Source: a bacterium (GTDB lineage Bacteria; Patescibacteriota; Minisyncoccia; Minisyncoccales; Minisyncoccaceae). From it: a stretch of 64,000 nucleotides of DNA. Shown piece after piece: positions 1 through 64,000 of this stretch; position 1 is the first letter of the stretch, and each line of letters begins with the position of its first letter. The translations under genes and the position numbers were made by a program. The stretch covers positions 8,798 to 72,797 of the forward strand of contig JBFZBB010000005.1 of assembly GCA_041308625.1 (NCBI GenBank), written 5' to 3'. The notes under the pieces are model-generated. The model did not search any database, was not told the origin of the DNA, and worked only from the letters and a program-made list of their open reading frames with translations.

Positions 1-575
1 TCTCCATTAAACAATGCCCACTCTTCACATTGTCTATTATCTTCAAAAAAACAAATACCATATTGTCCTCCGTCTCCTCTTTCTTCAATGCTTAAGGTTC
101 CCCCTTTTTGTATACAGTTTTGAGAAGCAGGATTAGCTAAACCAACTCCTTGATTAATAATATTAAAAGAATTATTACTTTCATCACTTATTGGATTAGT
201 AATTGGTAAAGATTCGTAGCTATTAATCTCTAAAATATATTCTCCTGTTTTAAACATATCAGAAACTAACCAATCCTCATTTCCATCGTTATCTAAATTA
301 ATAAATAATATTGGATCAAATTCTTGACCTTCGATATTTTCGTCAACAGTATTTTTTCTAATAGTAATAGATATTTTATTTTCTGAAGAAATATTTTTAG
401 TCTCCCACTTAATGCTTACAGTTGACCCAACTGTTATTTCTTCTCCTCCATTAGGATAAAGAAGAGTAATTGATTGTTGATTATTAACCCTTGGTGTTTG
501 ATAAAAAACCACATAAGCAAGACTCAAAATTACCAACAAAGAAACACAAAGTAAAAACCATTTATTGTTTAACAT
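1..575 (-). CDS. secreted protein with a C-terminal DUF333-like Cys motif; C-terminus cut by the window edge
   Basis: Hand translation from ATG at 575: MLNNKWFLLCVSLLVILSLAYVV (signal/anchor) ... NPASQNCIQKGGTLSIEERGDGGQYGICFFEDNRQCEEWALFNGE. This matches the DUF333 pattern NPA..C...GG...G.C.F.D...C.EW. The frame stays open to position 1. The ORF is not in the supplied track because it has no stop inside the window. Confidence 0.5.
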   Translation of the reverse strand, partial: MLNNKWFLLCVSLLVILSLAYVVFYQTPRVNNQQSITLLYPNGGEEITVGSTVSIKWETKNISSENKISITIRKNTVDENIEGQEFDPILFINLDNDGNEDWLVSDMFKTGEYILEINSYESLPITNPISDESNNSFNIINQGVGLANPASQNCIQKGGTLSIEERGDGGQYGICFFEDNRQCEEWALFNG

Positions 576-690
576 ATGTTTTAAATTATTTTATTGATTT
601 AACCTTTATGTCTATATTATACCAACCCCCTAACTATTGGTCAATAAAAGGGTCTTTTCTAAATAAACAAAAAGTGATAGTATTAATTCA

Positions 691-1974
691 ATGGAAAGAA
701 CACTAATTAATCAAATATCTACACAAGAAGGAAAAAGCGCCTTAATAAAAGGTAGGGTTTTTAATATTAGAAACTTAGGAAACATTGTTTTTCTTGTTGT
801 TCAAGACTATACCGGAACAATTCAAAGCGTATTTGAAAAAGGAATAGAAGTGAAAATAGGAGATTTTGTTGTTTTGGAGGGTAAAATTAAAAAAGACGAA
901 AGAGCAAAAGGAGGATACGAAATTCAAGGAGAAAAAATAGAGGTTGTTTCTAATGTAATCGAAGAACTACCCTTTGACTTAGCAAAAAATGACTTAAACT
1001 TAAATCTTGTTACTTTGCTTGACAATAGAACTCTAGCCTTAAGACATCCAAAAGTCCAAGCTATTTTTAGGCTTTACGATATACTACTTAAAAGCTACGA
1101 AACAACAATGAGAGAAAATGATTTCATTGAAATTAAAACTCCTAAATTATTAGGAACTGCTACAGAGGGAGGAGCTAACTTCTTTAAAGTAAAATACTTT
1201 GAAAGAGAAGCAACACTAGCTCAAAGCCCTCAACTATACAAACAAATAATGGTTGGTGTTTTTGAAAGAGTCTTTGAAATAGGTTCTGTTTTTAGAGCGG
1301 AACCACATTTTACAACAAGACACGTAAATGAATATATTGGTCTAGACGCTGAAATGGGATTCATTGAAGACTATAAAGATATAACCAAAGCATTAAACCA
1401 GGTTATTAAAAAAATGTTTGAAATAATAGAAAAAGAAGGAAAAGAATATTTAAAAGAATATTGTATTGATTCTCTTCAAGTACCAAATGAAATTCCTCAA
1501 ATTAAATTAAGTGAATTGAAAAAAATAATAAAAGACGAATATAATTACGAAATTCCTGAAGATACTGATATTGATCCAAAAGGAGAAGAATTAGCAGGAC
1601 AATACGCAAAAGAAAAATTCGATTCTGATTTTCTTTTTATTACTCATTATCCTTGGGAGTATAGACCATTTTATACAATGACAAATCCTGAAAATTCAGA
1701 AGAAACTCTTGGTTTTGATTTGTTATACAAGGGACTAGAAATTGCTACTGGAGGACAAAGAATTCACAGCTACAACGAATTAATTGCTAATATGAAAAAA
1801 AAGAAAATTAAACCTGATGGACTTGAATTCTATTTAGATACTTTTAAATATGCTATTCCTCCTCATGGTGGTTGGGGCATGGGATCTGAAAGAATCATAA
1901 AACAACTTTTAAACTTAAGTAGTATCAAGGAGGCAATATTATTTCCTCGCGACGTTAAAAGATTGTGTCCTTAA
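691..1974 (+). CDS. aspS: aspartyl-tRNA synthetase, short archaeal/type-2 form (class IIb)
   Basis: 427 aa with an N-terminal OB fold. Contains QSPQLYKQ, class II motif 2 FRAEPH and motif 3 GGWGMGSERI. Confidence 0.85.
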   Translation: MERTLINQISTQEGKSALIKGRVFNIRNLGNIVFLVVQDYTGTIQSVFEKGIEVKIGDFVVLEGKIKKDERAKGGYEIQGEKIEVVSNVIEELPFDLAKNDLNLNLVTLLDNRTLALRHPKVQAIFRLYDILLKSYETTMRENDFIEIKTPKLLGTATEGGANFFKVKYFEREATLAQSPQLYKQIMVGVFERVFEIGSVFRAEPHFTTRHVNEYIGLDAEMGFIEDYKDITKALNQVIKKMFEIIEKEGKEYLKEYCIDSLQVPNEIPQIKLSELKKIIKDEYNYEIPEDTDIDPKGEELAGQYAKEKFDSDFLFITHYPWEYRPFYTMTNPENSEETLGFDLLYKGLEIATGGQRIHSYNELIANMKKKKIKPDGLEFYLDTFKYAIPPHGGWGMGSERIIKQLLNLSSIKEAILFPRDVKRLCP

Positions 1975-1978
1975 AACT

Positions 1979-2001
1979 AAACTCCCTTTTGGGGAGTTTT
2001 T
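1979..2001 (+). terminator. rho-independent terminator after aspS
   Basis: Hairpin aaactccc-tttt-ggggagttt followed by a T run, 5 nt after the aspS stop. Confidence 0.6.
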
Positions 2002-2080
2002 AGTTTGACAAATAATAAAAACTATTCTAAATCGTATATGGCAGTATAAATTGCCGCTCTTTGAAAATTAGGTGGAAAAA

Positions 2081-2935
2081 ATGAAGAAAATTGCTAGTAT
2101 TTTGATTATTGCTTGCTTTTGTTGCATAGTTTGTGTAACAGCAACATCATTTGTGCCAAAAAGCATTGACAAGGAACAGTTATTAGAACAAAGAATGAGT
2201 GCTGCTAAAAACGCATCTCTCAATCATGAGCAGTTTATAAAACTAGCTCTCCTTCAAAAGGATACTCAAATCCGAATAATTAATTATCTGGCAGAGAATC
2301 CATTCCGACCAGACTACTACTTAGTCAGTGAAGTCAATCCTCAACCATATATCGATAAAACACTATCAGAAGATAGAGATATCTGGTTTGTCTTTTACAA
2401 AAACAAGTGGCGCATTGATTGGGACGCAGCAAGAAGACCTCTTAAATATATTGGTATTCATAGTTCAGAGAACATGACCCCGGAAGAAATAAATGATGTG
2501 TACCGAGGACAATATGTTTGGAGATATTCTGTTGATGGTGATCCTTATGTTAAAGGATTAGAGCCCCATTCAGGACACATTGTTAATGGAAAAGAAGTGT
2601 ATTATCCATTCCACTGGATGATTTATCCTGACGGAACCGTAGCAAAAGGTCTTGATTCTTCCTTGGTCCGAACAAAAGAAGGACTTTGTCCTTATCAGGT
2701 TGCTTGGAGTTTAGGCAACTGGGAAGCTAATTGCGAAAGTTTTTCCATGACCTTTATCCTAGAAAATCCTGAAACCGACGTCCCAACAGAAGCTCAAATT
2801 GCTTCAGCAAATGTCATAATTGACAACGTCAAAAGCATTGTCCCTACCGCAGTTGTTGCACCTCATTACCAATTCAATTCACAAACGAATTGTCCTGGCT
2901 GGAGCTTCCAAGAATGGGGCCAAAAAATTCATTAA
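2081..2935 (+). CDS. secreted N-acetylmuramoyl-L-alanine amidase-like protein (Amidase_2/PGRP-like)
   Basis: Signal peptide MKKIASILIIACFCCIVCVTA. Contains IGIHSSE and a C-terminal APHYQFNSQTNCPG, which resembles the H...T.CPG zinc-ligand motif. AGGTGG RBS at 2070-2075. ATG at 2081 is preferred over the track's GTG at 2072. Confidence 0.5.
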   Translation: MKKIASILIIACFCCIVCVTATSFVPKSIDKEQLLEQRMSAAKNASLNHEQFIKLALLQKDTQIRIINYLAENPFRPDYYLVSEVNPQPYIDKTLSEDRDIWFVFYKNKWRIDWDAARRPLKYIGIHSSENMTPEEINDVYRGQYVWRYSVDGDPYVKGLEPHSGHIVNGKEVYYPFHWMIYPDGTVAKGLDSSLVRTKEGLCPYQVAWSLGNWEANCESFSMTFILENPETDVPTEAQIASANVIIDNVKSIVPTAVVAPHYQFNSQTNCPGWSFQEWGQKIH

Positions 2936-2950
2936 ATTTTTCACTGATTT

Positions 2951-2978
2951 TAAAAATACCACATAGTGGTATTTTATA
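2951..2978. terminator. bidirectional hairpin terminator between convergent genes
   Basis: Hairpin aataccac-ata-gtggtatt flanked by an A run and a T run. Confidence 0.5.
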
Positions 2979-2998
2979 TTTGAATTTTAAATAAAAAA

Positions 2999-4462
2999 TT
3001 ATTCTTCTAAATCTAGAGTCCTATCAATCCTAATTTTACTTACAAATTCTGGAACGTGACTTACTAAAATCATTGCTCCATTGTATTTGTTTAATGCTTC
3101 AGCAATAATCGGAATGTGACGAAAATTAATATGATTTGTTGGTTCATCTAAAATAAGAAGGCCTGGTTTTTGTAAAACAAGCATTGCAAAAGAAACTAAG
3201 CCTTTTTGACCTTCTGACAAATTCCCTATTTTTGTATTCATTACATCATTGGTAATAAGAAAACCTGCTGCTACACTTCTTAATATTTTTTCTGATTGTT
3301 GTTCAGCTGCTTTTGAAAGAGACTGATAAACAGTATCTTCAAAATTTAAAGTAGAAAAATCTTGACGATAATAACCAATTTTTACATTAGAAGCAATTTT
3401 AGTTCCCTCTGCTTGGTTTCTTGCGATTGATTCTAAAAGAGTGCTTTTACCAATACCATTTGGGCCTTGGAGCAAAAGGTGTTCGTTTCTTCTTATTTCT
3501 ATGTTTGTCTTTTTTTGTACTTCTTTGTGATTTTTTATGGCCTTAAAAGAAGATATCTGAACAATGACACCGGAAATATCTTTTTGTGAATCAATAATAA
3601 ATGATCTTATTGTTCTATCTTCTTTGCGAGTATCAACTTTTTCTTCTTCAAGTTCATCTGCTTTTTCTCTCATTTTCTTTGCAACTAAACGTAACTTACC
3701 TCCTTTGTTTGCGAAAAAGTTTGCTTTATCTTTGTTGTCCTGAATTTCTTTTGCTAGTTGTGCATTTTTTCTGTTTTCTTTTTCTTGACGAATAGCAATT
3801 TGTTCTCTTACATAAAAATAATTTCCTACATATTGCTCTATTTTTTTAGTAAATACATCTAAATACAAAACTCCGTTCGTAAAACTATTTAAAAATTCTG
3901 CATCATGAGAAATCACGATACAGGTTTTTTTGTAATCAATTAAAAACTTTGTAAGATGTTCTATTCCTTCTTTATCTAAATTATTTGTTGGTTCATCAAG
4001 TAAAAGCAAATCTGGATTCTGAATTAATGCTGAAGCAAGAAGAAGTCTAGCTTGTTGTCCTCCTGAGAAAGATTTAATTATTTTATCATGAGAAGCTTTA
4101 AGATGAACAACATCTAAAATATTATCTATTCTTAAATCTATATCGTAAACTTTTTTTACTGAACACTTTGATAGAGCTTTTTCAAAAAACTCTTTAACAG
4201 TTAAATCAAGCTCTTCTCTAGGAATGACTTGTCGAGAAATAGCAATAGAAATACCTTTTGCAATATTAATTGTTCCACCTTCTGGTAAAAAATCTTTAGT
4301 AATGAGATTAAATATAGTGGTTTTACCAGCTCCATTTTGTCCCATGATAGTGGTCTTTGTTCCAGAAAGAATAGAAAAATCAACCTCATTTAAAAGAGGC
4401 TTATTTTCTATATACCCAAAAGATACTTTTTTAAAACTAAGGATTGATTCTTCTTTAGCCAT
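2999..4462 (-). CDS. ABC-F family ATPase (two tandem ABC domains, no transmembrane domain)
   Basis: Walker A GQNGAGKTT and GPNGIGKST. Signature motifs LSGGQQARL and LSEGQKG. Walker B LLLLDEPTN and LLILDEPTN. A charged linker lies between the two domains. Confidence 0.8.
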   Translation of the reverse strand: MAKEESILSFKKVSFGYIENKPLLNEVDFSILSGTKTTIMGQNGAGKTTIFNLITKDFLPEGGTINIAKGISIAISRQVIPREELDLTVKEFFEKALSKCSVKKVYDIDLRIDNILDVVHLKASHDKIIKSFSGGQQARLLLASALIQNPDLLLLDEPTNNLDKEGIEHLTKFLIDYKKTCIVISHDAEFLNSFTNGVLYLDVFTKKIEQYVGNYFYVREQIAIRQEKENRKNAQLAKEIQDNKDKANFFANKGGKLRLVAKKMREKADELEEEKVDTRKEDRTIRSFIIDSQKDISGVIVQISSFKAIKNHKEVQKKTNIEIRRNEHLLLQGPNGIGKSTLLESIARNQAEGTKIASNVKIGYYRQDFSTLNFEDTVYQSLSKAAEQQSEKILRSVAAGFLITNDVMNTKIGNLSEGQKGLVSFAMLVLQKPGLLILDEPTNHINFRHIPIIAEALNKYNGAMILVSHVPEFVSKIRIDRTLDLEE

Positions 4463-4490
4463 AGTCTAGAGAATACTACATTTTAAGAAG

Positions 4491-5303
4491 CTATTCAATC
4501 CCCTGTCTTATTAAAACAGAATAATCAGGATTATCACCAATTTGTCTTGATTTATCGGTAATATTATATTTAATCATTGCTTCTTCAAGGTTTAAACTAG
4601 TATTTATTAAATTATTATCAAAAGCTAAATCATCAGAATAACCAGTTAATAATAATTTCCAAGAATATGGTATTGGTTTAAATAAAACAGTATTAAAATG
4701 ATCAAAAACAAGGCTCGTACAATTAGCAGTAACAGTATTATACCATTTAGGATTTTCTCTTAAATTGTTTGCTTCCTCTAGCATGCCCACTAACAAATCT
4801 ATTCCTTGCTTTTGAGAAAGAGTCATTGGATAAAGAATTATTTCATTTTTACGAATATTGGTCCTCATTAAAATTGCGTCTCTTTCATCAGATACAACAT
4901 AAATCAAAGGATATGATCTAAAAAGCCCAACCCAAGAATTATATATCTGAGACTTATTTGTTCTAGCTTCAATGCTAATTGTTAGAAAAATGTTATCTTC
5001 GAATTCAAAACTTAAAAAGCTATGAGCCACATTATCAAAAGGCTCAAAAATATACCAAACTTTTTTTAATTCATCTAAATTATATGTTTTATCATAATAA
5101 GCAGGATATATTTCTGTTTCATCTTTTCCATAACGAAAATTCCTAATATTTTTAATTGTTATTTTGTTTTCATTAAATTCAGAGATTGATAAAACAGACA
5201 ATGGTTCTGGCCAATTATCATCAATTAAAGGTTTTTTAAAAAAATGAAAACAAAAAAAGATTAATAAAAGAGTGACAATAAGTACTATTATTTTTTTAAA
5301 CAT
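4491..5303 (-). CDS. DUF4105 (Lnb N-terminal-like) membrane-anchored protein
   Basis: N-terminal TM helix, NIRNFRY motif, and SIEARTNKSQIYNSWVGLFRSYPLIYVVSDERDAILMRTN, which is typical of DUF4105. Confidence 0.55.
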   Translation of the reverse strand: MFKKIIVLIVTLLLIFFCFHFFKKPLIDDNWPEPLSVLSISEFNENKITIKNIRNFRYGKDETEIYPAYYDKTYNLDELKKVWYIFEPFDNVAHSFLSFEFEDNIFLTISIEARTNKSQIYNSWVGLFRSYPLIYVVSDERDAILMRTNIRKNEIILYPMTLSQKQGIDLLVGMLEEANNLRENPKWYNTVTANCTSLVFDHFNTVLFKPIPYSWKLLLTGYSDDLAFDNNLINTSLNLEEAMIKYNITDKSRQIGDNPDYSVLIRQGIE

Positions 5304-5362
5304 TTTGATTTTTTAATATTAATAAAGTCATTATATCAAAAAACCAAAAACAAAGAAAGAAT

Positions 5363-6910
5363 TTATTTTATACTTGTTAAGCCAATATTGTTTCTTTTTG
5401 CATTATCAAAATCACCAATATATGCCCACCATTGTTGAGGAATATTTTGCATCCACCAAGTTTTATATTTTAGTCCACCATCATTGTCACATGTGCTTCC
5501 TGCCCAAGTATGACAGCTTATACTAACACTCGAACCACCACAATATGATAAAACAGATGCTTCATTTGTCCAATCATATTCATGACTAGAACAACTTGAC
5601 ATTACATTAGGAGGACAATGAGTCCAACCACAACCAAAAGGCTCAGATCCAGTACCAACAAATTCATTCCAAAAAACATTATAGTTAACATGACCAAAAA
5701 TTGCTTCTATTTGATGAGTATGATTTTCTATTACCTCGGGAACCCCTCTTGTATAATTATAATGATAAACCGTATATGTTTTAGAATAAACGGGCATATC
5801 ATTTAAACGATAACTATTACTAATATTTCCATAAGGACCAGCCATATTAGACTCATTAAGACTTGTGTTGGGTGTATGATAACCCCAAATCCATATTTCT
5901 TTAACACCTTTATTTTCTATCCAATCTTTTCCATTTATGCTTTGAATGATTTTATTATAATCATAATCAGCACCATAAGATGTTTTGTTTTTAATTGTTG
6001 GCATTGGTTCTAAATACTCAACAGTTCCAACAATTTCATAATCCAAACTTTGAATAGAATTTACATCTTTATAACCATATTGTTTTGAACCATTTTCTAA
6101 AACAGAAATCGCTTCTTTATTAAAAGAATTAACTTTTTGACGCATAGCATCTAAAGAATCCCAACCTGAAGATAACCAATAACAGTCTCCTGTTAATTTT
6201 TTATCAATTAATCCATTTTTATCTAAAGGAAAATATTTAACCACTAAAACAGGTATTTTGTATTTTTCGTTAGAAATTATTTGTTTTTTTTGAGCTAAAC
6301 AATTTTCATTAGTTCCTTTATTTTCTCCTAAACATGTCCAATTCCAAGGACCAGATCCAGTAATATTAGACGCTGTTCCAGTTGAACATAAATTATTTGT
6401 TGGAATTGATTCCAAAACTTGATTATTAGAAGAACCACATTTTCCGTTAATAGGAGTGGCTTGACTTTTTAAAACAGAACAATTAGAGACAATTGTTGAT
6501 CCGAATTTACACGACCAAGTATACTGGTTTTGATTTTCAGAAATATTGGCAACTGTTCCAAGAGTACATAATCCAGTATTAGGAATACTAGAAAAAGATT
6601 GATCAGGAGAAAAACCACAATATTTATTCGTAGAAACATTGTTTGATTGTGTTTTTTCAGCTAAACACCAATCTGAATTTATAGAGCTAAATTTTGACCC
6701 ATCAAGACATTTCCATTTCCAGCCAGATGCTTTAAAGCTAGAATAAACTGAACTAAAAGCATAAACTCTACCATTAGAGCATAAATCAGGAGAACGACTT
6801 GTTAAACTATCAAAGCTTTTACCATTAGCTAAACCACAGTTATCTGCAGCAAAAACAAAGCTAATTGATAAAGTAGAGATAAACATTACTAAAAATAATA
6901 CTTTTTTCAT
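5363..6910 (-). CDS. secreted protein with three Cys-rich N-terminal repeats and a large uncharacterised C-terminal domain
   Basis: Signal peptide MKKVLFLVMFISTLSISFVFA from ATG at 6910, preferred over the upstream start at 6967. Three CG..(N/S)..F.S.P...LC..G........W.W.C modules follow. Confidence 0.6.
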   Translation of the reverse strand: MKKVLFLVMFISTLSISFVFAADNCGLANGKSFDSLTSRSPDLCSNGRVYAFSSVYSSFKASGWKWKCLDGSKFSSINSDWCLAEKTQSNNVSTNKYCGFSPDQSFSSIPNTGLCTLGTVANISENQNQYTWSCKFGSTIVSNCSVLKSQATPINGKCGSSNNQVLESIPTNNLCSTGTASNITGSGPWNWTCLGENKGTNENCLAQKKQIISNEKYKIPVLVVKYFPLDKNGLIDKKLTGDCYWLSSGWDSLDAMRQKVNSFNKEAISVLENGSKQYGYKDVNSIQSLDYEIVGTVEYLEPMPTIKNKTSYGADYDYNKIIQSINGKDWIENKGVKEIWIWGYHTPNTSLNESNMAGPYGNISNSYRLNDMPVYSKTYTVYHYNYTRGVPEVIENHTHQIEAIFGHVNYNVFWNEFVGTGSEPFGCGWTHCPPNVMSSCSSHEYDWTNEASVLSYCGGSSVSISCHTWAGSTCDNDGGLKYKTWWMQNIPQQWWAYIGDFDNAKRNNIGLTSIK

Positions 6911-7211
6911 ACACATATTGACAAAATTAATTATTATTTTATTATTGTTTGCCTCAATACGGTACAATATAATGAATTATTTGTCAATATCTGTTTTCCC
7001 CTAACCAAAATCAGTTTTTACATAGTTTTTAAATAAGAAAGCCTTATTTAAACCATGTCTTAAAAATCAAATTATAAATATTAATCTTTTGAGTCTATTT
7101 TTTGTCAAAAAACACAATCAAGAATTCTTATTTAAGATTGAATTATTATACCATAAACCAAAGAAAAATTGGCCTTTGATTTACTCAATTTGCTAAATAA
7201 TGTAAAACCCG

Positions 7212-8075
7212 TTACTCTTTGTTTCCAGCTAAATTATTGATTAGTATAGCAGTTCTTTGATTATATTTTTGACTATTAATTTCATGATTAACCAATAATT
7301 TATTTAATCCAGAATAATAGGTTTGTTGAATTTGAGAAGAAGGGACAGCTTTATCGTATAGACGAACTTCGTCAATCAAACCAAGAAAACCTTCATTAGG
7401 GACAGCGATATCAGCTATACCAATATATAAACTGTTGGTAACAGAAGAAACAATTGATCCGCTTAATGTCGTCTGTGTCGCAACTACCCCATTAACATGT
7501 ATTTTCATATTTCCAACCCCTCCGTCTTTATTATAAGTACCAACAACATGATTCCAATTATTAAATGGTAAATCATTAGGAGTTATTAAAGTGCCAACAC
7601 CAGATAAAGCAAACCTAAACTTATTATCACCTTGGTTTCCACTTATCACATATCTCCAATATTTACTGATAATATTTGGGTAAAGTTTTGTTTGATTGGT
7701 TGAAGTTTTAATCCATGCTTCCATTGTAATACTTTCCGTGATAATCTGTTCATCTTGATGAGAAACAGTAATATAGTCTCCACTAGAATCAAAACTGAGA
7801 CAGGACCCATAAACACAGTCATTAGATGCTAAAGCATTGGTTATTATGCCATTATTTAAGCCCCAGCTATCATTAGCGTTTCCATCAAGCTTCCACTCTG
7901 CAACCAAATTCATCAATAGCGAATTCCTCAAAGAATTAGAAAAAGCTTTGCTTTTAGTCATGTTAGTATTAATTGTAAAAGAATTCATTGAAACAATAAT
8001 AAAAGCAGAAAGAATACCAACTACTACTATTACAATTAAAATCTCGATCAAAGTAAATGCTAATTTTTTATTCAT
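7212..8075 (-). CDS. type IV pilin-like protein with LamG/concanavalin-like domain
   Basis: Prepilin class III signal MNKKLAFTLIEILIVIVVVGILSAF. C-terminal LamG-type motif LIDEVRLYDKAVPSSQI. Confidence 0.75.
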   Translation of the reverse strand: MNKKLAFTLIEILIVIVVVGILSAFIIVSMNSFTINTNMTKSKAFSNSLRNSLLMNLVAEWKLDGNANDSWGLNNGIITNALASNDCVYGSCLSFDSSGDYITVSHQDEQIITESITMEAWIKTSTNQTKLYPNIISKYWRYVISGNQGDNKFRFALSGVGTLITPNDLPFNNWNHVVGTYNKDGGVGNMKIHVNGVVATQTTLSGSIVSSVTNSLYIGIADIAVPNEGFLGLIDEVRLYDKAVPSSQIQQTYYSGLNKLLVNHEINSQKYNQRTAILINNLAGNKE

Positions 8076-8124
8076 TAATTTATTATACTAAAAATTAAAA
8101 AAGTGCCAAGTATTTAATAAACAT

Positions 8125-9219
8125 CTATTCTTTTATTTTTTTAAAATCTTTTTTTGCTTTTTTAATAAACTTTCCGAAATCATGATCTTTTTCTCTTTTT
8201 TCAAAATCAGACATTTCATAAAAATCAGATTCTTTTTTAATGTTTGTGTAGTTGTCATATTTAGATTTATCCAATCTTCCCTCTTTTACTGCTTTTAGTA
8301 CTTCACAACCAGGTTCACTAATATGCGTACAGTCGTTGTACTTACAGTTTTTTCCAAGCTCATAAATTTCATCAAATAAATCATCTATACCAACCTTAAT
8401 ATCTGTAACTCCTACCTCTCTTATTCCAGGATTATCTATCACTATACCTCCATTTTCTAAAAAATACATCTCTCTTCTTGTGGTAACATGCTTACCTCTA
8501 TCACTATACTTACTTATATCTCCAGTTTTAATTAAATCAGTTCCAATCAACTTATTAATTAAAGATGACTTACCGACCCCAGAAGAACCAAGAAAACAAT
8601 ATGTTTTTCCTTTTTCAATATATGCCCTTAGCTCATCTAGTCCTTTTTCTTTTAATATACTAGTTAAAATAATGTCCGTATCGTTAAATCTTTCTTTAAT
8701 TTGAGAAATTATTAATTCTAATTCTTCTTTAGAAATTAAATCAATCTTATTAAGAATAATAACTGGCTTAATGCCTTGATCTTTAGTGATTGCAAAATAT
8801 CTTTCAAAACGATTAAGATTATAATCTCTATTAATTGATTCTACTATAAACGCTACATCAATATTTGCACCAATAGCTTGAACTTCTATTCTATTCTTAA
8901 TTTTGTCTTTATCTCCCTTTTTTCTTTTAATTATTGTTTTTCTAGGCAATATTGCACGAATCACAGCTTGTTCTTTATCAAGTTCTGTTATTGCAACCCA
9001 ATCTCCAACAACAGGATAGTCTTCTCTTGAAGAAGCATTAAGCATTTGTTTTCCAGTTATTCTTGCTAAAAATCTACTATTCTGATTTATTACCTCGTAT
9101 AATCCCCTATGTTCTGACACCACCCTTGCAATAGAAAATTCACCTAAATTTAATTCTTTTCTTTTAGATTCAAAAAATTCATTATATCCAAATTGTTCAA
9201 TTTTAAGTTCAGAAGACAT
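8125..9219 (-). CDS. rsgA: ribosome small-subunit-dependent GTPase A
   Basis: Circularly permuted GTPase with NKIDL, GSSGVGKSSLIN and the C-terminal zinc motif CKYNDCTHISEPGCEV. ATG at 9219 (MSSELKIEQ) is preferred over 9261. Confidence 0.85.
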   Translation of the reverse strand: MSSELKIEQFGYNEFFESKRKELNLGEFSIARVVSEHRGLYEVINQNSRFLARITGKQMLNASSREDYPVVGDWVAITELDKEQAVIRAILPRKTIIKRKKGDKDKIKNRIEVQAIGANIDVAFIVESINRDYNLNRFERYFAITKDQGIKPVIILNKIDLISKEELELIISQIKERFNDTDIILTSILKEKGLDELRAYIEKGKTYCFLGSSGVGKSSLINKLIGTDLIKTGDISKYSDRGKHVTTRREMYFLENGGIVIDNPGIREVGVTDIKVGIDDLFDEIYELGKNCKYNDCTHISEPGCEVLKAVKEGRLDKSKYDNYTNIKKESDFYEMSDFEKREKDHDFGKFIKKAKKDFKKIKE

Positions 9220-9300
9220 ATTAAAACTATAACACAAAACGAAAACGGGTAAAAGAGTCAACTTTTATCTAATCAGTATTCTATAATAAATAATTTAATT

Positions 9301-9777
9301 TTATGTATTCTTAAGTGCAATAATTTCTTTGACGTCAGTTAAACGCCATACCATGTTTCTATCTTCTTGAATAATCTTTTCTGGTGAATCACTAGCCATA
9401 TATCCTAGAGCAGCTAAAACATTAGGAGATAATTTTCTTTTTTTTATTAAATCAATAAAATCAGATTTCACTCTTTGTTTTTCATTATTATCCTTAATTT
9501 CTTCTAATACGCCTTGCAAGCTAATAAATTTGTAACTAGAAAAGTTGCTAGCGTAATTTTCAATCTCTACTGAAACATGTGGATCTTGATGAAAATAATC
9601 TATTTTACGGCCATAACGAGTTGGTAAAAAATAAAGATATTTTCCATCAAAAATATAAAGAAAAGGAGCAATATAAGGAAAATTATCTCCCTTAAAGGCA
9701 ATACGACAAATATAATTATCGTTAATTAAACGATCATATTCATATTTATCCATGCGAGGTATTTTTAAAATATTCAT
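9301..9777 (-). CDS. pyridoxamine 5'-phosphate oxidase family (FMN-binding split barrel) protein
   Basis: YICRIAFKGDNFPYIAPFLYIFDGKYLYFLPTRYGRKIDYF...PHVSVEIE matches the Pyridox_ox_2-type pattern. Confidence 0.55.
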   Translation of the reverse strand: MNILKIPRMDKYEYDRLINDNYICRIAFKGDNFPYIAPFLYIFDGKYLYFLPTRYGRKIDYFHQDPHVSVEIENYASNFSSYKFISLQGVLEEIKDNNEKQRVKSDFIDLIKKRKLSPNVLAALGYMASDSPEKIIQEDRNMVWRLTDVKEIIALKNT

Positions 9778-9820
9778 AAATTTATTAAAAATATTATTAA
9801 TTTATTATATCACAAAACAA

Positions 9821-9842
9821 AAAACCGACAAAGGTCGGTTTC
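9821..9842 (-). terminator. rho-independent terminator oriented for minus-strand transcripts
   Basis: Stem aaccgac / gtcggtt. On the minus strand it is followed by tttttttgttttg. No minus-strand gene ends immediately upstream of it (see findings). Confidence 0.55.
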
Positions 9843-10096
9843 TATAAAAGCTCCCCTGTACGGTCTTGGACTATTTCTATCCAATAACCGTAAGGGTTAA
9901 TTAACTAATAGCTTGATTATAAAATACTAGTAGATGGTCGGATAGTTCTTGAGGGAAAACGAGACAAATGAAACAATATAGGGGTCTTATTTCTTATTTT
10001 AAAATCTTGACAAAATAACATAATATTGTAATGTTAAAGCGTTAAAAGCCGTACCGCTTGGGTTCGGCAAAGTTCATTCACAAAGAGCGTGCTATT

Positions 10097-10648
10097 ATGA
10101 AAGAAGAAGGATTGCTTATCCACTTTAAAAACAAATCGTTTAAGGCCGAAATCGGCTGGAGTAACGGAAAGATGATCGAACTTACGCCGGTGGTCTGCGA
10201 TGAACAACCGTTCGGAAATTGCGGCATCGGACTGATGCATCATGAAATCGTCTTGCAGATGTGGGGCTTAGGTGGTCCCAGAGACTTAATCACCAGTTGG
10301 CGAGCTACCGAAATCGTTCGCCACTTTACCGTAATTGATAACTATACTCTGTCCAAAACTTTCTACGCCGGCCGGCGCTACAAGCAATGGAATAACGAAG
10401 AGAAAAAGAAGTATCTCGATCCGGTAATCGTGGTAATCGGCCAAGAGCTGTATGACAAAATCATGTCAATGCCTATCCCGGAAAAAATCATCCGGGCAAT
10501 TCTCGACAATCAGGATCTCGACTATTGTCCAGACACCTTTCCGATCGAAGACGAAATCAAGGCTGGAACGGTAAAGTGGCGACAAGAATTCACCATTGTG
10601 GACATAAAAAACCCTAAAAAAAGCACCTTTTTCCGCTTATTCAAATGA
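10097..10648 (+). CDS. hypothetical protein in a G+C-richer islet
   Basis: Intact ORF on the opposite strand to its neighbours. A TTGACA-N16-TAATGT promoter-like site lies at 10007-10034, and a strong terminator overlaps the stop. I recognise no family. Confidence 0.55.
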   Translation: MKEEGLLIHFKNKSFKAEIGWSNGKMIELTPVVCDEQPFGNCGIGLMHHEIVLQMWGLGGPRDLITSWRATEIVRHFTVIDNYTLSKTFYAGRRYKQWNNEEKKKYLDPVIVVIGQELYDKIMSMPIPEKIIRAILDNQDLDYCPDTFPIEDEIKAGTVKWRQEFTIVDIKNPKKSTFFRLFK

Positions 10649-10663
10649 ATAAGCGATTTTTTA
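10634..10663 (+). terminator. rho-independent terminator
   Basis: Perfect 10-bp inverted repeat cgcttattca/tgaataagcg enclosing the TGA stop, followed by tttttt. Confidence 0.7.
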
Positions 10664-10699
10664 TAATCAATTTTTTAAGGTCATCGATAATTTTTCATA

Positions 10700-11005
10700 T
10701 GGCTCCGGCGGTAGGATTCGAACCTACAACCTAATGCTTACATCTACCCTAATATTTCTAATAGGCATGGACTATATCATCACCCTTTGAATTAAAGGGG
10801 CGAGGCGCTTCCCACTCATTTCTAAGCAGTACTCCCATAAGGGATAGTCTCTGAACCTTCCTGAAATATTTCAGGCTTGGCTGCGGATTGCCATAAGTAT
10901 TAAGCTTTTAGGTTTCCCGCAATTCACCTCGTTTTTCAATCTCGATTACTCGAGAAAGCTGCAAGTATTTTACAGGCATCCGCGCTACCATTGCGCCACG
11001 CCGGA
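10700..11005 (-). tRNA. tRNA-Asn(GUU) interrupted by a group I intron; exons 11005..10972 and 10740..10700
   Basis: Exon 1 is TCCGGCG-TG-GCGC-AATGGTA-GCGC-G-GATGC-CTGT. Exon 2 is TAA-GCATT-AGGTT-GTAGG-TTCGAAT-CCTAC-CGCCGGA-G-CCA. Spliced, this gives a canonical cloverleaf with anticodon loop CUGUUAA, a 5-nt variable loop, U1-A72 and G73, as in E. coli tRNA-Asn. Confidence 0.85.
10741..10971 (-). mobile_element. group I self-splicing intron (IC3-like, tRNA-type), 231 nt, no internal ORF
   Basis: Core elements resemble the Azoarcus/Anabaena tRNA introns: GGGAAACCTAA, TATGGCAATCCGCAGCCAAGCC and GGAAGGTTCAGAGACTA...ATAGTCC. The 5' exon ends in U and pairs CUGU/GCAG with a U-G wobble (P1). The intron ends in G. 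Confidence 0.85.
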
Positions 11006-11034
11006 ATATGTTAAACAATATAATATATATACCT

Positions 11035-11697
11035 TTAATTGAGTAAACCGTCAACCCATCCTATTATTTTTCTGTGCAATAAAGCATCTGTTATTTTAAT
11101 CCTAAAAACTCCGTAACTATGCTTTTTTTTTCTTAATCTATTTTTATTATTTTTAACTATATAACTTTTTGTAAATTGAGATAATGATATTTTTGTCAAC
11201 CTTGACCAAAAAACCTTAGCTTTTTTCTCATTTAAATCATCGTGAATGTATAAGCTTCCTCTAAATTTTTCCGTTGGAACATTACAAAACTCTTTAAACC
11301 AGCTCATCATAAATTTAACCATTTGAGGATCAGTGTTTACAAAAGATATATCTCTATCTGTTTTTCCACCTTCCCCAGAATAAATGGCTATTCCAGCAAT
11401 AAACCTATCTCTTTTACTTAGTTTGCTTACTTCTTTTTTGCCTTGCTCGTTGAGTTCTTTAGTGATTTTTTCTCTTTTTTTTATTTTATTTTGAGCTGCT
11501 ATTATACTTCCTCTTAAATTTCCTGTTTTTTTATTTAAATATAATTTTTTAAGCTGATCTTTGTTTAGCTTAATATCTCTAACCCAAATACTAACAGAAG
11601 ATAAAGAAACGTTTAACTTCTTTTTTATCTCTTTGATAGATAAACCTCTTTTTCTTAACTCTCTTGCCTTGATTTTTAAATCTAATTTTCCTTTCAT
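11035..11697 (-). CDS. HTH protein with a possible single LAGLIDADG-like endonuclease domain
   Basis: N-terminal HTH: RGLSIKEIKKKLNVSLSSVSIWVRD. Central region: RFIAGIAIYSGEGGKTDRDISFVNTDPQMVKFMMSWF, which resembles a LAGLIDADG helix plus the following strand. Start at ATG 11697. The family assignment is tentative. Confidence 0.4.
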   Translation of the reverse strand: MKGKLDLKIKARELRKRGLSIKEIKKKLNVSLSSVSIWVRDIKLNKDQLKKLYLNKKTGNLRGSIIAAQNKIKKREKITKELNEQGKKEVSKLSKRDRFIAGIAIYSGEGGKTDRDISFVNTDPQMVKFMMSWFKEFCNVPTEKFRGSLYIHDDLNEKKAKVFWSRLTKISLSQFTKSYIVKNNKNRLRKKKHSYGVFRIKITDALLHRKIIGWVDGLLN

Positions 11698-11740
11698 TAA
11701 AAATATTATCTCATTTCGAACCAAGAAAGTCAAGTTACAA

Positions 11741-12970
11741 TTAATACCCTGCCAACTTCTTTAAATCTTTATGCTGTCTAATCTTTTCAATTGCTTTAGC
11801 TTCAATCTGTCTAATTCTTTCTCTGGTTACACTAAACTCTTGTCCCACTTCTTCTAAGGTATGCATTACTCCGTCATCTAAACCAAATCTCATTGAAATA
11901 ATTCTTTTTTCTCTGTCTGTTAAATCTTTAAATATTTCTTCTAAATGCTCTCTTAATAATGTTCTTCCTGCTTGAACTGCTGGAGATTCAATCTTTTCGT
12001 CTTTAATAAACTCACCCAAAACACTATCTTTGTCATCTTCTCCTACTGGAGTTTCTAAAGATACTGCTTTTTGAGCAATCCTTTCTAAATGTCTAACTTT
12101 AGCAACTTCTAGCCCCATTTCAGCTGCAATTTCTTCATCTAATGGTTCTCTGTCTAAATCTTGTAATAATCTTCTCTTAGCTTGAGTATATTTAGTCAAG
12201 GTTTCAATCATATGAACTGGAATCCTAATTGTTCTTGCTTGATCAGCTAAAGCTCTGGTAATTGTTTGTCTAATCCACCAGGTAGCATAAGTAGAGAACT
12301 TATACCCCTTTCTCCAATCAAACTTTTCTACTGCTCTAAACAATCCAAGGTTTCCTTCTTGAATTAGATCTAATAAAGTTAAATTGGGAGATCTACCAAT
12401 ATACTTTTTAGCAATTGAAACAACAAGCCTAAGATTGGCTTCTGCTAAATTTCTTTTTGCCTCTTCATCTCCTGCTTCAATCTTTCTAGCAAGCTCTTTT
12501 TCTTCTCTAGCAGTAATAGGAGAAATCTTTCCTATTTCTTTTAAATATGATTGGACAGAATCAACCTTGCTTCCAGCAAAGCTTTTCTTCTTTTTAATAG
12601 CTTTATCATCAAAATCCAAATATCCCTTTGAATCTTTAATTTCAATTCCTTCTTTTTCTAAAACAGTAAACATGTTTTCTACTTCTAAAACATTGTCTTC
12701 GATATTGGGAAAATATGATAAAATTTCAGAAAAAGTAACAAAGCCTCTTGTTTTGGCTTTTTTAATTAACCCGTCTAACGCTTCTTCAGTTATGACTGAC
12801 TTGGCTTTCCTTTTCTTCTTCTTGGGTTTCACTGGCTTTACTGGCTTTTTCTTCGCTACTTTCTTGACCGGCTTCTTCTTTACTACCTTCTTCTTTGCCA
12901 CCACTTTCTTCTTTGGTTTCACCTGCTTTTTCTTCTTTAATGGTTGCTTTTTCTTTGTTTTTTTCTTCAT
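11741..12970 (-). CDS. rpoD: RNA polymerase primary sigma factor (sigma-70) with a poly-lysine N-terminal extension
   Basis: Region 2 has [38 protein letters not shown]. Region 3 is present. Region 4 has [23 protein letters not shown]. Confidence 0.9.
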
Positions 12971-14678
12971 ATTTTATTAAATTCTTAAATTCTTCTAATA
13001 GCACTTTTACTTTAGCAGAATCTCCTTGTTTTTCCAACTCCCTAATTTCTAGGTGAAGATTATGCTGTTTTTCTTTAATTGTTAAATTTTCTATTTCTAA
13101 AATGCACATTTTTAGCTCTTCCTCTTCTTCTAACTCTTCAATTACCTCTGATTTAAGAAAAATATAGTTAAGAAAATTAATATTGTCCTCAAATTCTTGT
13201 TTTAGCTCTTCAAAAGTAATCTCTTTTTTATCCTTAATCTTTTCTAGTATTTCTTTAATAGGAAAAGAAAAAAAGGAAAAGTCATTAATTAAATCAATTC
13301 TACTTCTTTCTTTTAAAACAAGAGCTAATACTTTTTCTTCAATCATTTGACGTCTTGTTTTTTTATCAATCATACATTCTTCTTTTTTATGTTCTTGTTT
13401 TTGAATATTTATCTTTTTAATTTCTAACCTAATATCATCTTCTTTACTTTTTAAAACATCAGCTAATTTTTGAATCCAATAAGATTGCTCTACTGAGTTT
13501 TCCATTTTTTTAACTCGAGGCAAAAAATCTTTTAATATCTTTTTTTTATCCTCGACTGAATTGGGGTTTCTGTTGTTTAAAGCCAAATTAAAGAAAAATT
13601 CTGAAATTGGCTTTGACTCTTCAATCATTTTTTTCCATGCCTCTTCTCCTTCTTTTAAAATAATATCGGCTGGATCTTTGTCTTCACTTCTTGGAATAAC
13701 TTTTATTTCAAAGTCGTCAGCCATTTCAATTGCTTTTTCAGTAGCCTTATTACCGGCCGAATCCATATCAAAGGCTAATATTAATTTCTTAGAATACCTT
13801 TTAATAATTTCTAAATGTAAATTAGTTAAGGCTGTTCCAGAAGTAGCAATGCAATTATCAATTCCTGATTGATGAGACATAATACAATCAACATTACCTT
13901 CTACCAAAACACAAAAGTCTTTTCTTCTTATCTCTATCTTAGCTTTATCAATTCCATAAAGAGCTTTGCTTTTATCATAAAGAATAGTAGCTGGACTATT
14001 TAAATATTTTGCTTCATCTTTATCGTCTTTGCCAAAAATTCTACCAGTAAAACCAATGATCTCTGAATTAAAACCAGTAATAGGAAACATTATTCTTCCT
14101 CTAAATCTATCAAACATCTTTTCTTTTTGAATCGCTAAACCAGCCTTAACAATATCCCCTCTATTAAAATCTCTACTAACAAGAAAATCGCTCAATCCTT
14201 GCCAAGTATCAGGAGCATATCCTATTCTCCATTTTTTAATTGTTTCTTCTTTTAATCCTCTACCCAGTAAATAATCTTTAGCTTCTGAGCCTTTTTTGCT
14301 TTTCTCTAATTGATACTCAAAAAACAAACAAGCTTTTTCTGTTAAATCTAAAAGTATTTGTCTTTGTGTTTTTTCTTCTTTCCATTTTTTACTGTGCTTT
14401 AATTCAACTCCAGCCCTATCAGCTAATAGCTTTAAAGCATCATAAAATTCTATACCCTCAATTTTCATTACAAACTTAAAAATATCTCCTCCTTCATTGC
14501 ACCCTCCAAAACAATGCCAAATTTGCCTAGAAGGAGAAACAAAAAAAGAAGCACTTTTCTCTTCATGAAAAGGACATCTGGCTCTGTAATTAACTCCAGC
14601 TTTTTCTAGTTTAATGTAATTAGAAATTACATCAACTATATTTAGTCTTGATTTTATTTCTTCTAGTTCTGAATTCAT
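12786..14678 (-). CDS. dnaG: DNA primase
   Basis: Zinc finger [15 protein letters not shown]...WHCFGC. TOPRIM motifs VLVEGNVD and [10 protein letters not shown]. The 3' end overlaps rpoD by 185 nt in another frame. Confidence 0.9.
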
Positions 14679-14679
14679 A

Positions 14680-15939
14680 TTATTTCCACTCTCCTAAAGT
14701 AGCTGTTTTTAATAACTCTGTATCGTTTCTTAATATCTTTAAAGAAACTGTGTCTCCTGGAGCATATTTTGATATTAATTTGGCTAAAGAATTATTCTTA
14801 TCAATTTTTTCTCCATTTAATTCAAGAATAATATCATTTTCTTGGAGCCCTGCTTTTTCAGCTGGAGAATCAGGAGTAATGGCTTTATCTGCTAAAGTTT
14901 TTCCTTTAGTAATTAAAACTCCATAAGAAACAGATAATTTTAATTCTTTGGCCACGCTTTCATTGATTACAACATATCTTACTCCTAAAAAAGGATAAGA
15001 TATTTTTCCTGTATTTTTAACCTGTTCAATGTCTCTAATTGCTTTATCAATAGGAATAGCAAAACCAATATTTTCTCCAGAAGAAGCAACAGCAGTATTT
15101 ATTCCAATCACCTCTCCCATTAAATTCAATAATGGTCCTCCTGAATTACCAGGATTAATTGCAGCGTCTGTTTGAATAATATCTTCTAATGTTTCTGTTG
15201 TACTTCCACCTGTAGCCACCACTGTTCTTCCTAATCCAGAAATAACACCAACAGACACGGTATTTTTTAATTCTCCTAAAGCATTCCCAATAGCAATAGC
15301 TGTTTGTCCAATTTGAATATTAGAAGTATTTCCTAGTCTTACTACAGGAAATGTTTCATTATTGCTTTGAATTTTTAAAATCGCTATGTCTTGAACAGGG
15401 TCACGAGCCAATACTTGAACTGGATATTCTTTGTCATCATTGGTTACTATTGTGTATTCTGCTTTTTCATCTTCAACAACATGTTTGTTAGTTAAAATTG
15501 TTCCATCAGAAGAAATAATAAATCCGCTTCCTGCCCCTACTTGCATTTTTTCTGTTCCTTGAACCTGAGGGGTTCCCCAAAAATAACTAAATGGATCATA
15601 TTCTGAATAAACAGGAACTTCTTTGGTAATAACAACACTAACAACAGCTGGAGACGCTTCTTTAACTACTTTAATAACCTTGTCTTCTTCTGTTGTTTGA
15701 GGAATATATTCTACTGTTTTTTCTTGAGTATTTTCTAAAGATACCCCTGCTTTTGATATTTCTTGTCTTAGATTAAAGTATAAATAATAGTTAAAAAATA
15801 ATCCTACCAATACTCCTAAAACAAAAAATATTAAAACCCAAATACGCCAATCAGCTTTTTTTCCAGCTTCAAGCATTTTTTTAACTTCTGGGTTTTGTAA
15901 TTTTTGTGGATTAAATTCTGGTAATTGATATATATTCAT
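14680..15939 (-). CDS. htrA: HtrA/DegP-family serine protease (S1C) with PDZ domain
   Basis: TM anchor, catalytic TNKHV / DIAILK / GNSGGPL, and a C-terminal PDZ domain. ATG at 15939 is preferred because it avoids overlap with the upstream gene. Confidence 0.85.
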   Translation of the reverse strand: MNIYQLPEFNPQKLQNPEVKKMLEAGKKADWRIWVLIFFVLGVLVGLFFNYYLYFNLRQEISKAGVSLENTQEKTVEYIPQTTEEDKVIKVVKEASPAVVSVVITKEVPVYSEYDPFSYFWGTPQVQGTEKMQVGAGSGFIISSDGTILTNKHVVEDEKAEYTIVTNDDKEYPVQVLARDPVQDIAILKIQSNNETFPVVRLGNTSNIQIGQTAIAIGNALGELKNTVSVGVISGLGRTVVATGGSTTETLEDIIQTDAAINPGNSGGPLLNLMGEVIGINTAVASSGENIGFAIPIDKAIRDIEQVKNTGKISYPFLGVRYVVINESVAKELKLSVSYGVLITKGKTLADKAITPDSPAEKAGLQENDIILELNGEKIDKNNSLAKLISKYAPGDTVSLKILRNDTELLKTATLGEWK

Positions 15940-15940
15940 A

Positions 15941-16654
15941 TTACTTTTTTTTATTATCTTCATAATCAAAAGTGTATTTTAATATATCCGACCGAACAGG
16001 ACCAATAAAAGCCATGTGCAAAGAACACAAAAGGTATTTTATTCCTGTTCTGAAATATCCATCTTTTTCAAATCTTCTTATTGGCATATAAACACTTGAA
16101 CATTCAATTGTTCCAAATTTTCCTAATTGAGCACAATCCTGAACAAAACAATGATCTTCTGCTAATTTAATTGTTTCATCAAATCCTCCTACTTTTTCAT
16201 AAATATTTTTTCTAACCATTATACCCATTGCTCCTAAGGGAAAAATTCTTTCTAATAATCTTTGCGGATAATTATATAATAAATTTAAAGTAAAAGGATT
16301 AAGATATATATTGTTCTTTTGAGGGTAAATAGGAAAAGAAGCAATTGTTAAATTTTCTTTATTAAATGTTTCTAAAGATTTTTTAATAAAGTTTTCTGAT
16401 AATGTCAGGTCTGCATCTAGAAATAAAAGTATGTCTCCTTTGGCAATTTTCGCCCCTTTATTTCTTCCACGAGCAGGAAGCCCTCCATCAGTTACTACAC
16501 AATCAAACCCTCTTGCAATTTCAATTGTTTTATCTTTTGATCCTGCATCAGCTATAATAACTTCTAAATCATTAACCTTTTCTTTAGCTATACAAGAAAG
16601 AATTATAGACAAATTCTTTTCTTCGTTTAATGTTGGTATAATTATACTTAACAT
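15941..16654 (-). CDS. family 2 glycosyltransferase
   Basis: LSIIIPTLNEEKNL, IIADAGSKDKT, FLDADL and AEDHCF. Confidence 0.75.
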   Translation of the reverse strand: MLSIIIPTLNEEKNLSIILSCIAKEKVNDLEVIIADAGSKDKTIEIARGFDCVVTDGGLPARGRNKGAKIAKGDILLFLDADLTLSENFIKKSLETFNKENLTIASFPIYPQKNNIYLNPFTLNLLYNYPQRLLERIFPLGAMGIMVRKNIYEKVGGFDETIKLAEDHCFVQDCAQLGKFGTIECSSVYMPIRRFEKDGYFRTGIKYLLCSLHMAFIGPVRSDILKYTFDYEDNKKK

Positions 16655-16658
16655 ATTA

Positions 16659-17642
16659 TTAAAATAAATATCTTGCTTCTTCCCAATATTCAGGATGGTT
16701 TTGCTTTTCTTTCATCCAGTACCACCATTCAGCTCCCCAGAAATAGAAAGTATCTATTCCTGTTTTTCGTGCAAATTCAATGTTGTCTCTAAAATTATTA
16801 ATATCCATGGTTATCATTTGTTCATCAAGAGAAGCGTTAATTATTGAATATTTACACCATGGCTCTGCTTGAAGCTCTGTTCCAATTACTTCTTTTCCAA
16901 AAAATCTTAATAAATTAGCTCTTCTTTCATAAAACACAGCTGGAAAATGATATGACAAATAATATTTAAATTGTTCTTGCCAAACTTTTCTATAAGTTGT
17001 TACTCCTACAACGTCTCCAACCATACCAGACCTAAGCCATAAAGACAGCTCTCCACTTTCAGTAACAATTACTGGCTTATTATCAATATTTTTAACAAAA
17101 TCTATTTCTTTTTTCAAGAACCCTGCATCTGACCAAGGACAAGCTCCAAAATTAAGAAATACTTCATTTTCAACTTGCCAAGAAACCAAAGAAGAAGAAT
17201 TCTTGTATCTATTAACAATAACCCCTAACATTCTTAAGATTCTATCTTGCTGATCTTTTTTATCCATGTTTCTTGCCCAATCAGGCATATGACATTCTGG
17301 CCAACGAGGAGTTTTCATTCCAATAGCTAAAATAACCTCTACTCCTCTTTTTTCTGCTTCTTGTATTTGCCAGTCTAATTCATTAAAATCAAAATTATTA
17401 TTTTCTTTTTCAATTAAATCCCAGTGAACAGAAATCTTAATCTTTTTAACTTTTAGATCATCTAATAGGGCTAAATATGTTTGCTTTGAATCAAGGCCTA
17501 AAAACTCAGTTTGTTTAACCGAGTAATTAACCCCCCATCGAACATCTTCTGAAGGCTTAGAAAACCCAATAAAAAAGTATCCAATAATTAATAAAAAAGA
17601 GAAAATTAATACAAACAACATATTTTTAGTGCTTGATTTCAT
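16659..17642 (-). CDS. membrane-anchored clan GH-A (TIM barrel) glycoside hydrolase-like protein
   Basis: N-terminal TM helix. WQVENE (acid/base NE) and GTELQAEPW (candidate nucleophile E). The GH family is not resolved. Confidence 0.5.
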   Translation of the reverse strand: MKSSTKNMLFVLIFSFLLIIGYFFIGFSKPSEDVRWGVNYSVKQTEFLGLDSKQTYLALLDDLKVKKIKISVHWDLIEKENNNFDFNELDWQIQEAEKRGVEVILAIGMKTPRWPECHMPDWARNMDKKDQQDRILRMLGVIVNRYKNSSSLVSWQVENEVFLNFGACPWSDAGFLKKEIDFVKNIDNKPVIVTESGELSLWLRSGMVGDVVGVTTYRKVWQEQFKYYLSYHFPAVFYERRANLLRFFGKEVIGTELQAEPWCKYSIINASLDEQMITMDINNFRDNIEFARKTGIDTFYFWGAEWWYWMKEKQNHPEYWEEARYLF

Positions 17643-17673
17643 TAAGTATATATTACACTAAAAAGAGCAAAAA

Positions 17674-18558
17674 TCAATACTTAGATAAAGACTCTTTAAG
17701 TTGAGATAATCTTTCAAAATACTCTAACTTCTCAATAGAGTTATTAACCATTAAACTGTTTAAACCAGAATAATAGTTTTGATTAATCTGAGAGATTGGT
17801 ATTGCTTGATTGTATATACGGACATCGTCAAGGCTACATTTAGCATAATTAGTAGAATATTTTGCCAATAAGAAACTAGCATCATTCGTTCCTGCGCCTA
17901 TTCCACTTGCATCATATTCTCCAACTAAGTCGCCATTGATATACCCTCTAAAATAACTTCCGTCATAAGTCATTAGTGTATGATACCAAACACCTTCAAC
18001 ATATGGTAATTCGTTTATTCCACCAATAGTAACTCCACCACTTTTTAAATAAAATCTTATCTGTCCCTCTCTGAAATAAATGCTTATATAATTATTGGCA
18101 TCTTTATACTTCATAATAGTATAACCTACTTCAGTTACTGGTTCATCAGATTTAGCCCACATTGAAACAGAAAATGGTGTAGTTTCTGCAAGAGTAATTA
18201 CATTACCTAAATCCACATAATCATCTATCCCATCAAATAATAAACAATTTCCCGAAACACACCCCGTTGTTTGAAATTGAGGCACCGTAGCACCACCCAA
18301 AAGAGTTCCTGTGTTTGTTCCCCAAGAATCAGCAGTTGTTGTGCTCCCCACTGCTTCATCAAATTTCCATTGTGATACTCTGGACAGTAACAATGCATTA
18401 TCCATTGAATTAAGGAATGCTTGTCCTTTAGCAATATTAGCTGAATTAGTAATTGAACTCATGCCAACCAGAATAAACGCAGAAAGGATTCCGATGACAA
18501 CAATTACAACTAGTATTTCGATTAAGGTAAAAGATTTTTTAACAAGAAAAGTTTCCAT
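17674..18558 (-). CDS. type IV pilin-like protein with LamG domain
   Basis: KKSFTLIEILVVIVVIGILSAF prepilin signal. C-terminal LDDVRIYNQAIPISQINQNYYSGLN. Confidence 0.75.
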   Translation of the reverse strand: METFLVKKSFTLIEILVVIVVIGILSAFILVGMSSITNSANIAKGQAFLNSMDNALLLSRVSQWKFDEAVGSTTTADSWGTNTGTLLGGATVPQFQTTGCVSGNCLLFDGIDDYVDLGNVITLAETTPFSVSMWAKSDEPVTEVGYTIMKYKDANNYISIYFREGQIRFYLKSGGVTIGGINELPYVEGVWYHTLMTYDGSYFRGYINGDLVGEYDASGIGAGTNDASFLLAKYSTNYAKCSLDDVRIYNQAIPISQINQNYYSGLNSLMVNNSIEKLEYFERLSQLKESLSKY

Positions 18559-19456
18559 ACTTAATTAGAATAAATAAACCAATAGCAATAACTATAACTG
18601 CTATTAATTTTTGAGCTAATATTCTTTTAGACAAAGACTCTTTTAAGTATTTAGGAAGATAAAAAGAAAGAATCGTAGTTAAAATAAAAAGAAAAACATA
18701 CTGTACTCCTTTTAAAGCATTAACAATTGCTAAATATGCTACCGGAACTAATACAATGGCCCAACTTTGAAATATTGTGGCTAATCCTCCAGAAAGTTGA
18801 GCCAGAATAAAAATAATACCAGTTTTTCCTTGACCTTCTTTTTTACGAATATCTTTTCTAACTCCTTTATCGAAAAGAAAGACTAAAGAAACGATTACTC
18901 CTAAAAATCTCATTAAGATAAAACCTGATATTAAATCTGTTTCTAAAAACACAAACTTTTGAAAAATAAAATCTAGAGAAAAAAGAAGAGCAGCAAAAAA
19001 AGAAAGACAAAGACTATCCTTTGTTAAAACATAATTCTTTTCAGAACTAATCAATATTCCTCCTAATAAAAGCAAAATAAAGGCAATAAGAATATAGTTA
19101 TTAAAAAGAGCTAGTGTACTAGGCCAAATAATTAATGCTATTAGAAATATAAAAATTGGTTGAGCTGCTCCAAGTGTTGGAATGACCCTTGAAACTTCGT
19201 ATTTCTCTAAAGCAAGAAAAAGAACATATAAACCCCAAACATAAACAATGGCGTCAAGAAAAGCCCAAATAAATGTTGCCTGATTGGGAAAGTTAAACCT
19301 AACAAAGGGAAGAGCCAATAAAACAAAAATGCTCAAAAAACTAACATAAAAAGCATATAGTTTGGGTTTTGGTGTCTTTTTTAAAATAACCTTGTCTCCC
19401 AAAGAAGCTAAGGCAAAAAAAAGATACCCAAGAATTGCAACAATTAACCACGTCAT
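18539..19456 (-). CDS. EamA/DMT-like 10-TM transporter
   Basis: Polytopic membrane protein of 305 aa with two similar 5-TM halves. Assigned by topology only. Confidence 0.4.
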   Translation of the reverse strand: MTWLIVAILGYLFFALASLGDKVILKKTPKPKLYAFYVSFLSIFVLLALPFVRFNFPNQATFIWAFLDAIVYVWGLYVLFLALEKYEVSRVIPTLGAAQPIFIFLIALIIWPSTLALFNNYILIAFILLLLGGILISSEKNYVLTKDSLCLSFFAALLFSLDFIFQKFVFLETDLISGFILMRFLGVIVSLVFLFDKGVRKDIRKKEGQGKTGIIFILAQLSGGLATIFQSWAIVLVPVAYLAIVNALKGVQYVFLFILTTILSFYLPKYLKESLSKRILAQKLIAVIVIAIGLFILIKYGNFSC

Positions 19457-20742
19457 TTTTCAATTATTTCTTTAATTTTTAATGCACCCATTTGTTCTCC
19501 TTCAATAAACCCTTCCATGGCAATCTCAGCCAATTGGCCATCTTTTAATAAATCAAATACCCACTCTTTTGCATAATCAATGTTTTCTTGCTCTATACCA
19601 AATCCATTCCTTAAAAGCCACGCTCTATTAAATTCTTCCTGAGAACCAATAGTTGGAGCAATAATCATTGGCAAGCCTAACGCTGAATAAAAAGAAAGTT
19701 CACTTGGCTTTGTCCATAAGACATCTGTTTTCCTTAAGGCTTTGTTAAATGAATCAAAATATTTTCCGAAATCTTTTTCATAAATAATTTCTACTAATTT
19801 TGTTTCTTTAACGAACTCGCTAATATTTAATTTTTCTATTTCTTTTTCAAAATATTCTTTTATATTTATTTTTGTTCCAGCAACTAAAATTATCTTTATT
19901 TCCTTATTAACTAAATTACTTCTTAATTGTCTTAAAACTTCTACGCCTATTTCTTTTTGTGCTCCTGCTCCTCCTACTGCAAACATAATTGTCAAAGGAT
20001 GATCTGACTTTGCGGGAAGCGTTCCTAACTTTTCTCTAATTAATCCTTTATAATGTTTTCTGTAATTTCCCAAAGGATCTAAATTAATGATTCTTTTTTT
20101 AACATCTTCTTTTAATATTTCTCTATTTTTTCCAATATTTTCCATTGGTAAAGGATAACCAGTTAAATAAACGTTTTCTTTTTTAACACCATATGATCTC
20201 AATCTATCAACAGTTCTTTTGTTGGGTGCAAAATATTTAATTTTACTTTTTTTAGGTCTTAATGGTGCCCAACTTCTAGAAATGTCTGCGTCACAAACAA
20301 CACAATAAACATCTCCACTATACTTTAACTCTTCTGCCATAAAAGCAGGCGTAAAAAACGTTGAAACAAAAGGTCTCTTATCTTTAGAAGAAAGTCTTTT
20401 AATCAAATCTTTTCCCCACCCTTTTTCAAAAAGAGAATACGTGCTTTTGTGATTAAAACCACAAGCTGATTCATCTTTTTTAGGATAAAAATCATTAATT
20501 TTTTGAGTCTTATCAAACAAAGAAAAAATAAAGTTTCCTATTATTGGAAATTTTTTAAATCGAGAAACAAATTCATAAAACTTTCTAGAGCTTTCCCAAA
20601 TAACTCTGTCTTTTGATGGTATCTCCTTGTAATCATTAGCATTAATAATCTTTTTTCTCACAGCCAAATCCTTCAAAGCATAAGCGGTTCTTTGATGCCC
20701 GTACCCCATATTAATTGATATGATCCATGCTTTTTTACTCAT
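19453..20742 (-). CDS. GT-B glycosyltransferase, MGDG synthase/UgtP-like (GT28)
   Basis: N-terminal MGYGHQRTAYAL (compare GNGH...A..L in UgtP). C-terminal TKPSELSFYSALGLPMIIAPTIGSQEEFNRAWLLRNGFG (compare KPGG.T..E....P......PGQE..N). Confidence 0.5.
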   Translation of the reverse strand: MSKKAWIISINMGYGHQRTAYALKDLAVRKKIINANDYKEIPSKDRVIWESSRKFYEFVSRFKKFPIIGNFIFSLFDKTQKINDFYPKKDESACGFNHKSTYSLFEKGWGKDLIKRLSSKDKRPFVSTFFTPAFMAEELKYSGDVYCVVCDADISRSWAPLRPKKSKIKYFAPNKRTVDRLRSYGVKKENVYLTGYPLPMENIGKNREILKEDVKKRIINLDPLGNYRKHYKGLIREKLGTLPAKSDHPLTIMFAVGGAGAQKEIGVEVLRQLRSNLVNKEIKIILVAGTKINIKEYFEKEIEKLNISEFVKETKLVEIIYEKDFGKYFDSFNKALRKTDVLWTKPSELSFYSALGLPMIIAPTIGSQEEFNRAWLLRNGFGIEQENIDYAKEWVFDLLKDGQLAEIAMEGFIEGEQMGALKIKEIIEK

Positions 20743-20759
20743 AAAATAATTATATCATT

Positions 20760-22184
20760 TTAAATAAAAATTTCCAACTCTTTTTTTCTTTTTTGAAATA
20801 AAACAAATAAAACAGTTGGAATATATAATATGAAAAACAATAAAATAGGTATTTCTAATTTAGCAAACGGTACCATGGCAGAATAATCTATCACAATAAT
20901 TAAATAAGAAAGAAATAATGATAAAACCATTGCCACGATCCAAGACAAAAAAGAAGAAACTAGTCCCAACAAAGGAAATAATATTCCTAAAATCATAATT
21001 ATTGGCAAAACAGCAAAAACTAAAATATTAGAAATTAAAGATACTAAAGAAAAATACCCAAAATTAATAACCAATATTGGCAAAACAAAAATTTGAGCAG
21101 CAATAGTCATTGCCAAAACTTCACGCAACCATTTAATATCAATTCCTTTTGACCAATAATTTAAAATCGGGCCCAAAACAATTATTCCCAAGGTAGCAAG
21201 AAAAGATAATTGAAAACCTAAATCATATTTTAATAATAATGGATTTAATAAAAGAATAATAAATCCGGCTAAAAACAATATTCTTAAATTAGATGTATTT
21301 CTTTCAAAAATCTGAGCAAAATATATTAATCCGATCATAAAGCCAGACCTTAAGGCTGATGCGGGGGCGCCAACAAAAACAACATATAAAAGAATGAAAA
21401 ATATTGAAAAAATAAGAACCTCTCTCTTCCATAAACCAAGTAAAAATAATAATTCCATGATTATTCCAGCAAAAAGAACAATATGAGCACCAGAAATAGC
21501 AATAGCATGACTCAATCCACTCAAACTAAGTTTTTGCTTAAGACTATCACTCATTTTTATTGTATTACCCAATATAGTTGCTTCAAGAATTGCTTCTTTA
21601 TCTAAGGTTAACTGTTTTTCGATTTCTTGACTCATTCTTTTTTTAAACAGTAAAATCTTTGTCATAAAAAAATTGCCTTGATCTTTATCAACAACTTTAA
21701 TTTGAGGATAAGACATGTAAGCAGTGATACCATCTTTTAATAAATAACCCTCATAATCAAAATCTTCAATCATTCCTGGCTTTCTTATCTTTCCCTTGAT
21801 TTGTATTTTATCTCCATAATCATATTCAGGAAAAACATTAGTTGAAACATTAATCTTTTTATCGTCAAAACAAACCACTATTTTCTGCTTATCATAATCT
21901 AGTTGCGGTTCTTTACAAATTATTCCAACAAAAGAAATGTCTGTATCAAAAACAAAATCATTTTCTTTTAAGCTAGATTGATAAAAATTAAAATACAAAA
22001 AAGATAAACCCAAAACAATAAAACAAAAACCTAAAACTAATGCTTTTTTAAACCAAATGCCAATCAAACTTAATCCAAAAATTAAAAACAAAAAAGGTAA
22101 AAACCAAAAATTAAAAAAAGAGGCAATAAAAATGCCTCCCATAAACATAATACAAAATAAAAATAAATTATCTATTTCCATCAC
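20760..22184 (-). CDS. comEC: ComEC/Rec2-family DNA internalisation channel, short form without the metallo-beta-lactamase domain
   Basis: DUF4131-like N-terminal OB region plus the competence domain with SGLSHAIAISGAHIVLF. The protein ends right after the membrane domain. Confidence 0.7.
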   Translation of the reverse strand: MMEIDNLFLFCIMFMGGIFIASFFNFWFLPFLFLIFGLSLIGIWFKKALVLGFCFIVLGLSFLYFNFYQSSLKENDFVFDTDISFVGIICKEPQLDYDKQKIVVCFDDKKINVSTNVFPEYDYGDKIQIKGKIRKPGMIEDFDYEGYLLKDGITAYMSYPQIKVVDKDQGNFFMTKILLFKKRMSQEIEKQLTLDKEAILEATILGNTIKMSDSLKQKLSLSGLSHAIAISGAHIVLFAGIIMELLFLLGLWKREVLIFSIFFILLYVVFVGAPASALRSGFMIGLIYFAQIFERNTSNLRILFLAGFIILLLNPLLLKYDLGFQLSFLATLGIIVLGPILNYWSKGIDIKWLREVLAMTIAAQIFVLPILVINFGYFSLVSLISNILVFAVLPIIMILGILFPLLGLVSSFLSWIVAMVLSLFLSYLIIVIDYSAMVPFAKLEIPILLFFILYIPTVLFVLFQKRKKELEIFI

Positions 22185-22786
22185 TTTTTAACAAACTTTT
22201 TAATTAAAAGCATCCCTGCAATAAAACCACCAACGTGAGAAGAATAAGCCACCATATCAGCAGAACCTAAAGATAATAACTGAATCACAAACCAAATAAT
22301 TATAAAGACAAAAGCAGGAATTGAAGCTGTTGTCCAGAACACAATAATTGGTACTATTGCCTTTATTTTATTCCTTGGAAACAAGATTAAATATGCCCCT
22401 AAAACCCCTGAAATGGCACCAGAGGCTCCGATCAAAGCGCTTTCCTTGTCTTCCATTAATGCATAAGTTAAAACAGAAATTATGCCACATAAAAGATAAA
22501 AGATTATAAATCTAAAGCTACTAATTTTTGATTCAATATTTCTTCCAAAAACCCATAAAAACAGCATATTACCCAAAAGATGTAAAATACTACCATGTAA
22601 AAACATTGAAGTAAGAATGGTATAAAGATTTCCATTAAAGAGATCTTTAAAAGAAAATGCATAGTTGTTGAAATAAAAATCTGGATTAGAAAAAGAAAGA
22701 AAAAAGAAATATATATTAAAAACAACCAAAGCAATTGTTACAAAAGGAATGCCCTTTTTTGTTTTTTCATCATATAAAGGAAGCAT
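22181..22786 (-). CDS. rhomboid-family intramembrane serine protease
   Basis: HGSILHLLGNMLFLW, catalytic GASGAISGVLGAY and HVGGFIAG. Confidence 0.8.
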   Translation of the reverse strand: MLPLYDEKTKKGIPFVTIALVVFNIYFFFLSFSNPDFYFNNYAFSFKDLFNGNLYTILTSMFLHGSILHLLGNMLFLWVFGRNIESKISSFRFIIFYLLCGIISVLTYALMEDKESALIGASGAISGVLGAYLILFPRNKIKAIVPIIVFWTTASIPAFVFIIIWFVIQLLSLGSADMVAYSSHVGGFIAGMLLIKKFVKK

Positions 22787-22789
22787 TTT

Positions 22790-23230
22790 TTATTTATTAT
22801 TCTTATTAATAATTTTAAAAATATAATTTATTACTGAAGTCAATGTTAAAATTATAAAATAAAAAGCAAAGACACCAACAGATGCAAATAAAACATAAAG
22901 CATATACCAAGACTGATCAGAACCCGTTCCCCAATTACCATACCTGCTAGAAAATATATTATTAAAGCCACCCAATGTAAACAAAACTAATATTATACTT
23001 AAAAAAACATACACCATTCTAACATTAAAACCTGATGCATTTTTTTCTTCTTGTGATAAAATTAATTTTTGTTTTTTTTCTTCAAATAGAATATTTTTAT
23101 ACATAATTAAAAACATAACTACAAACGGTAGAATATTTAAAATTATTGCAAAAAGCTTATCATGTTCCCCAATTACTCCAAGTAAATTTAAAAAAAGAAT
23201 TGCATAAAATATTTCAATTATTAATTTCAT
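22790..23230 (-). CDS. hypothetical 4-TM membrane protein
   Basis: Hydrophobic ORF tightly packed in the operon. No recognised motif. Confidence 0.45.
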   Translation of the reverse strand: MKLIIEIFYAILFLNLLGVIGEHDKLFAIILNILPFVVMFLIMYKNILFEEKKQKLILSQEEKNASGFNVRMVYVFLSIILVLFTLGGFNNIFSSRYGNWGTGSDQSWYMLYVLFASVGVFAFYFIILTLTSVINYIFKIINKNNK

Positions 23231-23238
23231 ATTAATAT

Positions 23239-23937
23239 TTATCTTATTTTTATAATTTCAAATAAAAAAGAAAATTCTTTCAACACTTCTTTTAAATCTT
23301 CTTCTGGAAAGGGTTTTAAATTAGTATAAGCTGGATCAATTGTTTCTTTTTCTCCGTGAAATGTTTGTAAAAAATATTTCTTGGCTTTACCAATATCATT
23401 AGCCATTTCAACAATACTTTCTTTTGTATGAATTCCAGGAACAATAGTTGTTCTGAATTCATAATCAATTCCTGAATTTTTAATCAATCCTATGCTTTCC
23501 TTTATTTTCGAAATATCAATATTAATTCCCGTAGCCAAAGAATAATCCTTAAAACAAGATTTAACATCCATGGCAATATAGTCAAGAAGGTTTTCATCAA
23601 TCAATTCTTTTAATCTTTCGGGCAGATAACCATTTGTATCAAGTTTAATTAAATAACCTATTTTTTTAATCTCTTTAATAAAACCTTTTAAATCATTATT
23701 AATTGTTGGTTCTCCTCCACATAAAACGCAAGCATCGATCATTCCTTTTCTTTCTTTTAAAAAAGCAAAAAACTTTTTGGAATCAATTTCTGGTTGTTTT
23801 TTAATATCAACCGGCAAAACCAATTCTTTTGAATAGCAAAAAGGGCATCTAAAATTACACCCTGATAAAAATACAGTGCAAGCTATTTTTCCTGGATAAT
23901 CAACTAAAGTAACTTTTTGAAGTCCTCCGATTTTCAT
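23239..23937 (-). CDS. nrdG: anaerobic ribonucleoside-triphosphate reductase activating protein (radical SAM)
   Basis: CNFRCPFCYS (CxxxCxxC) and GGEPT. It lies immediately downstream of nrdD. Confidence 0.85.
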   Translation of the reverse strand: MKIGGLQKVTLVDYPGKIACTVFLSGCNFRCPFCYSKELVLPVDIKKQPEIDSKKFFAFLKERKGMIDACVLCGGEPTINNDLKGFIKEIKKIGYLIKLDTNGYLPERLKELIDENLLDYIAMDVKSCFKDYSLATGINIDISKIKESIGLIKNSGIDYEFRTTIVPGIHTKESIVEMANDIGKAKKYFLQTFHGEKETIDPAYTNLKPFPEEDLKEVLKEFSFLFEIIKIR

Positions 23938-24215
23938 TAACTAATTTTAAATTCTTTTCTGTCCTCAAATTCTTGTTGTTTACCTTCGTTCCATTGAGAA
24001 ACAGGTCTTAAGTAGCCAACGACACGAGAATAAACTTCTGTTTCTTGAAAATTTCTTAAGCTTTTATTAATATTAAAACATTCTGAACATTTAAAAATAT
24101 CTTTTGATTTTCCATTTTCTAGATCATATTTTAAAAAATGACCATTCAAGATCTCTCCTTTGTTATTGATCTTTATTTCCTTACCACAGTCATGACAAAA
24201 AAATTGTTGATTCAT
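23937..24215 (-). CDS. stand-alone Zn-ribbon plus glycyl-radical module, duplicate of the NrdD C-terminus (GrcA-like candidate)
   Basis: 92 aa with CHDC...CSEC, then EVYSRVVGYLRPVSQWNEGKQQEFEDRKEFK. This is 30/31 identical to the NrdD C-terminus and includes the RVxGY radical glycine. The ATG lies 1 nt after the nrdD stop, and the stop overlaps the nrdG ATG (TAATG). Confidence 0.7.
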   Translation of the reverse strand: MNQQFFCHDCGKEIKINNKGEILNGHFLKYDLENGKSKDIFKCSECFNINKSLRNFQETEVYSRVVGYLRPVSQWNEGKQQEFEDRKEFKIS

Positions 24216-24216
24216 G

Positions 24217-27200
24217 TTATTTTTTAGTAAACATTGATGGTTTAACTTTGAATTCTTTTCTATCTTTGAATTCTTGTTGCTTACCTTCGTTCCATTGAGA
24301 AACAGGTCTTAAATAGCCAACGACACGAGAGTAAACCTCACATGGTTGTTCAATTGTACATTTAGGACAGTTAAAGTGTTTTCCAGAAATATATCCATGT
24401 GTAGGACAAATTGAAAATGTAGGAGTAATAGTAATATATGGTAACCTGTTATGTTCAAATGATTTCTTAATTAATGATTTTACTGTTTCAATATCACTAA
24501 TTTCTTCTCCAATAAATATATGCTCTACTGTTCCACCAGTATATTTGCACTGTAAATCATCTTGAAGTTTTAATTCTTCAAAAATATCATCAGTATAATT
24601 CACTGGTAATTGAGTTGAATTAGTGTAATAAGGAATCTTTTTTGTTCCGGAAGTAATAATTTCTGGGTAAAGCTTTCTATCTTTTTGAGCCAAACGATAA
24701 GAAGTTGATTCTGCGGGCGTGGCCTCTAAATTGTAAATATTCCCTGTTTCTTTTTGATATTCTACTAATTTTGCTCTCATGAAGTCCATTATTTCTAAAG
24801 CAAACTGTCTTCCTTTTTTAGAACCAATATCTTCTCCAATAAAGTTTAATAATGCTTCATTCATTCCGGAAATACCAATAGTTGAAAAATGATTAGCAAA
24901 GTATTGATTCTTCGCTTTTTTAACTCCTGCTAAATAATACCTAGAATAAGGATATAATCCTTTAGAGGTATATTCTTCTATTGTTTTTCTTTTAATTTCT
25001 AAACTTTCTTTAGCAACATCCATAACTGATGCTAATCTTTCTAAAAACTCTTTCTTTGTTTTGGATAAATATCCAATCCTAGGAAGGTTAACTGTTACTA
25101 CGCCAATACTTCCAGTTAATGATCCTGATCCAAACAACCCTCCTCCACCTCTGTTAGCTAATTCACTTAAATCAAGTCTTAAACGGCAACACATTGAACG
25201 TACATCCTCTGGCTTCATGTCTGAATTCAAGTAATTAGCAAAGTAATTTATTCCATACTTAGCTGAAGCTTCAAACAATCCGTCTAGCGCTGGATCATCC
25301 CAAGGAAAATCATGAGTAATGTTAATTGTTGGAATTGGAAAAGAAAAAGGTCTTCCACTCTTATCTCCCTTAAGCATAGCTGAATAAAATGCCTTAACAA
25401 ACATTTTCATTTCTTCTTCAAATTCTCCGTAAGTTTCTTTTTGAGGAATTCCTCCAATAATAACTGGCTGTTTAGCAAAAACAGCTGAAGGCTTTAAATC
25501 TAAAGTAACGTTTGTGAAAGGACAATTTCCAGTAATAAAGACTTTTCCATTTCTTCTAGCAATAATTGTTTGATTCTCTGTTGTTGGACACCAAATCACT
25601 CCATCATATTTTACCTTTTTAACATTAGAAATATATGTTTCTCTGTGTTTTACTAATCTTAATATGTATATATCTTTTTTACCAATAGTGGGTTTTCTTG
25701 TTAAAACTGTAAAACCATATCCAGCATTAACTGCAATCATTTGTAATCCATCTAAAAGATCTGCGTCAGTTGTAGCAATCTTACAATCTTCGGTTCCATC
25801 TGCTTTAAGGTAAGTTTCTAAAAATAATTTTGATTGCCTCTCACTTAAAGACAATAATATACTAGGAACAAAATGAATATTTTCCTTACTAAACCACTGA
25901 TGAATCTTTTTTGAGCCAGAAGCATCAATTCTTAGTCTTGCCACCTCATTACCTAAAGAAGCTGAAGAATATTCAGAATAATTAAGCTTAAAATGGTTCA
26001 ACAAAGAAATAATTTCATCGTAATTTTTCTTATTTTTAACTTTGGACTGATAAATACTTACTCTATAACAAGATCTATAATTATCTCCTGGTAATTCAAT
26101 GCTTCCCTCACCAATAATCCAAGCCATCAACTTAATCTGCTCATCAGAAATTTTAGCGTCTTTCTTATTGTTAATTCCTGCAATAGGAATAATAAAAGGT
26201 GACTTCATCTTAGAAACTTCTTCAATTGACTCTAAAATATATTCTCCTTGGTTAAATTTCTTTCTTACAACTCTATGTTCAGGAGAAATTAACTGATCCT
26301 GAATTCTGTTGGTTAAATTATACATTTCACCCTTGTAGTCTCTTTTAAACATTTTCAAAACTTGTTTGTCTTCAATCGCTTCTGTTTTCAAATTAAAGGT
26401 TTTAATAGTGTCTCCAAGTTTTACTTCTTCGTAATTTTTCCACCCTTCTGGAGTTAAAACTTCGGTATCTTCTGAAATACATTGAAAACCAACTCTAGTT
26501 GGCACAGCCATATTGTATAAAAATTCTTGAATAGCTTGTTCAACTTGAGCGTAACTTAAATTATCATAACGAATAAAGGGCGCTAATAATGTATCAAAGT
26601 TAGAAAAAGAAACTGCTCCTGCTGCTTCTCCTTGAAGCGTGTACATAAAATTAACAACCTGTCCTAAAGCTGATCTAAAATGTTTTGGTGGAAATGATTC
26701 AATTTTTCCATTTACACCTCCAAAACCACGAGAAATTAAATCATATAAGTCCCATCCAACACAATAACAAGCAAGAGTATCTAAATTATGTAGATGAACA
26801 TCTCCAGATTGATTTGCTTCTCTTACTTCTTTGGGATAAATTTTATTCAACCAATATTTTTTAACAATATATGAAACTCCATAATGATTTAATCCTTGTA
26901 AAGAAAAAGTCATATTAGAGTTTTCTTGAACTTCCCAGTCTAATTTATCTAAATAATCATCAACTCTATCTACTGCTTCTTCGCTGATCTCTTCTGCTTC
27001 TCTAATTCTTCTTCTTTGTTCTCTGTAAAGTATAAAAGCTTTGGCAGCAATTGCTTCTCCTTCCAAAATTAACACCTCTTCTATGATATCTTGTATTTGT
27101 TCGACAGTAGGAAGCTCATCTTTTTTAAATCTTCTATTTAAAATTTGAAGAATTTTATCAGAAATTGCTTGTGTTTTTTTTCCGTTACCTTGTTTGGTAG

Positions 27201-27297
27201 CAGTAATAGCTTTGAAGACTGCGTTAGTGATTTTTTCTTGATTAAAATCTACAATGTCTCCATTTCTTTTTTTAATTTTGAGAATTTTATTTTCCAT
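24217..27297 (-). CDS. nrdD: anaerobic (class III) ribonucleoside-triphosphate reductase with ATP-cone, interrupted by an intein
   Basis: N-terminal ATP-cone (KIKKRNGDIVDFNQEKI), NrdD core, and C-terminal CPTH...CPKC plus SRVVGYLRP glycyl-radical motif. The protein is 1026 aa, of which 319 aa are intein. Confidence 0.9.
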   Translation of the reverse strand: MENKILKIKKRNGDIVDFNQEKITNAVFKAITATKQGNGKKTQAISDKILQILNRRFKKDELPTVEQIQDIIEEVLILEGEAIAAKAFILYREQRRRIREAEEISEEAVDRVDDYLDKLDWEVQENSNMTFSLQGLNHYGVSYIVKKYWLNKIYPKEVREANQSGDVHLHNLDTLACYCVGWDLYDLISRGFGGVNGKIESFPPKHFRSALGQVVNFMYTLQGEAAGAVSFSNFDTLLAPFIRYDNLSYAQVEQAIQEFLYNMAVPTRVGFQCISEDTEVLTPEGWKNYEEVKLGDTIKTFNLKTEAIEDKQVLKMFKRDYKGEMYNLTNRIQDQLISPEHRVVRKKFNQGEYILESIEEVSKMKSPFIIPIAGINNKKDAKISDEQIKLMAWIIGEGSIELPGDNYRSCYRVSIYQSKVKNKKNYDEIISLLNHFKLNYSEYSSASLGNEVARLRIDASGSKKIHQWFSKENIHFVPSILLSLSERQSKLFLETYLKADGTEDCKIATTDADLLDGLQMIAVNAGYGFTVLTRKPTIGKKDIYILRLVKHRETYISNVKKVKYDGVIWCPTTENQTIIARRNGKVFITGNCPFTNVTLDLKPSAVFAKQPVIIGGIPQKETYGEFEEEMKMFVKAFYSAMLKGDKSGRPFSFPIPTINITHDFPWDDPALDGLFEASAKYGINYFANYLNSDMKPEDVRSMCCRLRLDLSELANRGGGGLFGSGSLTGSIGVVTVNLPRIGYLSKTKKEFLERLASVMDVAKESLEIKRKTIEEYTSKGLYPYSRYYLAGVKKAKNQYFANHFSTIGISGMNEALLNFIGEDIGSKKGRQFALEIMDFMRAKLVEYQKETGNIYNLEATPAESTSYRLAQKDRKLYPEIITSGTKKIPYYTNSTQLPVNYTDDIFEELKLQDDLQCKYTGGTVEHIFIGEEISDIETVKSLIKKSFEHNRLPYITITPTFSICPTHGYISGKHFNCPKCTIEQPCEVYSRVVGYLRPVSQWNEGKQQEFKDRKEFKVKPSMFTKK
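25525..26481 (-). mobile_element. intein with LAGLIDADG homing-endonuclease domain inside NrdD (residues 273-591)
   Basis: Block A is CISEDTEVLTPEGW (Cys1, codon TGT at 26481-26479). Block B is LISPEH. LAGLIDADG motifs are KLMAWIIGEGS and LFLETYLKADGT. Blocks F/G are YDGVIWCPTTENQTIIARRNGKVFITGN, followed by +1 Cys (AAT TGT at 25527-25522). The exteins join as VGFQ/CPFTNVTL. Confidence 0.8.
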
Positions 27298-27303
27298 ATA
27301 CCA

Positions 27304-27332
27304 ATTCTAAACCCCGCCAAAATTATTGTCAA
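27304..27332 (-). promoter_or_regulatory. sigma-70-type promoter for the nrdD operon
   Basis: Minus strand reads TTGACA (27332-27327), a 17-nt spacer, then TAGAAT (27309-27304). Only 6 nt separate the -10 element from the nrdD ATG at 27297. Confidence 0.45.
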
Positions 27333-27358
27333 CTTTGACAAATATTACAAAGATTGTA

Positions 27359-28297
27359 TTATTGGCTTTTTTCTGGGCTAGTAGCAATAATTGTTAGTCT
27401 AATTTCATCTTTAGACAGGTTTTTATCAAATGATGCACCAAAAATCACTTTTGCAGAAGAAGAAGTTCTTTTTTTAATAGATTCTGCTATTTTTTTTACT
27501 TCAGATAAGTAAAAATTGTTATCACCTGAAGCAATATTAAACAAAACACTACTTGATTTCTCTAAAGGATAGTCAGTTAGAGGAGAAAATAATGCAATAT
27601 CTAATGCTTTTGCTATTCTATCCTTTCCTTTCGCTCTTCCAATACCAAAAAATGCAGAACCACCCCCCCTCAAAACTTCTTTTATGTCAGCAAAATCTAA
27701 ATTCATTATTCCTGGAGTAGAAATTACATGAGAAATACTCTCAACAGCTTCTTTTAACAGCTCATCACACTTTTGAAAAGCAAATTCAACTGATGACTTG
27801 GGAGGAATTAATTTAATTAATTTATCATTAGGAATAACAACCAATGTATTAATATTTTTTTCTATTTCTTCTAATGCACTTAAGGCAATTTTCTTTCTTT
27901 TTTTACCTTCAAAAGAAAAAGGTAGTGTAGCTATGCCAATTGTTAATACATTTAAATTTTTAGCAATCTCTGAAACTACTGGCATTGCACCAGAACCAGT
28001 TCCTCCGCCAAGACCAGCAGTTAAAAAAACAATGTCTGTTGTTCTTAAAATATCTTCGATTTCTTTTTCGTTTTCTTTAGCCGAAAGCATCCCTATTTCT
28101 GGTTTCATTCCAGCCCCCAATCCTTGAGTTATTTTTTCACCTATTCTTAATTTTAAGTGAGATTTCTTTTTATTCAAATCTTGAATATCTGTATTTAAAC
28201 TAATTAATTCTATATTTTTAATATTAGAATCAAACAATCTAGAAATTGTATTACATCCAGCTCCTCCAATACCAATAACTTTAATTTTTGTATTCAT
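27359..28297 (-). CDS. ftsZ: cell division protein FtsZ (core only, no C-terminal tail)
   Basis: IKVIGIGGAGCNT, tubulin signature GLGGGTGSGAMPVV and T7 loop NLDFADIK. The protein ends ...RLTIIATSPEKSQ. Confidence 0.85.
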   Translation of the reverse strand: MNTKIKVIGIGGAGCNTISRLFDSNIKNIELISLNTDIQDLNKKKSHLKLRIGEKITQGLGAGMKPEIGMLSAKENEKEIEDILRTTDIVFLTAGLGGGTGSGAMPVVSEIAKNLNVLTIGIATLPFSFEGKKRKKIALSALEEIEKNINTLVVIPNDKLIKLIPPKSSVEFAFQKCDELLKEAVESISHVISTPGIMNLDFADIKEVLRGGGSAFFGIGRAKGKDRIAKALDIALFSPLTDYPLEKSSSVLFNIASGDNNFYLSEVKKIAESIKKRTSSSAKVIFGASFDKNLSKDEIRLTIIATSPEKSQ

Positions 28298-28298
28298 T

Positions 28299-29561
28299 TT
28301 AAGGAATAAAATCTTTAAGGACTTTCATTATCTTTTTTCCAAATCCTTCTCCATTAGATGCTTCTACTTCTAATGGTTCTTCTGTGTCATCCATTATTAA
28401 TCCGCAAACAGTAGAAAAAGAACAATCTTTTTCTACTCCAGGAACATTTTTAGCATACCCAATTCTACAAGGAAGATTAAATTCTTTTTTGGCTAACTCT
28501 ACAATTCCTGGTAACTTAGCTCCTCCTCCAACCAAAACAATTCCTCCGGGTAATAATCCTTGTTTAGAAACTTTTTTAATTTCTTTATCTATTAAATCAA
28601 ATATTTCACAGACTCTTGCTTCAACAATCTTATTTAATTCTTTTTCAGAAAAAACAATAATATTTTTATTCTTTGCCTTTTTGTTATTCGGATCTATTTG
28701 TATTTTTTCTTCTGAAAAAGGCGAGAGATCCATTTCAATCTTCTTGGTCCCAGTTTTTGAACAAGAACCATGCTCTTTTTTAATCTTTTCTGCTATTTCA
28801 ATTTCTGTTTTAAAACCAATAGCAATATCATTTGTAATATTAGCTGAACCAACAGGGAAAACTGCTAAATTTAATAAATTACCTTCTTCAAAAATAGCAA
28901 CACTTGAAGCTCCAGCGCCAATTGAAATTAATGCTACTCCTAATTCTTTTTTTGAAGAATCTAAAACAGATCTTGTATCAGCTAAAATTGTAGGAACAAG
29001 TACTACTTCTGAATCTATTCCTCCTTGATTTATTGCCTCCATTACACTCTCTGTGTCAGAACTAAGAATTGATAAAAGAAAAGCATCTAATTCTAATCTT
29101 GTTCCTCTTAATCCCAAAGGATCTTTTATTTCTCTTTCTCCATCCAAAATCCATTCCTTAGGAAATGTTGATAATATTTCTTTATTGGTTGATTGAAGAT
29201 TAACTGCTTTTGCTCCTTGGTAAATTCTTTCTATATCCTCTTGAGAGATTTTTCCGCCAGCTTGACTAACATTAATTAATCCTTTTGTGCTGATTAATTC
29301 TAATTTATTCCCATTAATACTTACATATATTTCTCTTGCTCGAGGAACTTTTTCTTTTTCCATTGCTAACATAAGCTCTGCTATTTTCTTTCCTGCTTCT
29401 TGGGGACTTTTGACTCTTCCTTTTTGAACTCCTGCCGATTCAATGGTTCTTAAAAACAAGACCTCCACAATCTTTCCTGTTTCTATATCTTTTCTTGCTG
29501 TGAGAATTTTAATTGTATTTGTACCAATATCAATTCCCATTACAACTTGTGTCTTAGCCAT
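28299..29561 (-). CDS. ftsA: cell division protein FtsA
   Basis: Actin-fold motifs GIDIGTNTIKIL, ISIGAGASSVAIF and VLVGGGAKLPGI, plus a C-terminal amphipathic KKIMKVLKDFIP. Confidence 0.85.
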   Translation of the reverse strand: MAKTQVVMGIDIGTNTIKILTARKDIETGKIVEVLFLRTIESAGVQKGRVKSPQEAGKKIAELMLAMEKEKVPRAREIYVSINGNKLELISTKGLINVSQAGGKISQEDIERIYQGAKAVNLQSTNKEILSTFPKEWILDGEREIKDPLGLRGTRLELDAFLLSILSSDTESVMEAINQGGIDSEVVLVPTILADTRSVLDSSKKELGVALISIGAGASSVAIFEEGNLLNLAVFPVGSANITNDIAIGFKTEIEIAEKIKKEHGSCSKTGTKKIEMDLSPFSEEKIQIDPNNKKAKNKNIIVFSEKELNKIVEARVCEIFDLIDKEIKKVSKQGLLPGGIVLVGGGAKLPGIVELAKKEFNLPCRIGYAKNVPGVEKDCSFSTVCGLIMDDTEEPLEVEASNGEGFGKKIMKVLKDFIP

Positions 29562-29562
29562 G

Positions 29563-29946
29563 TTATTTTATTAAATATTTATCTTGTTTTTTAAACATTT
29601 CCTCGGCATCCTTCTTTTTAACATGATCCATGCCCATTAAATGAAGTATACCATGAATTAACACTTTTGATAATTCTTTTTCAAAATCTTCTCCACCTTT
29701 TTTAACCTCACTCAAACAAATTACTATTTGAGGCAAAGGATCATTAATGGTACCAAAAGACAAAACATCTGTTACTTTATCTTTTTTTCTATATTTTTTG
29801 TTTAAAGCTTGAATCTCTTTTTCCTTAACAAAAGCAACCTCAATGTTTTTATTAATTCCTTCTTCTTTAAGAACTTTGCGAGCAACAGATACTAACAGCT
29901 TCTCGTCAACTTCAAAATCCTTATCTAGGTTTACTATATCGATCAT
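29563..29946 (-). CDS. ybeY: rRNA maturation endoribonuclease YbeY
   Basis: HGILHLMGMDH zinc motif; 127 aa. Confidence 0.85.
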   Translation of the reverse strand: MIDIVNLDKDFEVDEKLLVSVARKVLKEEGINKNIEVAFVKEKEIQALNKKYRKKDKVTDVLSFGTINDPLPQIVICLSEVKKGGEDFEKELSKVLIHGILHLMGMDHVKKKDAEEMFKKQDKYLIK

Positions 29947-29997
29947 TAAATATATTTTACTAGATTGGGAAAATAAATCAAGTGTTATGCATAAACC

Positions 29998-31278
29998 TTA
30001 CTTTTCTGCTGATAAAAATTGTTTTTTATCTCTATCCCAATCTAAAACAACTTGATATGTCGTAAAGTTTACCTCCTCTTTATTTGTTATATTATAGTTT
30101 TCATCATACTTTGGATTGCCATTAAATTTTTCCTTTTCAAATATTATTTCTTTATCATTGTCATTGTCTATATCTTCGAATGTTATTTTTTTAACACTAT
30201 CAAATACTTTCTCTTCCACATAACCATCTTTTTCATTTCCTTTATACGTTAACCCCTCCCAAACACTCATCAATTCATGTGACTGTATAAGCTCTCCGTT
30301 AATTATTCTGAAAAGATAATACTCTGTACCACAACCAGCAAAACTAGAACTTCCACATCCCCATCTACTACCTATAAAAAATGGTTTTTCATCATTAATC
30401 AGCTCTACGGGATTAATAGAAAAATTATTAGCACTCCTTATTACAGAATGCGTGGGAAAGTAAAAAATTTTAAAGCTTTTGTCTTCTTTTTCTGTAATTA
30501 TCAAAAAATCATTAAAGCCCTTATTTTCCAAATAGCTTAATCCTTTTAATCCATCTTCAAGATTAATTTTACAATTATCTTTACAGAAAGAAACAATGGC
30601 TACTTGATTATTAGAATTTTTATCAAAAGATCCTCTTCGAATCAACATTTGTTCAAATTCAATATTAACTCTTTCTTCAATATGATTTTTTAATTTATCG
30701 TTAGAGTTAAATATTTCAGAATATAAATCTTTTTCTAAATGATAAAGTCTATTATCGTCTAATAATATCTCTGGACATTCATATTCTTCTGGGTAATCAC
30801 AAAGAAAACCTCCCTCATATATCAAATAATTCTTAGTTAATTTAATTAAAGACATTATACAAGTTGGGCATCCACCGTGAGTTCCTTTTTCTTGTTTGCT
30901 TTTATCACAAGAATAAAAACTATATCCTTCTGGCACAATATAATTATAAGGAGTCTCTTCATCTGGACAATATGCCTCTGTCCAAAATTCAATAGAGTGA
31001 GGTAGGTTATTAGAAACTATTTCTGTGGCTTTAAAAAAAGACTCGGGGTATTCAATGTGTTGAGGTAGAGATTCAAAATTAATCACCTCAAGACTTTGTT
31101 CGTTATTTAATTCTTCTACTAACTGATCATCCTCTTTTTTTTGTTCTTCTGTTTTTTCTTTTATTAAAGTCTGTTCTTTTCTATCATCTACCTTATTCGA
31201 GATAAAACCACTTACTGAAATTACAAAAAAAACAATTACCATCCCAGCTAAAAATTTAATTATATTTTTTGGATTCAT
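29998..31278 (-). CDS. membrane-anchored/secreted hypothetical protein, paralog of 39119..40033
   Basis: N-terminal TM helix. Shares the block ATEIVSNNLPHSIEFWTEAYCP...HGGCPTCIMSLIKL with the other ORF. Confidence 0.5.
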   Translation of the reverse strand: MNPKNIIKFLAGMVIVFFVISVSGFISNKVDDRKEQTLIKEKTEEQKKEDDQLVEELNNEQSLEVINFESLPQHIEYPESFFKATEIVSNNLPHSIEFWTEAYCPDEETPYNYIVPEGYSFYSCDKSKQEKGTHGGCPTCIMSLIKLTKNYLIYEGGFLCDYPEEYECPEILLDDNRLYHLEKDLYSEIFNSNDKLKNHIEERVNIEFEQMLIRRGSFDKNSNNQVAIVSFCKDNCKINLEDGLKGLSYLENKGFNDFLIITEKEDKSFKIFYFPTHSVIRSANNFSINPVELINDEKPFFIGSRWGCGSSSFAGCGTEYYLFRIINGELIQSHELMSVWEGLTYKGNEKDGYVEEKVFDSVKKITFEDIDNDNDKEIIFEKEKFNGNPKYDENYNITNKEEVNFTTYQVVLDWDRDKKQFLSAEK

Positions 31279-31406
31279 GTTAATATATTTATTTAATTAC
31301 TTTAAAACATAAAAATGCTTTATTGTTATTTTTTTGCATAACAACATAAGATAATGATAGCAAAGTTTATAAACTTTAACAACACATTTAAAACATATAA
31401 ACTTAC

Positions 31407-31433
31407 AAAAAACAGGGTTTCCCCTGTTTTTAT
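31407..31433 (-). terminator. rho-independent terminator after the YqeY-like gene
   Basis: Hairpin aacaggg-ttt-cccctgtt. On the minus strand it is followed by ttttttg. Confidence 0.6.
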
Positions 31434-31924
31434 TGTAATTCCTCTTTTACGATTTTAGCAACTAAATTTCCATCTGCCTTACCTTTTGTTTTTGGAACAA
31501 TTTCTTTCATTATTAATCCAATGTCTTTTTGACTTGCTGCTCCTGTTTTTTCTTTCGCTTCTTTAACTATTACTCTAATTTCTTCTTCAGTTAATTCTTT
31601 TGGTAAATATTTTTTTAAAATCTCTAATTCTTTGTTTTCGTTTTCTACTAAATCTAATCTTCCTCCTATTTCAAAAGATTGAATACTGTCTCTTCTCTTT
31701 TTAACCTCACTAGAAACAGCTTCAATTACCTCTTCATCAGTTAAAACACTCTTTTCATCTAATTCTGATTCATTTAATTGAGGGTTTTCGTTAGCAAACT
31801 TTAATCTTTTGTCTTTTCCTTTATTAACAATAGCAGAAACAAGCATCCTTAAAACAGATACTCCAGTTTCATTCTTGTCTTTTTGGAAAGAAATCAAATC
31901 TTTTTTAATTTCTTCTAATAACAT
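31430..31924 (-). CDS. GatB/YqeY domain protein
   Basis: Pattern LRMLVSAIVNKGKDKR..., RRDSIQSFEIGGRLDLVENENKELEILKKYLP, DIGLIMKEIVPKTKGKADGNLVAKIVKEEL. Confidence 0.7.
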   Translation of the reverse strand: MLLEEIKKDLISFQKDKNETGVSVLRMLVSAIVNKGKDKRLKFANENPQLNESELDEKSVLTDEEVIEAVSSEVKKRRDSIQSFEIGGRLDLVENENKELEILKKYLPKELTEEEIRVIVKEAKEKTGAASQKDIGLIMKEIVPKTKGKADGNLVAKIVKEELQ

Positions 31925-31928
31925 AGAA

Positions 31929-32138
31929 TTATTTTTTTCCTAATTTTTTTAATTTTTCAAACTTCTTAGTTTTTTCTAGTTTTACTAAGGCGGCTCTTTT
32001 GTTCAAGTTTTCACTCTTTAGTCTTTCACGAAACCTTCTTTTTCTAGCTTCGATCAAAACACCACTTTTTTGAACAGCTTTAGTAAAACGATAAACTAAA
32101 GATTGAGAAGTTTCTTTTTGTTGTTTTTGAATCTTCAT
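31929..32138 (-). CDS. rpsU: 30S ribosomal protein S21
   Basis: 69-aa basic protein with SLVYRFTKAVQKSGVLIEARKRRFRERLKSENLNKR, as expected for S21. Confidence 0.65.
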   Translation of the reverse strand: MKIQKQQKETSQSLVYRFTKAVQKSGVLIEARKRRFRERLKSENLNKRAALVKLEKTKKFEKLKKLGKK

Positions 32139-32142
32139 AATT

Positions 32143-33423
32143 TTACTTTAATCTTGTTTTAATTTCTTTAACCATTTCTTTAATATTAACCTCTGCTTGT
32201 TTACCTGTTTCCATGTCTCTAATAATAACCATGTCTCTTAAAGCTTCTTTTTGTCCAACAATAATTACAATATTAATGTTTAATTTATTGGCTCTACTTA
32301 ATTGAGCTTTTAAAGAGTCTTTACTAAAAGATTCTGTTGCTTTAATTCCTGCTTTTCTTAATTCTTCAAAAATTAATAGCCCCTTCTTTTTAGCCAAAGG
32401 TCCTATTTGAGAAATGAAAACTTTAGGCATGGAAGCATAAACACCTTCTACTTTTCTTGCTTTCATTGCAGAAACAATTCTTTCTATTCCTGCAGCAGCT
32501 CCACAAGAAGGAACATTTGCTTTTCCTAAAACCTTTGACAGGATATCATATCTTCCGCCTCCTGCCAAGGCCCCGGTCCCTTCTTCTTCGGTTACGGGTG
32601 CTTCTATTTCAAATACTGTTCTTGTGTAATAATCTAACCCTCTTACTAAAAATGGATCCAAAGTAAAAGGAATTTTTAATTCTTCTAAATATTCTAACAC
32701 TTCTTTTAAATGAGTTTTGCAGTCTTCGCATAAATAGTCAATAATTTGAGGTCCTTCATTAACCAATTCTTTACATTTTTCATTTTTACAATCAAGAACT
32801 CTTAAAGGATTTGTTTTTGTTCTTCTTAAACAGTCTTTACAAAACGCATTTTTCTTTGATTTTAAAAACTTAATCAACGCTTTTCTGTATTCTCCGCGAC
32901 AATTTTCATCACCAATTGAATTAATCTTTACAACAGCATCGTTTATTCCTAAGTCACATAAAATATTATACATAATAACAATGGTTTGGGCATCGACAAT
33001 TGATTCTTTGTCTCCCAAAACCTCAAAACCATATTGCCAAAACTGTCTATATCTTCCTGCTTGAGGTTTTTCATGTCTAAAAAATGGTCCGTGGTACCAT
33101 AACTTTATTGGTTGAGGATAAGTATTAAGTCCATGTTCAAGATAAGCACGCATAATTGGTGCTGTTCCTTCTGGTCTTAAAGCTAAAGCATCTTTTCCTT
33201 CTTTTGTTCTTAAAATATACATTTCCTTTTCCACAATATCAGTATTTACTCCAACGCTACGACTAAACAATTCAGCACTTTCAAGAATAGGCGTATCTAT
33301 TTTTTCAAATCCATAAAAATCAAAAGCTTTTTCTATTGCCTTATATACTTTTTGAAAATATACCTGATCTTGAGGTAAGATATCGTGCATTCCTGTTGGA
33401 GTTTGAAATCTAATTTTGGCCAT
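32143..33423 (-). CDS. hisS: histidyl-tRNA synthetase
   Basis: GMHDILP, LRPEGTAPIMRAY, YHGPFFRHEKPQAGRYRQFWQ, GGGRYD and a C-terminal anticodon-binding domain. Confidence 0.9.
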   Translation of the reverse strand: MAKIRFQTPTGMHDILPQDQVYFQKVYKAIEKAFDFYGFEKIDTPILESAELFSRSVGVNTDIVEKEMYILRTKEGKDALALRPEGTAPIMRAYLEHGLNTYPQPIKLWYHGPFFRHEKPQAGRYRQFWQYGFEVLGDKESIVDAQTIVIMYNILCDLGINDAVVKINSIGDENCRGEYRKALIKFLKSKKNAFCKDCLRRTKTNPLRVLDCKNEKCKELVNEGPQIIDYLCEDCKTHLKEVLEYLEELKIPFTLDPFLVRGLDYYTRTVFEIEAPVTEEEGTGALAGGGRYDILSKVLGKANVPSCGAAAGIERIVSAMKARKVEGVYASMPKVFISQIGPLAKKKGLLIFEELRKAGIKATESFSKDSLKAQLSRANKLNINIVIIVGQKEALRDMVIIRDMETGKQAEVNIKEMVKEIKTRLK

Positions 33424-33985
33424 AGCTATTCTTTAAACTTAATAAACTAGAAAGGAAATCAAAAGCAGAAAGCTTAATAAAAACCTTCCCAATTATGTTT
33501 TTTCTTGGAACTGGTCCCCAAATTCTAGAATCAGAAGAATAGTTCCTGTTGTCTCCCATAACAAAATATTCATCTTCATTTAATTGAATTGAAAAGTCTG
33601 TATTTCTTTCCCACTCACTTTTAGCTTTTTCAGATAAATATCCTTCTTCTAGTTTAAACGTTTCATTGTTTGAAGTAATAAACACTTCTCCAGCAACAAT
33701 ATCTACTTTTTCTCCAGGCAAACCAATTATTCTCTTAATATATTTATATGCCATGTCCTTAGGATACTTAAACACTATAACTTCTTGTCTTTCTGGTTCT
33801 CTTAGCTTATATGTCAATTCATCAATAATTAAATAGTCAGCATCATGAAAATTAGGGTCCATTGAAGCACCACTAACAACAAAAGGTTGAAATAGCATCA
33901 ATCTTATAGGTAAAACAATGGCCAAAGCCAGTAAAAACAGTTTTACCCAGTCAAAAATGAAATTAATTACTCCTTTTTCTTCCAT
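33410..33985 (-). CDS. lepB: signal peptidase I
   Basis: VSGASMDPNF (Ser), KRIIGLPGEKV (Lys box) and GDNRNYSSDSR. Confidence 0.85.
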   Translation of the reverse strand: MEEKGVINFIFDWVKLFLLALAIVLPIRLMLFQPFVVSGASMDPNFHDADYLIIDELTYKLREPERQEVIVFKYPKDMAYKYIKRIIGLPGEKVDIVAGEVFITSNNETFKLEEGYLSEKAKSEWERNTDFSIQLNEDEYFVMGDNRNYSSDSRIWGPVPRKNIIGKVFIKLSAFDFLSSLLSLKNSYGQN

Positions 33986-34033
33986 TGAACAAATAATACA
34001 CTAAAACAGGTTTTTAGGCAAGTATGCCCCATT

Positions 34034-34561
34034 TTAAAGCTTTTTGTTGTTTATATACACCTCTTTTAGGGTTGATCCTCCATCTTTATCAATCAATATT
34101 TTAGCATATCCATCACCATTAAGATCATAAAGGTTTACATTGGGCATAAAAAAACTCTCTATGCCATAAACAATATTTATTGAACAATTATATTTATAGT
34201 TAAAACCAGAACAATATTTTTTATAACTTACTTTTCCCCTTATAAACGTTCCCTCGCTAGGCTTATCTTTTTGAATACTTTTAAAAACATGTAAATTATT
34301 TTGTGAATTACTTTCCAAAACAACATAAACGACATCATCTTTTTCAAATTCATCTTTATCTTCTCTTTCTATGTTTGAAATAGTATATTCTATATCTAAA
34401 TATTCTTGCCCAAACCTGCTTTGTTTACTTAAAGATTCTATTTCGATTAAAACCTCTTTCCCTGAAGATATTGCCAAAGAATTAATAAAAATCAAAGAAA
34501 AAATTACAATTAATTGAAAAATAACTACTATAATTATTTTTTCTTTAAAATTAATTTTCAT
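34034..34561 (-). CDS. GDYXXLXY-like domain protein
   Basis: TM anchor plus SRFGQEYLDIEYTISNI, which resembles the (R)GDY..L.Y.I motif. It follows two large membrane proteins in the operon. Confidence 0.35.
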   Translation of the reverse strand: MKINFKEKIIIVVIFQLIVIFSLIFINSLAISSGKEVLIEIESLSKQSRFGQEYLDIEYTISNIEREDKDEFEKDDVVYVVLESNSQNNLHVFKSIQKDKPSEGTFIRGKVSYKKYCSGFNYKYNCSINIVYGIESFFMPNVNLYDLNGDGYAKILIDKDGGSTLKEVYINNKKL

Positions 34562-36224
34562 TTTTTTCTTTAAAACTAGAAATCAATACTTGTCTTCCTT
34601 TTTCCATGGCCCAACCAACAACTAAAAGAATAACTCCTGCTAAAATAAAGAAGAGACCCTTGTCGAGAGAAGAATAAAACCAATCAAAATACTTTGATAT
34701 TATAAATAAAAATAAAAATACTGCTCCAACATTAATTATTCCTGTTGATTTTAATTTATAACCAAACAATATGGTTCCCAAATAAAGCAAAAAAGTTAAA
34801 AAGTTAAACATAAAAGACCATAATAGTGCAGGTCCAGTTAATTCTAATCCTCCAACAAATAGCTCTTTATTAAAATTCATGAATGGAAGACAAAAGAAAA
34901 ATAAACTTAATACAAAAGGATAAAAAATACGCTTAAAAATATTACTAGTTTTAAAAAGATAAAAGAAAAAAGAACAAATAATCAAGATTAGGGAGATTGA
35001 AAAAATATAGCCCTGATTAAAAGTAAAAACAGATTTTCCAAAAACATCGATGCCTGCTCTCGAAGAAAGAAAAAGGAAAAACATGTTTATCGGAACAATA
35101 GCGAAAACAGCTGACATAAACTCTGCTTTATTTTCATTTTTTTCTTTTCTCGAAAGATAATACATTAAAAAGAACATATTAATTAAAAGAACAAAATTCA
35201 ATATATTAGCTGTTGAGACTAAACCGTGGCTTGACCCTTGAAAAGAATAAAAAAGAGAAGCTATGGAAGAAATAACAAACATAAACAGTCCCAACCTTCT
35301 CATTACTTTAATATTTTTACTATTTCCTACGTGTAAAACAACCAAAGAAAAAATAAGGACGACTAGACTTAAAATAATAGACATAAAAAATCCGTTTGCT
35401 GTTAAATCTTGTCCATAACTATAATATGGTGCCCAATAACCATAATTCCAGTCTCTTTGAACATCAACAAGATATTGCTGCTTAGGAGAAAAAACTAAAA
35501 ATGATGAGAATAAAGTTAAAAAACCAAAAAAACCAAACTCTGGCAAGGTTATTCTTTTATTATTCAAGTTAAAATAAATAAGAAAAACGTTGATCAATAA
35601 TAATACAACAAATAAAAATATTAAAATAGGTGTAACAGCAACAGAGCCAAGAGTTTCTGACAAAAACTCTATTCCACTTAAACCATTAGAAAGAAAAAAG
35701 AAAGACCCAAATAAAACTATTGAACTTATAAATAAAAACGTTAAAGAAAATCTTTTAGAATTGCTTTCTTTTAGCTGTCCGAATAACCAATATAAACCAC
35801 CTACCAACAAAATTATTCCCAACAACTGAGCCGTTGTTTCTTTTAAAGAAAATAATTCACTATATCTAAAGCTTATTGCGTAAAATAAGGATAATATAGA
35901 AAAACCCAAAACAACAAAAGCATCAAACAAATACCCAACAGCTATACCAAAAATAGCACAAGCTAAAATCAAAACATCTTTAGGAATAACATCTCCTATT
36001 GCATAATTAATAACAAAAAGTACTGCACTGAGAAGTAAACCGGCCAAAAGAAAATATGATTGTTTTGTAAAATCAAGGTCTTTAAATTCTTTTTCTTTTG
36101 GATCAACAATTTTTCTTTTTTTATTTCTAAAAAATATAAACCTAATAATTAAGAAAAATATTCCTAACCAAAACAAACTACTAAGAACACTTGTTATCCA
36201 ATAAAAAGGATCAGAATAAGGCAT
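34551..36224 (-). CDS. large polytopic membrane protein (DUF4401-like position in the operon)
   Basis: 557 aa with more than 12 predicted TM helices. Overlaps the downstream gene by 11 nt. Confidence 0.35.
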   Translation of the reverse strand: MPYSDPFYWITSVLSSLFWLGIFFLIIRFIFFRNKKRKIVDPKEKEFKDLDFTKQSYFLLAGLLLSAVLFVINYAIGDVIPKDVLILACAIFGIAVGYLFDAFVVLGFSILSLFYAISFRYSELFSLKETTAQLLGIILLVGGLYWLFGQLKESNSKRFSLTFLFISSIVLFGSFFFLSNGLSGIEFLSETLGSVAVTPILIFLFVVLLLINVFLIYFNLNNKRITLPEFGFFGFLTLFSSFLVFSPKQQYLVDVQRDWNYGYWAPYYSYGQDLTANGFFMSIILSLVVLIFSLVVLHVGNSKNIKVMRRLGLFMFVISSIASLFYSFQGSSHGLVSTANILNFVLLINMFFLMYYLSRKEKNENKAEFMSAVFAIVPINMFFLFLSSRAGIDVFGKSVFTFNQGYIFSISLILIICSFFFYLFKTSNIFKRIFYPFVLSLFFFCLPFMNFNKELFVGGLELTGPALLWSFMFNFLTFLLYLGTILFGYKLKSTGIINVGAVFLFLFIISKYFDWFYSSLDKGLFFILAGVILLVVGWAMEKGRQVLISSFKEKNEN

Positions 36225-36228
36225 ATTT

Positions 36229-37032
36229 TTAATTGTTTATTTTTTTAATTTTTTTATCCATAAAAACTCCTATATAAATAGCAGCGAAAAATCCTATCAG
36301 TAAAACAATGACCGAAGAAAAAACAAAAAAGTTACTTAAAATTCCCCTTGATAGAACAAGAACTGGATACATTATTCCCCCTATAAATCCTAAAATTAAA
36401 GAAAGATTAATTATTTTTGAAGAATTAAAAATAAATCCCGTCAACAAAGAACCTAAGAACCATATAATTAATCCGTCAGGAAAAAAGAGATTTATATTAA
36501 AAATACTTGAAATTAAAAAAATACCAGTCCCATAAACAATTGAACCAATTAAAAACATGGCTTCACTTACTCCAACAAGCTTTTTCTTTTCTTTAAAAAA
36601 CCATCCCAAGAAATAGAAAAGGACAATAAAAAAGAAAATAATTATCATTTTTGAAATCTCGCTCATGCTCTGCCAATTAGCAGCTATAAAAGAAAAAATA
36701 CCTAAGCCAATAAAAAAAGCAGCAAAACTTAATGTGATAGAAATAGTTTTTTTATGAGAATCTTCTTTTGATTCTTTTATTTCTTTTTCTCCTTCTTTCT
36801 CTGCTAACACTTTCTCGATTTCTTCTATTTTCAACCCTTTAGATAAAAGATCTTTATATACTTCTTCTTTTGTTTTTTCTTCCGTTACTATTTTTTCCTC
36901 AACTGGTTCTATAAAAAATTCTTCTATTTCTGAATCTTTCCATCCACTTGTTATTAATTTTTCTTTTATTTCTTTTTTTTCTAATCCTCTTTCTAAACAA
37001 AAATCAATATATTTTTTTAAATTCTCATTCAT
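36229..37032 (-). CDS. DUF2157-like membrane protein
   Basis: Soluble N-terminal domain (KKYIDFCLERGLEKKEIKEKLITSGWKDSEIEEFF) followed by 5-6 TM helices. Confidence 0.35.
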   Translation of the reverse strand: MNENLKKYIDFCLERGLEKKEIKEKLITSGWKDSEIEEFFIEPVEEKIVTEEKTKEEVYKDLLSKGLKIEEIEKVLAEKEGEKEIKESKEDSHKKTISITLSFAAFFIGLGIFSFIAANWQSMSEISKMIIIFFFIVLFYFLGWFFKEKKKLVGVSEAMFLIGSIVYGTGIFLISSIFNINLFFPDGLIIWFLGSLLTGFIFNSSKIINLSLILGFIGGIMYPVLVLSRGILSNFFVFSSVIVLLIGFFAAIYIGVFMDKKIKKINN

Positions 37033-37098
37033 GTTTTTTGCTATTTAAAATAATAAAAAATCTATATGCTATATCGTATCATGGTCAAGAAATAAAAG

Positions 37099-37518
37099 TC
37101 AATGCAAAATACTCTCCCATGACTCTTTATATACCTCTCCCCACTTACTTTCTTCTTTTACAACACAATCTAAGAATTCTTTACCATATAAATCTAAAAG
37201 AATATCCTTATAAAATAAATACAATTTTTTATGCAAAGAAAGGGAGTCTTTAAATTTAAGATCATTATCTACAAAAATAATATGTAATAATTCATGAATT
37301 AAAACTGCTTTTTTAAAATCATACGAATAACTATCTCTAAGCATTAATGGATGAGATGTGCTTTTCCCATTATAAACAAATGCTTTTATTTCTTGAGAAA
37401 TGAATTTCATTTGAGAATAATGCTCAATTTTTTCAATCATAGTGTCTCCTTGATTTTTCCATATTTCTCTATACTCTTCAACACTTTTTATATTTTCTCC
37501 TTCAAACAATATATTCAT
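37099..37518 (-). CDS. hypothetical protein with an HExxH motif (possible small metallopeptidase)
   Basis: LIHELLHIIF. It is the last gene of a membrane protein / XRE / HExxH trio. Confidence 0.35.
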   Translation of the reverse strand: MNILFEGENIKSVEEYREIWKNQGDTMIEKIEHYSQMKFISQEIKAFVYNGKSTSHPLMLRDSYSYDFKKAVLIHELLHIIFVDNDLKFKDSLSLHKKLYLFYKDILLDLYGKEFLDCVVKEESKWGEVYKESWESILH

Positions 37519-37521
37519 ATA

Positions 37522-37710
37522 TTAAAATTCAAAAATATCCTCTATTTTCTCTTTAAAAACCTTAGATATATCATAAGCTAACTTCAACGAAGGAACATAT
37601 TTGCCTTGCTCTAGAAAAACAATGGTTTCTCTCCTTACATTAACCATTTTAGCTAAATCTTCTTGAGTTAGTCTTTTTTTAAGTCTTAGTTCTTTTATTC
37701 TTGTTTTCAT
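37522..37710 (-). CDS. XRE-family HTH transcriptional regulator (62 aa)
   Basis: [49 protein letters not shown]. Confidence 0.8.
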
Positions 37711-38096
37711 AGCATTAAATCTTCTTTTTTGCTGTAATAGATCCTAAAAACAATATTAAGAATTACCATTACAAAAATCAATATTCCTAATAACTGACTT
37801 ATTGATAATTGTATTGGGTTAAAATAATCAACCCACCATATTCCTAGTATAACCATTAAAGTAATTTGAAAAGAAGCAGCTAAAGCAGTATATGATACTT
37901 TCATTGTTCTTTCATCTTTTTCTGGACCGTCTCCATATCTTTTATATCTAACCATACCAACAGCAAACATACTTGCACCAGCAGTCATCATAATCGTAAA
38001 AGCAGATTCTTCTATTGTATTAGAAATTCTTAAAACTATACTTCCTAAAAAAAGGATTAGCCCAAAAACAATACTAAACAAATGTCTTTTTTTCAT
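37707..38096 (-). CDS. small 4-TM membrane protein (DUF2178-like partner of the short XRE regulator)
   Basis: ATGA overlap with the HTH gene. Assigned on topology. Confidence 0.45.
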
Positions 38097-38181
38097 ATTT
38101 TTGTATATTTATTATATCTATCTTCATGTTATATCATTCTAACATTAATGTCAAGAAAAAATATAGACCATGTTGTCTATA

Positions 38182-38442
38182 TTATTTTTTGTTCACATCT
38201 GTAAGTGAAAATAATTCAGGCTTGCCACTTTTTTGCAAATTATAATAAATGAATAACCAATCCTCTTTTGATTGAGCAAGTTTCTTTATTTTTTCAATTG
38301 TTTCTTTTTCCAGTCTACTATCTGACTCAGACAAAAGAAGAATGCTGATCCAACCATCAAGCTCTTTAATAGAATAAACCTTAATCCGCATTAATAGCCA
38401 AACCACTTTTAGTCTTTTAAGGAACATTTTTACCATCTCCAA
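38182..38442 (-). CDS. hypothetical protein
   Basis: ORF evidence only. Confidence 0.3.
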   Translation of the reverse strand: MEMVKMFLKRLKVVWLLMRIKVYSIKELDGWISILLLSESDSRLEKETIEKIKKLAQSKEDWLFIYYNLQKSGKPELFSLTDVNKK

Positions 38443-38488
38443 ATGGTATGAATAATGTAATATTAAAGAATAAAATTGTCAAACAGAA

Positions 38489-39064
38489 TTAAATTCCTAT
38501 TATTCCCCTTTTCTTCATTTCCCAAAAACATTTAGCTGTTATTTCAATATCTACTCTTGCATCATGTGCTTCCTCAAAATCTGATTCAAAAAGCTTATAA
38601 TGTAGCTCTGAGAGCTTGGGCCACTTATATCCATACTTACTACTTATTGCACAAAACTTTGTTGAAGCTTCCATTGTGCAAAATCTAGCCTTATTCACAA
38701 AACAAGCCTCTATTCCTTTTCTTAAAAACTCTGCTCCAATTATTTTTTCATCAAAACCAATATTGTGACCAATTAAAAAATCAGTTTCTTCTACTGCTTC
38801 ATTGAAATCACATAAAACATCAATTAAGTCTTTTCCATAAGTAATAGCTTTTTCATTTGTAATTCCGTGTATCATTGTTGAATCATTAGGAATAACAAAA
38901 CCTTCTGGTTTAATAATATAGTCTTTACTTGATACTTCTTCTCCATTGTTATCGTAAAGAAGCCAAGCAAGTTGAACTAGTCTTGGCCAATTATCCAAGT
39001 CTTCTATTGGTGCTTTATAATTACGAGGAAGACCAGTTGTTTCCGTGTCGAAAAATAAATACAT
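38489..39064 (-). CDS. DEDDh 3'-5' exonuclease (DnaQ/epsilon-like)
   Basis: Exo I LFFDTETTGL, Exo II GHNIGFDEK and Exo III HDARVD. Confidence 0.75.
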   Translation of the reverse strand: MYLFFDTETTGLPRNYKAPIEDLDNWPRLVQLAWLLYDNNGEEVSSKDYIIKPEGFVIPNDSTMIHGITNEKAITYGKDLIDVLCDFNEAVEETDFLIGHNIGFDEKIIGAEFLRKGIEACFVNKARFCTMEASTKFCAISSKYGYKWPKLSELHYKLFESDFEEAHDARVDIEITAKCFWEMKKRGIIGI

Positions 39065-39118
39065 TTTTAAAATTTTTATTTCAATAATCTAGACGAGGTA
39101 ATCATTTTAATAATAAAA

Positions 39119-40033
39119 TTATATCCCTCTACACTCTTCTACGGTAAAAGTTTCTATTAGTATTGGTATGTTGTTTTCTATTTTATAGGCATTCACTTCG
39201 CAAGGAAAACCTATTTTTATATATTCGTATAGTTCTTTTTTAGTTTCATCAAACTCTGCCCTACTAAAACATAGTTTGCTAAAATTTTCATTATATAAAT
39301 ACTGATCTTTTTCTGGATCAAACAAATAAACAGAATAAGTTGCATTAGTGGCCGCATTCTCCTGTATTAATAAATCATAATAGTTATCAAAATTTATATC
39401 AAAAAAATCAACAAATAAACATCTGTCATTCTTTATGTCTTGATTTCCACTTTTATTATAAATCCTAATTTTACAAGCAGTACAATTGTCTTCTAAATAA
39501 TCTATTTCTACAAATATTTTCCTATTATTAAATTGATAATAATTCATTGAATTGTTTTCACAAAAAGAAGAGTCTGCAAAATAAGAACCATTTAATTTTA
39601 TTTTGCTCATAATACATGTTTCACATCCTCCATGAGACCCTGTCTTCCCCTGCTCACAAGAGTCAAACGAATAAAAACAAGCATAAATATTATCAAAATT
39701 ATAATCATACTCCGTTTCAGACCCTGGACAATAAGCTTCTGTCCAAAATTCAATAGATTCTGGCAAATCATTACTAACTATCTCTGTCGCGGCAAAAAAA
39801 GCTTTTGCTTGCTCGTTAGTCATTTTTTTGCCAGATAAATTATTTATTTCTTCTTCGGATAAGGTCTGCTGATTGTAAATTTTATCAAAAGAATTATTGT
39901 TCTGTTCTTGATTTTGATTATCGCTTTCTCGCTGTTTTCCTTGATTAAAAAAATAACTAAGACTTCCGATTATAACCATAGTCAAAAAGATTATTCCGAT
40001 AATTAAAAAATTAAAATTGCCTTTTTGATTCAT
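39119..40033 (-). CDS. membrane-anchored/secreted hypothetical protein, paralog of 29998..31278
   Basis: TM anchor, Q/N-rich linker, then ATEIVSNDLPESIEFWTEAYCP...HGGCETCIMSKIKL. Confidence 0.5.
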   Translation of the reverse strand: MNQKGNFNFLIIGIIFLTMVIIGSLSYFFNQGKQRESDNQNQEQNNNSFDKIYNQQTLSEEEINNLSGKKMTNEQAKAFFAATEIVSNDLPESIEFWTEAYCPGSETEYDYNFDNIYACFYSFDSCEQGKTGSHGGCETCIMSKIKLNGSYFADSSFCENNSMNYYQFNNRKIFVEIDYLEDNCTACKIRIYNKSGNQDIKNDRCLFVDFFDINFDNYYDLLIQENAATNATYSVYLFDPEKDQYLYNENFSKLCFSRAEFDETKKELYEYIKIGFPCEVNAYKIENNIPILIETFTVEECRGI

Positions 40034-40073
40034 GTTAATATTTTTATTATATTAAATCATTCTAACATAAATT

Positions 40074-40097
40074 AAAAACCGATAAAAGTCGGTTTCC
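40074..40097 (-). terminator. rho-independent terminator after secA
   Basis: Stem aaaccga / tcggttt. On the minus strand it is followed by a T run. Confidence 0.6.
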
Positions 40098-40128
40098 ACC
40101 AAAATTTTAGCATAAAATAGGCTAATTA

Positions 40129-42543
40129 TTACTTATCCTTCCCACAACACTTCTTATACTTCTTCCCGCTCCCACAAGGACAAGGATCATTTCTTCCAAT
40201 TTCCTTAACTCCTTGAGTCACGGTTTGCCTTTTTTCTTCAGGTTTAATATTAACATTAATACCTGCTCTCATTATACTATTAATGACAAGTTTTTCATAA
40301 TTGTCTAATAAATCCTTAAACATAATGTGTCCTTCTTTCTTATATTCTACTAAAGGATCTCTTTGACCATATGCTCTTAATCTAACTGATTCTCTTAAGC
40401 TTTCCATGTTTTCTAAATGTTCAACCCATAAAGTGTCCAATGCTCTTAAAGAAGCAATCATTTCAACTTGTCGCATATTATCAACCCCTAATTCTTTTTC
40501 TTTGTTTTCATAGTCTTCAATGGTAAAGCCTGCTTTTTCAATTAAAGGTAAAACATCTTCTTTTAGTTCTTTTTTCTCTCCTTTTTCAAGAATCTCCTTT
40601 CTCCTCTTATATATCACCTCTCTATGCTTACTTAATACATCATCATATTCTAATACATATTTTCTTGAATCAAAGTTAGCTCCTTCAATTTTTGATTGAG
40701 CTGATTCAATGCTTTTTGAAATAATTGGATTTTCAATTAATGCATCATCTGGTAAATTAAATCTTTCCATTAAAGCTTTAATCCTATCTCCTCCAAATAT
40801 TCTAATTACGTCATCTTCTAAAGAAACAAAGAATTGAGTAGTACCAGGATCTCCTTGACGCCCTGTTCTTCCTCTTAATTGATTATCAATTCTTCTAGCT
40901 TCATGTCTTTCAGTTCCTATTACATATAGTCCACCTAATTCAACAATCTTTTTCTTTTCTTCTTCATTAACAGGATTTCCTCCTAATGCAATATCAACCC
41001 CTCTACCAGCCATGTTGGTAGCAACAGTTACTGCATTCAGCGCACCTGCCTGAGCAATAATTTCTCCTTCTTTTTCATGATTTTTTGCATTTAATACTTG
41101 GTGCTTAACTCCTTCACGATTTAACAAAGCACTTAAATACTCGTTCTTTTGAATAGAAGTTGTACCAATTAACACTGGCTGTCCTGTTTCATTTCTTTTC
41201 TTAACCTCTTCTGCTACAGCTTTAAACTTAGCTTGTTCTGTTTTATATACTCTATCTGGTAAATCTTTTCTAATATTTGGCTTATTAGTTGGTATTACGA
41301 TAGCATCTAGGCCATATACTTTATCAAACTCTTCTGCTGATGTTTCAGCAGTACCTGTCATACCAGCTAATTTCTTAAACATTCTAAAATAGTTTTGAAA
41401 TGTAATTGAGGCCAAAGTAATAGACTCTGGATTTACTTTAACTCCTTCTTTTGCTTCTATTGCTTGATGTAATCCCCCTGACCATCTTCTTCCTGGCATT
41501 AATCTTCCAGTAAAAGTATCAACGATTACAATCTCTCCATTTCTAACAACATAATCCTTATCTAATTTAAATAATATCTCTGCCTTAAGAGCTTGTTCTA
41601 AGTGGTGAAGATATTTAATTCCTTTTTGATCATATATATTATCAACTCTAAGTATTTTTTCTATCCTATTAATCCCTTCCTCAGTTAAAGTAACTGCTCT
41701 CATCTTTTCATCTACCTCATAATCAGTTTCTTTATTCAAATGAGGAATAATTTTAGCAAACTCAAGATACCAGTTAGAACTTTCTGTATCAGGAGAAGAA
41801 ATAATTAAAGGAGTTCTAGCTTCATCGATTAAAATTGAATCAACTTCATCTACTATTGCATAATGATATCCTCTTTGAACCATCTCAGAAGTAGAGTAAC
41901 ATAAATTATCTCTTAAAAAGTCAAAACCAAACTCATTATTGGTTCCATAAGTAATATCTGCTAAGTACGCTTCTTTTCTTGTACAAGGTCTCAAAAAGTT
42001 TTCTACAACTTTAAATCCTCCTAATTGATCTCTTTCTTCGTCTCCTTGTTTGTAATTAGAATCATAGATAAAGGATTGTTCATGGTTTAAAACGGAAACA
42101 CTCAAGCCCAATGCATCATAAATCTGACCCATCCAAACTGCATCTCTTCTCGAAAGATAATCATTAACAGTTACAACGTGACAACCTTTTTCTTCTAGCG
42201 CATTTAAATATACTGGTAGGGTTGCGGTTAATGTTTTTCCTTCCCCTGTTTTCATCTCAGCAATTTTTCCTTGATGCAAAACTATTCCACCAATTAATTG
42301 AACATTAAAATGTTTTTGATTAAGATTTCTTTTAGAAGCTTCTCTTACTAATGCAAAAGCATACGGTAAAACATCTTCACCATTTTTAATTTTTTCTTTT
42401 AGTTCTTTAGTTTTTAATTTTAACTCTTCGGAATTTAACTTAGATACTTCTTCTTCTAAAAAATTAATTTTATCAACAACTGGTTTTAAACTCTTAATAT
42501 ATCTTTCGTTAGCATCACCGAAAAAATTACTGATAAATGACAT
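40129..42543 (-). CDS. secA: preprotein translocase ATPase SecA
   Basis: MKTGEGKTL, DEVDSILIDEARTPLIIS, TNMAGRGVDI and the C-terminal zinc motif CPCGSGKKYKKCCG. Confidence 0.95.
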   Translation of the reverse strand: MSFISNFFGDANERYIKSLKPVVDKINFLEEEVSKLNSEELKLKTKELKEKIKNGEDVLPYAFALVREASKRNLNQKHFNVQLIGGIVLHQGKIAEMKTGEGKTLTATLPVYLNALEEKGCHVVTVNDYLSRRDAVWMGQIYDALGLSVSVLNHEQSFIYDSNYKQGDEERDQLGGFKVVENFLRPCTRKEAYLADITYGTNNEFGFDFLRDNLCYSTSEMVQRGYHYAIVDEVDSILIDEARTPLIISSPDTESSNWYLEFAKIIPHLNKETDYEVDEKMRAVTLTEEGINRIEKILRVDNIYDQKGIKYLHHLEQALKAEILFKLDKDYVVRNGEIVIVDTFTGRLMPGRRWSGGLHQAIEAKEGVKVNPESITLASITFQNYFRMFKKLAGMTGTAETSAEEFDKVYGLDAIVIPTNKPNIRKDLPDRVYKTEQAKFKAVAEEVKKRNETGQPVLIGTTSIQKNEYLSALLNREGVKHQVLNAKNHEKEGEIIAQAGALNAVTVATNMAGRGVDIALGGNPVNEEEKKKIVELGGLYVIGTERHEARRIDNQLRGRTGRQGDPGTTQFFVSLEDDVIRIFGGDRIKALMERFNLPDDALIENPIISKSIESAQSKIEGANFDSRKYVLEYDDVLSKHREVIYKRRKEILEKGEKKELKEDVLPLIEKAGFTIEDYENKEKELGVDNMRQVEMIASLRALDTLWVEHLENMESLRESVRLRAYGQRDPLVEYKKEGHIMFKDLLDNYEKLVINSIMRAGINVNIKPEEKRQTVTQGVKEIGRNDPCPCGSGKKYKKCCGKDK

Positions 42544-42549
42544 AATAAC

Positions 42550-42873
42550 TTACTTAAGTTTTCTTCTGGCAAGATAAGAATCTTTTCTTTTTCTCAATTG
42601 TCTTTCCAAATCATCAACTGATTCAATAATAGCACTTCTCATATTGTCTTTCTCTGAAACTGATCTTAACATTTTTTGTCCTAACTGAATTTGTATTTCT
42701 GATTTATAAATATCTCCTTTCTGATGATGCTTTGTTGTTAATCCTAATTCAATTTCAACAAGCAAATCAGGGACGTCTGGTAAAAGCTTATCTAGGGCCT
42801 GTATTTTCTTATCTAAAAAGGAAGAAAGACCTGTATTTAACTTTATATTTGTCTCTTTTATTCTTGTTTTCAT
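42550..42873 (-). CDS. hpf: ribosome hibernation promoting factor / RaiA family
   Basis: 107 aa with LSSFLDKKIQALDKLL...VEIELG...KSEIQIQL...MRSAIIESVDDLERQLRKRKD. Confidence 0.7.
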   Translation of the reverse strand: MKTRIKETNIKLNTGLSSFLDKKIQALDKLLPDVPDLLVEIELGLTTKHHQKGDIYKSEIQIQLGQKMLRSVSEKDNMRSAIIESVDDLERQLRKRKDSYLARRKLK

Positions 42874-42889
42874 ATATTAAATATTATCA

Positions 42890-42921
42890 TAAAAACAACC
42901 CTTTGGAAAGGGTTGTTTTAA
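42890..42921. terminator. hairpin terminator (bidirectional architecture)
   Basis: 9-bp stem aaacaaccc / gggttgttt with an 8-nt loop, flanked by A and T runs. Confidence 0.55.
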
Positions 42922-42926
42922 ACTAA

Positions 42927-43046
42927 CTATTTTTTCTTTGCAACTTTCTTTTTAGTAGTTTTTTTCTTTGCAACTTTCTTCACAGCTTTTTTCTTTGCTG
43001 GTTTCTTTGCAACTTTCTTTTTTACTACTTTCTTTTTTGTAGCCAT
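42927..43046 (-). CDS. 39-aa poly-lysine (histone H1-like tail) micro-protein
   Basis: Hand translation: [39 protein letters not shown]. It is followed by the 42890-42921 terminator. It falls below the ORF-track size cutoff, and no clear SD is present. Confidence 0.4.
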   Translation of the reverse strand: MATKKKVVKKKVAKKPAKKKAVKKVAKKKTTKKKVAKKK

Positions 43047-43174
43047 TTTTTTTCGTACGAGATTATTTTTAATAACTCGACCTTTTTTCTTTCATTATTA
43101 TTTTTAGAAAATTTTTTTTAGAAAAAATAATTTTCTTAATTCATTTTCGCTCTAAAAAAATAATTTGTCAATAG

Positions 43175-44095
43175 CTAAACACAAAAAATTTTAATTTCTT
43201 CTTCTAATTTTATTAAAAATTTCTTTTCAACTTCTTTTTTTATAAAATTTATTAACTTTAAAACATTTTCTGACTTTGCATTTTCTAAATTTAAAATAAA
43301 ATTTGCATGTTCCAAAGAAATTTTTGCATCACCAATTGAAAATCCTTTTAATCCGCACTCTTCAATCAACATTCCTGCAGAAAGATATCCTTTTTCAAAA
43401 TAAAATTCTTTTAACTGAGGGTATTTTTTAAAAATACTTTCATTAACTTCACCATAATAGTTTTTAAAAATACTTCCCAATGAAAATCCTTTAGGATGAT
43501 TTAATTTTCTTTTTTCAAAATTCTCTTTTATTTTTTTACTAGGATTACCTTTGCTTAATTTTAATTTTACAGAAAGAATTATAAGATTAGGATTATTTTT
43601 AAAAATACTTGTTCTGTAACCAAAATTACAATCTTTTCTTTTAATTTCTCTAACTCCTTTTCCAACTTCTAAAACTTCTACACTAATAATGCTATCTCCA
43701 ATCGATTCATTAAAAGCTCCTGCGTTACCATTAATTGCTCCTCCTATTGTTCCTGGAATACCAATTGCCCACTCTAAACCAACAAACTCTTTTAATTTAC
43801 CGACTAAAAAAGAAAGTAAAACGCCTGCCTCAACAATTATTTCTCCGTAACAACCCTTATCTTCAATTAAAAATTCTGGTTTATCTGCTTTAAAAACAAT
43901 AGTTAGTCCGTTATAAAAATCATCGCTAATCAAAGTATTGCTGCCTCCTCCTAAAATACGAAAAGGCATATCAATTTCATTAATTAATTTCTTTAAATCT
44001 TCTTTATTCTTAATTTCAATAAAATATTTAGAAATTCCTCCTATTCGAAAAGTAGAATAATCTTTTAATAAAACATTTTCTTTTAGTTTCATCAT
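43175..44095 (-). CDS. murB: UDP-N-acetylenolpyruvoylglucosamine reductase
   Basis: YSTFRIGG and ILGGGSNTLI in the FAD-binding domain, plus the C-terminal MurB domain (AGMLIEECGLKG). Confidence 0.85.
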   Translation of the reverse strand: MMKLKENVLLKDYSTFRIGGISKYFIEIKNKEDLKKLINEIDMPFRILGGGSNTLISDDFYNGLTIVFKADKPEFLIEDKGCYGEIIVEAGVLLSFLVGKLKEFVGLEWAIGIPGTIGGAINGNAGAFNESIGDSIISVEVLEVGKGVREIKRKDCNFGYRTSIFKNNPNLIILSVKLKLSKGNPSKKIKENFEKRKLNHPKGFSLGSIFKNYYGEVNESIFKKYPQLKEFYFEKGYLSAGMLIEECGLKGFSIGDAKISLEHANFILNLENAKSENVLKLINFIKKEVEKKFLIKLEEEIKIFCV

Positions 44096-44128
44096 ATATT
44101 TAATAATAGCATAAAATAAAATAGAGGG

Positions 44129-44557
44129 CTAACCCTCTATAATTTGTTCAACAATTTTTACTGACAGAGGCTCTTTAAAGACAATGACGTCTTTTGAAAA
44201 TGCTTCAGGGGTACAGGCATTAACTGCTATTTTAACTACTTTTTCATCTTCAATCTCAAAGTCTTCTGGTATACTGGCAATATATAAAACCTTTTCATAA
44301 TCACCGAACCTTAATACTTTTTCAAGATGATCATGCTTATCGCCATCTTCTCTTCCATAGATAAGAAAAACAATCTTATCCAGTTTTTGCTTTTTAAGGT
44401 GCTCCTCGATAAAAGCAACTCCCGACACCGAAGAAACAAACACGTCGAAATTTTCTTTTAATTTCTTAAGAGCCTGTTCTGTTTCTGGATAAACTTTTAA
44501 TCTTAAAGGATCCACGATGGTTCCTAAAAAATCAATAACAATAGCCTGTTCTGTCAT
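44129..44557 (-). CDS. hypothetical protein (weak, degenerate HAD-like N-terminus)
   Basis: AIVIDFLGTIVDP resembles HAD motif I, but the second Asp is replaced. Confidence 0.3.
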   Translation of the reverse strand: MTEQAIVIDFLGTIVDPLRLKVYPETEQALKKLKENFDVFVSSVSGVAFIEEHLKKQKLDKIVFLIYGREDGDKHDHLEKVLRFGDYEKVLYIASIPEDFEIEDEKVVKIAVNACTPEAFSKDVIVFKEPLSVKIVEQIIEG

Positions 44558-44587
44558 GGTAATGTACCATCTACACTATACAATAAA

Positions 44588-46339
44588 CTAAAAATTAGTC
44601 AATACTTCTATTTTTTCTTCTAATCCTTCGTATTGAGGGTAAATATTAAATGCTTTCTTATATTCCTCAAGTGCTAGCTCTTCTTCTTTTAATTCTTCAT
44701 AGATTCTACCCTTAACAATATATGCTAAATAATTATTAGGAGACAATTCAATTGCTTTGTTTAAAGCATTAAGAGCTTTTTCACGATTATCATTAATTAT
44801 AAAACTAGTGTTTTCATAAATTAATGCTAAATTCTGCCAAGTAATAAAATTATAAGGATCAATAATGGTTGCTCTTTCAGCGATTACTTCTGACTTAGAG
44901 ACTAGTCCTTCCATTAATTTTTTATTTTCTTCTTGTTGTGTTTTAAAATGCTCATTAAGCGTCCAGTTATTATTAAAAACATCAGTTACTTTTAATAAAT
45001 ATAATTGAGAAAGACCAACATAATAATCTGATAAATTAAAAAGATTGGATGCTTTTTCCATTTTTACAATAGCTTGATCAATATTATTTTCATATTCACT
45101 CACTGCTTGTTTCGATAATTGTTCTGAAAATAAATATATAAAAAAGAATATACTCATTATTAAATATATTACAGCAACAATTATTAAAACCTTAAAGTTA
45201 ATTTTTATTTCTTTACCATGAAATCCTTCATAAATTCCAAGAAAAACAAATAACAAAACAAATAGCAAAAGTTCTATTTTCCAAACAATCAAAGAAACAA
45301 AAAGTAAAGATATTAACAAAAAAACGATATCTTCTGCTTCTGAATTATTTTTAAAGAAATGCTTCATTGTCTTTAAAATACAAATTATAAAAACTAATAA
45401 TCCTAGAACACCAAAATCAGATAAAATTGTTAAAAACCCTGAAGAAGGTTGACTAACTGTCATTAGCATCAACGCTTTATCAAAATAAAGAGCATAATTA
45501 TACTTAAATGTTCCTGGTCCTGTACCAAAGATAAAATTTTTAACATTATGTGTAATATTTTTCGAAACTATATTAAAGCTTTCTTGCGTTGACAATTGTT
45601 TGTCAAAATTAAAAGAATTCGGAATTAAATTAGGAGAAATAGAAATAATAAATAAGGAAACAAAAACGACCAAAGATAATAAAATCTTGCGATCTTTAAA
45701 AGAAAAACTATTCTCCTGTGTTTTTTTCCAGAAAATAAAGAAAGCAAATAAAGATGCGATAAACCAAGCTATTTTAAAACCAACTACAAATAGAACACAA
45801 ACGAAAACAAAAGAAAATATTAAATTAGTTACTATTTCTGATTTTCTTTTTCTAAAAATTAATTTGTATAGAGAAATACCTAGAGCCAAAGAAACCAATA
45901 TCATTATTGATTCTATTGAAAAATAATACCTTCCAACAATAGAACTAACAACAATAATTATTGAATCAATTACTAAACCAAAACAAATAGAAGAAATAAA
46001 TAAACTAATATCTTCTTTCTTTTTTAAAATATTCCCAGAAACAGCAAACAATAAAAACAAAGAATATAAAATAAAAAATGCATCAACGCTTCCAGCAAAG
46101 CTTAAATAAATATTCTTAGAAAAAATCATTGACAAAAAAGAAATAGCCAAAAAATAAATAAAAATATTTTTTCTAATAAAGAATTCTTTTGTTTTAAAAG
46201 CTTCTATTAACTGTAAAATAAAAATTAATAACACAAAAATAATTAAAAGTAGCCTTATATCAAAAAATAATAAAGCTACAGATGAAACAAAACCAAAAAC
46301 AAAAAAAATGTATTTTGATAGCTCGTTTATAGTTGGCAT
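44588..46339 (-). CDS. O-antigen ligase/polymerase-like polytopic membrane protein with C-terminal TPR repeats
   Basis: About 12 TM helices followed by a TPR-like tail (AIELSPNNYLAYIVKGRIYEELKEEELALEEYKKAFNIYP). Confidence 0.45.
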   Translation of the reverse strand: MPTINELSKYIFFVFGFVSSVALLFFDIRLLLIIFVLLIFILQLIEAFKTKEFFIRKNIFIYFLAISFLSMIFSKNIYLSFAGSVDAFFILYSLFLLFAVSGNILKKKEDISLFISSICFGLVIDSIIIVVSSIVGRYYFSIESIMILVSLALGISLYKLIFRKRKSEIVTNLIFSFVFVCVLFVVGFKIAWFIASLFAFFIFWKKTQENSFSFKDRKILLSLVVFVSLFIISISPNLIPNSFNFDKQLSTQESFNIVSKNITHNVKNFIFGTGPGTFKYNYALYFDKALMLMTVSQPSSGFLTILSDFGVLGLLVFIICILKTMKHFFKNNSEAEDIVFLLISLLFVSLIVWKIELLLFVLLFVFLGIYEGFHGKEIKINFKVLIIVAVIYLIMSIFFFIYLFSEQLSKQAVSEYENNIDQAIVKMEKASNLFNLSDYYVGLSQLYLLKVTDVFNNNWTLNEHFKTQQEENKKLMEGLVSKSEVIAERATIIDPYNFITWQNLALIYENTSFIINDNREKALNALNKAIELSPNNYLAYIVKGRIYEELKEEELALEEYKKAFNIYPQYEGLEEKIEVLTNF

Positions 46340-46378
46340 AAAGTTATTATACTATCTTTTGAAAAATAAAAAAAGAGA

Positions 46379-46546
46379 CTATCGTCCCTTATGATGTTTT
46401 AAAAGAACTTGTCTCTTGATATGATCGTACAGAAGCCTCTCTGATCCTCCTTGTTCAGGCTTCATAACAACATTTGTTTCGCTCAAAAAGTTAATACCCT
46501 TCCAGATTTTACCCTGGTATTCAATCCGTATTTCTTCTGGTCGCAA
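46379..46546 (-). CDS. possible small ORF (55 aa from TTG, or 28 aa from ATG at 46465)
   Basis: AGAGGA RBS lies 6 nt upstream of the TTG, immediately after the stop of the 178-aa ORF. It shares the G+C-richer composition of that ORF. No homology recognised. Confidence 0.25.
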   Translation of the reverse strand: MRPEEIRIEYQGKIWKGINFLSETNVVMKPEQGGSERLLYDHIKRQVLLKHHKGR

Positions 46547-46558
46547 AGCAATTCCTCT

Positions 46559-47095
46559 TTAGGCTAGCATCTCTATAATGCTGTATATTCTTGTGTCAAC
46601 CTCAACAAACCTTCTGACGTGATTAAAATCTTTATCAGCTTTTAAAGCATTTTGCGCAGCTTCACAATTTTGCAATGGAGGCCTATCCTGTAAAACACAG
46701 AAACCAAACTTCCCGGTTTTAGGTGGCATTTCTGGAACCTCTTCTCCACAAATAGCTTGTCCAAAGCTATTAATCCTAAATCTAGGACAATTGATTTCAA
46801 TGATACTTCTTCGCTTGTCTATATGACATGCTTTGAGTTCATGGGCCTTAGATCCATCAAAAAATTTTTCATTGAATGCTTTGATGGCCTGTTTTACGTT
46901 GATTGCTTCAACAAACCAGTATGAAACCTTGATTAGGGTTGACTTCTTTTTCATTTCTTCAATACAATTCTCTAGGTTTTCACCCTTGTGGCATATTACC
47001 TTGTACACCACACCATTAATAGCAAAAAATCGATAAGATTCCCCATCTTTTCTAAGCTCAATGATTCTTTCTGCAACAGGAATTCGAAAATTCAT
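46559..47095 (-). CDS. hypothetical Cys-containing protein in a G+C-richer islet
   Basis: Strong SD AAGGAGA lies 7 nt upstream of the ATG. 178 aa, no recognised family. Confidence 0.55.
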   Translation of the reverse strand: MNFRIPVAERIIELRKDGESYRFFAINGVVYKVICHKGENLENCIEEMKKKSTLIKVSYWFVEAINVKQAIKAFNEKFFDGSKAHELKACHIDKRRSIIEINCPRFRINSFGQAICGEEVPEMPPKTGKFGFCVLQDRPPLQNCEAAQNALKADKDFNHVRRFVEVDTRIYSIIEMLA

Positions 47096-47188
47096 CGTAC
47101 TTCTCCTTTTTAAGTTTTAAAAGATAATAAAAACACTATAGTAATACATAAATTTGATTAAAAAGTCAAGTTCATATATAATAATTAT

Positions 47189-56355: not shown

Positions 56356-57537
56356 TTATCCAGAAATATCTTTATCTACTTTTTCTCCTGGTAAAGTAAT
56401 TTTTCCTGGCCATATTTTTCTTCCAGGATAAACCAATGCGCCAATTCCTGTTTTAGAGCCATCGCCCATTATAGTACCAAATTTATTTCTTTTTGTATTT
56501 ACCATTTTTCCATTAACCATTGTTTCTATTGTTTGTCCATCGTGTCTTAAATTGGCAGTGATAGTTCCTGCGCCTAAATTACAATCAGAACCAATAATCG
56601 AATCTCCTACATATGACAAATGATTAATATTAACATTATTACCAACAATACTATTTTTAATTTCTACTGCTTGTCCAATTCTACAATTATCTCCGATAAT
56701 TGTATTAGAACGAATAAAGCAATTTGGACCAATCGTGCAATTACTTCCAATATACACTGGGCCTTCAATATATACCCCACTCTTAATAAGAGTCCCTGAT
56801 CCAACAATTAATTTATCTTTAATAACAACGTTTTTTTCTTTTTTAATTTTTAATGATTTTTTCTTTTTACTAAAAAAGAATTCTAAAGCATTAAAAACAT
56901 CCCAAGGATAAGAAGCTGGAAACCAGTTTTTTGCTTTAACACTAGACAATCTATTATTTTTTATAAAACTCTTTATATAATCAGTAAATTCATATTCTCC
57001 TCTTTCTGATTTCTCAATCTCTTTATCAAGAATGGTTTTAGGTAAAAAATATAATCCTGTATTAACTAAATTAGAAATAGGATTTTCTGGCTTCTCAATA
57101 ATACTTCTTACAAACCCTTCTTCTTCAACAATAACCCCAAAACTAGAAGGGTTTTTGTTTTCTTCAACCAAAACACAAGGAAACTTTTTTAAAGCACGCT
57201 CAATATCTTCTTTAAAATAAAAATCATCTCCATTTAAAAGCAGAAACTTATCTTTAATTAAAGGTTTCGCTAAATTAACTCCTCCTCCTGTTCCATTTAA
57301 ATCTTCTTGAAAAACATAGGTTATTTTTATTCCTTCAAATTCTTTTCCAATTAATTCCTCTATCAATTCTCTTTTATAATTAACAATAATAATAGCTTCT
57401 TTAATTAATCCTTTTAATTGTTTTAAATTATGTTCTAAGATTGACTCTCCGAAAACAGAAAACAATGGCTTTGGTTTTATCAAAGACAATGGTTCAAATC
57501 TTGTTCCTTTCCCTGCCGCTAAAATTATTGCTTGCAT
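56356..57537 (-). CDS. bifunctional sugar-1-phosphate nucleotidyltransferase / hexapeptide acyltransferase (GlmU-like)
   Basis: AIILAAGKGTRFEPLS at the N-terminus and a left-handed beta-helix of hexapeptide repeats at the C-terminus. Lies near glmS. Confidence 0.65.
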   Translation of the reverse strand: MQAIILAAGKGTRFEPLSLIKPKPLFSVFGESILEHNLKQLKGLIKEAIIIVNYKRELIEELIGKEFEGIKITYVFQEDLNGTGGGVNLAKPLIKDKFLLLNGDDFYFKEDIERALKKFPCVLVEENKNPSSFGVIVEEEGFVRSIIEKPENPISNLVNTGLYFLPKTILDKEIEKSERGEYEFTDYIKSFIKNNRLSSVKAKNWFPASYPWDVFNALEFFFSKKKKSLKIKKEKNVVIKDKLIVGSGTLIKSGVYIEGPVYIGSNCTIGPNCFIRSNTIIGDNCRIGQAVEIKNSIVGNNVNINHLSYVGDSIIGSDCNLGAGTITANLRHDGQTIETMVNGKMVNTKRNKFGTIMGDGSKTGIGALVYPGRKIWPGKITLPGEKVDKDISG

Positions 57538-58493
57538 ATTAGTTTCATAATTATTTTTGCTAATTTTTCTGGATCATGAACAACTTCTCCACTTTTAAAA
57601 ACTATGTCTTCTCCTATAAATTTTTTATCTAAACTATTACATTTTACTAAATCCAAAAGTTCTTCGTGTTCTTCTTTGTATTCTTTCAATCTTTCTTCGG
57701 AAATATTCTTATTATTAAAAATAACATAATCAAGTGGACATTGTAAACGACCCTCTATCACATTAACAAAATCTTCAACCTTGAAATCATTAGATTCTCC
57801 GTTTTTATTTATTAAATTGGGGATATATATTTTCTTTGCTTTACTTGCTTTTATTGCTTCGCAAGCTCCATTAACTAATAATACCTGCATTAAAGAGGAA
57901 TAAATGTCTCCTGGCCCAATAATAATAGCATCAGCCATTCCTAATCTTCTTACTGTTTGAGGACAAACATTAACTTCTGGCCTTAAAAATATTCTATCTA
58001 TTTTCAATCTAGGATCATGTTTAGGAACATCAATATTTGTTTCTCCGACAATCTCTTCTCCATTTTCTAAAATAGCAACTAAATCAGCGTTATGAATTGT
58101 AGAGGGAAGTATTTTATGTCTTCCTAAAAAATCATTAAGCCTTTCAAAAACCTCCTTATACCCTCCTTTATTAAGAACCATTGCTGAGAAAATAATATTT
58201 CCTAGGTTGTGCCCTTTTAGTTCTCCTTCTTCGAAACGATAATTAAGTAATTCCTTATCTTCAAAAGAAAGATTAGCTAATTCAATAAAAGCTCTTCTTA
58301 AGTCTCCTGGAGAGACAATATCATAATCACTTCTCAATCTACCAGAAGAACCTCCTGAATCTAAAACGCAAGAAACAACCGTTAATTCTACGTCTTTGTC
58401 TTTTAATCCTCTTAATACTGTGTTGGGCATGGCATTGCCACCACCAATACAAACAATCTTTTTCGTATTTTTTACAAATGGGCTTCCAAACAT
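57525..58493 (-). CDS. YvcK/CofD-family (UPF0052) protein
   Basis: IVCIGGGNAMPNTVLRGLK...VVSCVLDSGGSSGRLR...SPGDLRR. Confidence 0.8.
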   Translation of the reverse strand: MFGSPFVKNTKKIVCIGGGNAMPNTVLRGLKDKDVELTVVSCVLDSGGSSGRLRSDYDIVSPGDLRRAFIELANLSFEDKELLNYRFEEGELKGHNLGNIIFSAMVLNKGGYKEVFERLNDFLGRHKILPSTIHNADLVAILENGEEIVGETNIDVPKHDPRLKIDRIFLRPEVNVCPQTVRRLGMADAIIIGPGDIYSSLMQVLLVNGACEAIKASKAKKIYIPNLINKNGESNDFKVEDFVNVIEGRLQCPLDYVIFNNKNISEERLKEYKEEHEELLDLVKCNSLDKKFIGEDIVFKSGEVVHDPEKLAKIIMKLICKQ

Positions 58494-59293
58494 TTTTCAA
58501 TATTAACTTCTTTATCTTTTATTATTTTTTCATTCATTATTTTTTCATAAGAATCCTTTGCCTCGAAATAAAGTATTCCCAAAGGAATTTTTCCTTCTCC
58601 ATTATAATTCCATTCTTCTATTAATTTTCTTGCCTGTTCTTTTGTTCTTTGTTCTTCACCTAATTCATAAATCTTTTCATTATAGAATTTAAAATTGTCC
58701 ATAAAAGAAATGCAAGGTTGAAGTATCTCAACAAAACTAAAGCCTTCATGATCAATTGCTTTTTTAATTATTGAAGCTAAATGATCAATCTTTGAAGAAT
58801 AACTTCTAGCAATAAACGTTCCATTAGAATCAAGCATTAATTCTAAAGGATTTAATGGATCTTCAATCGAACCATCAGGAGTTGATCTTGTTTTTAATCC
58901 TTTAGGAGATGCAGCTGTAAATTGACCAGTAGTTAAAGCAAATAAACGATTATCGTGCATTAAAACAGTAATATCTGAATTTCTTTTAGCTAAATGGATT
59001 AAATGAGAAATTCCTTCATTTAAAGCTCCTCCATCTCCAATAAAAACAATAACCTTTAAATTAGGGTTTCCCAATTTAATTCCAGATGCAGTTGAAATAG
59101 ATCTTCCGTGCAAAGAATCAAAACTACTTAAATCTAAATAATCTATTATCTTTGAACTACAGCCAATATCAGAAACAATAACTATATCTTCTTTTTTATA
59201 CGATTCCATTGCTTTTTTGAAAGCAGCTAAAACCCCAAAATTGCCACAACCAGGACACCAAGTATTAATTGCTTTTGTTTGTAAGTTATCCAT
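58472..59293 (-). CDS. 2-oxoacid:ferredoxin oxidoreductase beta subunit (TPP-binding)
   Basis: WCPGCGNFG and FIGDGGALNEG. Confidence 0.8.
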   Translation of the reverse strand: MDNLQTKAINTWCPGCGNFGVLAAFKKAMESYKKEDIVIVSDIGCSSKIIDYLDLSSFDSLHGRSISTASGIKLGNPNLKVIVFIGDGGALNEGISHLIHLAKRNSDITVLMHDNRLFALTTGQFTAASPKGLKTRSTPDGSIEDPLNPLELMLDSNGTFIARSYSSKIDHLASIIKKAIDHEGFSFVEILQPCISFMDNFKFYNEKIYELGEEQRTKEQARKLIEEWNYNGEGKIPLGILYFEAKDSYEKIMNEKIIKDKEVNIEKCLEAHL

Positions 59294-59294
59294 A

Positions 59295-60938
59295 TTATAT
59301 GTTTTTTAATTGATCTTCTAAATCTTCTTCGTTAAAAGGTCTACCGTCATATCTTAAAATGCTTTTATCAACTTTAACACCATTCTGAGCAAGAACTTTA
59401 GCTAATTGACTCAAAGCATTAGCTTCCACACAAACCACCTTCTTGATCCCTTTTAAAGCCTCTAGTACTTGCTTTTGAGGGAAGGGCTCTAAAACTATTG
59501 GTTGAACCATTTTTATTCCTATTTTTTCACAAACACTTTTAACGATTCCCTTTAAGGAACCAAAACATACAACAGCAACATCAGAATTGTCTCCATAAAC
59601 ATTTACTGATTCCGTGTTTTCAATTTCATTTTTCATTGATTCAAACTTTCTTAATCTTTTATCTTGCATTTGTTTGATTATGTCTTCATCCTCTGTAGAT
59701 ATTCCATATTCGTCATGTTCATAACTCGTTGCTTTTACAATTGCATCACCCCCCGGAAAAGCTAAAGGGGAAATTCCATTTTCCGTTATTTCATATCTTT
59801 GATATTCTTTTTTCTCGTCCCACATTAATGCCTCTTCTTTTTTAACTTCTGATAAAATGTTTTTATCAAAACTAAAAGTAGCTTCAGATAAATCTTTTTC
59901 AGTTAATAAAATAACAGGAGTTTGATATTTCCAAGCTAAATTCATTGCTTTACCACTCCAAATAAACATTTCGTTAACATCTCCTGGCGCAATGACAAAT
60001 CTTATCAAATCACCATGACCAGAATTAAGAGTAAATAATAAATCTCCTTGTCCACTATAAGTAGGAACCCCAGTTGCTGGTCCTGGTCTCTGACTATTAA
60101 CTATAACGATGGGCGTTTCACTCATAGCTGCTAAGCTTATTGCTTCTGTCATTAAGGCAAATCCTCCACCAGAAGTTCCAACCATTGTTCTTTTTCCAGT
60201 ATAAGCAGCTCCTATTGCTGCATTAATAACAGCAATTTCATTTTCTAATTGAGAAACTAAAACGTTGCAATCTTTTAATTCCGCTAAATAGTGAAGAATG
60301 CCTGTTGCTGGAGTCATTGGATAAGCAATATATGTTTCCAATCCTGCAGCAACCACTCCTAAAGACAATGCTTCATTCCCCGTTAAAAGTGGCATGCTTT
60401 CTCCTATATCCTCTATTTTTAATTTTGCTTCCTCTAAATCATATGCTTTTTTAGCTACCTCCAAATTCTTTTCAATTCCTTTTGAAATTTCTTTTTCTAA
60501 AATGTTTTTTAAAAAATCAAAATCTAAACCAATAATTTTAGCAAATCCTCCTATTAAAGCTGTGTTAGCCATAATTGCAATTCCTCCTAGCTCTTTGACG
60601 ATTGATTCAATTGCTATTCCCACTCCTTTCACTTCTTTTACTTTGTCTTGATTAAAAATAATTAATCCATCTTCATTTAAATCTCTTGAATGCTCTTTAA
60701 TTGTTCTTTCATCTAACGCTAAAAGAATATCAATTTTTTTCTTTGAACAATTATATTCTTTTTCAGAAACTCTAATCAAAGAAAAGCTATGCCCTCCTCT
60801 TATTAAAGACTGATAGTCATCGTAAATATATATCTTATATCCTAAATCGCTAAAAATCTTAGCAATAATTAAACCTGCTTTTCTTGATCCTTGACCAGCA
60901 GCTCCTCCTATTAAAATTGAAAAATCTTTTTTGTTCAT
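59295..60938 (-). CDS. 2-oxoacid:ferredoxin oxidoreductase, fused gamma-alpha subunit
   Basis: Gamma-like N-terminus ILIGGAAGQGSRKAG, followed by the alpha domain YPMTPAT and GTSGGGFALM. Confidence 0.8.
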   Translation of the reverse strand: MNKKDFSILIGGAAGQGSRKAGLIIAKIFSDLGYKIYIYDDYQSLIRGGHSFSLIRVSEKEYNCSKKKIDILLALDERTIKEHSRDLNEDGLIIFNQDKVKEVKGVGIAIESIVKELGGIAIMANTALIGGFAKIIGLDFDFLKNILEKEISKGIEKNLEVAKKAYDLEEAKLKIEDIGESMPLLTGNEALSLGVVAAGLETYIAYPMTPATGILHYLAELKDCNVLVSQLENEIAVINAAIGAAYTGKRTMVGTSGGGFALMTEAISLAAMSETPIVIVNSQRPGPATGVPTYSGQGDLLFTLNSGHGDLIRFVIAPGDVNEMFIWSGKAMNLAWKYQTPVILLTEKDLSEATFSFDKNILSEVKKEEALMWDEKKEYQRYEITENGISPLAFPGGDAIVKATSYEHDEYGISTEDEDIIKQMQDKRLRKFESMKNEIENTESVNVYGDNSDVAVVCFGSLKGIVKSVCEKIGIKMVQPIVLEPFPQKQVLEALKGIKKVVCVEANALSQLAKVLAQNGVKVDKSILRYDGRPFNEEDLEDQLKNI

Positions 60939-60956
60939 TTTTTTATTATATTAATA

Positions 60957-62774
60957 TTATTCAACTGTCACACTCTTAGCTAAATTCTTTGGTTTATCAA
61001 CATCACAACCTAAAGAATCAGCAAAATAATAGGCAAAAAGATGAAGAGGAATAACTGATAAAATTGGTGTCAATATTTCCAATGTTTTTGGAATATATAT
61101 TACTTCGTCAGCTATTTTTTTAATTTCTTCATTTCCTTTAGTGGCGATAGCGATTACTAAACCTTTCCTTGCTTTTATTTCTTCAATATTGGAAATCATT
61201 TTTTCATAAACAGCATCTGTTGGACAAATAGCAATAGTAGGGCAATTCTTATCAATTAAAGCTAGTGGTCCGTGTTTTAATTCTCCTCCTGCCACTCCTT
61301 CAGCATGAATATATGATATTTCTTTTAATTTTAATGCACCCTCTAAAGCAATAGGGTAGTTATATTTTCTTCCAATAAAGAAAAAATCTTTGTATTTATT
61401 ATACTTCTTTGCAATCTTTTTAATCTCTTCTGCTTGTAATAAAACTTCTTTTGCTAATAAAGGTAATTTCTTTAAAGCTGAAACAATTTCTTTTCCTTCA
61501 GTTAAAGACATGTTTCTTTGGCGTCCTAAATATACAGTAATCATTGCAAGAGTAGTTAATTGCCCAATAAACGCTTTAGTTGAAGCAACAGCAATTTCTG
61601 GCCCAGAACGAGTATAAACTCCAGCATCAGTTTCTCTTGATTGAGAAGAACCAACTACATTAGTAATTCCTAAACATAATACTGCCTTTTCTTTCATTTC
61701 TTTTAACCCTGCTAAAGTATCAGCTGTTTCTCCTGATTGAGAAATAAAAATACTAGCTGTTTTTTTATCAATAATTGGTTTTCTATATCTAAATTCTGAA
61801 CCAAAATCACTTTGAGATAAAATACCAGCCTGCTCTTCAAACATATATTCTCCTATTTTACAAGCATAATGAGCAGTCCCGCAACCAATCAAAAAAAAGT
61901 TATCAATCTTCCTTAATTTTTTTTCAACTGATTCTAATCCTCCTAATTTAACATTCCCTTCTTCTAGTATTAATCTACCTCTCATTGCATCTTCAATAAC
62001 ATTAGGTTCTTCCATTATTTCTTTCAACATAAAATGTTTATGGCCACCTTTTTCTGCTTGTTCTATGTCCCATTCGATTATTTCTGGTTCTTTTTTTAAT
62101 TCCTCTTCTTCTTTGAGAATAGTTAGTCCATCTTTTTTCAATACTGCAACTTCATTATCTTCTAAAACAATGATCTGCCTAGTAGTAGTAATTATGGCTG
62201 AAGGATCGGAAGCAATTAAAAATTCATCTTTATTTACACCAATAATTAATGGTGAAGATAATCTTGCTGCTACAATTTTATCAGGATCTTTAGTTGATAT
62301 AACGGCCAAACCATATGTTCCTCTAATATCTTTTAGAGCTCTAATGACTGCTTTTTCTAAATTATCTTTAAAATATTTTTCAATTAAATGTGCAATAACT
62401 TCTGTATCTGTTTCTGATTTAAATTTATGTCCTTCTTTTTTTAATTTTTCTTTTAATTGTTTATAGTTTTCAATAATACCATTATGCACAACAAATATTT
62501 CTTCTTTACAGTCAGTATGAGGATGAGCATTTTCTTTTGTTACTTCTCCTGTTGTTGCCCATCTAGTATGACCTACACCGATTAATCCTTCTGATTTAAT
62601 TTTTGCTAAAGTTTTAGCACAAGAAATTTTACCTATCTCTTTATATAACAATGACTTACTATTAAAAACGCAAAAACCAAAACTATCATATCCCCTATAC
62701 TCTAACCTTTCTAGGCCAGATAAAATGATTGGCAATGCTTTTTGTTTTCCAATATATCCTACAATTCCACACAT
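60957..62774 (-). CDS. glmS: glutamine--fructose-6-phosphate aminotransferase
   Basis: MCGIVGYIG Ntn nucleophile, two SIS domains and the C-terminal KSVTVE. Confidence 0.95.
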   Translation of the reverse strand: MCGIVGYIGKQKALPIILSGLERLEYRGYDSFGFCVFNSKSLLYKEIGKISCAKTLAKIKSEGLIGVGHTRWATTGEVTKENAHPHTDCKEEIFVVHNGIIENYKQLKEKLKKEGHKFKSETDTEVIAHLIEKYFKDNLEKAVIRALKDIRGTYGLAVISTKDPDKIVAARLSSPLIIGVNKDEFLIASDPSAIITTTRQIIVLEDNEVAVLKKDGLTILKEEEELKKEPEIIEWDIEQAEKGGHKHFMLKEIMEEPNVIEDAMRGRLILEEGNVKLGGLESVEKKLRKIDNFFLIGCGTAHYACKIGEYMFEEQAGILSQSDFGSEFRYRKPIIDKKTASIFISQSGETADTLAGLKEMKEKAVLCLGITNVVGSSQSRETDAGVYTRSGPEIAVASTKAFIGQLTTLAMITVYLGRQRNMSLTEGKEIVSALKKLPLLAKEVLLQAEEIKKIAKKYNKYKDFFFIGRKYNYPIALEGALKLKEISYIHAEGVAGGELKHGPLALIDKNCPTIAICPTDAVYEKMISNIEEIKARKGLVIAIATKGNEEIKKIADEVIYIPKTLEILTPILSVIPLHLFAYYFADSLGCDVDKPKNLAKSVTVE

Positions 62775-62775
62775 A

Positions 62776-64000
62776 TTATTTCTTTAGTATAAAATTAATT
62801 AATTTATTTGGAACAAATAAAACCTTTTTTATTCCTTTATCTTGAATCCATTTTTTAATTCTTTCGCTCTCTAAGGCTTTTTCTTTGATTTTTTCTTCAG
62901 AAGAATCAAAATCTGCCTCCAATCTATCTCTCACTTTACCATCTACTTGAATAACTATTTCTAGTTTATCTTTTTTAATCAATCTTTCGTCATACTCTGG
63001 CCATTTTTCATCTAAAATGTTTCCATAACCATTAACTTCCCACAATTCACTACACATGTATGGAGCAAAAGGAAACATTAAAAGTAAAAACATTTTTAAA
63101 ACATCTGAACCTACTTTTTCATTCTCTACTAAATTTAAAAATTCCATAAAAAATGCAACCGATGTATTAAATTTCATCTTTTCGATATCTTCTGATACTT
63201 TCTTGTTTAATCTATTAGCTTCAGCAAAAATCTCTGGAGAACTTTCTGTGTTTTCTTTGTTCTTAATTACAAAATCCCAAAATCTATTTAAAAATTTGTT
63301 AATTCCTTTTACTCCTTGCTCATTCCAAATAATTGCTTGTTCAAAAGGACCCATAAACATCTCATAAACCCTTAATGTGTCTGCTCCAAATTGTTCAATA
63401 ATCTCATCAGGAGAAATCACATTGCCTTTTGATTTAGACATTTTTTGTCCATCGTGAGCTAAAATCAATCCAACATTTCTTAGTTTAGAAAAAGGTTCTT
63501 TGGTTGAAACATATCCTGAATCAAATAAAAACTTGTGCCAAAATCTTGAATATAATAAATGAAGAACTGCATGTTCTGCTCCTCCAACATATAAATCAAC
63601 GGGCATAAACGCTTCTTCTTTTTTCTTATCAACTATTTCTTTATCATTATTAGGATCAAGATATCTTAGATAATACCAAGAGCTTCCAGCCCATTGAGGC
63701 ATAGTATTGGTTTCTCTTTTAGCTTTACCTCCACATTTTGGACACTGAACATTAACCCAATCATTGATTGCAGCTAAAGGAGATTCTCCTGTTCCAGTTG
63801 GCTCATATTTTTCAACATAAGGAAGTTTAACTGGTAAATTATAGTCTGGAACTATTCCACATTTTTCACAATGAATAATTGGAATAGGTTCTCCCCAATA
63901 TCTTTGTCTCGAAAAAACCCAATCTCTTAACTTATAATTAACCTTCTTTTTTCCATTAACAAAATTACCGATTTTTTCTCTTGCTTCAAAAGAATTTAAA
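62776..64000 (-). CDS. leuS: leucyl-tRNA synthetase, C-terminal part; N-terminus lies beyond the window
   Basis: KMSKSKGN motif. The frame stays open upstream of the track's Met at 63702 and reads ...VQCPKCGGKAKRETNTMPQWAGSSWYYLRY. Confidence 0.9.
   Translation of the reverse strand, partial: LNSFEAREKIGNFVNGKKKVNYKLRDWVFSRQRYWGEPIPIIHCEKCGIVPDYNLPVKLPYVEKYEPTGTGESPLAAINDWVNVQCPKCGGKAKRETNTMPQWAGSSWYYLRYLDPNNDKEIVDKKKEEAFMPVDLYVGGAEHAVLHLLYSRFWHKFLFDSGYVSTKEPFSKLRNVGLILAHDGQKMSKSKGNVISPDEIIEQFGADTLRVYEMFMGPFEQAIIWNEQGVKGINKFLNRFWDFVIKNKENTESSPEIFAEANRLNKKVSEDIEKMKFNTSVAFFMEFLNLVENEKVGSDVLKMFLLLMFPFAPYMCSELWEVNGYGNILDEKWPEYDERLIKKDKLEIVIQVDGKVRDRLEADFDSSEEKIKEKALESERIKKWIQDKGIKKVLFVPNKLINFILKK

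What the first reader, a model, noticed from the sequence alone, without database searches (positions are those of the whole stretch)
10700..11005. tRNA-Asn(GUU) gene split by a 231-nt group I intron in the anticodon loop
Seen in sequence: the two exon halves fold into a canonical class I tRNA only if 10741-10971 is removed. Under the group I rules (5' exon ends in U paired to G in P1, intron ends in G), the splice junction gives anticodon loop CUGU|UAA, so the anticodon is GUU. G73 and U1-A72 fit Asn identity. The intron core (GGGAAACCTAA, TATGGCAATCCGCAGCCAAGCC, GGAAGGTTCAGAGACTA, ATAGTCC) closely resembles the IC3 introns of bacterial tRNA genes. Established knowledge: the classic bacterial cases are tRNA-Leu(UAA) and tRNA-fMet in cyanobacteria, and tRNA-Arg and tRNA-Ile in proteobacteria. 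An Asn(GUU) host with insertion between anticodon positions 35 and 36 is unusual to my knowledge.
Basis: partly seen in the sequence, partly recalled or inferred. Interest (0 to 1): 0.75.

Follow-up and report, generated by a model that had tools for sequence, protein, structure and literature searches.

The report
Self-splicing intron inside a tRNA-Asn gene
The asparagine tRNA gene in this window, probably from an uncultivated candidate-phyla-radiation (CPR) bacterium, is interrupted in its anticodon loop by a 231-base group I intron; the reading is correct, but this intron type was catalogued in 2020 and is common in such bacteria.

Summary
Exon 1 is 11005-10972, the intron 10971-10741 (231 nt) and exon 2 10740-10700, with CCA encoded. 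Rfam Intron_gpI scores 88.2 bits (gathering 50) and pairs U(-1) with G in P1. The intron ends in G. In silico splicing gives a canonical 75-nt tRNA-Asn(GUU) with loop CUGU|UAA. The alternative Thr-type junction would need omega = A.

The host and site are not new. Williams 2020 (bioRxiv 10.1101/2020.01.27.920355) lists 'Asn.4Ug' among 17 new intron-split tRNA types. About half are Patescibacteria (CPR); the rest come from at least eight other phyla.

Covariation across 62 homologues supports P1-P6a, P7.1, P7.2, P8 and P9, and 58 genomes support P3. P7 is invariant. The closest relatives are Paceibacterota-type genomes that share dnaG-rpoD-HTH-tRNA-Asn synteny. All three metagenome relatives fetched independently of the intron also carry it. 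Longer family members encode an HNH endonuclease in the P1 loop; this copy has no ORF.

Verdict: a real and probably functional ribozyme, and a new member of a known kind. Interest is low.

The parts
10972..11005 (-). tRNA-Asn exon 1 (positions 1-35: acceptor 5' strand, D arm, anticodon stem 5' strand, loop C32 U33 G34 U35)
   Evidence: ARAGORN -i and the spliced sequence; sequence
10741..10971 (-). Group I intron, 231 nt, no ORF, IC3-like core with a two-hairpin insertion between P7 and P3'
   Evidence: Rfam RF00028 88.2 bits; models R1 138.3 bits and R2 121.1 bits; no credible intron ORF
10700..10740 (-). tRNA-Asn exon 2 (U36 A37 A38, anticodon stem 3' strand, variable loop, T arm, acceptor 3' strand, G73, encoded CCA)
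10959..10975 (-). P1: exon C32-U35 plus intron A1-A2 (10975-10970) pair with the guide sequence UUGCAG (10964-10959); U35(10972).G10(10962) is the 5' splice-site wobble
   Evidence: Rfam alignment; pair counts UG 46 of 62, GC 61 of 62; MFE fold
10940..10955 (-). P2 hairpin, 6 bp, GUAA tetraloop
   Evidence: All 6 pairs show changes on both sides, 97.8% paired; MFE fold
10925..10931 (-). P3 5' strand (pairs with 10801-10807)
   Evidence: 86-91% paired over 58 genomes with UA/CG/GC, CG/GC/UG/AU and GC/AU exchanges; MFE fold
10882..10921 (-). P4-P5 domain: P4 UGCGGG/UCCGCA, J4/5 AAA, and P5 with a tetraloop-receptor-like CCUAAA...UAUGG
   Evidence: P4 98.6% paired with 4 pairs changed on both sides; receptor motif read from sequence
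10855..10881 (-). P6 (GCC/GGU) and P6a hairpin
   Evidence: P6 99.5% and P6a 94% paired; all pairs show changes on both sides
10846..10851 (-). P7 5' strand GAGACU with bulged A (pairs with 10769-10773); site of the guanosine-binding pocket in group I introns
   Evidence: All 5 pairs invariant in 62 of 62 sequences; the G-binding role is inferred from established group I knowledge
10833..10844 (-). P7.1-like hairpin UCCC-UUAU-GGGA, inserted between P7 and P3'
   Evidence: 99.1% paired, all 4 pairs changed on both sides, present in about 28 of 62 homologues; MFE fold
10812..10829 (-). P7.2-like hairpin, 7 bp, GAAA tetraloop
   Evidence: 91.3% paired, all 7 pairs changed on both sides; compensatory changes in L133 and L013
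10801..10807 (-). P3 3' strand
10783..10799 (-). P8 hairpin
   Evidence: 72% paired in the model-based alignment, with changes on both sides at every pair; seen in the centroid fold. This is the weakest helix.
10769..10773 (-). P7 3' strand (AGUCC), preceded by the conserved J8/7 GAUGAUAU
10748..10765 (-). P9 hairpin with GAAA tetraloop (one U.U mismatch in this copy)
   Evidence: 93.7% paired, all 7 pairs changed on both sides; L133 restores the U.U to U-A
10741..10741 (-). Omega-G, last intron nucleotide
   Evidence: Sequence; G at this position in all 61 Asn introns tabulated

Best explanation
This is a functional tRNA-Asn(GUU) gene of a low-GC bacterium, probably Patescibacteria/Paceibacterota. 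A 231-nt ORF-less group I intron of the IC3-like bacterial-tRNA lineage interrupts it between anticodon positions 35 and 36. This is type 'Asn.4Ug' in Williams 2020. The proposed mechanism follows; the steps are inferred from group I chemistry and the anatomy is shown. The precursor is transcribed downstream of dnaG-rpoD-HTH. Loop nucleotides C32-U35 plus the first two intron bases pair with the internal guide UUGCAG to form P1, placing U35 in a U.G wobble. Exogenous guanosine bound in P7 attacks after U35. Omega-G (10741) then takes over the G site, and the 3'-OH of U35 attacks after omega-G. The exons are held together mainly by the tRNA anticodon stem GAUGC/GCAUU, because P10 is weak. Ligation yields the loop CUGUUAA. 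RNase P and normal 3' processing then complete the tRNA. The intron itself is immobile because it has no endonuclease gene. Related copies carry an HNH homing endonuclease gene in the P1 loop, which would account for how the family spread.
For: Rfam RF00028 scores 88.2 bits against a gathering score of 50, over the full model, with U(-1).G in P1. ARAGORN -i gives tRNA-Asn(gtt) with a 231-nt intron, and the spliced product is a canonical 75-nt tRNA with U1-A72, G73 and CCA. About 115 of 120 genome loci share the same junction. Covariation across 62 homologues gives 93.9% and 90.2% paired cells and 28/32 and 24/29 pairs with changes on both sides. The covariation scores are 0.612 and 0.358, against 0.176 and 0.098 in shuffles (0 of 500 reach them) and 0.03-0.13 for slid controls. 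P3 covaries. P7 is invariant. The MFE fold independently recovers P1-P6a, P7.1 and P7.2. In the close relatives L133 and L013, 7-8 helix changes are compensatory, and the core strands P3, P4 and P7 are unchanged. All three relatives found through the neighbouring HTH gene, not through the intron, carry the intron at the same place. An HNH ORF is present in long family members. The Asn.4Ug class is in the published seed alignment.
Against: There are no RNA data and no splicing assay, so catalysis is inferred. P10 is weak: only 3 bp, and shifted by one nucleotide. P9 has a U.U mismatch, and P8 is only 72% paired in the family alignment. The folding z-score is modest at -1.73. The model-based alignments are fitted to the structure and so lean towards it. 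The host taxon is inferred from best matches within an intron-selected set of loci. Whether a second, intron-free tRNA-Asn gene exists in the genome is unknown; there is none in this 64-kb window.
Confidence: 0.9

Rival explanations
1. The intron is a decayed, splicing-dead relic and the locus is a tRNA pseudogene; Asn decoding relies on another gene.
For: One U.U mismatch in P9 and a weak P10. No experimental data. Only 64 kb of the genome is visible.
Against: All core strands match a family consensus that is invariant or covarying in 62 homologues. The exons are intact and differ from relatives by only 2-4 positions, including a compensatory acceptor-stem change in L133 and L013. This copy is second of 62 by score for R1 and first for R2, although both models were seeded with it. 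The intron is kept at the syntenic site in all relatives examined.
Confidence: 0.05
2. The splice junction lies elsewhere and the mature tRNA has another anticodon, for example CU/...../UGUAA giving Thr(UGU) as ARAGORN calls many homologues, or CUGU/..../AAA giving Tyr.
For: ARAGORN called 45 homologous loci 'Thr' and a few 'Asp', 'Tyr', 'His' or 'Lys'. Many homologues end in GUG|UAA, which allows two U/G junctions.
Against: In the window the intron ends GAUG|UAA, so the Thr junction would need omega = A and would put U33 in a Watson-Crick U-A pair rather than a wobble. The tRNA body is Asn-like (U1-A72, G73, class I with a 5-nt variable loop), and so are the bodies of the loci called 'Thr'. 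Bacterial tRNA-Tyr is class II (established knowledge).
Confidence: 0.02
3. The intron is genuine but does not splice autonomously in vivo; it depends on a protein cofactor or chaperone. This variant of the main explanation does not exclude it.
For: P10 is weak. The extra P7.1/P7.2-like hairpins could be protein-binding or stabilising modules. Many group I introns need cofactors (established knowledge).
Against: Tetraloops are present in L2 (GUAA), L9 (GAAA) and L7.2 (GAAA), and P5 carries a receptor-like CCUAAA/UAUGG, as in the self-splicing Azoarcus and Anabaena tRNA introns (seed alignment). No intron-encoded maturase is present.
Confidence: 0.15

Closest known systems
'Asn.4Ug' group I introns of bacterial tRNA-Asn genes (Williams 2020, bioRxiv 10.1101/2020.01.27.920355; seed Pam37.Asn.4Ug)
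   Same: Same host tRNA, same insertion point after the fourth anticodon-loop nucleotide (CUGU/...g/UAA), U(-1) and omega-G, the same IC3-like core, and an insertion between P7 and P3'.
   Different: The seed uses the guide UGUA and has one long hairpin between P7 and P3'. The window copy uses UUGCAG and has two short hairpins. Sequence identity outside the core is low.
Azoarcus tRNA-Ile(CAU) and cyanobacterial tRNA-Leu(UAA) IC3 introns (classical self-splicing bacterial tRNA introns)
   Same: The core strings are near-identical. Window GAAUUGCGGGAAACCUAA matches Azoarcus AAAUUCGGCGAAACCUAAG. UAUGGCAAUCCGCAGCCAAG matches UAUGGCAACGCCGAGCCAAG. AAGGUUCAGAGACUA matches AAGGUGUAGAGACUA. AUAUAGUCC matches GCAUAGUCC. 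Both have a GNRA L2, a GAAA L9 and an anticodon-loop location.
   Different: Different host tRNA and loop position: 36/37 for Ile, 34/35 for Leu, 35/36 here. The classical introns lack the hairpins between P7 and P3'.
P7.1/P7.2 extensions of subgroup IA introns such as phage T4 td (comparison from my own knowledge; a lead, not a test)
   Same: Two hairpins sit in the same topological position, between the 5' strand of P7 and the 3' strand of P3.
   Different: The rest of the core here is IC3-like, not IA. Homology of the extensions was not tested.
ORF-bearing members of the same family (for example L011, L012, L038, L062, L107) that encode an HNH endonuclease
   Same: Same ribozyme and same insertion site.
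   Different: They carry a 100-120-aa HNH ORF in the P1 loop that reads through the guide sequence, P2, P3 and P4 and stops at the UAA of CCUAA in P5. The window copy lacks it.

Membership tests
Group I intron (Rfam RF00028) | Covariance-model score at or above the curated threshold | tested here: met
   88.2 bits against a gathering score of 50, E 3.7e-21, model positions 1-253 of 253
Group I intron (Rfam RF00028) | 5' splice site follows a U that forms a U.G wobble in P1 with an internal guide sequence | tested here: met
   U35 (10972) pairs with G10 (10962) in the Rfam alignment. The same column pair is U.G in 46 of 62 homologues. The 10 C-G cases are probably ORF-bearing long introns whose P1 5' strand was misaligned; this was not checked.
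Group I intron (Rfam RF00028) | Intron ends in omega-G | tested here: met
   G at 10741; G in all 61 tabulated Asn introns
Group I intron (Rfam RF00028) | Conserved core helices P3-P9, including the P3/P7 pseudoknot, supported by covariation | tested here: met
   P7 never varies, so it is consistent with the structure but not informative.
Group I intron (Rfam RF00028) | Guanosine-dependent two-step transesterification (self-splicing) | not testable with these tools
   Needs an in vitro splicing assay or RNA data
IC3-like bacterial tRNA intron lineage | Core sequence motifs shared with the Azoarcus tRNA-Ile and cyanobacterial tRNA-Leu introns | tested here: met
   Direct comparison of the window sequence with the seeds Aol6.Ile2.5Ug and Sel1.Leu.3Ug. 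This was done by eye, not by a subgroup-specific model.
IC3-like bacterial tRNA intron lineage | Located in the anticodon loop of a tRNA precursor, so that the anticodon stem holds the exons together | tested here: met
   The stem GAUGC/GCAUU flanks the intron.
IC3-like bacterial tRNA intron lineage | L9 GAAA tetraloop with an 11-nt-type receptor in P5, and a GNRA L2 | tested here: inconclusive
   L9 GAAA, L2 GUAA and P5 CCUAAA...UAUGG are present in the sequence. The receptor departs from the canonical CCUAAG, and docking cannot be tested.
Asn.4Ug type (Williams 2020) | Host is tRNA-Asn(GUU) | tested here: met
   ARAGORN on the spliced sequence; U1-A72, G73, class I
Asn.4Ug type (Williams 2020) | Insertion after loop nucleotide 4 (CUGU/.../UAA) with U(-1) and omega-G | tested here: met
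   naming rule and seed
Asn.4Ug type (Williams 2020) | Sequence and structure homology to other members | tested here: met
   Models R1 and R2 each hit all 60 other Asn loci at E <= 2.4e-05. The intron is 80% identical to L013, and the whole precursor is 94% identical to L131.

The most novel reading that the evidence does not exclude
The ORF-less intron sits in what may be the only tRNA-Asn gene of a reduced CPR genome, at an rpoD-linked locus where it has been inherited vertically across Paceibacterota-like lineages. If so, decoding of every Asn codon would depend on ribozyme splicing. Its two-hairpin insertion between P7 and P3' (in the P7.1/P7.2 position, otherwise typical of IA introns) would define an undescribed structural subclass of IC3-type tRNA introns.
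Probability: 0.3. Interest if true: 0.35.

Novelty: new member of a known kind. Interest (0 to 1): 0.2.

Why it matters
The main consequence is for annotation. Default tRNA finders miss this gene, so genomes of this kind appear to lack tRNA-Asn. ARAGORN with introns allowed often places the junction wrongly and calls homologues Thr, Asp, Tyr or His. Biologically, this adds one more instance to a large and little-publicised family of tRNA-Asn ribozymes in uncultivated bacteria. It does not open a new question.

Tried and rejected
1. An exact-sequence look-up of the RpoD ORF product to name the source genome found nothing. The listed ORF overlaps dnaG by 185 nt, and relatives align only from about residue 59, so the true start is probably further downstream.

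2. I considered that introns at CUGU might move among the four GUN (queuosine-family) tRNAs, because ARAGORN called Asp, Tyr and His among the hits. Inspection showed these are mis-placed junctions in tRNA-Asn genes. My data give no support for the idea, although Williams lists separate Tyr.4Ug and Asp.4Ug types.

3. For the 128-162 insertion I compared an outer stem (UCCC 128-131 with GGGA 159-162) against two local hairpins. Relatives covary as two hairpins, so I rejected the outer stem.

4. A single full-length covariance model seemed likely to exceed the calibration limit. I built two half-models and tested P3 across them by script.

5. The promoter and terminator scans were not informative: 6 promoter-like sites against 4.7 expected.

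6. Literature searches for 'tRNA-Asn' or 'tRNAAsn' with 'group I intron' returned only organellar or unrelated papers. The Mohanta 2017 cyanobacterial 'group I introns' of 22-49 nt concern other tRNAs and are too short to be group I.

Full report
**Observation.** The feature lies on the minus strand. Read as reverse complement, 11005-10972 is the 5' part of a tRNA (acceptor UCCGGCG, D arm GCGC-AAUGGUA-GCGC, anticodon stem GAUGC, then CUGU). Next, 10971-10741 is a 231-nt insert that ends in G. Finally, 10740-10700 reads UAA-GCAUU-AGGUU-GUAGG-UUCGAAU-CCUAC-CGCCGGA-G-CCA. Default ARAGORN and the Rfam tRNA model do not see the gene. ARAGORN with introns allowed reports tRNA-Asn(gtt), 75 nt, with a 231-nt intron at cctgt/taagc, and the in silico spliced sequence is called tRNA-Asn(gtt). 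Rfam Intron_gpI matches 10981-10748(-) over the whole model at 88.2 bits (gathering 50, E 3.7e-21). Its alignment puts the last exon U opposite G in P1.

**Junction.** With P1 formed as C32-G13, U33-A12, G34-C11, U35.G10, A1-U9 and A2-U8, the 5' splice site follows U35 (10972). A 7-nt loop then requires the 3' exon to start at U10740, which is preceded by G10741. The intron ends GAUG|UAA, so that junction would need omega = A and would place U33 in a Watson-Crick pair. The tRNA body (U1-A72, G73, 5-nt variable loop) is Asn-like. The anticodon is therefore GUU.

**Anatomy.** Intron base i sits at window position 10972 - i.
- P1: 10975-10970 with 10964-10959.
- P2: 10955-10940, GUAA loop.
- P3: 10931-10925 with 10807-10801.
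- P4-P5: 10921-10882, with J4/5 AAA and a receptor-like CCUAAA...UAUGG.
- P6 and P6a: 10881-10855.
- P7: 10851-10846 with 10773-10769.
- Two extra hairpins between P7 and P3': 10844-10833, and 10829-10812 with a GAAA loop.
- P8: 10799-10783.
- P9: 10765-10748, GAAA loop.
- Omega-G: 10741.

An unconstrained MFE fold recovers P1, P2, P3, P4, P5, P6, P6a and both extra hairpins, and the centroid also shows P8. The only ORFs that overlap the intron are 26 and 48 codons long. The 48-codon one is simply the conserved core read as protein.

**Relatives.** A pattern spanning J8/7-P7', P9, omega-G, UAA and the T arm hit the window once and hit none of 100 shuffles.
- ARAGORN -i called 59 of them Asn(GUU), all with CTGT/...G/TAA.
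- The 45 'Thr' calls and most of the 'Asp', 'Tyr', 'His' and 'Lys' calls are the same tRNA-Asn genes with the junction mis-placed. Their bodies read TCC...GGAGCCA and their introns end GTG|TAA.
- I therefore judge about 115 of the 120 to be the same kind.
- Going by record titles, about half are Patescibacteria/CPR. The rest include Acidobacteriota, Elusimicrobiota, Nitrospirota, Cyanobacteria, Ignavibacteriota, Methylomirabilota, Omnitrophota and 'delta'- and 'gamma-proteobacterial' MAGs.
- Intron lengths cluster at 196-361 nt and at 519-578 nt.

**Structure test.** I built two half-models (R1 and R2) from eight sequences with my hand-drawn structure and used them to align the window and 60 Asn loci.
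- 5' half: 93.9% of cells pair and 28 of 32 pairs show changes on both sides. The covariation score is 0.612, against 0.176 in shuffles (0 of 500 reach it) and 0.06-0.10 when partners are slid.
- 3' half: 90.2% pair and 24 of 29 pairs show changes on both sides. The score is 0.358 against 0.098.
- P7 is invariant in all 62 rows.
- P3, scored across the two alignments, is 86-91% paired with UA/CG/GC, CG/GC/UG/AU and GC/AU exchanges.
- These alignments are fitted to the structure and the sequences are related, so the numbers lean towards it. The slid controls and the number of distinct pair types still make the case strong.
- Among close relatives (L131 at 94%, L133 at 86% and L013 at about 80% identity), 7-8 helix changes per comparison in L133 and L013 are compensatory. 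P3, P4 and P7 are untouched. One exon change is a compensatory C-G to U-A swap in the acceptor stem.

**Context and host.** The window is 29.6% GC. Upstream on the same strand lie dnaG, rpoD and an HTH-like ORF. Nearby are rsgA and a pilin-like gene. The nearest locus, L013 (a Candidatus Paceibacterota MAG), has RpoD 82% and DnaG 57% identical, in the same order. About 25 CPR loci share the rpoD linkage. A metagenome search with the HTH protein, which is blind to the intron, found three relatives. All three have the intron-containing tRNA-Asn immediately downstream. This fits long vertical retention in the lineage, although three loci is a small sample.

**Mobility.** Most of the 519-578-nt family members encode a 100-120-aa protein with the CxxC...HH...CANCH motif. 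One scores above the Pfam HNH threshold (PF01844, E 2.3e-5). The ORF starts just after the 5' splice site, fills the P1 loop, reads through the guide sequence, P2, P3 and P4, and stops at the UAA of CCUAA in P5. The window copy has no such ORF, so it is not itself mobile by homing.

**Mechanism (inferred from established group I chemistry).** The precursor folds. Guanosine bound in P7 attacks after U35. Omega-G then replaces it, and U35's 3'-OH attacks after omega-G. P10 is weak here: A+2, A+3 and G+4 with U9, U8 and C7, shifted by one nucleotide. I infer that the anticodon stem aligns the exons, as is known for the Anabaena pre-tRNA-Leu (my own knowledge). The product has the loop CUGUUAA.

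**Comparison with what is known.** Williams (bioRxiv 2020, 10.1101/2020.01.27.920355) extended the four classical intron-split bacterial tRNA types to 21. His seed alignment contains Pam37.Asn.4Ug, and by his naming rule that is exactly this site. Lui et al. 2021 note that tRNAs in CPR genomes often carry group I introns and are hard to detect. The tRNAscan-SE 2.0 paper states that the program was not designed to detect such introns. The core strings match the Azoarcus and Synechococcus seeds closely. The window's intron is therefore a new member of a catalogued type. Its one mild distinction is the two-hairpin insertion between P7 and P3', which about 40% of the family shares.

**Verdict.** Interest is 0.2.

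Noticed in passing
L011, L012, L038, L062, L107, L029, L079, L001 (introns of 519-578 nt): Long versions of the same tRNA-Asn intron encode a 100-120-aa HNH endonuclease in the P1 loop. The ORF reads through the guide sequence, P2, P3 and P4 and ends at the UAA of the CCUAA receptor motif, giving a conserved C-terminus ...EKSGEFRET.
   Followed up: partly
window 10908-11054 (-): A 48-codon ORF ends ...IEIEKRGELRET*. It is the ribozyme core (J2/3-P3-P4-P5) read in the same frame as the HNH ORF tail of the long introns. It reflects RNA conservation and is not a gene.
   Followed up: yes
L004, L007, L008, L010, L016 and about 40 others; L014, L020, L035, L041, L061, L071, L072, L078, L106, L109: ARAGORN -i mis-places the junction and calls these tRNA-Asn genes Thr(UGU/CGU), Asp, Tyr, His or Lys. 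When the intron ends GUG|UAA, two U/G junctions are possible. This is a hazard for automatic annotation.
   Followed up: yes
L112 (CAYTFL010000170.1, labelled Candidatus Woesearchaeota archaeon): This 'archaeal' contig carries a bacterial RpoD 70% identical to the window's and matched the intron/tRNA scan pattern. It is probably a mis-binned CPR contig, like the Pacearchaeota case Williams mentions.
   Followed up: no
L121-L130 (IMG/VR contigs): Ten contigs classed as viral match the same intron/tRNA pattern. Most carry an intron-split tRNA that ARAGORN calls Asn or, with the usual junction ambiguity, Thr or Tyr; L124 gave no call and L127 and L129 gave other calls. At least two (L127, L128) have 11 or more tRNA genes. 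Phages may carry this intron, or these are mis-classified CPR genomes.
   Followed up: partly
L025 4661-4937; L125 1541-1819: Other intron-split tRNAs lie next to the intron-bearing tRNA-Asn gene. L025 has a tRNA-Leu(CAA) with a 207-nt intron that R1 and R2 also hit. L125 has a putative tRNA-Gln(UUG) with a 207-nt intron.
   Followed up: no
window 11035-14678 (-) and about 25 loci: The order dnaG - rpoD - (HTH-like ORF) - tRNA-Asn is conserved across many Patescibacteria. The listed rpoD ORF (11741-12970) overlaps dnaG by 185 nt, and relatives align only from about residue 59, so its true start is probably further downstream.
   Followed up: partly
window 7212-8075 (-): This ORF has an N-terminal prepilin methylation motif plus a Laminin_G_3/ConA-like domain, making it a pilin-like surface protein. 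The neighbouring 534-aa ORF 5363-6967 has no Pfam match.
   Followed up: no
window 10634-10655: A perfect 9-bp palindromic hairpin lies between the convergent ORF 10058-10648(+) and the 3' end of the tRNA. On the + strand it scores as a terminator. On the - strand the T-run is not adjacent.
   Followed up: no

What the first reader, a model, noticed from the sequence alone, without database searches (positions are those of the whole stretch)
23937..24338. Stand-alone copy of the NrdD glycyl-radical C-terminus coupled between nrdD and nrdG: candidate spare-part subunit for a class III RNR
Seen in sequence: a 92-aa ORF starts 1 nt after the nrdD stop, and its stop overlaps the nrdG start (TAATG). 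It encodes a CxxC...CxxC ribbon followed by EVYSRVVGYLRPVSQWNEGKQQEFEDRKEFK. The last residues of NrdD itself read EVYSRVVGYLRPVSQWNEGKQQEFKDRKEFK, so 30 of 31 residues match. At the DNA level, 23947-24037 aligns with 24248-24338 with about 9 mismatches in about 91 nt by hand count, while the N-terminal halves have diverged. The full-length NrdD has CPTH...CPKC where the small ORF keeps four Cys. Established knowledge: glycyl-radical enzymes are cleaved at the radical Gly by oxygen, and E. coli GrcA/YfiD is a small copy of the PFL radical domain that restores activity. NrdD is also oxygen-truncated at its Gly. Inference: this ORF may be an NrdG-activatable replacement radical domain for NrdD. 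I do not know of this being described for class III RNR. The high local nucleotide identity suggests a recent duplication or ongoing gene conversion.
Basis: partly seen in the sequence, partly recalled or inferred. Interest (0 to 1): 0.85.

Follow-up and report, generated by a model that had tools for sequence, protein, structure and literature searches.

The report
Stand-alone radical domain for anaerobic RNR
Between the genes for the oxygen-sensitive anaerobic ribonucleotide reductase (NrdD) and its activating enzyme lies a conserved 92-residue gene that copies only the enzyme's radical-carrying tail; comparative evidence suggests it works as a detachable replacement radical domain, which so far has been shown only for pyruvate formate-lyase.

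Summary
On the minus strand, nrdD (24217-27297), a 92-aa ORF (23937-24215) and nrdG (23239-23937) are tightly packed. The ORF has a four-Cys zinc ribbon followed by a glycyl-radical tail that matches NrdD's own tail at 30 of 31 residues (97 nt, 90% identical).

It is not an artefact or a recent duplicate. It belongs to a large, undescribed family (516 clusters at 50% identity) under strong purifying selection. The same arrangement occurs in the cultured Minisyncoccus archaeiphilus.

Four independent lines suggest it works in trans on NrdD:
- In at least eight loci, NrdD has lost its own Gly tail but keeps an intact catalytic core. The small gene then carries the only radical glycine.
- In other Patescibacteria the small gene sits in Fur/PerR-type operons with rubrerythrin, superoxide reductase, SOD, peroxiredoxin and hemerythrin.
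- Real phages carry it alone, much as T4 carries Y06I.
- Recurrent gene conversion keeps its tail matched to the resident NrdD tail.

Reviews from 2021 and 2026 state that spare-part proteins are known only for pyruvate formate-lyase. Function here is inferred; there is no biochemistry. My best reading is an NrdG-activated, trans-acting radical domain that rescues oxygen-cleaved NrdD.

The parts
24217..27297 (-). nrdD, class III ribonucleotide reductase catalytic subunit (1026 aa including an intein), with its own complete C-terminal glycyl-radical domain
   Evidence: ATP-cone (E=3.4e-18) and NRDD PF13597 (E=4.2e-186); invariant Cys residues present, including the finger-loop MCCRLRL.
25525..26478 (-). 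Intein inside NrdD (aa 274-591; boundaries FQ|CISEDTE...FITGN|CPF)
   Evidence: phmmer alignments of intein-free NrdDs skip query residues 273-592. Weak Pfam Intein_splicing hit. Absent from the closest relatives L169 and L082.
24358..24408 (-). NrdD zinc ribbon CPTH...CPKC (C964, H967, C977, C980)
   Evidence: Cys columns invariant in the NrdD alignment; the fourth ligand position is mostly His (one Asp).
24247..24339 (-). NrdD glycyl-radical tail EVYSRVVGYLRPVSQWNEGKQQEFKDRKEFK (radical Gly994, codon 24316-24318); upstream copy of the direct repeat
   Evidence: The motif aligns to T. maritima NrdD (4COI) residues 612-644, covering its RIVGY motif.
23937..24215 (-). 92-aa stand-alone NrdD-type glycyl-radical domain protein (candidate autonomous radical cofactor / spare part)
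   Evidence: conserved family; NRDD profile positions 510-562; dN/dS about 0.02-0.2.
24078..24197 (-). Four-Cys zinc ribbon of the small protein (C7, C10, C43, C46), with a longer insert than NrdD's own ribbon
   Evidence: All four Cys are invariant in 39 of 39 aligned homologs. 77 of 78 locus-derived homologs matched the strict test for two CxxC pairs plus Gly motif; the remaining one has both pairs and an RSVGY variant.
23946..24038 (-). Glycyl-radical tail of the small protein, EVYSRVVGYLRPVSQWNEGKQQEFEDRKEFK (candidate radical Gly67, codon 24015-24017); downstream copy of the direct repeat and gene-conversion tract
23239..23937 (-). nrdG, radical-SAM activase (232 aa); its start overlaps the small ORF's stop (TAATG)
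   Evidence: Radical_SAM E=8.6e-22, Fer4_12 E=1.4e-9.

Best explanation
The 92-aa ORF encodes an autonomous NrdD-type glycyl-radical domain: zinc ribbon, Gly loop and C-terminal tail, which together make up the whole C-terminal radical domain of a class III RNR.

Proposed mechanism (inferred):
1. NrdG, translated from the overlapping downstream gene, recognises the ribbon-plus-loop module and abstracts hydrogen from Gly67.
2. The activated module inserts its Gly loop into the barrel of an NrdD core that has no working Gly loop and delivers the radical to the finger-loop cysteine.

In this window NrdD still has its own tail. The small protein is therefore most likely a cheap back-up: it restores activity after oxygen has cleaved NrdD at its radical glycine, as GrcA/YfiD does for pyruvate formate-lyase. 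In some related lineages it has become the only radical domain.

Shown: the gene, its conservation, its genomic contexts, tail loss in some NrdDs, and gene conversion. Inferred: activation, docking and rescue.
For: 1. Real, selected gene. There are 755 homologs, and the top 120 are all 76-110 aa. There are 516 clusters at 50% identity with E<=1e-10, and the best 150 are all 42-159 aa. Cys4, Gly and the flanking motif are invariant. dN/dS is 0.02-0.2 while synonymous sites are saturated. All 24 close relatives found in metagenomes keep the ORF intact.

2. Natural test of action in trans. In L013, L016, L017, L020, L024, L029, L031 and L205, NrdD stops or degenerates right after its zinc ribbon, about where oxygen cleavage would cut. 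Examples are CPKCKAEQSSTVYLKVVMAD* and CPKCVIEQKTEVFLKV...; the L024 DNA is clean. In the seven of these loci tested in detail (all but L205), the NrdD cores keep 172-175 of 175 invariant columns, including all catalytic Cys, but only 0-2 of 15 tail invariants. The only Gly motif in six frames lies in the small ORF. On a neighbour-joining tree these tail-less NrdDs are scattered among tail-bearing ones, implying repeated loss.

3. Oxygen-stress context. Where the gene is not next to nrdD in Patescibacteria, it follows and overlaps a Fur-family gene. It precedes rubrerythrin, desulfoferrodoxin, Fe/Mn SOD, AhpC or hemerythrin.

4. Phage carriage. Phages carry it alone: next to a portal and head protease (L089), and between a head-morphogenesis protein and the tape measure (L121). 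This parallels the T4 PFL spare part Y06I (PMC8683613).

5. Tail kept matched to the resident NrdD. Across 32 genomes, paralogous tails are 88% identical in nucleotides (72% at third positions). Orthologous tails are 74% (45%). Forty of 64 tails are nearest to their own paralog.

6. Domain definition. The P. copri NrdD paper defines the radical domain as a Zn site, a buried Gly loop and a tail, and shows it is mobile (PMC11226230). The small protein holds exactly this module.
Against: There are no expression, EPR or activity data. The AlphaFold2 monomer model has low confidence (pLDDT 65.6, Gly loop below 50), and Foldseek gave nothing useful. No complex could be modelled.

Oxygen-cleaved or tail-less NrdD keeps its own zinc ribbon, so where the second ribbon sits is unknown.

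In this window the gene is embedded in the nrdD-nrdG operon. It is therefore probably expressed together with NrdD rather than induced by stress.

I could not verify that genomes with the orphan copy also encode NrdD and NrdG. I also could not verify that genomes with tail-less NrdD lack another RNR.

Gene conversion alone could keep the two tails similar.
Confidence: 0.6

Rival explanations
1. It is the primary, obligate radical subunit of a two-component class III RNR. NrdG normally activates the free small protein, which then serves NrdD. NrdD's own tail in this window would be redundant or on its way to being lost, and the protein would not specifically be a repair part.
For: Tail-less NrdD lineages show that the small protein can be the sole radical domain. 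The small ORF is co-operonic and translationally coupled with nrdD and nrdG here. A free radical domain should be more accessible to the activase than a buried one; the domain must leave the barrel to be activated, and its mobility is documented in PMC11226230.
Against: NrdD's own tail is strictly conserved in 32 genomes with both copies. This includes the L011/L012/L023 clade, where the paralogous tails are no closer than orthologs, so there is no sign of recent conversion and conservation must reflect selection on both copies. Most related Patescibacteria and Desulfobacterota run nrdD-nrdG with no small gene at all (L038-L080). The oxidative-stress operon context and lone phage carriage fit an auxiliary or rescue role better.
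Confidence: 0.22
2. It is a regulator or decoy. As a substrate mimic it would bind NrdG, or plug the NrdD barrel, to tune or delay radical installation. One example would be protecting NrdG or NrdD during oxygen exposure without restoring catalysis. Phages would use it to manipulate host dNTP synthesis.
For: It contains exactly the activase recognition module. The stress-operon and phage contexts are also compatible with a protective or inhibitory role.
Against: A decoy cannot explain tail-less NrdD lineages whose catalytic cores remain under strong constraint, because those enzymes would have no radical source. The radical Gly and its neighbours are invariant across hundreds of clusters. The tail is homogenised with the resident NrdD tail, which is expected if it must fit the same barrel.
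Confidence: 0.1
3. It is a non-functional by-product: an assembly mis-join, a recent tandem duplication remnant, or a fragment of a frameshifted nrdD.
For: A 97-nt direct repeat 301 nt apart is the kind of signal a mis-assembly or a fresh duplication gives. True frameshift fragments of nrdD do occur in some MAGs (L050, L068, L069).
Against: The arrangement recurs in more than 35 independent assemblies and in a finished genome of a cultured organism. The N-terminal ribbon is unrelated in sequence to NrdD's ribbon region and is orthologous across genomes. There is strong purifying selection. Frameshift fragments lack the extra N-terminal CxxC ribbon, whereas all family members have it.
Confidence: 0.02

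Closest known systems
GrcA / YfiD of E. coli (autonomous glycyl radical cofactor; InterPro IPR011140, Pfam PF01228)
   Same: Both are small stand-alone proteins made essentially of the radical domain of a glycyl radical enzyme, with the RVxGY glycine and high similarity to the parent enzyme's C-terminus. Both include more than the piece lost on oxygen cleavage: YfiD overlaps a retained beta-strand of PFL (PMC13450708), and this protein duplicates the retained zinc ribbon. By analogy, it would be activated by the parent enzyme's activase and would replace the cleaved domain.
   Different: This protein has a Cys4 zinc ribbon instead of a disordered N-terminus. It is often encoded between the enzyme and activase genes. 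Its tail is homogenised with the enzyme's tail by gene conversion. In some lineages it has become the sole radical domain. It has not been tested biochemically.
Y06I (vs.6) of bacteriophage T4
   Same: Both are phage-encoded stand-alone glycyl-radical domains carried without the cognate enzyme next to them. This is the pattern seen in about 45 IMG/VR contigs, five of which I checked and found phage genes in.
   Different: Y06I is PFL-type (Gly_radical Pfam, PMC1524935) and was shown to rescue oxygen-cleaved PFL (cited in PMC8683613). The phage proteins here are NrdD-type (PF13597) and untested.
Split RNRs (NrdJa/NrdJb of Pseudomonas aeruginosa; split NrdA of phage Aeh1)
   Same: Like these, the lineages with tail-less NrdD divide one RNR catalytic polypeptide's functions between two adjacent genes.
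   Different: In the known cases a single gene was cut (NrdJ split: PMC9669993; Aeh1 by a homing endonuclease insertion: my own knowledge), with no duplicated part. Here a duplicated radical domain first coexists with the complete enzyme, as in this window, and only later does the enzyme's own copy decay. The separated piece carries the radical cofactor itself.
C-terminal glycyl-radical domain of NrdD itself (T4 1H7A, T. maritima 4COI/4U3E, P. copri)
   Same: It is homologous: the second CxxC, the Gly loop and the tail align to NRDD profile positions 510-562 and to T. maritima residues 612-644.
   Different: It is free-standing and has four Cys, whereas these NrdDs have Cys-His-Cys-Cys. The ribbon insert is longer (about 32 versus 13 residues). 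It has no catalytic barrel and scores far below every NCBIfam NrdD cut-off.

Membership tests
GrcA/YfiD autonomous glycyl radical cofactor family (PF01228 / IPR011140) | Sequence membership in the PFL-type Gly_radical domain family | tested here: not met
   There is no PF01228 hit at E<=0.1; the only domain hit is NRDD PF13597.
GrcA/YfiD autonomous glycyl radical cofactor family (PF01228 / IPR011140) | Small stand-alone protein consisting of a glycyl-radical domain nearly identical to the C-terminus of a cognate glycyl radical enzyme | tested here: met
   The protein is 92 aa, and 30 of 31 tail residues are identical to NrdD in the same operon. The RVVGY Gly is invariant in the family.
GrcA/YfiD autonomous glycyl radical cofactor family (PF01228 / IPR011140) | Glycyl radical installed by the cognate activase | not testable with these tools
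   Context only: nrdG overlaps the ORF's stop codon, and nrdG follows the small gene in the loci where nrdD precedes it and the contig extends far enough.
GrcA/YfiD autonomous glycyl radical cofactor family (PF01228 / IPR011140) | Restores activity to the enzyme that lacks a functional radical domain | tested here: inconclusive
   There is no biochemistry. Indirect genetic evidence: at least 8 loci have an NrdD with no Gly tail, and in the seven tested the core is conserved (172-175 of 175 invariant columns) and the small ORF holds the only Gly motif.
NrdD, class III RNR catalytic subunit (PF13597 / TIGR02487) | Ten-stranded barrel with finger-loop catalytic cysteine(s) | tested here: not met
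   The small ORF covers only profile positions 510-562 of 562. It scores 41.9 bits against the TIGR02487 cut-off of 326. The neighbouring 1026-aa gene meets this feature.
NrdD, class III RNR catalytic subunit (PF13597 / TIGR02487) | C-terminal zinc site followed by the RVxGY glycyl-radical loop | tested here: met
   The domain definition is taken from PMC11226230.
Split (two-gene) ribonucleotide reductase | Neither gene alone encodes all parts needed for catalysis | tested here: not met
   In this window NrdD is complete and has its own Gly994 tail. The feature is met in L013, L016, L017, L020, L024, L029, L031 and L205.

The most novel reading that the evidence does not exclude
A large, previously unrecognised family of autonomous NrdD-type glycyl-radical domain proteins acts as a trans-acting radical cofactor for class III ribonucleotide reductase. 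Patescibacteria deploy it either inside the nrdD-nrdG operon or in PerR-type oxidative-stress regulons. Desulfobacterota-like MAGs carry it as an orphan gene. Phages carry it as an auxiliary gene to keep host dNTP synthesis running. In several lineages it has fully replaced the enzyme's own radical domain, giving a naturally two-piece glycyl radical enzyme. This would be the first spare-part system outside pyruvate formate-lyase.
Probability: 0.55. Interest if true: 0.9.

Novelty: new variant of a known kind. Interest (0 to 1): 0.82.

Why it matters
Oxygen irreversibly cleaves glycyl radical enzymes at the radical glycine. For strict anaerobes with tiny genomes, class III RNR may be the only source of DNA precursors, so losing it stops replication. 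I did not check which other RNRs these genomes carry.

Only pyruvate formate-lyase is known to have a spare-part repair protein. Reviews from 2021 and June 2026 explicitly leave open whether other glycyl radical enzymes have one (PMC8683613, PMC13450708).

This locus and its family make that question directly testable:
- A cultured organism, Minisyncoccus archaeiphilus, carries the same operon.
- Natural two-piece variants exist in which the enzyme's own radical domain is gone.
- Versions wired into oxidative-stress operons exist.
- Phage-borne versions exist.

It also offers a natural system for studying how an activase recognises a free radical domain and how that domain docks into the barrel. 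It may help explain how Patescibacteria tolerate transient oxygen.

Tried and rejected
- **AlphaFold2 of the small protein with a 39-sequence alignment.** Confidence was low (pLDDT 65.6; ribbon about 75, Gly loop below 50). This is as expected for a domain that folds into a partner.
- **Foldseek against the PDB.** It returned only zinc-ribbon ribosomal proteins at E>0.07 and was uninformative.
- **Profile search of PDB sequences.** Only a weak hit to the T. maritima NrdD tail (E=0.12).
- **Modelling a complex.** I did not attempt it.
- **NCBIfam and PHROGs.** Neither has a dedicated family; there are only sub-threshold NrdD tail hits.
- **Possible frameshift artefacts.** L050, L068 and L069 are indeed pieces of broken nrdD and lack the extra ribbon, so I excluded them. 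The tail-less NrdD loci are not artefacts of this kind: the DNA is clean, the remnant is decayed, and the small ORF has its own ribbon.
- **A misclassification of my own.** My script first called L169, L170 and L190 'no nrdD upstream'. Inspection showed this was an ORF-start artefact; they have nrdD with a tail.
- **Literature.** Six searches found no description of a stand-alone NrdD radical domain.
Full report
**1. The observation**

All three genes lie on the minus strand. nrdD is 24217..27297 and encodes 1026 aa. Pfam finds an ATP-cone and the NRDD domain, interrupted by a 318-aa intein.

A 92-aa ORF occupies 23937..24215. Its ATG is 1 nt past the nrdD stop, in another frame. Its stop overlaps the ATG of nrdG (23239..23937, radical SAM) as TAATG.

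The small protein reads MNQQFFCHDCGKE...FKCSECFN...ETEVYSRVVGYLRPVSQWNEGKQQEFEDRKEFKIS. NrdD ends ...CPTHGYISGKHFNCPKCTIEQPCEVYSRVVGYLRPVSQWNEGKQQEFKDRKEFKVKPSMFTKK.

- The 31-residue tails match at 30 positions.
- At the DNA level, 23942-24038 and 24243-24339 form a 97-nt direct repeat at 90% identity, with no similarity outside it.
- Pfam aligns the small protein to positions 510-562 of the 562-position NRDD model (E=2.6e-13).
- The motif aligns to the RIVGY glycyl-radical loop of T. maritima NrdD.

**2. It is a real, conserved gene family**

A search of 5.8 billion proteins returned 755 homologs. The best 120 are all stand-alone proteins of 76-110 aa, mostly from Patescibacteria (Paceibacteria, Minisyncoccales). 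They include MNSN_06970 of the cultured Minisyncoccus archaeiphilus.

A profile search of 1.84 billion cluster representatives found 516 clusters at 50% identity with E<=1e-10. The best 150 are all 42-159 aa.

- In an alignment of 39 diverse members, the four Cys, the Gly and much of the flanking EVYSRVVGYxRPxxQW..GK motif are invariant.
- Of 78 locus-derived homologs, 77 matched the strict test for two CxxC pairs plus the Gly motif. The other has both pairs and an RSVGY variant.
- Between orthologs, synonymous sites are saturated. Where it can be estimated, dN/dS is 0.02-0.2 for the ribbon and 0-0.06 for the tail.
- M. archaeiphilus (AP038758.1) has the same synteny as this window: ftsA-ftsZ-nrdD-small-nrdG-rhomboid-comEC.
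- All 24 close relatives recovered from metagenomes keep the ORF intact between a tail-bearing nrdD and nrdG.

Assembly artefact and dead duplicate are therefore excluded.

**3. Four genomic settings**

I scanned one genome per GTDB species, IMG/VR and JGI metagenomes. I then classified each locus by running phmmer with this window's NrdD, small protein and NrdG.

| Setting | Description | Examples |
|---|---|---|
| A | nrdD with its own Gly tail, then the small gene, then nrdG | this window and about 35 others |
| B | nrdD without a Gly tail, then the small gene, then nrdG | L013, L016, L017, L020, L024, L029, L031, L205 |
| C | the small gene with no nrdD or nrdG within 4-5 kb | Patescibacteria, many Desulfobacterota-like MAGs, one archaeal-labelled mobile region |
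| D | the small gene alone on viral contigs | about 45 IMG/VR contigs |

Ordinary nrdD-nrdG pairs with no small gene are also common in the same phyla (L038-L080).

**4. Setting B is a natural experiment**

In these loci NrdD stops or degenerates immediately after its zinc ribbon. Examples:
- L024: CPKCKAEQSSTVYLKVVMAD*
- L031: CPKCVIEQKTEVFLKVGEEELREKQEKIIKK*
- L017: CPKCVVNQEVEVVRKVCC*

This is roughly where oxygen cleavage at the radical glycine would truncate the protein.

- The L024 DNA is clean and shows a decayed remnant followed by AT-rich spacer. It is not a frameshift.
- For the seven loci from the genome scan, six-frame translation finds just one Gly motif per locus, in the small ORF.
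- Their NrdD cores retain 172-175 of the 175 columns that are invariant across 27 tail-bearing NrdDs. This includes all six invariant Cys. They retain only 0-2 of 15 invariant tail columns.
- Pfam shows L024 NrdD covering NRDD positions 1-536. This window's small protein covers 510-562.
- On a neighbour-joining tree of NrdD cores, the tail-less forms are scattered among tail-bearing forms in a Moranbacteria-like clade. L205 comes from yet another lineage, so the loss happened several times.

The simplest reading is that the small protein supplies the radical glycine in trans. Once it exists, NrdD's own tail becomes dispensable. I could not check whether these genomes carry another RNR.

**5. 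Setting C points to oxygen stress**

In Patescibacteria the orphan gene typically starts inside the 3' end of a Fur-family gene. It is followed by rubrerythrin, desulfoferrodoxin, Fe/Mn superoxide dismutase, AhpC-type peroxiredoxin, encapsulated-ferritin-like rubrerythrin or hemerythrin. Loci showing this are L002, L004, L006, L007, L009, L085, L086/L087 and L088.

All three family members I picked from the second subgroup for a context look-up showed this arrangement. That is the neighbourhood expected for a protein that deals with oxygen damage. The Desulfobacterota-like orphans carry an N-terminal extension and have no obvious operon partner.

**6. Setting D parallels T4**

The neighbours of the small gene on viral contigs include:
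- a portal protein and a head protease/major head protein (L089)
- a PmgB-like head morphogenesis protein and the tape measure (L121)
- a head-closure protein (L114)
- an SbcC-like nuclease (L118)
- a DNA helicase (L123)

. No nrdD or nrdG lies within 5 kb. T4 likewise carries Y06I/vs.6, a stand-alone PFL-type radical domain that rescues oxygen-cleaved host PFL (PMC8683613, PMC1524935).

**7. Concerted evolution**

I compared the 90-nt tails across 32 genomes of setting A.

| Comparison | Nucleotide identity | Third-position identity |
|---|---|---|
| NrdD tail vs small-protein tail, same genome | 88% | 72% |
| Orthologous tails, different genomes | 74% | 45% |

- Forty of 64 tails have their own paralog as nearest neighbour.
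- Some pairs are 97-99% identical (L037, L175, L176, L181).
- In the L011/L012/L023 clade, orthologs are closer than paralogs, yet both tails remain conserved.

The N-terminal ribbons are orthologous across these genomes. The duplication is therefore old, and the local identity in this window (90%) reflects episodic gene conversion rather than recent duplication. Conversion keeps the detachable domain matched to the barrel and the activase that the resident tail fits. Where conversion has not acted recently, conservation of both copies shows that both are under selection.

**8. Mechanism**

The P. copri NrdD study defines the glycyl-radical domain as a structural Zn site, the buried Gly loop and a C-terminal tail. 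It also shows that the domain is mobile (PMC11226230). The small protein is exactly this module.

I propose two steps, both inferred:
1. NrdG activates Gly67 on the free module.
2. The module inserts into an NrdD core whose own loop is missing. That core is oxygen-cleaved in this window's organism and genetically truncated in setting B.

The retained Cys4 ribbon fits a role in activase recognition. From memory, and not verifiable in the held library, Logan et al. 2003 reported that mutating the Zn-site cysteines in T4 NrdD impairs radical generation.

As with YfiD, the spare part overlaps structure retained in the cleaved enzyme (PMC13450708). How the two ribbons are accommodated is unknown.

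**9. Rivals**

- **Obligate primary radical subunit.** Setting B supports it for those lineages. It is less likely here because NrdD's own tail is conserved and most relatives manage without the small gene.
- **Decoy or regulator of NrdG.** This cannot explain constrained, tail-less NrdD cores.
- **Artefact or pseudogene.** Excluded by sections 1 and 2.

**10. Comparison with what is known, and novelty**

Functionally the closest systems are GrcA/YfiD and T4 Y06I. By sequence this is not a member of that family. It is an NrdD-derived module.

NCBIfam and PHROGs have no model for it. Sources label it either 'anaerobic ribonucleoside-triphosphate reductase' or 'hypothetical'.

Andorfer et al. 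2021 state that only the two PFL spare parts have been validated and that others may exist. [quoted passage not shown] Six literature searches found no description of a stand-alone or split NrdD radical domain.

I rate it a new variant of a known kind. The spare-part principle is extended to class III RNR with a different domain family. New features are gene conversion with the parent enzyme, natural two-piece enzymes, membership of oxidative-stress operons and phage carriage.

**11. Verdict**

- Confidence in the trans-acting radical-domain / spare-part mechanism: 0.6.
- Interest: 0.82.

Noticed in passing
window 25525-26478 (minus strand), inside nrdD: NrdD carries a 318-aa intein (FQ|CISEDTE...FITGN|CPF). 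The same insertion is present in L076 and L051. It is absent from the closest relatives (L169, M. archaeiphilus L082), so it looks mobile. Pfam gives only a weak Intein_splicing hit, and I did not identify an endonuclease domain.
   Followed up: partly
L008, L010, L011, L012, L013, L018, L021, L024, L025 (last residues of the small ORFs); also L002, L005, L007, L009, L195, L198: Many small radical-domain proteins, though not the one in this window, end in a cysteine pair (CC, CxC, CxxC; for example ...KPATCC...ACGC). This applies to 20 of 143 locus-derived homologs and nearly all Moranbacteria-type ones. Of 27 NrdD tails, 26 have no Cys there and none has a pair. It resembles the redox-active C-terminal Cys pairs of class I/II RNRs, and these NrdDs have the double-Cys finger loop (MCCRLRL). 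Unexplained.
   Followed up: partly
L055 (nrdD 2982-5153, nrdG from 5353): An ordinary nrdD-nrdG pair with no small gene is nested, on the NrdD tree, inside the clade that otherwise has the small gene; it is sister to the tail-less L031. Recombination between the two direct-repeat tails would delete the small gene and restore a single complete nrdD, which could explain this.
   Followed up: no
L138 (viral, ORF 3-5129) and L205 (ORF 13-3297): The viral NrdD in L138 is 1708 aa, with several insertions. One is homologous to this window's intein. L205 NrdD carries a large insertion at a different site (between query residues 706 and 698). NrdD in these groups seems to be an intein hotspot.
   Followed up: no
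L099 1504-4179 and L110 533-2686 (viral contigs): Large ORFs just upstream of the phage small radical-domain gene match only the intein part of this window's NrdD (query residues about 273-600). This suggests related inteins in other phage proteins.
   Followed up: no
L129 2989-3321 and 3318-3971 (viral contig): A 110-aa small radical-domain gene is followed directly by a 217-aa ORF with two weak partial matches to the same family. This may be a tandem or fused duplicate.
   Followed up: no
window 22790-23230 (minus strand): A 146-aa hydrophobic ORF with no Pfam hit sits between nrdG and the rhomboid gene. M. archaeiphilus has nrdG directly followed by rhomboid, so this ORF is an insertion relative to that genome.
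   Followed up: no
L086 and L087, about 7860-8940: A reverse transcriptase (RVT_1), with a bAvd-like gene next to it in L087, lies about 2.5 kb downstream of the Fur-small gene-rubrerythrin-SOD operon. It looks like a diversity-generating retroelement.
   Followed up: no
L003, L007, L018, L025, L029, L076 (record titles): Several MAG labels (Saccharibacteria, Bdellovibrionales, Gammaproteobacteria) sit oddly with NrdD and small-protein sequences that cluster with Paceibacteria or Moranbacteria. They are probably automated mis-labels, so I did not rely on taxon names from record titles.
   Followed up: no
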